NCBI GenBank assembly: GCA_028700905.1
Contig: JAQVRT010000040.1
Location: forward strand, 1 to 6,116
Length of the DNA stretch: 6,116 bases
From: Candidatus Iainarchaeum sp.
GTDB taxonomy: Archaea > Iainarchaeota > Iainarchaeia > Iainarchaeales > CSSED10-239
Direction: 5' to 3'
Shown here: piece by piece, positions 1 through 6,116 of the stretch
How positions within the stretch are numbered: position 1 is the first letter of the stretch
Layout: the number at the start of each line of letters is the position of its first letter
Notes under the pieces: generated by a model
Told to the model about the DNA's origin: nothing
The model's input: the letters and a program-made list of their open reading frames with translations, nothing else
Databases searched by the model: none
Position numbers and translations under genes: made by a program

Positions 1-678
1 CACATAAAAGTAGTCCTTAATAAAGCAAAAGAACATCATGGAACCTTTAGAACACAAGATTTAGAGTGGATAGGTGGAGAAAATAGAAAAGAAACAATTA
101 TCCAGGAAAACGGATGTTATTTAAAAACAGATGTTGAGAAAGTATTTTATTCAACAAGACTTGCAACAGAAAGAAAAAGAATAGCCTCTTTAGTCTTAGA
201 AAATGAAACAATAGGAGTTTTCTTTGCAGGAGTTGGTCCTTTTTCAATAGCAATTGCAAAACTTGCAAAACCAAAAGAAATTATTTCCATTGAACTTAAC
301 CCTATTGGTGTTAAATATATGGAAGAAAATATTTTAAAAAATCAAATGGAAAAAATAATAACACCAATAGAAGGAGATGTTAAAGAAATATCTAAAAGAT
401 ATCCAAACTATTTTGATAGAATACCAATGCCACTTCCAAAATCTGCAGAAAATTTTTTAGATGATGCAATTTTTTCAATAAAAGATCAAGGAATAATACA
501 CATTTATAATTTTGTATCTAAAAATGAACCATTTAAAGAAATTGAAAAAATAATAAAAGAAAAAGAAAAAAAGAATAATTGTAAGATAGAAATAATATTT
601 AAGAAAGTTATTAGAAGTTTTTCTCAAACCACTGTACAGATTGTAATGGATTTAAAAATATCTAAAGATCTTTCTTAA
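1..678 (+). CDS. trm5: tRNA (guanine37-N1)-methyltransferase Trm5 / Taw2 family (Met-10+ class I SAM methyltransferase), 5'-truncated by the window edge
   Basis: Frame 1 is open from base 1 to the TAA at 676-678, so the ORF-track ATG at 319 is internal. Translating 1-318 gives ...KVFYSTRLATERKRI..., then IGVFFAGVGPFSIAIAK (SAM motif I). ISIELNP, GDVKEI and DRIPMPLPKSAENFL (NLP-type catalytic loop) follow, in the canonical Trm5/TYW2 order. Trm5 and Taw2 cannot be separated by eye. Confidence 0.85.
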   Translation, partial: HIKVVLNKAKEHHGTFRTQDLEWIGGENRKETIIQENGCYLKTDVEKVFYSTRLATERKRIASLVLENETIGVFFAGVGPFSIAIAKLAKPKEIISIELNPIGVKYMEENILKNQMEKIITPIEGDVKEISKRYPNYFDRIPMPLPKSAENFLDDAIFSIKDQGIIHIYNFVSKNEPFKEIEKIIKEKEKKNNCKIEIIFKKVIRSFSQTTVQIVMDLKISKDLS

Positions 679-3031
679 GTTTAGGTTTCTTTTTAGAAGT
701 TTTAGATTTAGAAACTTCTTTTGGTTTTACTTCTTCTTTTTTCTTTGAAGGTTTAATTTTTGAAACTATTTTTTTAACACTTTTAATAGAATCACTTTTT
801 TCATTTTCAGAAAGAAGTTTCTTTCTTTTCTCAAGTTCAATTATTTGTTTATCAATAATTTTCTTTTCAAACTCAACTGAAGAAGTATCATAAACCATTT
901 TAGATTTAGAATCCTTTAAAACATCTTTATTTTTTATTCTTTCAAGCTCTAAAAGATATTTATCTCTCATTTCTTTATAAGTGAAAGGACTTATTTTTCC
1001 TTCAATTAATTTTTCATCTAAATAACCTATTTGTTTAATTATTCCTTCCTTTGAATGATGTTTTTTAAATCTTTCAACTTCAAAGACAATTGTTAAAACC
1101 ATTAAAAACAAAGCTGCAACAAATAAATAAAGATAAACATCTTTCTTCTCTTTTGAATAAATATAGATGTTTTGAGAAGAAGTTTCTTTTTCTTTACTTA
1201 CATTTTCATCTTCATCAGAAACAATAATTACAGAGCCTTGATTTGAAGAACTAATATCAATGACTAAAGTTTCAAGATCTGTATTTAAATAATAATCAAG
1301 AACTATTATTTCTGTTTCATAAAGATAATGTGCAAAATTAAGTATAGAGTTTGCAACATTTAATTGAGATTTTGCTTTTTCTTCATCTTTATTTTTATAG
1401 AAATCATGAGCATTTTTATAATAAATACCATGATCTAAGAAAGTTTTAGACCAAACATAATTTTCATTATTCATTGCACTTTGATTTCTTAAATCTTTAG
1501 TTAATTGATCATATTTAATATTAAAATCATTTAATGTAAAATTATTTTTACTGTCTTCTTGTGTTTTTATAACAGCTAAAGCAGTTGCTGAATCATAAAG
1601 TGAAGTTACATACCATCCTCTTTGATAATTAATCTTTGCAGCATTAAGTCTTCTTTTTAAATCTTCAGTATCTGCTATGTTTGGAGCAACTAAAATTAAT
1701 TGATTTTCAACAGATATAATGCTTTCTTGTGCTTTTTCTTTAAAAAAGTTAGATTCTACAAACTTTAAATCATTATTTGTTGTAATTGATGCATCTAAAA
1801 AATCATTTGCAATTTCTGTCCATGCTAAAGCATAAGCATATTCTTGTATTTTTGAAAAATTATTTATAGTTTGCTTTTCTTTTAAAGATTCAACTTTATC
1901 TCTTGCCCAAGTAATTCTTTGTCTTCCACCAACACACCATTCTAAATATTCAATTGAACAGTTGTTAGATCTATTTTCTGTTAAAGTTATTTTTTCATCA
2001 AGTTCAGAAACTCTAAGATCAAAAATAATTGAAGAATCTGCTAAAATTGATGGGTTTGTAATAATTTCTTCAACAGAGATTATATTAATATAAGCTAAAA
2101 AAGAATTATTTGCTGCTGAATAAAAATAATTATTTTCATAAAACTTTTTTGAATTTTCAACAAGTTCTTCAGAATAAGTAACTGTTGATAAAAGTGTATC
2201 TAGAACATCTAAATCTTTTATGTTAGAGGAAGATATTTTAGAATTAATTGAAGATAATTTTTCTTCAGTATTAAGAATATATTCTTCAGTTATTTTTTTT
2301 AAAGGCTCGACTGCTTTAGAATATTCAATTTTATTATAAACAAAATCATCTACTTTTTCTTCTTGAATAGAATTTACATCAATTGAAGAAACATCTCTAA
2401 AAGCATAATCTAGAACATCATCAATAGTTGATACTTCAATAATCTTTAAACCCCATTCATTATAAGCATGCTCAATTAAATCAACTTGTTTAATTTCATC
2501 ATCTTCATTAATCACTTGAGATCTATTTCCTTGAGGTATGAAAAATAAATCAATACCTATTTCAGAAGCTTTTTTTGCTTTATAATATATTCCACCAACA
2601 TCTCCAATATATCCGTCAATTGAAATTGAACCAGTCATACTTACATTTTCAGGAACAGGAGTATCTTTAAACATTGAAATTATTAAAAGAGCCATTGCAC
2701 CACCTGCAGATGGACCATCTATAGTGTGTGCATTTGAAGTAATATCAACTGTAAAATCATACTCTTGCTTAATATCTTCTTTTATAACTGAATCTGCAAC
2801 TGCAATTGCATTTTTAAAAGATTCTTGTGTTGAAGAACCTACTATTGATTCATCTATTGAAGAATATATTTTTCCAGTACCAGGTATAATTTTTACATTT
2901 AACTGTGCATCTTTTGCACTTGTTTCACCAGATACTGCAAAAATCTTCATATTAGCATCAGAAACTAATGCGAAAAGATTAGGCATTAAAAGTATTAAAA
3001 ATAATAATATTGCAATTGATTTAATTTTCAT
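662..3031 (-). CDS. Membrane-anchored, ATPase-less Lon-like S16 serine protease with a large extracytoplasmic domain and a basic cytoplasmic tail
   Basis: Complete 789-aa ORF (ATG 3029-3031, TAG 662-664). N-terminal hydrophobic signal/anchor is MKIKSIAILLFLILLMPNLFALVSDA. Lon proteolytic-domain motifs are TIDGPSAGGAMALL (catalytic Ser108) and DVGGIYYKAKKASEIGIDLFFIPQGN (Lys151, 43 residues after the Ser, the spacing I recall for E. coli Lon). No Walker A/B motif occurs anywhere. A second TM helix spans aa 632-651 and is followed by ERFKKHHSK (positive-inside). Confidence 0.85.
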   Translation of the reverse strand: MKIKSIAILLFLILLMPNLFALVSDANMKIFAVSGETSAKDAQLNVKIIPGTGKIYSSIDESIVGSSTQESFKNAIAVADSVIKEDIKQEYDFTVDITSNAHTIDGPSAGGAMALLIISMFKDTPVPENVSMTGSISIDGYIGDVGGIYYKAKKASEIGIDLFFIPQGNRSQVINEDDEIKQVDLIEHAYNEWGLKIIEVSTIDDVLDYAFRDVSSIDVNSIQEEKVDDFVYNKIEYSKAVEPLKKITEEYILNTEEKLSSINSKISSSNIKDLDVLDTLLSTVTYSEELVENSKKFYENNYFYSAANNSFLAYINIISVEEIITNPSILADSSIIFDLRVSELDEKITLTENRSNNCSIEYLEWCVGGRQRITWARDKVESLKEKQTINNFSKIQEYAYALAWTEIANDFLDASITTNNDLKFVESNFFKEKAQESIISVENQLILVAPNIADTEDLKRRLNAAKINYQRGWYVTSLYDSATALAVIKTQEDSKNNFTLNDFNIKYDQLTKDLRNQSAMNNENYVWSKTFLDHGIYYKNAHDFYKNKDEEKAKSQLNVANSILNFAHYLYETEIIVLDYYLNTDLETLVIDISSSNQGSVIIVSDEDENVSKEKETSSQNIYIYSKEKKDVYLYLFVAALFLMVLTIVFEVERFKKHHSKEGIIKQIGYLDEKLIEGKISPFTYKEMRDKYLLELERIKNKDVLKDSKSKMVYDTSSVEFEKKIIDKQIIELEKRKKLLSENEKSDSIKSVKKIVSKIKPSKKKEEVKPKEVSKSKTSKKKPKLKKDL
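695..722 (+). terminator. Possible trm5 terminator: 8-bp hairpin followed by a T-run, embedded in the convergent gene
   Basis: agaagttt (695-702) pairs perfectly with aaacttct (712-719) across a 9-nt loop, followed by T-run 719-722. A further oligo-T (tttcttttt, 686-694) lies 8 nt after the trm5 stop. The T-richness is partly forced by Lys (AAA/AAG) codons of the opposite-strand gene, so this may be incidental. Confidence 0.25.
935..1036 (-). other. SHOCT-like short helical motif in the cytoplasmic tail
   Basis: aa 666-699, KQIGYLDEKLIEGKISPFTYKEMRDKYLLELERI, resembles the SHOCT pattern (L..L...G.I+..eY...+..LL). The rest of the tail (aa 700-789) is Lys/Glu/Ser-rich and ends KKKPKLKKDL. This is motif-level resemblance only. 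Confidence 0.35.
1079..1138 (-). other. Transmembrane helix (aa 632-651, VYLYLFVAALFLMVLTIVFE) separating the ectodomain from the cytoplasmic tail
   Basis: About 20 consecutive hydrophobic residues. Acidic/polar sequence lies before them and the basic cluster RFKKHHSK after them. Confidence 0.75.
2396..2950 (-). other. Lon_C-type (S16) proteolytic domain with an intact Ser-Lys dyad
   Basis: Covers aa ~28-212 of the 789-aa ORF. The Ser108 codon is tct (revcomp of 2708-2710) inside GPSAG. The Lys151 codon is aaa (revcomp of 2579-2581) inside GGIYYKAKKA. Both were verified against the nucleotide sequence. Confidence 0.8.
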
Positions 3032-3039
3032 GTTTTCTT

Positions 3040-3045
3040 CCTCTC
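3040..3045 (-). promoter_or_regulatory. Shine-Dalgarno-like site for the Lon-like gene
   Basis: The minus strand reads ...TTTGAGAGGAAGAAAAC-ATG, with GAGAGG 8 nt upstream of the start codon. Confidence 0.5.
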
Positions 3046-3061
3046 AAATAAATAGTTTTCA

Positions 3062-3093
3062 ATATAATATATATCATATAATATTTATTTAAA
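3062..3093 (-). promoter_or_regulatory. Candidate archaeal TATA-box region in the only sizeable intergenic gap (3032-3095)
   Basis: The minus strand reads CCTTTAAATAAATATTATATGATATATATTATATTG. TTTAAATA (revcomp of ~3086-3093) would put a TSS about 30 nt upstream of the ATG. The background is very AT-rich, so specificity is low. Confidence 0.3.
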
Positions 3094-3095
3094 GG

Positions 3096-3560
3096 TTACT
3101 TTTTCTTGTTTTTGAAAAGAAGATTAAATTTTTTAGTTGTAGAAAGAATATTTTTCCTTCCTTTTTTTTCAATTGCAATTAAATCTAGTTCTTTAAGTAT
3201 TTTTAAGTCTTCAAAAGGTCTTTTCTTACTTATTTTTGATTGTTCAACAGGAGCATTTAAAGAAATAAAAGCTAAAGTTTTAAGTTCAGATTTTGAAAGA
3301 GTTGTTCCTGTTGCAAAAATATTAAAAGAATGGAATTCTGGTTTTACAACAATCTCTAATTTTTTATTATCTTTAATAATTGAAAGAGAAGTTTTTCTTT
3401 TATTATAATCATTAATTAAATCATCTATCTGAATATCAATTATTTTTTTATCAATATTTGGAAATGAAGAATAAATTTTTGAAATTAAAGTTGATTTTGG
3501 AGATAGAAACAAAATAGCTTCTATTGCTTGTTTTAAATAATCACTACTTGTTTGGTCCAT
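3096..3560 (-). CDS. scpB: ScpB-like segregation and condensation protein B (short form, two winged-helix domains)
   Basis: Complete 154-aa ORF. The N-terminus, LKQAIEAILFLSPKSTLISKI, matches the ScpB signature (EAlLFas.ePls). The second half, LSKSELKTLAFISLNAPVEQSKISKKR...LKELDLIAIEKKGRKNILSTTKKFNLLF, matches the second ScpB wHTH (Ls.aalEtLaiIAY.QPit..eI..iR ... L.e.glI...gr....y.tT..Fl..F). Confidence 0.7.
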   Translation of the reverse strand: MDQTSSDYLKQAIEAILFLSPKSTLISKIYSSFPNIDKKIIDIQIDDLINDYNKRKTSLSIIKDNKKLEIVVKPEFHSFNIFATGTTLSKSELKTLAFISLNAPVEQSKISKKRPFEDLKILKELDLIAIEKKGRKNILSTTKKFNLLFKNKKK

Positions 3561-3579
3561 TATAAATCACATGTTAAAA

Positions 3580-4353
3580 TTATTCATTTATTGCAACTAA
3601 TGTTTCATTTCTTTCAGGCATAGTATAAGTAAAAGTTTCTTGATTAGAAATTCTACTTGAAGTACTTCTCTCTACCCAATAAATATTATTATTAGATTCT
3701 ACTGATGAAATCATTTTTATAGAAACAATAACATTTTCTCCTGCTTGATATTCTCCATCTCCAGATAAAGTAGCTGAAACACCAGTTTCATTTTCTAAAG
3801 TTAAAGTATAAGTTTCTGGCTCAGAAGATTCTGATTGAAAAGTTGCAGTTACATTTCTTGCTTGAGTCATGGAAACTGTACAAGTAGATCGAGATCCTGA
3901 ACAAGCACCTGACCATTCTATAAAATCATAACCTGGTATTCGATTTATAATTAAAGTAACTGAAGTTCCTGAAGAATAATTTTGAGAACAATCAGCTCCA
4001 CAATTAATACCTGGAGGATTTGAAGTTACAGTTCCATTTCCAGAAACATTAACAGTTAATGTATAATTTTCAGGATCTGGTTCATCTGGTTCATCTGGTT
4101 CATCTGGATTAGGATCATCTCCTCCAGGATTAGGATTAATATTATCTATTTCTTCAACTTGAGAAGAATCATTTAAATCTTTAATAAAACCATCAACTGT
4201 TGAATCTATTCCTTCATTAATTTTATCTGATTGATTTACTTTCTCATTTGAAAAATTAATAAAGGTTGTAGCTAGAACAATTGTTCCTAAGACTAAAATA
4301 CCAACAATAATTACCATCTCTAAAGATACTTGAGCTTTTTTACTTTGAATCAT
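3580..4353 (-). CDS. Archaeal type IV pilin-like protein (class III signal peptide) fused to InlB B-repeat adhesin-type domains
   Basis: Complete 257-aa ORF. It starts MIQSKKA|QVSLEMVIIVGILVLGTIVLATTF: a short basic leader, Ala at -1, Gln +1, Ser +3, Glu +5, then a hydrophobic helix (DUF361/QxSxE-type prepilin signal). A Pro/Asp/Glu linker follows at aa 72-96. Next is a divergent InlB B-repeat (aa 97-172, GINCGADCS...[26 protein letters not shown]). Last is a classic Listeria-Bacteroides-type repeat (aa 181-255, YTLTL...FTYTMPERNETLVA). Confidence 0.8.
   Translation of the reverse strand: MIQSKKAQVSLEMVIIVGILVLGTIVLATTFINFSNEKVNQSDKINEGIDSTVDGFIKDLNDSSQVEEIDNINPNPGGDDPNPDEPDEPDEPDPENYTLTVNVSGNGTVTSNPPGINCGADCSQNYSSGTSVTLIINRIPGYDFIEWSGACSGSRSTCTVSMTQARNVTATFQSESSEPETYTLTLENETGVSATLSGDGEYQAGENVIVSIKMISSVESNNNIYWVERSTSSRISNQETFTYTMPERNETLVAINE
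3838..4057 (-). repeat. B-repeat cassette copy in the pilin-like gene, homologous at DNA level to 5811-6030
   Basis: Gap-free alignment at a constant offset of 1973 nt. A hand count gives 184/220 identical positions. Perfect blocks are 3838-3886 = 5811-5859 (49 nt) and 3951-3983 = 5924-5956 (33 nt). Confidence 0.9.
4075..4107 (-). repeat. Perfect 9-nt tandem repeat (atctggttc x3.7) encoding (PDE)n in the pilin-like linker
   Basis: Units lie at 4075-4083, 4084-4092 and 4093-4101, with a partial unit at 4102-4107. The minus-strand translation is PDEPDEPDEPD. Confidence 0.95.
4261..4353 (-). other. Class III (prepilin-type) signal peptide plus hydrophobic N-terminal helix; predicted cleavage between Ala7 and Gln8
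   Basis: KKA|QVSLE has a basic residue at -2, a small residue at -1 and Glu at +5, then about 22 hydrophobic residues. This is the pattern recognised by archaeal PibD/FlaK/EppA-type peptidases. Confidence 0.7.
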
Positions 4354-4376
4354 ATTTTAACCACATTTTTATAAAA

Positions 4377-6116
4377 TTATTCTAATCCACCATCAATAAT
4401 AGTCCAACCATAGTCATTAATTAATTTATTTCTAGAATCTACAGCAGAATTATCATAATTTACTGCTGTTGCTCCTAATGTTACATTAGTTTTTAAATTA
4501 TCTAAACTACTCCATTTAATTAAAAGTTTAGTATAATTTACAGTAGATAAAGCATAATCAAACATATGATCCATATCAATTACATTTGAAACATTCCAAG
4601 AACTAATATCTTGATCAAAACAAATATCACTAACACTAAAAAAACACATAAACATCCTATTCATATTTGTAACATTTGAAACATCCCACATACTTATATC
4701 TTGATTAAATGAATAATTATTATAAAACATAGAAGACATATCAGTTACATTTGAAACATCCCAATTATTCAATGGTTGATTAAATCTAGTACATCTAAAC
4801 ATTGAAGACATATTAGTTACATTTGAAACATCCCAATTATTTATAGAAGTATTAGTCCATGAAAATACACCATTATTTGGAGGATTACTTACACTACAAT
4901 TTTGATAACCACTAAAAGTACCTGCTAAATTTGTAACTCCATTTAGATCAGGAACATCAGTTGCAGTTACAACTAAATTTGTAGCTCCAGAGAAATAATA
5001 TCCATTATTTCCGAATTTTAAATTACCCCATTGACTAATTTCTGTTAATTTTAATTTATCTCCAGAATTATTAAACCTAAAACCTTCAATAAAACCAGTT
5101 ATTACAACAGTGTAAACTCCTGGTGCTGAATATGTATGAGTTTTATCAGGATCACTATAACTTGTAACCTCAGATGTAGTTCCATCTCCCCAATAAACTT
5201 TAAAATTATAATTATTACTATAATAAGAAGCAGAATCTAAAGGTAATGTAATTTGATTTGCACTGGAAGATCCAGTACTAATTTTTGTAGTATCCCATTT
5301 AGATATAAATGCATCTGAAGTAGGTATAAAATTTGCAGTTAAATTCACATTACTTGAAGGCATTGTATAACTAAATGAAGGATCTGTACTAACTACAGTA
5401 CCATTTTGATCAATCCAATTTACATAAGAAAATTCAGCAGTAGAAGTTATAGATATTTTTGCAACATCTCCAGGATTATAATTTCCTGCACCATTTAAAC
5501 TAATATGTACTGAATCTGGATTTTCAATTAAATTTAAATTATAAGCAACAGGCAAACTAAAAGTTGCAGTTACATTTTTAACTTCAGTCATAGAAACAGA
5601 ACAACTAATTTGAGATCCAGAACAAGCACCTGACCATCCTTCAAAAACATATCCTGAAACTGGAGTTGCATTTAATTGAACAGATTGTTGATCAGGAAAA
5701 GTTGCAGAACAGTTTGTTTGTGATTCTAAACAATTAATTCCAGAAGGATAAGTTTCAACAGTTCCTCCAATTGTTTTAGTTAAATTTAAAGTATAACTAT
5801 TTGGAAGATTAAAAGTTGCAGTTACATTTCTTGCTTGAGTCATGGAAACTGTACAAGTAAGATTAGTTCCAGAACAAGCACCTGACCATCCACCAAAACT
5901 ATGACCTGTAACAGGATTTGCAGTTAAAGTAACTGAAGTTCCTGAAGAATAATTTTCAGAACAATCAGAACCACAATTAATACCTAAAGGACTTGAAGTC
6001 ACAGTTCCATTTCCCGCACCACTTAAAGATACATTTAAAGTATAAGTTGATGGAGCTGTTGATGAAAAATTTGCAATTAAAGAAGTATTTGAATTTAAAG
6101 TAAAAGTATATGGATT
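4377..6116 (-). CDS. Large secreted/surface protein, 5'-truncated by the window: InlB B-repeats plus a C-terminal DUF285/BspA-like 26-residue-repeat domain
   Basis: The reading frame stays open from 6002 to the window edge at 6116 ([49 protein letters not shown]...). The ORF-track start at 6002 is therefore an internal GTG in the middle of a repeat domain. Domains: divergent B-repeat 1 (5811-6044), divergent B-repeat 2 (5559-5795), classic B-repeat (5328-5543), then FISKWDT...[10 protein letters not shown]...[15 protein letters not shown]. Four W[DN]VSNV(T/I)(N/D)MxxMF...FNQDIS units follow, the signature of the bacterial surface protein 26-residue repeat (DUF285). Stop codon at 4377-4379. 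Confidence 0.9.
4551..4841 (-). repeat. In-frame tandem coding repeats (24-30 aa period) of the DUF285/BspA-like domain
   Basis: acatttgaaacat[ct]cca (minus strand W-D/N-V-S-N-V) recurs at 4581, 4671, 4746 and 4818, giving spacings of 90, 75 and 72 nt. A 27-nt perfect repeat links 4743-4769 and 4815-4841. Confidence 0.9.
5811..6030 (-). repeat. B-repeat cassette copy in the large surface-protein gene, homologous at DNA level to 3838-4057
   Basis: Same alignment as above. A third, more diverged copy of the same domain lies at 5559-5795 and shares the terminal aatgtaactgcaactttt on the minus strand. Confidence 0.9.

Follow-up and report, generated by a model that had tools for sequence, protein, structure and literature searches.

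Membrane-anchored Lon-type proteases that act independently of ATP and outside the cell are represented in bacteria by SepM and DdcP/YlbL (10.1101/2022.05.27.493805; 10.1101/391730; PMC8767453). Their extracellular placement is documented by proteinase-K accessibility (10.1101/391730) and by pheromone processing (10.1101/2022.05.27.493805). These ectoproteases are compact, with about 340 amino acids, an N-terminal transmembrane (TM) anchor and a PDZ domain. In archaea, LonB likewise carries an S16 Ser-Lys protease domain at the membrane; its TM helices, however, are inserted in an AAA+ module, and both domains are cytoplasmic (PMC4343526).

The archaeal protein described here resembles SepM and DdcP/YlbL in having a membrane-tethered S16 domain of the Lon type, with a Ser-Lys dyad and without an AAA+ module; this catalytic domain is predicted to lie outside, where it would be expected to cut exported peptides or those stretches of membrane proteins that are exposed. 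It differs in size and layout. At 789 amino acids, it begins with a signal peptide that is predicted to be cleaved, places the Lon domain first, has a helical domain of about 345 residues instead of a PDZ domain, is anchored at the C-terminal side and ends in a long cytoplasmic tail. Unlike LonB, it has no AAA+ module and its protease domain is predicted to face outwards. Outward-facing, ATPase-less Lon proteases are thus already known in bacteria, and the present protein is a different architecture. A sequence-only reading of this DNA had called the outward-facing Lon domain unusual, a judgement that has to be toned down given SepM and DdcP/YlbL (10.1101/2022.05.27.493805; 10.1101/391730).

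The gene and its Lon protease domain

The window (i.e. the whole stretch of DNA analysed, 6,116 nt from Candidatus Iainarchaeum sp.) is 99% identical to Candidatus Forterrea multitransposorum CP045477.1 (Iainarchaeota/Diapherotrites). The protease gene occupies 662..3031 on the minus strand, as the list of open reading frames (ORFs) confirms (789 codons plus stop), and encodes, in order, a signal peptide, a Lon_C domain, the helical ectodomain, a stalk, a TM helix and a basic tail. Because this 2.4-kb ORF is kept in DNA of about 25% G+C and has more than 100 full-length homologues (protein P0001 is 98% identical), it is not a chance feature. The spacer between the scpB stop codon and the protease ORF is 64 nt long (3032..3095, minus strand), a length read directly off the sequence and in agreement with the earlier reading. 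It contains GAGG at 3040-3043, 8 nt ahead of the protease ATG, and a TATA-like TTTAAATA at 3086-3093 that might, by its letters, act as a promoter.

The Lon (MEROPS S16) proteolytic domain spans residues 22-212 (2396..2968, minus strand), beginning immediately behind the signal peptide. Pfam Lon_C (PF05362) matches residues 64-211 (E=3e-17, 63.3 bits against a cut-off of 21.1) as well as all 61 aligned homologues, and Lon protease-domain sequences from the PDB match the protein at E ~1e-11. In structure comparison with Foldseek, the Lon P domains of E. coli, B. subtilis and A. fulgidus are recovered with target-normalised TM scores of 0.7-0.8 (E. coli Lon: E=1e-9, target-normalised TM ~0.8). 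The catalytic serine, Ser108 in DGPSAG (codon 2708..2710, minus strand), was identified by HMMER alignment to the Lon catalytic serine; Lys151 in GGIYYKAKKA (codon 2579..2581, minus strand) aligns with the lysine of the Lon GGxxxK motif. Both residues are invariant (61/61 and 87/87 aligned homologues), as are T133-G134. Neither an AAA+ module nor any other Pfam domain was found beyond Lon_C, and NCBIfam gave no AAA family match. The profile searches therefore uphold what had been proposed from the letters, namely a genuinely Lon-like Ser108/Lys151 domain with no ATPase module.

The known Lon classes do not accommodate the protein. The NCBIfam equivalog models of LonA, LonB and LonC score 50-74 bits against cut-offs of 517-891, and the AAA+ (or AAA-like) module that should precede the protease domain is absent; a canonical LonA, LonB or LonC was therefore rejected. 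Membership of the SepM/DdcP (YlbL) family was rejected as well: SepM_fam_S16 scores 37.1 bits against a cut-off of 200 in an alignment that covers the Lon part only, there is no Pfam match to a PDZ domain, and the N-terminal segment shows a cleavage site conserved in the family, the anchor being on the C-terminal side. The Lon domain is joined to the helical domain by a linker (residues 213-238; 2318..2395, minus strand) with a conserved F-x-P-x-x-I-x-Y-S motif, a nearly invariant P232, a dip in pLDDT and no regular secondary structure.

A predicted helical ectodomain, a membrane anchor and a basic tail

The region after the linker (residues 239-583; 1283..2317, minus strand) is modelled by AF2 as an all-alpha ectodomain of about 13 long helices. 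The model, computed for residues 222-590, has a pLDDT of 93.6 and a pTM of 0.91, in keeping with the suggestion that the middle of the protein is rich in helix. The domain has no relative in Pfam or NCBIfam, and comparison of the model with PDB folds matched no known fold (best E 0.18, TM <0.2); searches of BFVD by structure and of PDB sequences by profile were equally empty. The sequence-only reading had left residues ~213-630 unassigned, and the absence of a known family stands. Its extent has to be narrowed, since the folded part is residues ~239-583 and disorder is predicted for residues 588-630. Only 181 representative clusters among 1.84 billion contain the domain. In full-length matches it starts at about residue 220, right at the end of the Lon domain; matches beginning close to residue 1 are short and apparently truncated. 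The residues conserved in it are polar and aromatic, with Y304, A307, N308, R372, W404, W527 and H534 invariant in the homologue alignment. There is also a weak sign of internal duplication within the domain.

Cys358 and Cys366, in CSIEYLEWC (1934..1960, minus strand), are the only two cysteines of the protein, confirming the pair picked out earlier, and may form a disulfide. Among 87 homologues, 18 have both, 69 have neither and none has a single one. Only one clade has the pair, which could be no more than a marker of that clade.

Topology was assigned from hydropathy, charge and signal-peptide rules. The whole protein has only two hydrophobic segments, residues 1-28 and 630-656. The first contains a predicted Sec-type signal peptide (residues 1-21; 2969..3031, minus strand), made of MKIK, a hydrophobic core and NLFA, followed by LV. 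Across the family, signal peptides have a basic n-region and an h-region of 13-16 residues, and position -3 is mostly V/I/A/T/S. Because position -1 is Ala in 57/61 homologues, the segment looks cleaved; of the 'signal/anchor' suggested previously, the signal is retained and the anchor is not. The second segment provides the single TM helix (residues ~632-652; 1076..1138, minus strand), which is the last hydropathy peak and part of an AF2 helix at 632-658. By hydropathy, at least one C-terminal hydrophobic segment is present in 82 of 87 homologues (exactly one in 74) and none in five; those of the five that were listed are ORFs broken or cut off by a contig end.

The two sides of this helix differ sharply in composition. 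In 81/82 homologues the ectodomain carries a net negative charge (median -29), and in 80/82 the tail carries a net positive one (median +15). The median count of N-x-S/T sequons is 5.5 per ectodomain, against 0 per tail. Given these charge and sequon distributions and the strictly co-varying cysteine pair, together with the signal peptide, the Lon domain is predicted to be extracellular, and on sequence rules this agrees with the placement proposed at the outset. A C-terminal TM helix followed by a basic cytoplasmic tail was likewise borne out by the hydropathy and charge counts.

An acidic, Ser-rich stalk (residues 584-631; 1139..1282, minus strand), predicted to be disordered (pLDDT <50 for residues 588-630), connects the ectodomain to the TM helix. 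The basic cytoplasmic tail (residues 653-789; 665..1075, minus strand), assigned from charge count and AF2 secondary structure, has a net charge of about +15 to +17, according to which residue is counted as the last of the helix. The tail is predicted to be helical and then, at residues ~750-789, disordered and Lys-rich. Its median length among 82 homologues is 157 residues, and in the shortest family members it is almost absent.

Next to the membrane, the tail carries a conserved SHOCT-like motif (residues 668-696, IGYLDEKLIEGKISPFTYKEMRDKYLLEL; 944..1030, minus strand), kept across the family as LD..L..GKIS..Y.E....Y..EL. SHOCT itself is a two-helix motif of some 30 residues with a conserved Gly and Glu. 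The motif here resembles it as a short pair of predicted helices after a TM helix, with a conserved Gly (that of GKIS, with its flanking helices) and conserved acidic and hydrophobic positions. In 89% of SHOCT proteins the domain is found no more than 50 residues from the C-terminus (PMC3581485), whereas here it adjoins the membrane with about 95 residues still to follow, and it stays below the Pfam threshold in every member tested. Pfam SHOCT (PF09851) does not match our protein even at E up to 10; two of 61 members match at E <0.01 at the aligned position, the best with 25.4 bits against a cut-off of 27. The SHOCT-like tail of the sequence-only reading thus survives as a resemblance of motifs and not as a Pfam-level assignment.

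Proposed role and its alternatives

We consider it probable that the protein is a type I membrane protein in which an exported Lon-type endopeptidase and a helical ectodomain, held by the TM anchor, process external substrates. The starting points are the domain identity, the intact catalytic residues, the topology signals found family-wide and a helical domain with no detectable relative; our inferences concern catalysis, the oligomeric state, the class of substrate and what the tail does. The protein would be exported by Sec and its signal peptide cleaved at Ala21. The Ser108-Lys151 endopeptidase domain and the helical domain of about 345 residues would then sit outside the cell, tethered through the acidic, flexible stalk and the one TM helix, with the basic, helical tail on the cytoplasmic side. 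Lon protease domains on their own can show poor activity. With no unfoldase, cutting would be limited to extended or unfolded segments. Likely substrates would be exported peptides or the exposed tails of secreted or membrane proteins, by analogy with bacteria, where SepM trims a pheromone and DdcP removes the membrane-bound division inhibitor YneA. The helical domain, which takes the position of PDZ in SepM/DdcP, may select or gate substrates, and the tail is probably involved in assembly or in binding a partner in the cytoplasm.

This account is strained by the company that the gene keeps, as its conserved partners (scpB, scpA and smc) encode cytoplasmic DNA organisers that a simple exoprotease model does not predict. 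The upstream neighbour in the window is scpB, a condensin subunit gene (3096..3560, minus strand; Pfam SMC_ScpB E=7e-18). In 17/17 loci of the protein's own clade it directly precedes the protease gene and runs in the same direction, with gaps down to 13 nt in database gene calls, and scpA lies farther upstream in 14/17. In the other clade, an smc gene is within 5 kb in 49/54 informative loci and directly adjacent in 36, in convergent, tandem upstream and tandem downstream arrangements; in a Micrarchaeota relative it is 1.2 kb away. The sequence-only reading had overlooked these conserved neighbours.

One way to read this association with condensin genes is that the protein couples the envelope to chromosome segregation or division, with the tail contacting DNA or SMC-ScpAB and the protease removing or processing a factor of the envelope or of division, much as DdcP degrades YneA. 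Beyond the linkage itself, the Lys-rich C-terminus is conserved in character, and nucleic-acid binding was raised as a possible function by the authors who described SHOCT (PMC3581485). On the other hand, convergent neighbours are not co-transcribed, the shortest family members are nearly tailless, and among more distant relatives P0104 lacks the condensin link and P0114 has smc at a distance. The smc-linked loci also adjoin a block of highly conserved gene order (ftsZ-secE-nusG-L11-L1-L10-L12), and much of the smc pattern could thus be inherited synteny; a single chance ancestral cluster could underlie both the scp and the smc arrangements. We hold such coupling to be unlikely. The stricter proposal of a transmembrane coupler between the SMC-ScpAB condensin or nucleoid and the DPANN cell envelope, whose tail, Lys-rich and SHOCT-like, would attach to DNA or condensin while the ectodomain processes an envelope or division factor, and for which the scpB/scpA/smc adjacency would be functional, we hold to be less likely still.

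The sequence-only reading instead tied the protease to maturation or shedding of the neighbouring pilin-like and adhesin-like proteins. These would share its compartment, and in the window and its close relatives co-directional upstream genes do encode proteins with a class III signal peptide, an InlB B-repeat or a DUF285 domain; a Micrarchaeota relative has four pilin genes within 2 kb. The linkage does not extend through the family, however. A pilin-like gene is nearby in 11/17 loci of the clade and in 2/69 elsewhere, and none of those 69 loci has a homologue of the window's own pilin or adhesin. Even within the clade, the cassette is not constant: what it contains, how large it is and where it stands around scpA/scpB (between the two or before scpA) differ between loci, and it is missing where scpA, scpB and the protease gene are contiguous. 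Moreover, archaeal prepilins are processed by dedicated aspartyl peptidases, and DPANN genomes are rich in pilin-like genes. The neighbourhood survey thus does not support a functional tie to these genes, and by the standard that the sequence-only reading itself had set, the lack of conserved linkage among homologues counts against it; we regard this role as distinctly improbable. Nor is the adhesin shown to be 'giant', since its gene runs off the window and encodes about 730-764 amino acids in near-identical genomes.

Just as improbable, in our judgement, is a scavenging or host-directed protease that would break down proteins outside the cell or on the host surface and so nourish an auxotrophic symbiont. 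The predicted outward orientation would suit it, as would the organism, a DPANN archaeon whose metabolism is minimal and whose lifestyle is predicted to be symbiotic (PMC5905446). So would the distribution: the family appears confined to DPANN archaea, the only lineages in which full-length relatives were found as far as our searches reached. Yet each of the 86 fetched loci (loci rather than whole genomes) has one full-length copy, with a further Lon_C-like ORF beside the protease gene in locus L082 alone. This single copy, the membrane tether, the long conserved tail and the housekeeping context fit regulated processing better than bulk digestion. In addition, folded proteins are poorly degraded by Lon domains that lack an unfoldase, and no peptide or amino-acid transporter recurs among the neighbours of the fetched loci. 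Finally, a cytoplasmic protease domain (inverted topology) or a catalytically dead scaffold is very unlikely indeed: the outward placement does rest on hydropathy, charge and signal-peptide rules, and non-proteolytic Lon-like domains do occur in RadA/Sms and ChlI/ComM (both weakly matched in profile searches), but the signal peptide is canonical with a -3/-1 cleavage motif, the family-wide charge asymmetry and sequon bias are strong, and Ser, Lys and their surrounding motifs are invariant in all homologues.

Significance for DPANN archaea

Homologues of the protein carry the NCBI/JGI names 'S16 family serine protease' or COG1750 'predicted S18 family serine protease' (P0028, P0035, P0036, P0073, P0078, P0084, P0087, P0092, P0279, P0281 and P0283), and the gene therefore belongs to an annotated, uncharacterised group of archaeal Lon-domain-only proteins. 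These names derive from the Lon domain alone and are silent on the helical domain, the topology and the tail. Our literature search found no experimental study of the family and no paper on COG1750.

The probable assignment as an outward-facing processing protease would extend the ATP-independent, outward-facing Lon class from Firmicutes to archaea, with a different architecture. The family is widespread in Iainarchaeota. A confidently modelled ectodomain that Pfam, NCBIfam, the PDB and BFVD match to nothing, combined with an intact dyad and found once per fetched locus, makes the family tractable for structure determination and substrate discovery. The genomes of DPANN archaea are tiny, and little is understood of the way in which these organisms assemble their surface, divide or make contact with hosts. 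If the linkage to condensin genes is functional, it would be a new tie between chromosome organisation and the archaeal envelope; and if the protein does act as a transmembrane coupler, chromosome segregation would be tied to surface remodelling or division.

A Lon-type domain predicted to face outward

The protease is encoded by an ORF at 662..3031 on the reverse strand (789 aa). Its aa 64-211 match Pfam Lon_C (E=3e-17, 63 bits against a cut-off of 21), and it matches PDB Lon protease-domain sequences at E ~1e-11, in alignments that place the catalytic dyad of Lon on Ser108 (DGPSAG) and Lys151 (GGIYYK). A full-length AlphaFold model built from a 61-sequence alignment (mean pLDDT 82.5) superposes over aa ~25-210 on the Lon P domains of E. 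coli, B. subtilis and A. fulgidus (Foldseek E=1e-9, TM 0.7-0.8 normalised to target). Ser108, Lys151, G106-P107-A109-G110 and T133-G134 are invariant among the 61 homologues, and the Ser and Lys of the dyad in 87. Given these profile, PDB sequence and fold matches, together with the invariant catalytic residues, the Lon-type assignment is secure, and the enzyme looks catalytically competent. Neither Pfam nor NCBIfam detects an AAA+ family in the protein. It is therefore not a canonical Lon, and the sequence-only reading of an ATPase-less Lon-type protease is borne out. One Iainarchaeum MAG also carries a second Lon_C-like ORF of ~256 aa (L082:8403-9173, reverse strand; E=9e-16 to the query), convergent with the full-length gene and just downstream of it.

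Only two segments of the protein are hydrophobic, aa 1-28 and 630-656. Family-wide, the first is built like a Sec signal peptide, with a basic n-region and a core of 13-16 residues. Position -1 is Ala in 57/61 sequences and position -3 mostly V/I/A/T/S. Cleavage after Ala21 is thus likely, and the mature protein would then probably start with the Lon domain. Between the two segments the protein carries a net negative charge in 81/82 homologues (median -29, query -41), and the C-terminal tail is net positive in 80/82 (median +15, query about +17). The ectodomain has a median of 5.5 N-x-S/T sequons, the tail a median of 0. From the signal peptide, charge bias, sequons and hydrophobic segments we infer, with good support, that the Lon domain faces outward above a C-terminal TM helix, as the sequence-only reading had it. 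C358 and C366 are the only cysteines of the query and strictly co-occur (both in 18 homologues, neither in 69, a single one in none), a pattern that would fit a disulfide, though both are limited to one clade.

The helical ectodomain, stalk and cytoplasmic tail

Foldseek with the full-length model matched Lon P domains only, so aa 222-590 were modelled separately from the same homologues (pLDDT 93.6, pTM 0.91), giving ~13 helices, mostly of 20-34 residues. This middle region has no Pfam match, and a search with it alone at E up to 10 gave nothing useful. A profile of the domain (74 sequences) found no credible match among PDB sequences, and its fold no match in the PDB (best E 0.18, TM <0.2) or in BFVD. 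A word-indexed profile search with the 74-sequence alignment recovered 4 proteins only, and an exhaustive phmmer search of 1.84 billion cluster representatives was used in its place. Only 181 proteins carry the domain at E<=1e-3. In matches of full-length size (~550-870 aa) it begins at ~residue 220, right after the Lon domain; the matches that begin near residue 1 are short proteins and look like fragments of truncated genes. The early description of a large middle region outside any family holds in these searches, and the helical ectodomain is without detectable relative in Pfam, NCBIfam, the PDB or BFVD.

The conserved positions of the domain are polar or aromatic. Over the 61-sequence alignment Y304, A307, N308, R372, W404, W527 and H534 never vary. 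Of these, N308, R372 and W404 alone stay fully invariant when the set is widened to 74 sequences, where Y304, A307, W527, H534, E364, W365, R460 and R461 are kept at >=90%. This conservation suggests that the domain carries a binding surface rather than acting as a mere spacer. When its halves (window 1283-2317, reverse strand; aa 239-583) were compared profile to profile, hhalign returned a probability of 64-81% and aligned the NYLYSAAN helix with the GWYVTSLYDSATA helix, a result that weakly suggests that a ~six-helix unit was duplicated in tandem in the distant past. Disorder is predicted for residues 588-630, which would form an acidic, Ser-rich stalk.

Beyond the TM helix, helices 661-676 and 682-709 carry a family-wide motif, LD..L..GKIS..Y.E....Y..EL. 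The sequence-only reading had called the tail SHOCT-like. The likeness is a fair description, but membership does not follow, since the best homologue reaches 25.4 bits at the motif position against a cut-off of 27 and the query itself never matched; SHOCT is found at E<0.01 in 2/61 family members. Pfam at E up to 10 on the query tail alone gave no SHOCT match and nothing else useful. SHOCT itself has no assigned function (PMC3581485). The last part of the tail is disordered and Lys-rich (median 35% K+R over the final 40 residues), a character kept across the family. The most distant relatives (~580-640 aa; Micrarchaeota and Naiadarchaeum) stop 14-22 residues past the TM helix.

Variable surface-protein cassettes and conserved condensin genes

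The window has a G+C of ~25%, and the protease gene region is 99% identical to CP045477.1, the complete genome of Candidatus Forterrea multitransposorum, a Diapherotrites/Iainarchaeota DPANN archaeon of minimal metabolism from a deep subsurface aquifer (PMC5905446). Upstream of the protease and on the same (reverse) strand lie scpB (3096-3560), a gene for a class III signal peptide and InlB B-repeat protein (3580-4353) and one for a DUF285/PARCEL and InlB B-repeat protein (4377-6116). The last is 541 aa from its GTG as listed, and its frame runs open to the window edge, which cuts the gene off. In the 99%-identical genome the protein reaches 730 aa and in a 98% relative 764 aa, a sign that its length differs between strains. 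Downstream, a convergent gene cut off by the window start (1-678, forward strand) encodes here the C-terminal portion of a Trm5b-type tRNA (m1G37) methyltransferase; it shares its final 17 nt with the 3' end of the protease gene. Scans for RNA families (Rfam) and for tRNAs were negative across the window. PADLOC assigned neither the protease nor ScpA nor ScpB to a defence system, and a BREX or Lamassu-type context was rejected on that ground.

Four approaches were applied to the gene neighbourhoods of 86 loci: homology searches with the window's proteins, iterative searching, flanking-ORF clustering and a class III signal-peptide pattern; Pfam-annotated contigs were added. The loci fall into clade 1, that of the query (at least 40% identity, 17 loci), and clade 2 (at most 37% identity, 69 loci). 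Clade 1 loci run from scpA through a variable insert to scpB and the protease, followed by convergent trm5 and aliA/B, and scpB is directly upstream of the protease in all 17 loci. Where scpA, scpB and the protease are contiguous, the called gaps of 11-13 nt suggest an operon. The scpB-protease spacer in the window is 64 nt and holds a TATA-like box.

This survey does not support the proposed link to pilin and adhesin genes. Pilin-like genes occur in 11/17 clade 1 loci, differing in number, position and size (71-1028 aa), against 2/69 in clade 2. They are clade-specific and look like a variable cassette, in Forterrea inserted between scpA and scpB. This junction is a variable insertion site, and what it holds depends on the genome: no gene at all (an 11-nt gap), small genes of the pilin-like kind, genes for large surface proteins with B-repeat/DUF285 domains, or an ABC transporter beside a RelA/SpoT-like gene (seen at window 3580-6116, reverse strand; L001:5981-9446; L002:3956-9483; L004:1125-6264; and in L009, L011 and L015).

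In clade 2 none of the window's other proteins (pilin, adhesin, ScpA, ScpB, Trm5) has a homologue encoded nearby. Its most conserved neighbour is an SMC protein of ~990 aa, encoded within 5 kb of the protease in 49 of the 54 loci whose flanks are long enough (e.g. L006:9473-12442, reverse strand, with equivalents in L020, L024, L028 and L039). The gene is directly adjacent in 36 loci (32 convergent downstream, 4 tandem upstream) and tandem downstream in others, including a Micrarchaeota locus. Its heads are those of a true Smc, matching TIGR02169 at 548 bits and Pyrococcus Smc at E=2e-96, against 1e-23 for Rad50, and an identification as Rad50 was rejected. The protein lacks the profile's hinge region (positions ~488-692), and 32/36 full-length copies have one central CP[VIT]C motif at ~residue 488, which looks like a Rad50-type zinc hook replacing the SMC hinge. 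The copy at L039:2267-5887 (forward strand) contains an intein near the P-loop (protein aa ~38-228; Pfam Intein_splicing E=2e-27, with NCBIfam intein N- and C-terminal regions), and the 1157-aa copy in L030 may carry one too.

The association with SMC-ScpAB genes thus spans the protease family. Inherited synteny may account for some of it, given that the smc-linked loci border the conserved ftsZ-secE-nusG-L11-L1-L10-L12 block. Close SMC-ScpAB linkage is missing from two more distant relatives. Pure chance is an unlikely source of adjacency to subunit genes of one three-protein complex in both clades and in several arrangements, and we record the association as unexpected, conserved and unexplained. 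In one Micrarchaeota (Norongarragalinales) relative the 2 kb upstream of the Lon-like gene hold four tandem, divergently oriented class III signal-peptide genes (L089:3827-5337, reverse strand; 58-113 aa), and a Band_7 (SPFH) gene follows 2.5 kb downstream.

Distribution and proposed mode of action

Full-length homologues (720-870 aa, 27-67% identity) number more than 100 and belong to Iainarchaeota/Diapherotrites or to MAGs labelled 'archaeon'; the bacterial binning of a few is probably an error. Micrarchaeota, Burarchaeum and Norongarragalinales among them, have shorter relatives. No cultured archaeon turned up among the homologues, and a search outward from a distant member (L085) reached further DPANN proteins only and no cultured euryarchaeon. 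Homologues are named 'S16 family serine protease' at NCBI and 'predicted S18 family serine protease' (the COG1750 name) at JGI. Our literature search on COG1750 or 'archaeal serine protease' found a passing mention in a genome paper and no study of the family.

The best-supported reading is that of an ATP-independent Ser-Lys endopeptidase displayed on the outer membrane face. As it has no unfoldase, it would be expected to act where exported or membrane proteins, or peptides, offer an extended segment, and the helical domain would select or gate the substrates. Bacterial Lon-type ectoproteases work by the mechanism proposed here: SepM trims secreted pheromones (10.1101/2022.05.27.493805), and DdcP/YlbL, whose extracellular position was shown with proteinase K, eliminates YneA, a membrane-bound division inhibitor (10.1101/391730; PMC8767453). 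The query stands outside the SepM/DdcP family, as it has no PDZ domain, is anchored in the opposite way and scores 37 against a 200-bit cut-off. The cytoplasmic tail and the condensin gene linkage leave room for a coupling role, which we consider improbable, at roughly one chance in seven or eight.

The claim that an outward-facing Lon domain is unusual is tempered by these bacterial precedents and by the database names that homologues already carry. What is newly seen in this family is a helical ectodomain to which no relative could be detected, and an unexpected linkage to condensin genes that is conserved.

Follow-up and report, generated by a model that had tools for sequence, protein, structure and literature searches.

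In this work, we describe a protein of 257 amino acids (aa) from a groundwater DPANN archaeon that, judging from its sequence, is probably a modular archaeal type IV pilin of the DUF361/Epd (EppA-substrate) kind. Four lines of evidence support this reading: the signal motif, the domain content, the homology to helix-only pilins and the likeness to pilins encoded in pilus operons. A preliminary description of the same DNA had proposed a pilin-like class III N-terminus followed by adhesin-type B-repeats on a flexible linker. Its core is strengthened by our data, although the HMM for the class III signal stays below threshold and neither the name given to the second repeat nor the term 'Ig-like' is supported.

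The window, that is, the whole stretch of 6,116 nucleotides analysed here, is an entire contig. At the nucleotide level it is 95% identical to the completely sequenced Candidatus Forterrea multitransposorum, a Diapherotrite with a genome of 0.84 Mb that is predicted to depend on a host (PMC5905446). This close relationship fits the small-genome, episymbiotic archaeon that the preliminary description had named as a condition, and the source organism is probably a tiny, host-dependent member of the DPANN. The target gene, labelled by NCBI as 'hypothetical protein PHX47_03630 [Candidatus ainarchaeum sp.]', is an intact reading frame as first reported, but it lies on the minus strand, which had gone unmentioned. 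A database entry on a contig of 6,116 bp matches the protein with 100% identity. We found five full-length orthologues (69-88% identity), plus one (P0006) that lacks the first 12 residues. Beyond what had been seen before, the target turned out to be the third of three pilin-like genes set between scpA and scpB, at a site that is conserved in position and hypervariable in content. The features of this region are as follows.

3580..4353, minus strand: target gene, 257 aa, intact ORF with its stop codon at 3580-3582.
4333..4353, minus strand: aa 1-7 (MIQSKKA), predicted as a class III signal peptide, inferred cleavage Ala7/Gln8 (FlaFind-type rule, family conservation).
4252..4332, minus strand: hydrophobic helix segment alpha1-N, aa 8-34, starting with QVSLE (DUF361-type QxSxExxx[L/I] motif; hydropathy, HMM, conservation).
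4135..4251, minus strand: aa 35-73, where the helix continues as a polar segment and spacer; VDxF(I/V)xDL motif at aa 53-60.
4069..4134, minus strand: flexible linker rich in Pro, Asp and Glu, aa 74-95 (22 aa), predicted as coil (AF2).
3829..4068, minus strand: B-repeat 1, a four-Cys divergent InlB B-repeat (Flg_new_2), aa 96-175 (Pfam PF18998).
3583..3810, minus strand: B-repeat 2, a putative degenerate, Cys-less Flg_new_2-like repeat, aa 182-257 (weak HMM match and BLASTP).
4354..4376, minus strand: A/T-rich intergenic spacer of 23 nt (TTTTATAAAAATGTGGTTAAAAT) that separates the target from the upstream pilin-like gene.
4377..6116, minus strand: upstream paralogue (cassette gene 2), C-terminal 579 aa only (translation).
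3096..3560, minus strand: scpB, 154 aa (Pfam SMC_ScpB, 65 bits), the downstream limit of the pilin cassette.

The N-terminus had been read as an archaeal class III signal with Gln at +1, Ser at +3 and Glu at +5. The target starts with MIQSKKA, followed after the predicted cut by QVSLEMVIIVGILVLGTIVLATTFINF, and its QVSLEMVII keeps all three of these residues of the QXSXEXXXL motif, with Ile replacing Leu at +9. We applied a FlaFind-type rule ([KRDE][GA][ALIFQMVED][ILMVTAS]x3 plus a 22-aa hydrophobic stretch) to all ORFs that start with Met and have 50 aa or more, in the six frames of the window and of three 20-kb orthologous loci. Only the target and its two paralogues were flagged, and the cut was predicted after Ala7, in agreement with the original proposal; the mean Kyte-Doolittle hydropathy of the target helix is 2.18 over 22 aa. 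Among 34 aligned relatives, Lys(-2), Gln(+1) and Glu(+5) are invariant, Ser(+3) is at least 90% conserved and Gly or Ala is conserved at -1. While the motif rule and the family conservation speak for the class III signal, the Pfam model PF04021 (Class_IIIsignal) reached only 17.5 bits with the whole target and 19.2 bits with its N-terminal fragment, the match lying at aa 5-22, against a gathering score of 23.7. The same model matched 27 of 36 relatives at E <= 0.01, the best with E = 4e-7. With the target and the helix-only relatives alike, every NCBIfam pilin model stayed below its cut-off, TIGR04205 ('class III signal ... PIP-CTERM associated') coming closest, and the bacterial prepilin motif (IPR012902/N_methyl) was not matched in the target by Pfam or NCBIfam at E <= 0.1. 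Proteins that carry the DUF361 motif QXSXEXXXL with Gln at +1 are processed specifically by EppA (PMC2910488), and the pilins of Methanococcus maripaludis are marked by Gln(+1) together with Glu(+5) (PMC3875500).

A phmmer search with aa 1-95 against 1.84 billion representative sequences returned 38 proteins, whose lengths range from 71 to 1017 aa. Some twelve of them, with 71-86 aa, consist of signal and helix only and have no room for a globular pilin head; the major pilin of M. maripaludis, with 74 aa, falls in the same size class (PMC3875500). The VDxF(I/V)xDL motif is conserved across the 34 relatives, including these short proteins, which end shortly past it. In AF2 model 1 a single helix spans aa 12-62 and is followed by coil, at low pLDDT, and the helix region has a pLDDT of 32-46 in both AF2 models.

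The polar spacer and the Pro/Asp/Glu linker are present as had been reported. A perfect tandem repeat of 9 bp (4075-4107; period 9, 3.7 copies, 100% match; Tandem Repeats Finder) codes for the (EPD)n stretch of the linker, and its copy number and length vary among orthologues.

Of the two domains that follow, B-repeat 1 agrees well with its initial assignment as a four-Cys divergent InlB B-repeat. PF18998 (Flg_new_2) matched aa 97-175 with 57.4 bits (cut-off 23.6) over profile positions 1-72 of 73, and Cys118, Cys122, Cys151 and Cys158 are at least 90% conserved among 43 sequences. In an AF2 run with these 43 sequences, the repeat was modelled with seven beta strands at a pLDDT of 93-98. Moreover, it shares 75% aa and 87% nucleotide identity, including an exact word of 49 nt, with a repeat of the upstream gene.

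The second domain had been taken for a classic Listeria-Bacteroides repeat, a label that we could not sustain. No match to PF09479 (Flg_new) was obtained in aa 182-255 even at E <= 10, and the sole match to TIGR02543, a weak one (17.2 bits, cut-off 20.95), lies at aa 140-175, within B-repeat 1. Flg_new_2 itself scored 20.1-20.5 bits with B-repeat 2 alone, below the cut-off of 23.6, and two orthologues gave no match. B-repeats can thus be assigned by HMM with confidence in aa 97-175, but only below threshold in aa 182-255. BLASTP, however, related B-repeat 2 to the Cys-less repeat of the upstream gene (E = 4e-8), which does pass the Flg_new_2 cut-off with 41.3 bits; by this homology, the second domain is best classified as a degenerate Flg_new_2 repeat. 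It appears as an all-beta domain in AF2 model 1 (pLDDT 62-85).

As for the overall fold, B-repeat 1 was modelled at high pLDDT, whereas the helix of aa 12-62 appeared only at a pLDDT below 50. The AF2 model built with six orthologues had a mean pLDDT of 52.8 and no Foldseek match in the PDB at E <= 1e-3. With the 43-sequence model, Foldseek gave only generic matches to tandem beta domains (TM <= 0.26, RMSD 9-25 Å), and a profile search of PDB sequences returned no match. These generic matches lend no support to the term 'Ig-like', and B-repeats are described as beta-grasp-like in a passage of the literature that cites Ebbes 2011 (PMC9723798).

The gene order is kept in all relatives, with scpB starting 19 nt past the stop codon of the target. 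The upstream paralogue is represented by its C-terminal 579 aa only because the gene runs off the contig. This part contains three Flg_new_2 repeats (Pfam, 103-106 bits), a PKD-like domain and DUF285/PARCEL repeats (Pfam DUF285, 115-184 bits), and in relatives the full-length protein has 730-766 aa and starts with the same KKAQVSLE pilin module. The product of cassette gene 1 (Forterrea-type) is the smallest member of the cassette, with 127 aa and the helix joined directly to one B-repeat.

The same N-terminal module was found at the scpA-scpB site in all relatives examined. Proteins of 71-86 aa have no cargo behind it, and others carry RCC1, DUF285, Fib_succ_major or chitobiase-type domains; the cargo can be as large as 909-932 aa. 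Among orthologues, the first 78 residues share 94% identity (dN/dS 0.09-0.18), and the repeats 64-66% (dN/dS 0.5-1.6). The N-terminal module is under purifying selection and the repeats are near-neutral. Cargo modules were exchanged between strains whose flanking genes show 97.5% identity, and the 23-nt spacer upstream of the target forms one edge of the swapped region. The cargo diversifies by near-neutral change or positive selection, by intragenic exchange of repeats and by replacement of whole modules. Such a combination of fast-changing cargo and conserved N-terminus is typical of the evolution of pilins.

The absence of an assembly ATPase, a platform protein and a prepilin peptidase from the window, already pointed out in the preliminary description, was borne out by the ORF list and by Pfam, and in none of 13 distinct loci did such a gene lie closer than 10 kb to the cassette. 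Peptidase searches with single sequences and profiles, together with an AT-codon motif scan of JGI metagenomes, gave no match on Forterrea-lineage contigs (839,632, 671,102, 368,344, 343,193, 232,630 and 177,659 bp), the retrieval of candidates being word-limited; a cluster look-up of eight low-GC peptidases had the same outcome. Pilus assembly genes were found in three other archaeal assemblies. In locus L020, a Pfam-verified operon contains T2SSE, two T2SSF, class III pilin and Peptidase_A24/Arc_PepC genes, and the same operon occurs in L021 and in L093, the latter from a MAG labelled 'Candidatus Diapherotrites archaeon' by NCBI and the only one of the three assigned to the phylum of the target. 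The L093 operon pilins (KRAQASIE, DKAQISVEY and KKAQTSIEF) share Ala(-1), Gln(+1) and Glu(+5) with the target, and the operons of all three assemblies encode several pilins of only 46-60 aa. The HMM of the target module also matches these short operon pilins with 17-48 bits (best E = 1.6e-13), against 50-95 bits for cassette-type modules. Reference Diapherotrites are stated to have type IV pili (PMC8561730), and the genome paper of Forterrea mentions only 'a secretion-related ATPase' (PMC5905446).

The architecture of the target is similar to that of bacterial modular pilins, such as PilB (vWA domain) and PilC (lectin domain) of Streptococcus sanguinis and CofB of ETEC (Raynaud et al. 2021, PMC8179133). 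In both cases a class III signal and a pilin carrier are followed by a linker and a domain that is not specific to pili, adhesive in the bacterial proteins and Flg_new_2 here. Bacterial modular pilins comprise 264 architectures, the 15 commonest of which include IPR011871 and IPR026906, and a location at the pilus tip was proposed for them (PMC8179133). They differ from the target in their N-methylation motif, in place of which the target has an archaeal DUF361-type signal (Gln+1, Ala/Gly-1), and in their globular alpha/beta pilin module, as the target carrier appears to be helix-only. Additionally, the linker of the target is long and acidic, its cargo is Flg_new_2, and its gene is in a fixed housekeeping site instead of a pil locus. 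We take IPR011871 to be the entry for Fib_succ_major and IPR026906 that for BspA-type LRRs; so identified, this bacterial cargo echoes the Fib_succ_major and DUF285 domains of the scpA-scpB site.

Among archaea, the target resembles the Epd pili and the DUF361/EppA-dependent proteins of M. maripaludis (EpdE/MMP1685, EpdA-C, MMP0600/0601/0709; PMC3875500, PMC2910488), a likeness based on the signal region and on published descriptions. Both have a short leader, Gln+1, Glu+5 and N-glycosylation sequons, fall into comparable size classes (67-76 aa and helix-only, 130-156 aa and 200-299 aa), and have pilin genes scattered away from those of the ATPase and platform. The Epd system has an A24 peptidase of its own and two genes for platform proteins, a set also seen in L020, L021 and L093. 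It differs from the target in the residue at -1 (Gly instead of Ala, both of which occur within the family), and the VDxFxxDL helix extension, the acidic linker and a cargo of identifiable adhesin-type repeats set the target apart, the first two being lineage-specific.

Two other archaeal systems share part of this design. The 'bindosome' proteins of Sulfolobus also combine an extracellular domain with a class III signal and a hydrophobic helix, and their TFF-type machinery is encoded elsewhere in the genome (PMC2910488; bioRxiv 10.64898/2026.04.22.720090). Their cargo, however, is an ABC-transporter binding protein encoded beside its transporter, whereas the B-repeats of the target are encoded beside scpA and scpB; moreover, Sulfolobus pilins lack the Glu+5 (PMC3875500) that the target has. 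The 'adhesin-like proteins' of host-associated methanogens (Methanomassiliicoccales and Methanimicrococcus blatticola) were read as attachment factors (PMC9723798) and are, like the target, archaeal surface proteins built of Listeria-Bacteroides/InlB-type repeats. In these gut archaea the repeats are of the PF09479 (Flg_new) type and the only anchor reported is a PGF-CTERM signal on a single Flg_new protein, unlike the PF18998 (Flg_new_2) repeats and the pilin-module anchor of the target from a groundwater DPANN archaeon.

If the target is such a pilin, the preprotein would enter the membrane and an A24-family class III signal peptidase would cut off MIQSKKA, exposing Gln8. A T2SSE-type ATPase and two T2SSF-type platform proteins would then pull the helix of aa 8-34 out of the membrane and pack it as the core of a thin filament that is helix-only and Epd/Flp-like, of which the amphipathic continuation (to about aa 62, including VDxFIxDL) may form the outer layer. 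In place of the globular head usual in archaea, the acidic (EPD)n tether would hold the two B-repeats off the fiber as a binding surface for a ligand on a partner cell or a substrate. The cargo is bulky, so that a low-abundance or tip subunit is more likely than a bulk one. We accordingly favor a tip or minor pilin, and a role in the attachment to other cells is plausible.

Alternatively, the signal may be cleaved and the helix remain within the membrane or directly over it, either singly or as part of a short pseudopilus-like stub, with the B-repeats displayed on the acidic stalk in the bindosome-like manner proposed for the class III sugar-binding proteins of Sulfolobus. Archaeal class III signals are known from surface proteins other than pilins, substrate-binding proteins among them (bioRxiv 10.64898/2026.04.22.720090; PMC2910488). 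Moreover, cargo of up to 909-932 aa would be awkward in a filament body, machinery genes are absent near the cassette, and the cassette module forms a tight HMM tier of its own, scoring so far above the operon pilins that it could be a specialised non-polymerising offshoot. Nevertheless, we regard such an anchor as rather unlikely. The relatives of 71-86 aa at the same site have nothing to anchor and fit filament subunits, and the amphipathic extension with VDxFxxDL is conserved and under purifying selection beyond the needs of a passive stalk. Besides, Glu+5 is invariant, a residue with a role in subunit packing of bacterial pili. Much less probable is that the likeness to class III signals is fortuitous and that the target is an ordinary uncleaved signal-anchor or Sec-type secreted protein, which we consider extremely unlikely. 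The sub-threshold Class_IIIsignal score, the generic character of a basic stretch followed by a hydrophobic N-terminus and the peptidase searches that gave no match on Forterrea-lineage contigs would agree with it. However, K(-2), G/A(-1), Q(+1), S(+3) and E(+5) are kept in relatives that are otherwise unalignable, and conservation of a charged Glu five residues into a hydrophobic segment is not expected of a generic anchor. The Class_IIIsignal matches among the relatives and the presence of the same signature on pilins adjoining A24 peptidases also argue against it.

If the target does enter a filament, it might be the major subunit, perhaps together with the 127-aa product of gene 1, of a decorated fiber resembling a bottle brush of adhesins, in which each subunit would bear tethered B-repeats. 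The Forterrea-type cassette contains no helix-only gene, its smallest member having those 127 aa, and a long flexible linker could splay the cargo out from a helix-only core. Raynaud et al. [quoted passage not shown] We find this role quite improbable, since the pilins of 46-60 aa encoded by the TFF operons of L093 and the other two archaeal assemblies are better candidates for it, and the three cassette genes differ in cargo and vary strongly between strains, as is typical of accessory or tip subunits. Finally, we know of no pilus with some 160 aa of cargo per helix of about 55 aa, which we count against a bulk subunit as well.

How DPANN archaea with minimal genomes recognize and hold their partner cells is usually attributed to pili and large surface proteins, and concrete testable candidates are few. 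The scpA-scpB locus provides one, as it combines a conserved pilin handle with fast-evolving adhesin-type domains at a fixed and easily located position. It would also carry the 'modular pilin' principle of bacteria over to archaea, with a carrier that seems to be an alpha-helix alone. By itself, the architecture is an expected kind of tinkering and not a new mechanism. A bolder reading, which we put forward as unlikely on present data, is that the site is a dedicated, recombination-driven 'adhesin display' locus of DPANN archaea of the Forterrea/Iainarchaeum type. The helix-only pilin handle would act as a universal adaptor for host-recognition modules (B-repeats, DUF285/PARCEL, Fib_succ_major, RCC1 propellers and chitobiase-type domains) that strains exchange, the cassette would set which partner cell the pilus of the symbiont grabs, and its embedding between the two genes for kleisin partners would couple adhesin expression to a chromosome-segregation operon. 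If the cargo does set partner specificity, the cassette could be used as a host-range marker in metagenomes and as a target for binding assays.

The target contains 10 N-glycosylation sequons, against 5.2 expected. An Rfam scan of the window revealed no RNA family. A possible assignment of the upstream gene to PamR, of the CPR pilus, was rejected, as the NCBIfam match has 26.6 bits against a cut-off of 300 and covers only a PKD/RbmA-like stretch. In the same window, the Trm5 ORF at 319-678 was considered as a fragment or pseudogene; this was rejected, since the reading frame is already open at base 1 and shares 99% identity with its orthologue, the gene being merely cut off by the contig end.

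The open reading frame at 3580-4353, on the minus strand, proved to be real and intact, as proposed in a preliminary description that had left the strand unstated. It starts with ATG, codes for 257 aa and is 100% identical to the NCBI entry 'hypothetical protein PHX47_03630 [Candidatus ainarchaeum sp.]'. The whole window, which is an entire contig of 6,116 bp with a GC content of 26%, shares 95.1% nucleotide identity with the complete genome of Candidatus Forterrea multitransposorum (CP045477.1, L016), a Diapherotrite with a 0.84-Mb genome, minimal metabolism and a predicted host-dependent lifestyle, in which numerous large extracellular proteins and localised homologous recombination were described (PMC5905446). 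The protein, hereafter the target, is composed of the following parts:

aa 1-7: leader MIQSKKA, short, basic and Ala-terminated
aa 8-34: hydrophobic segment QVSLEMVIIVGILVLGTIVLATTFINF, with Gln+1, Ser+3 and Glu+5 and then a hydrophobic stretch (KD 2.18)
aa 35-73: polar continuation after the hydrophobic segment
aa 74-95: linker PNPGGDDPNPDEPDEPDEPDPE, coded partly by a perfect 9-bp tandem repeat (4075-4107)
aa 96-175: repeat 1, Flg_new_2 (divergent InlB B-repeat), 57.4 bits against a cut-off of 23.6
aa 182-257: repeat 2, an all-beta domain

The class III signal claimed for the N-terminus was recovered by a FlaFind-type rule, with Gln+1, Ser+3 and Glu+5 all present: applied in six frames to every ORF of 50 aa or more with a Met start, in the window and in three 20-kb orthologous loci, the rule picked only the target and its two paralogues. 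The Pfam Class_IIIsignal profile, however, matched aa 5-22 at 17.5-19.2 bits, under its cut-off of 23.7. A first AF2 model drew aa 12-62, with low confidence, as a single unbroken helix. N-glycosylation sequons are modestly enriched in the target (10 observed, 5.2 expected, p about 0.016).

When aa 1-95 were compared exhaustively by phmmer with 1.84 billion representative proteins, 38 matches reached E <= 1e-3, with lengths of 71 to 1,017 aa. About 12 of these relatives of the module (signal plus helix) have 71-86 aa and consist of the signal, the helix and a conserved VDxF(I/V)xDL motif, with nothing further; others, of 125-167 aa, carry a single small beta domain, and further cargo includes Big_7-like, Flg_new_2 or Flg_new repeats, chitobiase-C/Fn3_assoc, RCC1 propellers, DUF285, Fib_succ_major and Lcl_C. 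Class_IIIsignal was matched at E <= 0.01 by 27 of 36 family members. An alignment of 34 module sequences shows K(-2), Q(+1) and E(+5) without exception, S(+3) conserved at 90% or more, and either Gly or Ala at position -1. This conserved signal is the published DUF361 signature, QXSXEXXXL with Gln+1, whose bearers are specifically processed by the EppA peptidase (PMC2910488), and it is also that of the Epd pilins of M. maripaludis. The latter, every one of them with +1 Gln and +5 Glu, comprise a major pilin of 74 aa besides pilins of 130-156 and 200-299 aa, and are encoded away from the ATPase and platform genes; the module family shows the same size classes and the same Gln+1/Glu+5 signature (PMC3875500). 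Based on signal type, size classes and scattered loci, the target belongs with the DUF361/Epd pilin-like proteins of methanogens, at a score below the Pfam gathering threshold.

The four-Cys divergent InlB B-repeat of the preliminary description was confirmed in repeat 1, in which conservation of the four Cys is 90% or higher (43-sequence alignment) and AF2 places seven beta strands at pLDDT 93-98. The 'classic Listeria-Bacteroides repeat' assigned to aa 182-257 had to be abandoned: neither PF09479 nor TIGR02543 matched repeat 2 in searches to E <= 10, and the sole weak TIGR02543 match of the target falls inside repeat 1. Since repeat 2 gives a sub-threshold Flg_new_2 score (20.1-20.5 bits) and matches (BLASTP E = 4e-8) a Cys-less repeat of the neighbouring gene 2 that itself passes Flg_new_2 at 41.3 bits, we regard it as a degenerate Flg_new_2 repeat. 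The four-Cys B-repeat is also 45-59% identical to repeats in apparently bacterial proteins (P0007-P0013, P0025, P0038), some named from Saccharibacteria and Nomurabacteria (CPR), a similarity compatible with inter-domain transfer among co-occurring groundwater organisms.

Orthologues of the target, with 69-88% identity, lie on contigs of 177-368 kb, and the order in all these loci is scpA, gene 1, gene 2, gene 3, scpB, a Lon_C-only membrane protein and trm5, the last on the strand opposite to the others. The three cassette genes, which all start with K-K-A|Q-V-S-L-E-M followed by a hydrophobic helix, are:

gene 1: 127 aa, pilin N-terminus joined directly to a single B-repeat
gene 2: 730-766 aa, with a pilin N-terminus, then several B-repeats, and at the C-terminus a large module
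gene 3: the target, third pilin-like gene, adjoining scpB

The window holds just the C-terminal 579 aa of gene 2, within which the assembly broke, and gene 1 of the same MAG (PHX47_03460) is on a different contig. Repeat 1 and the first complete four-Cys repeat of gene 2 share 75% aa and 87% nt identity with a 49-nt exact word (window 3829-4068 and 5807-6044), which suggests recent exchange, or gene conversion, between these adjacent genes. Repeat similarity is probably also behind the assembly break, the contig ending inside the repeat-rich gene 2. Large gene-2-type proteins are annotated with a Lys-rich extension of 19-45 aa ahead of the MNKxKKAQVSLE start (L001 7686-7760, L005 7779-7853, P0074, P0075, P0077-P0079), recurrent in divergent relatives; it is either a class III leader of unusual length or the product of calling the ORF too long in A-rich DNA.

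All module family members with retrievable context are located at scpA/scpB. One, two or three pilin-like genes (73-932 aa), with gaps of ~10-120 nt, lie between these SMC partners in L001, L005, L006, L010, L012 and L014-L018. The gene content of the site in these and other related loci includes:

L010, scpA-scpB interval: 73-aa pilin gene
L012, scpA-scpB interval: 76-aa and 162-aa pilin genes
L014, scpA-scpB interval: 909-aa pilin gene with RCC1 cargo
L015, immediately after scpA: 264-aa pilin gene; the contig stops in the next gene
L017 (Ca. Iainarchaeum archaeon), scpA-scpB interval: 577-, 915- and 157-aa pilin genes
L018, scpA-scpB interval: two pilin-like genes
L007 and L011, just upstream of an adjacent scpA-scpB pair: 71-79-aa pilin and 509-763-aa pilin-like adhesin

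For relatives that are further removed, alignment of their DNA with the window, at 75-77%, reaches the scpB start and stops there. Flanking identity between the window and L001 is 97.5% on one side and 92.5% on the other, but nothing in L001 or L006 corresponds to window 4370-5802 (minus strand; the PKD-like and DUF285/PARCEL module of gene 2), in place of which both carry a Fib_succ_major-containing module between flanks of 92-97% identity. The breakpoints fall in a B-repeat (about 5803) and at the gene 2 stop codon (4369); as read from these alignments, the difference at the gene 2 C-terminus is a clean module replacement. Among orthologues, the N-terminal 78 aa of the target show 94% identity and a dN/dS of 0.09-0.18, its two repeats 64-66% identity and a dN/dS of 0.5-1.6, and the copy number of the linker tandem repeat varies. 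A constrained stem whose heads diversify is how pilins and surface adhesins classically evolve. Within gene 2, a 72-bp tandem repeat (4672-4841; 2.3 copies, 81% match) corresponds to 24-aa 'WDVSNVTxMxxMF' PARCEL/DUF285 units.

In all loci examined, the 10 kb on either side of the cassette contained no ATPase, platform or peptidase gene, nor did peptidase sequence and profile searches, a motif scan and a cluster look-up find a pilus operon on Forterrea-lineage contigs. A GTDB scan with the module led to L020 (archaeon SO_2017_LW1_34), in which a pilin starting MNKKAQVSLEF lies inside a pilus operon that Pfam verified, with a T2SSE ATPase (164 bits), a pair of T2SSF platform proteins, several class III pilins and a Peptidase_A24 + Arc_PepC prepilin peptidase. 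The same type of operon was found again in L021 and in L093, a MAG named 'Candidatus Diapherotrites archaeon' by NCBI:

L020, 2967-10342: conserved, DPANN-type TFF operon
L021, 5163-12598: conserved, DPANN-type TFF operon
L093, 5233-12537: conserved, DPANN-type TFF operon

All three hold T2SSE, two T2SSF, 3-4 pilins of 46-60 aa, Peptidase_A24/Arc_PepC and 2-3 larger class III proteins, and TctA follows 0.4-1.4 kb downstream. Once mature, the very short pilins of these operons, which are helix only, have about 40-50 aa and are, to our knowledge, among the shortest pilin candidates. The L093 pilins read KRAQASIE, NRAQGALEY, DKAQISVEY, KKAQTSIEF and NKAQTSFEL, sharing Ala(-1), Gln(+1) and Glu(+5) with the target. 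The module HMM gives 50-95 bits for cassette pilins and 17-48 bits (best E 1.6e-13) for dozens of short pilins adjoining A24 peptidases on low-GC metagenome contigs; the helix module of the target is homologous to helix-only pilins and resembles the operon pilins. The operon layout, with two platform genes and a dedicated peptidase, is like that of the Epd-like 'system 1', whose primary pilin lacks a globular domain and for which reports come chiefly from methanogens, DPANN and deep-branching euryarchaea (bioRxiv 10.64898/2026.04.22.720090). Additionally, a 'secretion-related ATPase' mentioned for the complete Forterrea genome (PMC5905446) and type IV pili stated for reference Diapherotrites genomes (PMC8561730) lend indirect support to the pilus link.

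The target documents a DUF361-type signature, an acidic repeat linker, Flg_new_2 domains and a pattern of selection and recombination. Judged from sequence, it is probably a class III pilin that an A24 peptidase would cut between Ala7 and Gln8 and whose helix a T2SSE/T2SSF machine would build into a thin Epd/Flp-like filament, the tethered B-repeat pair being displayed as a binding module. Because of the bulky cargo, it would probably be a minor or tip subunit. A role as the bulk subunit of a decorated fibre seems quite improbable. A non-polymerised, bindosome-like surface anchor is a rather unlikely alternative, given that relatives of 71-86 aa without cargo occupy the same site and that the helix extension is under strong constraint. 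Conservation of Gln+1 and Glu+5 leaves a generic signal anchor hardly credible. Most of the preliminary observation stands, excepting the strand that it left unstated, the wrong label of the second repeat and the sub-threshold signal HMM. The initial view of a pilin-like protein with a B-repeat adhesin body is supported in part and extended by the cassette and its site.

In function the target is like the bacterial 'modular pilins', an adhesion module being grafted onto a carrier pilin, but it is no member of that class in its operational sense, for it lacks the N-methylation motif of bacteria, and the carrier seems to consist of a helix alone instead of a small globular pilin (PMC8179133). 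Gut methanogens are known to have 'adhesin-like proteins' with B-repeats, although these have Flg_new without pilin fusion, whereas the target has Flg_new_2 on a pilin module (PMC9723798). In the limited set of literature searched, neither a DUF361-type pilin with Flg_new_2 nor a pilin site of hypervariable content at scpA-scpB was found described, an absence that does not prove novelty. The target involves no new principle, but gives a specific candidate, open to testing, for how a minimal DPANN symbiont might attach to a partner.

At the other end of the window, the trm5 frame (Trm5b-like tRNA methyltransferase; 1-678, plus strand) reads open from base 1 onwards and shares 99% identity with orthologue residues 126-351, the gene being simply truncated by the contig end; a 119-aa ORF at 319-678 was rejected as a fragment gene, its start being an internal Met of this frame. 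The stretch 662-3031 (minus strand) codes for a 789-aa protein with a Sec-like N-terminal signal, a hydrophobic segment near aa 640-660, a Lys-rich tail and a Lon protease C-terminal (S16) domain (63 bits) without AAA+ module. It comes after scpB in every relative whose sequence runs past scpB, and may be an extracytoplasmic Lon-like protease.

Follow-up and report, generated by a model that had tools for sequence, protein, structure and literature searches.

The window, that is, the whole stretch of 6,116 nt analysed here, is a complete MAG contig of 6.1 kb from Ca. Forterrea multitransposorum or a near relative, and its flanks are 97–100% identical to the loci of several assemblies, including the complete genome CP045477.1. 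Ca. Forterrea is a tiny, host-dependent symbiotic DPANN archaeon; the genome has a GC content of 25% and a strong codon bias. Two neighbouring genes in the same orientation lie in the window (Table 1). Both are members of a tandem array encoding class-III-signal-peptide (archaeal type IV pilin-like) proteins between scpA and scpB, and both contain InlB-type B-repeat domains. Hereafter, W denotes the window's allele, and R1 and R2 the B-repeat modules of the large gene. The 23-nt spacer upstream of the small gene contains TTTATAAA. Rfam and tRNA scans of the window returned no matches.

Table 1. Coordinates of the genes, modules and segments in the window.
Feature	Position	Strand	Basis or remark
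Small pilin-like adhesin gene, 257 aa	3580–4353	-	ORF
3' part of the small gene (~370 nt), hypervariable between strains	3583–3950	-	L011-type haplotype with private changes
Small-gene copy of the B-repeat module ('cassette' copy 1)	3838–4058	-	185/221 identical to 5811–6031
Perfect 49-nt block, probably a short stretch of the small gene converted by R1	3838–3886	-	lineage-specific
33-nt block (10 aa), crossover point between L002-type and L011-type sequence	3951–3983	-	in nearly all module copies
Segment of 126 nt, linker end and first half of the module	3951–4076	-	100% identical to the L002-type allele
9-nt tandem repeat GAACCAGAT in the linker (E-P-D on the coding strand)	4075–4107	-	TRF, 3.7 copies, 100% matches
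Large pilin-like adhesin gene, 5' end beyond the contig	4377–6116	-	ORF, Pfam, orthologues
DUF285/PARCEL repeat region, second strain-hypervariable segment	4400–5050	-	repeat-number indels
B-repeat module R2, older paralogue	5559–5779	-	61% identical to copy 1
B-repeat module R1 ('cassette' copy 2)	5811–6031	-	proposed donor of the 48–49-nt tract

Pilin-like proteins of the array

The product of the small gene is identical to the NCBI protein PHX47_03630 and comprises, in this order, a class III signal peptide with a hydrophobic N-terminus, an EPD linker, a divergent InlB B-repeat (Flg_new_2) and a classic B-repeat-like domain. The copy number of the 9-nt repeat in the linker varies among alleles, so that 9-nt indels accompany protein lengths of 251–263 aa. 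Residues 97–175 belong to PF18998 (Flg_new_2; 57.4 bits, E=1.5e-15, cutoff 23.6), and the 'cassette' of the preliminary description is one copy of this divergent InlB-type B-repeat domain, which is common to the small family of the array. In the AF2 model of the protein, two beta domains (residues 95–257) are predicted with pLDDT>90, while the N-terminal 79 residues are poorly modelled; the conserved blocks of the module correspond to the core beta-strands of the Flg_new_2 fold. A Foldseek comparison of this model with the PDB gave weak matches only, to Ig-like repeats of Gram-positive pilins and adhesins (TM ~0.2), which would indicate nothing beyond a 'beta-rich surface repeat'.

Of the large gene, the window holds the end of a B-repeat, R1, R2, a classic B-repeat, a PKD-like region and the DUF285/PARCEL repeats. 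PF18998 matches it with 106 bits in three stretches, and its orthologues with 148–249 bits. The gene had been called 'giant' and set apart, as a surface-protein gene, from its pilin-like neighbour. Neither characterisation held: judged from the closest full-length orthologue (L015/L017, 730 aa; that of L002 has 856 aa), it encodes about 730 aa, and with the N-terminus KKAQVSLEM of these orthologues it is likewise pilin-like, bearing the same N-terminal class III signal peptide module as the small gene.

The pilin-like assignment is based on a FlaFind-type pattern, in which the prepilin-peptidase motif [KR][GA][ALIFQMVED][ILMVTAS] precedes a hydrophobic stretch of about 20 aa. All four array proteins tested conform to it, with KAQVS at residues 5–6 (or 31) followed by QVSLEM(V/I/M)II(V/I)G(V/I)L(V/I)LG... 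and a Glu at +5 past the predicted cut; in the small protein, 22 hydrophobic residues follow the motif. The Pfam model PF04021 (Class_IIIsignal) gives consistent hits, 17.5 bits for the small protein and 15.6–19.6 bits for five array proteins, all under its gathering score of 23.7, and none of the NCBIfam pilin models matched. Archaeal class III signal peptide proteins have been described as minor pilins or adhesins, in which a prepilin-type signal and a hydrophobic helix at the N-terminus are followed by non-pilin extracellular domains and whose genes are clustered (Makarova, Koonin & Albers 2016, PMC4858521). The array proteins share this layout; they differ in that their C-terminal modules (Flg_new_2, DUF285/PARCEL, Fib_succ_major) are those typically seen in surface proteins of bacteria and in that no gene for T4P machinery (prepilin peptidase, assembly ATPase or platform) was found within 10 kb of the locus. 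We regard them as putative adhesins or minor pilins.

Mosaic structure of the small-gene B-repeat module

The gapless match between the two genes at an offset of 1973 nt, earlier put at about 184/220 identities, amounts to 185/221 (3838–4058 against 5811–6031). It includes two perfect blocks. The first (49 nt, 3838–3886 = 5811–5859) encodes 16 aa on the minus strand and was confirmed as described. The second (33 nt, 3951–3983 = 5924–5956) is exact, but since it is kept in almost all copies of all strains it is not specific to the window's pair, leaving the 49-nt block as the sole perfect block specific to the window's lineage. The remaining repeats are, as had been stated, much less similar: R2 (5559–5779) has 61% identity, and the adjacent classic B-repeats (3589–3813 and 5328–5543) have about 58% (131/225). 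Synonymous identity within the match was likewise found to exceed what codon usage would produce, with the same codon at 47 of the 50 amino-acid-identical degenerate positions compared with 28.0 expected (Poisson-binomial P = 3.7e-10) and a probability of 2e-4 that all 16 codons of the 49-nt block agree through codon usage. The shared TCC serine codon, singled out earlier as unusual, accounts for 3 of 380 serine codons (0.8%) in 20 background genes of the same species. Also in line with the preliminary description, mismatches are clustered, with 0/48 in the last segment (S4) and 38/180 elsewhere (Fisher P = 1e-4).

W was compared with five further small-gene alleles from near-identical genomes (L001, L002, L011, L015 and L016). 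The comparison loci were obtained by a ScpB look-up in a contig collection, in which exact look-ups of the small protein and of a Lon-like protein gave no match; the contigs come from JGI, ENA and Logan, and several may re-assemble the same reads and hence perhaps are not independent. W is mosaic, its segments having different nearest relatives, and allelic divergence exceeds background more than 10-fold at synonymous as well as non-synonymous sites. From 4064 to 3958, it has 0/107 differences to L002 and 13/107 to L011. Segment S1 is identical to the L002 allele (0/114) and differs from R1 at 16/114 sites, whereas the nearest relative of segment S2 is the L011 allele (3/42 differences). Further towards the 3' end, at 3583–3749, W and L011 differ at 1/167 sites, and another contig, L010, is 100% identical to W over 3600–3725. 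Between W and L002, by contrast, the 3' part has 64–77% identity within a 97–100% background and a dS of 0.50 and dN of 0.46, compared with a dS of about 0.035 in the flanks and of 0.034–0.046 (dN 0.005) in the Lon-like gene. The nearest relatives thus conflict from segment to segment, and tracts of zero divergence lie inside diverged sequence, the pattern of a mosaic formed by homologous recombination (Fisher tests: 6e-19, 1e-4 and 1.3e-4). The suggestion that the small-gene B-repeat is a mosaic was borne out by this comparison of related genomes, in which divergence along the module is not uniform and a tract structure is seen; conserved blocks act as its crossover points.

S4 has 0/48 differences to the R1 of W, L002 and L015, which sets it apart from the flanking L011-like sequence (Fisher P=1.3e-4). 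Other small-gene alleles differ in this segment at 5 (L001), 7 (L011) or 15–16 sites (L002, L015, L016), the tract relying on 5–7 informative sites relative to the nearest alleles. In other strains, no exact match between the small and the large gene exceeds 33 nt, or 21 nt within S4. A GENECONV-like site permutation detected 51 concordant polymorphic sites in a row between W and L002 (P<=0.0005), a test that is confounded by rate heterogeneity along the domain. The small/large gene pair of W was not among its top pairs because few S4 sites are polymorphic, and the case for S4 is therefore made from the allele comparison.

R1-type patches are not confined to W. The L001 small gene carries one of 29 nt (SDCSENYSS), the L011 small gene has PSTYTL and SSNPGINC, the latter equal to the L001-type R1, and in L015 a private GINCGT is common to its own small gene and its own R1. 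Small-gene-to-R1 distances within and between strains revealed no preference for the resident R1, so the donor genome cannot be assigned. The W-specific junction GTTACTTTAATTATAAATCGAATACCAGG had no match in a scan of JGI metagenomes, and the allele of the window therefore remains a single observation from one 6.1-kb MAG contig.

Origin of the patchy identity

Taken segment by segment, the alleles support recombination together with gene conversion. We propose as the probable explanation that the patchy identity combines three layers: (i) an old paralogous relationship, which would account for the ~14% divergence across the module's first half; (ii) allelic homologous recombination among co-existing strains, with crossovers that would fall in short conserved blocks encoding core beta-strands, such as the 33-nt block; and (iii) short-tract, non-reciprocal conversion, by which, in this lineage, R1 of the adjacent large gene may have overwritten the last 48–49 nt of the small-gene module. 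Of the two possibilities first suggested, gene conversion or a variation system, the former stands for at least one segment (3838–3885/6), which is best explained by conversion from R1. The direction from R1 to the small gene is the more parsimonious one; the source could also be a small-gene allele, as yet unsampled, whose end resembles R1. Judged from the allele sequences, much of the mosaicism is strain-to-strain allelic exchange and not intragenomic cassette transfer. The machinery is probably general, RadA-dependent homologous recombination, possibly following DNA uptake, and diversifying or frequency-dependent selection on host-contact proteins may keep the mosaics. For this organism, a genome-wide study has attributed localised variation to homologous recombination (Probst & Banfield 2018, PMC5905446).

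An assembly artefact is an alternative to this combination of paralogy, recombination and conversion that we consider unlikely, although one junction may be chimeric. The contig would then be a chimeric consensus of co-occurring strains or paralogues, or both, joined at k-mers shared inside the repeat. The same sample series contains several allele types, contigs do break in the small gene (the 33-nt block is where the Logan contigs L006, L007 and L009, assembled with k=31, start; L014 is a fragment of 889 nt; and the window stops within the large gene), the switch from L002-type to L011-type sequence lies in a stretch common to both alleles, and de novo assemblies of a repeat-containing gene have been found to be wrong in this organism (PMC5905446). 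However, a 31-mer support map shows private sequence, absent from every sampled allele, across 3716–3980, so the window was not spliced together from sampled parents. To produce the R1-type patch, two switches within about 60 nt at overlaps of at most 21 nt would be needed, and the 3' junction of the patch, GCAACTTTTCAATCA, occurs neither in R1 nor in the L011 allele. L010 independently backs the 3' end beside scpB, and mosaic patches are also found in alleles from contigs of 170–700 kb and from the curated complete genome.

The preliminary description had likened the locus to pilE/pilS-type exchange with a silent reservoir. In such a programmed system (or one resembling vlsE/msp2), the small gene would be an expression site converted at high frequency by mini-cassettes of the repeat-rich large gene or genes, with conserved blocks guiding the exchange. 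Several features recall Neisseria pilE/pilS: a pilin-like gene in which conserved blocks (of 22 aa and 15 aa) alternate with and flank variable mini-segments, adjacent and co-oriented genes, at least four lineage-specific R1-type patches among the small-gene alleles, and an apparently non-reciprocal transfer in which R1 is unchanged and the small gene altered, R1 being 92–99% conserved between strains while the small-gene module varies, as expected of donor and acceptor. Unlike in Neisseria, however, there are no silent, promoterless or 5'-truncated copies, as each module copy lies in a full ORF with start codon and class III signal peptide; the module type has just 2–3 copies per locus, donor copies number 1–3, and an exact search with a conserved 27-mer, which misses diverged copies, gave one match in the complete 840-kb genome and matches in five metagenome stretches, all at the same scpA–scpB locus, and revealed no reservoir of additional copies. 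No sRNA element was found, and the G4 motif (G3+N1-7)x4 is absent from both strands of the window, whose 6,116 nt contain one GGG run only, on the plus strand. No donor for the variable loop IINRIPGYDFIE exists in the large genes, the mosaic is mostly allelic rather than derived from paralogues, and consensus alleles are stable across several samples, the L002-type being base-for-base identical in eight contigs and the L011-type in four. Nothing thus indicates a dedicated pilE/pilS-type switching system, and we judge a programmed mechanism to be very unlikely.

Even less probable is the simpler alternative offered in the preliminary description, a recent local duplication. Without any recombination, the module copies would then have diverged by point mutation, with core strands under purifying and loops under positive selection. 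Mismatches are indeed concentrated where the protein differs, the conserved blocks encode core beta-strands and codon bias is strong. Both genes and both modules are nevertheless present in 5/5 other strains, and the duplication therefore predates those strains; identity between the small gene and R1 ranges from 72 to 83% by strain, segments have zero differences to different partners, and codon identity exceeds the codon-usage expectation, extending to a shared codon of 0.8% usage. An allelic dS of 0.50 in the 3' part compared with 0.035 in the flanks cannot be explained by point mutation since the strains split, and a simple recent duplication is rejected on the segment-wise evidence. A diversity-generating retroelement (DGR) with its template/variable repeat pair is excluded. 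DGRs are common among DPANN archaea, and two repeats of ~220 nt in a surface-protein gene, with their mismatches in clusters, might recall one. Adenine-specific mismatches and a nearby reverse transcriptase are defining features of DGRs, yet the mismatches lack adenine specificity (6/36 fall at A in R1 and 15/36 in the small gene), and no reverse transcriptase was found among the Pfam-annotated genes of L001, L011 and L015 up to 10 kb to each side. Both repeat copies are coding.

Relation to known surface-protein variation

Gene conversion between full-length adhesin paralogues is known from babA/babB/babC of H. pylori and from the opa genes of Neisseria. The combination of paralogy, allelic recombination and short-tract conversion proposed here resembles these cases in that complete, potentially expressed surface-protein genes of one genome serve as donor as well as acceptor, and in that short non-reciprocal tracts generate chimeric adhesins through general homologous recombination, with mosaics visible across strains. 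It differs in that pieces smaller than a domain are exchanged, from a repeated B-repeat domain, and in the archaeal class III (pilin-type) signal peptide of the proteins, the organism being a DPANN archaeon. DPANN archaea need physical contact with their hosts, and to our knowledge the evolution of their attachment proteins is very poorly understood. The locus provides a base-resolved example in which bacterial-type B-repeat modules of pilin-like adhesins appear to be reshuffled below the domain level, both between strains and between neighbouring paralogues.

In Ca. Forterrea multitransposorum populations, near-identical genomes with sharply bounded islands of high divergence have been reported, much as observed here, and homologous recombination in this organism had previously been inferred only genome-wide; the main text of that study describes no pilin-like array between scpA and scpB, paralogue-to-paralogue conversion or sub-domain mosaicism (PMC5905446). 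In group A Streptococcus, pilus and fibril genes are exchanged by recombination, which involves sortase pili and whole genes or alleles (PMC11078000), and surface and T4P proteins of Nanoarchaeota show an elevated density of non-synonymous SNPs, a measure of SNP density and not of mosaic tracts (PMC6142677). Both studies are comparable to ours in describing population-level diversification of pili or adhesins by recombination or selection in host-associated microbes. The module, together with its conserved crossover blocks, offers a specific target for read-level population genetics. It further calls for caution when strains are analysed from MAGs, as this is the very place where contigs break and where chimeras may arise.

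A more far-reaching and rather improbable reading is that the scpA–scpB island is a dedicated adhesin-diversification locus of an episymbiotic DPANN archaeon, in which full-length, co-oriented pilin-like genes would act as mutual donors of sub-domain mini-cassettes, guided by conserved blocks of 20–50 nt and at a rate above background recombination. If so, cells could retune host attachment, and the island would represent an archaeal counterpart of bacterial pilin or adhesin antigenic variation that operates without silent cassettes.

Variation in the large genes extends beyond the module discussed above. The DUF285/PARCEL region, which includes a 72-nt period array at 4672–4841 and repeat families D2/D3, has 63–77% identity to L002 with many gaps, in contrast to 99–100% at 5100–5700. 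In support of the recombination and conversion proposed above, whole C-terminal modules (DUF285, Fib_succ_major or a third type) are exchanged between strains, and R1 copies are themselves mosaic, the 3' half of R1 in L011_766 being equal to that of R1 in L008_717.

Mosaic structure of the small pilin-like gene

The preliminary description reported a DNA-level cassette shared by the two neighbouring pilin-like genes, and this repeat pair is real: the module copy of the small gene (3838-4058) aligns without gaps, at a fixed offset of 1973 nt, with module R1 of the large gene (5811-6031) at 185/221 identities, including perfect blocks of 49 nt (3838-3886 = 5811-5859) and 33 nt (3951-3983 = 5924-5956). 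As described, the classic B-repeats adjoining the modules in both genes are strongly diverged (only ~58% identical), and the third module copy (5559-5779) is also less similar (61% identity). Codon usage alone, raised earlier as a possible explanation of the synonymous identity, does not account for it. With a codon table compiled from 20 of the species' background genes, the same codon is found at 47/50 degenerate codons with identical amino acids, compared with 28.0 expected (P = 3.7e-10), and the chance of all 16 codons in the 49-nt block coinciding is 2e-4; the TCC codon common to both copies is indeed unusual, representing 3/380 Ser codons in the background genes.

A codon alignment of six small-gene alleles and a comparison of twelve module copies (six small-gene, six R1) bear out the suspected mosaic, since segments of the window's module match different relatives with 0 differences, namely the allele of L002 (L numbers denote comparison loci from near-identical genomes) and R1. 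Segment contrasts were significant in Fisher tests (6e-19, 1e-4 and 1.3e-4), as was the tract common to the window and L002 in a site-permutation run test (P <= 0.0005). The last module segment, S4, has 5 differences from the small-gene allele of L001, 7 from that of L011 and 15-16 from those of L002, L015 and L016. The 49-nt exact match between small and large gene occurs in the window's strain only, the longest matches in four other strains being 33, 29, 24 and 18 nt. Other small-gene alleles carry patches of their own: L001 an R1-type patch (SDCSENYSS, 29 nt), L011 an R1-type patch (PSTYTL) plus an SSNPGINC segment identical to L001-type R1, and L015 a private GINCGT common to its small gene and its R1. 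R1 copies are likewise mosaic. Breakpoints lie at conserved blocks (a 17-residue block and TCTV) that encode core strands of the B-repeat domain, and the variable segments S2/S3 fall in a strand-loop-strand region (residues 136-157) in the AlphaFold model.

Outside the variable segments, the window is 97-100% identical to loci of the type of Ca. Forterrea multitransposorum, a Diapherotrites/DPANN archaeon whose complete genome (CP045477.1) contains the module's conserved 27-mer. Against the L002 type, this background of 97-100% falls to 64-77% over the DUF285 repeats (4400-5000) and in the small gene's 3' part (3580-3950), where dS is 0.50 and dN 0.46, compared with 0.035 and 0.005 in the Lon-like gene. 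The small-gene alleles are thus old, divergent haplotypes within near-identical genomes, a pattern typical of recombination and not of recent point mutation. A second strain-hypervariable segment, the DUF285/PARCEL leucine-rich repeats of the large gene, shows 63-77% identity to L002, with indels; beyond it the large gene is 99-100% identical. DUF285 repeat number differs between the 730-aa and 856-aa large-gene versions.

Features of the window and comparison loci, with the nearest relatives of the small-gene segments
Feature	Position	Strand	Details
Small gene	3580-4353	minus	257 aa
N-terminal part	4174-4353		nearest L011 allele, 3/180 differences; L002 8/180; others 13-16/180
Linker end and first module half	3951-4076		nearest L002 allele, 0 differences; L011 13/107; R1 16/114
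S2 (loop IINRIPGYDFIEWS)	within 3887-3950		nearest L011 allele, 3/42; R1 15/42; L002 19/42
S4, last 48 nt of module	3838-3885		nearest R1 of window, L002 and L015, 0/48
3' end	3583-3749		nearest L011 allele, 1/167; L002 63/164
Linker 9-nt tandem repeat	4075-4107	minus	perfect
Large gene	from 4377	minus	runs off contig end at 6116
DUF285/PARCEL hypervariable segment	4400-5050; L002 3470-4230
Large genes compared	L001 6908-9202, L011 7686-9986 vs L002 1853-4423, L015 7779-9971; L008 3-2156
Large-gene N-terminal extension	L015 7779-7860, L011 7686-7765, L001 6908-6985
scpA	~5729-7265 in L001/L011/L015
scpB	3096-3560		beyond array
Lon-like gene	662-3031	minus	789 aa
Methyltransferase gene	319-678	plus	runs off contig start

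Recombination and competing explanations

Gene conversion and mosaic alleles are well known in bacterial surface adhesins. In open-access texts, we found neither a published account of the scpA-scpB pilin-like locus nor a description of sub-domain mosaicism in DPANN pilin-like adhesins. The best-supported explanation of the mosaic is ordinary homologous recombination with strain-to-strain allelic exchange and short-tract paralogue conversion, and we propose a scenario in which (i) ordinary homologous recombination would work within a small gene family encoding paralogous pilin-like adhesins; (ii) strains would exchange alleles of these genes; (iii) paralogous modules would convert one another over short tracts; and (iv) diversifying selection would probably retain the products (dN/dS is ~1 across the small gene's variable stretch). 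This explanation agrees with the published conclusion for this archaeon, in which homologous recombination is already known and localised variation has been attributed to it (PMC5905446). Its large extracellular proteins have been suggested to mediate host interaction (PMC5905446), and in Nanoarchaeota, surface and T4P proteins are known to show elevated variation (PMC6142677).

The main caveat is that assembly chimerism may have produced the window's allele, which was observed once only; contigs break within the small gene, and in a published study of the same organism a repeat gene had been assembled wrongly de novo (PMC5905446). However, the allele carries private sequence found in none of the sampled alleles, its R1 patch would require two switches within ~60 nt over overlaps of <= 21 nt, and similar patches occur in alleles from 170-700 kb contigs and from the curated complete genome. 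A programmed system of the pilE/pilS type, to which the preliminary description likened the pattern, is not supported: each locus has just 2-3 module copies, with no silent or truncated ones among the loci examined, the exact 27-mer occurs once in the complete genome, the window contains no G4 motif, and consensus alleles are identical across 8 L002-type and 4 L011-type contigs. Simple recent local duplication, the alternative offered earlier, is contradicted, also when combined with selection, by segment-wise conflicts in nearest relative and by the allelic dS. For a DGR, the mismatch spectrum does not fit and no reverse transcriptase occurs among genes within 10 kb of the locus in L001, L011 and L015, which excludes it.

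The scpA-scpB island and its proteins

In 22/22 loci, collected by exact ScpB protein look-up and as homologues of the small protein, the pilin-like array sits between scpA and scpB, in the order 127-aa pilin-like gene, 1-2 large pilin-like genes (730-856 aa) and small gene (251-263 aa); L002/L008-type strains have one additional large gene. Across strains, the N-terminal third of the large genes (~280 aa) is identical and the C-terminal modules are wholly different (DUF285 repeats, a Fib_succ_major domain, or a long B-repeat array with a terminal Cys-containing domain), a shuffling of whole modules in the island. The flanking genes encode two kleisin-associated condensin subunits, unusual surroundings for a variable surface-protein island.

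Every array protein tested has the N-terminus K-A|Q-V-S-L-E followed by ~22 hydrophobic residues, which matches the prepilin pattern of archaea, Glu being at +5; the PF04021 class III signal peptide scores 15.6-19.6 bits per array protein, below the cutoff of 23.7. The small protein comprises a divergent InlB B-repeat (PF18998, E = 1.5e-15) and a second beta domain. In its AlphaFold model, residues 95-257 form two beta domains at high confidence (pLDDT > 90), and a structure search of the PDB gave weak matches. In the large protein, PF18998 matches three stretches, alongside a PKD-like stretch and DUF285/PARCEL repeats. Some of its orthologues carry 25 additional Lys-rich residues at the N-terminus (MKKEVKKIKSKKIIKSKKVKK...), before the class III signal motif; this extension is missing from the L002 protein, which begins at MNKSKKAQ, and start codon assignment in orthologues is uncertain.

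The small protein is identical to NCBI protein PHX47_03630 of Candidatus ainarchaeum sp., which sits on a 6116-nt contig, and the window is therefore the entire contig. It ends within the large gene, and assemblies fragment exactly at the repeat/variable region: the Logan (k=31) contigs L006, L007 and L009 start (positions 1-30) inside the 33-nt block (window ~3951-3980), and L014 is an 889-nt contig with the small gene alone.

Only 23 nt (4354-4376) separate the large-gene stop from the small-gene ATG, ~15-22 nt upstream of which lies the archaeal TATA-box-like TTTATAAA, an unremarkable match at 25% GC. In the small gene's acidic Pro-rich linker, alleles differ in their number of complete 9-nt tandem units (GAACCAGAT, coding E-P-D), so that protein length ranges over 251-263 aa, consistent with slippage-type length change in the stalk joining the pilin N-terminus to the B-repeat domains. 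The Lon-like gene encodes a membrane protein with a Lon C-terminal protease (PF05362) as sole domain and a Lys-rich C-terminal tail; it is called 15 codons shorter (774 aa) in L006 and L010, and its 3' end overlaps that of the convergent Trm5/TYW2-type methyltransferase gene by 17 nt.
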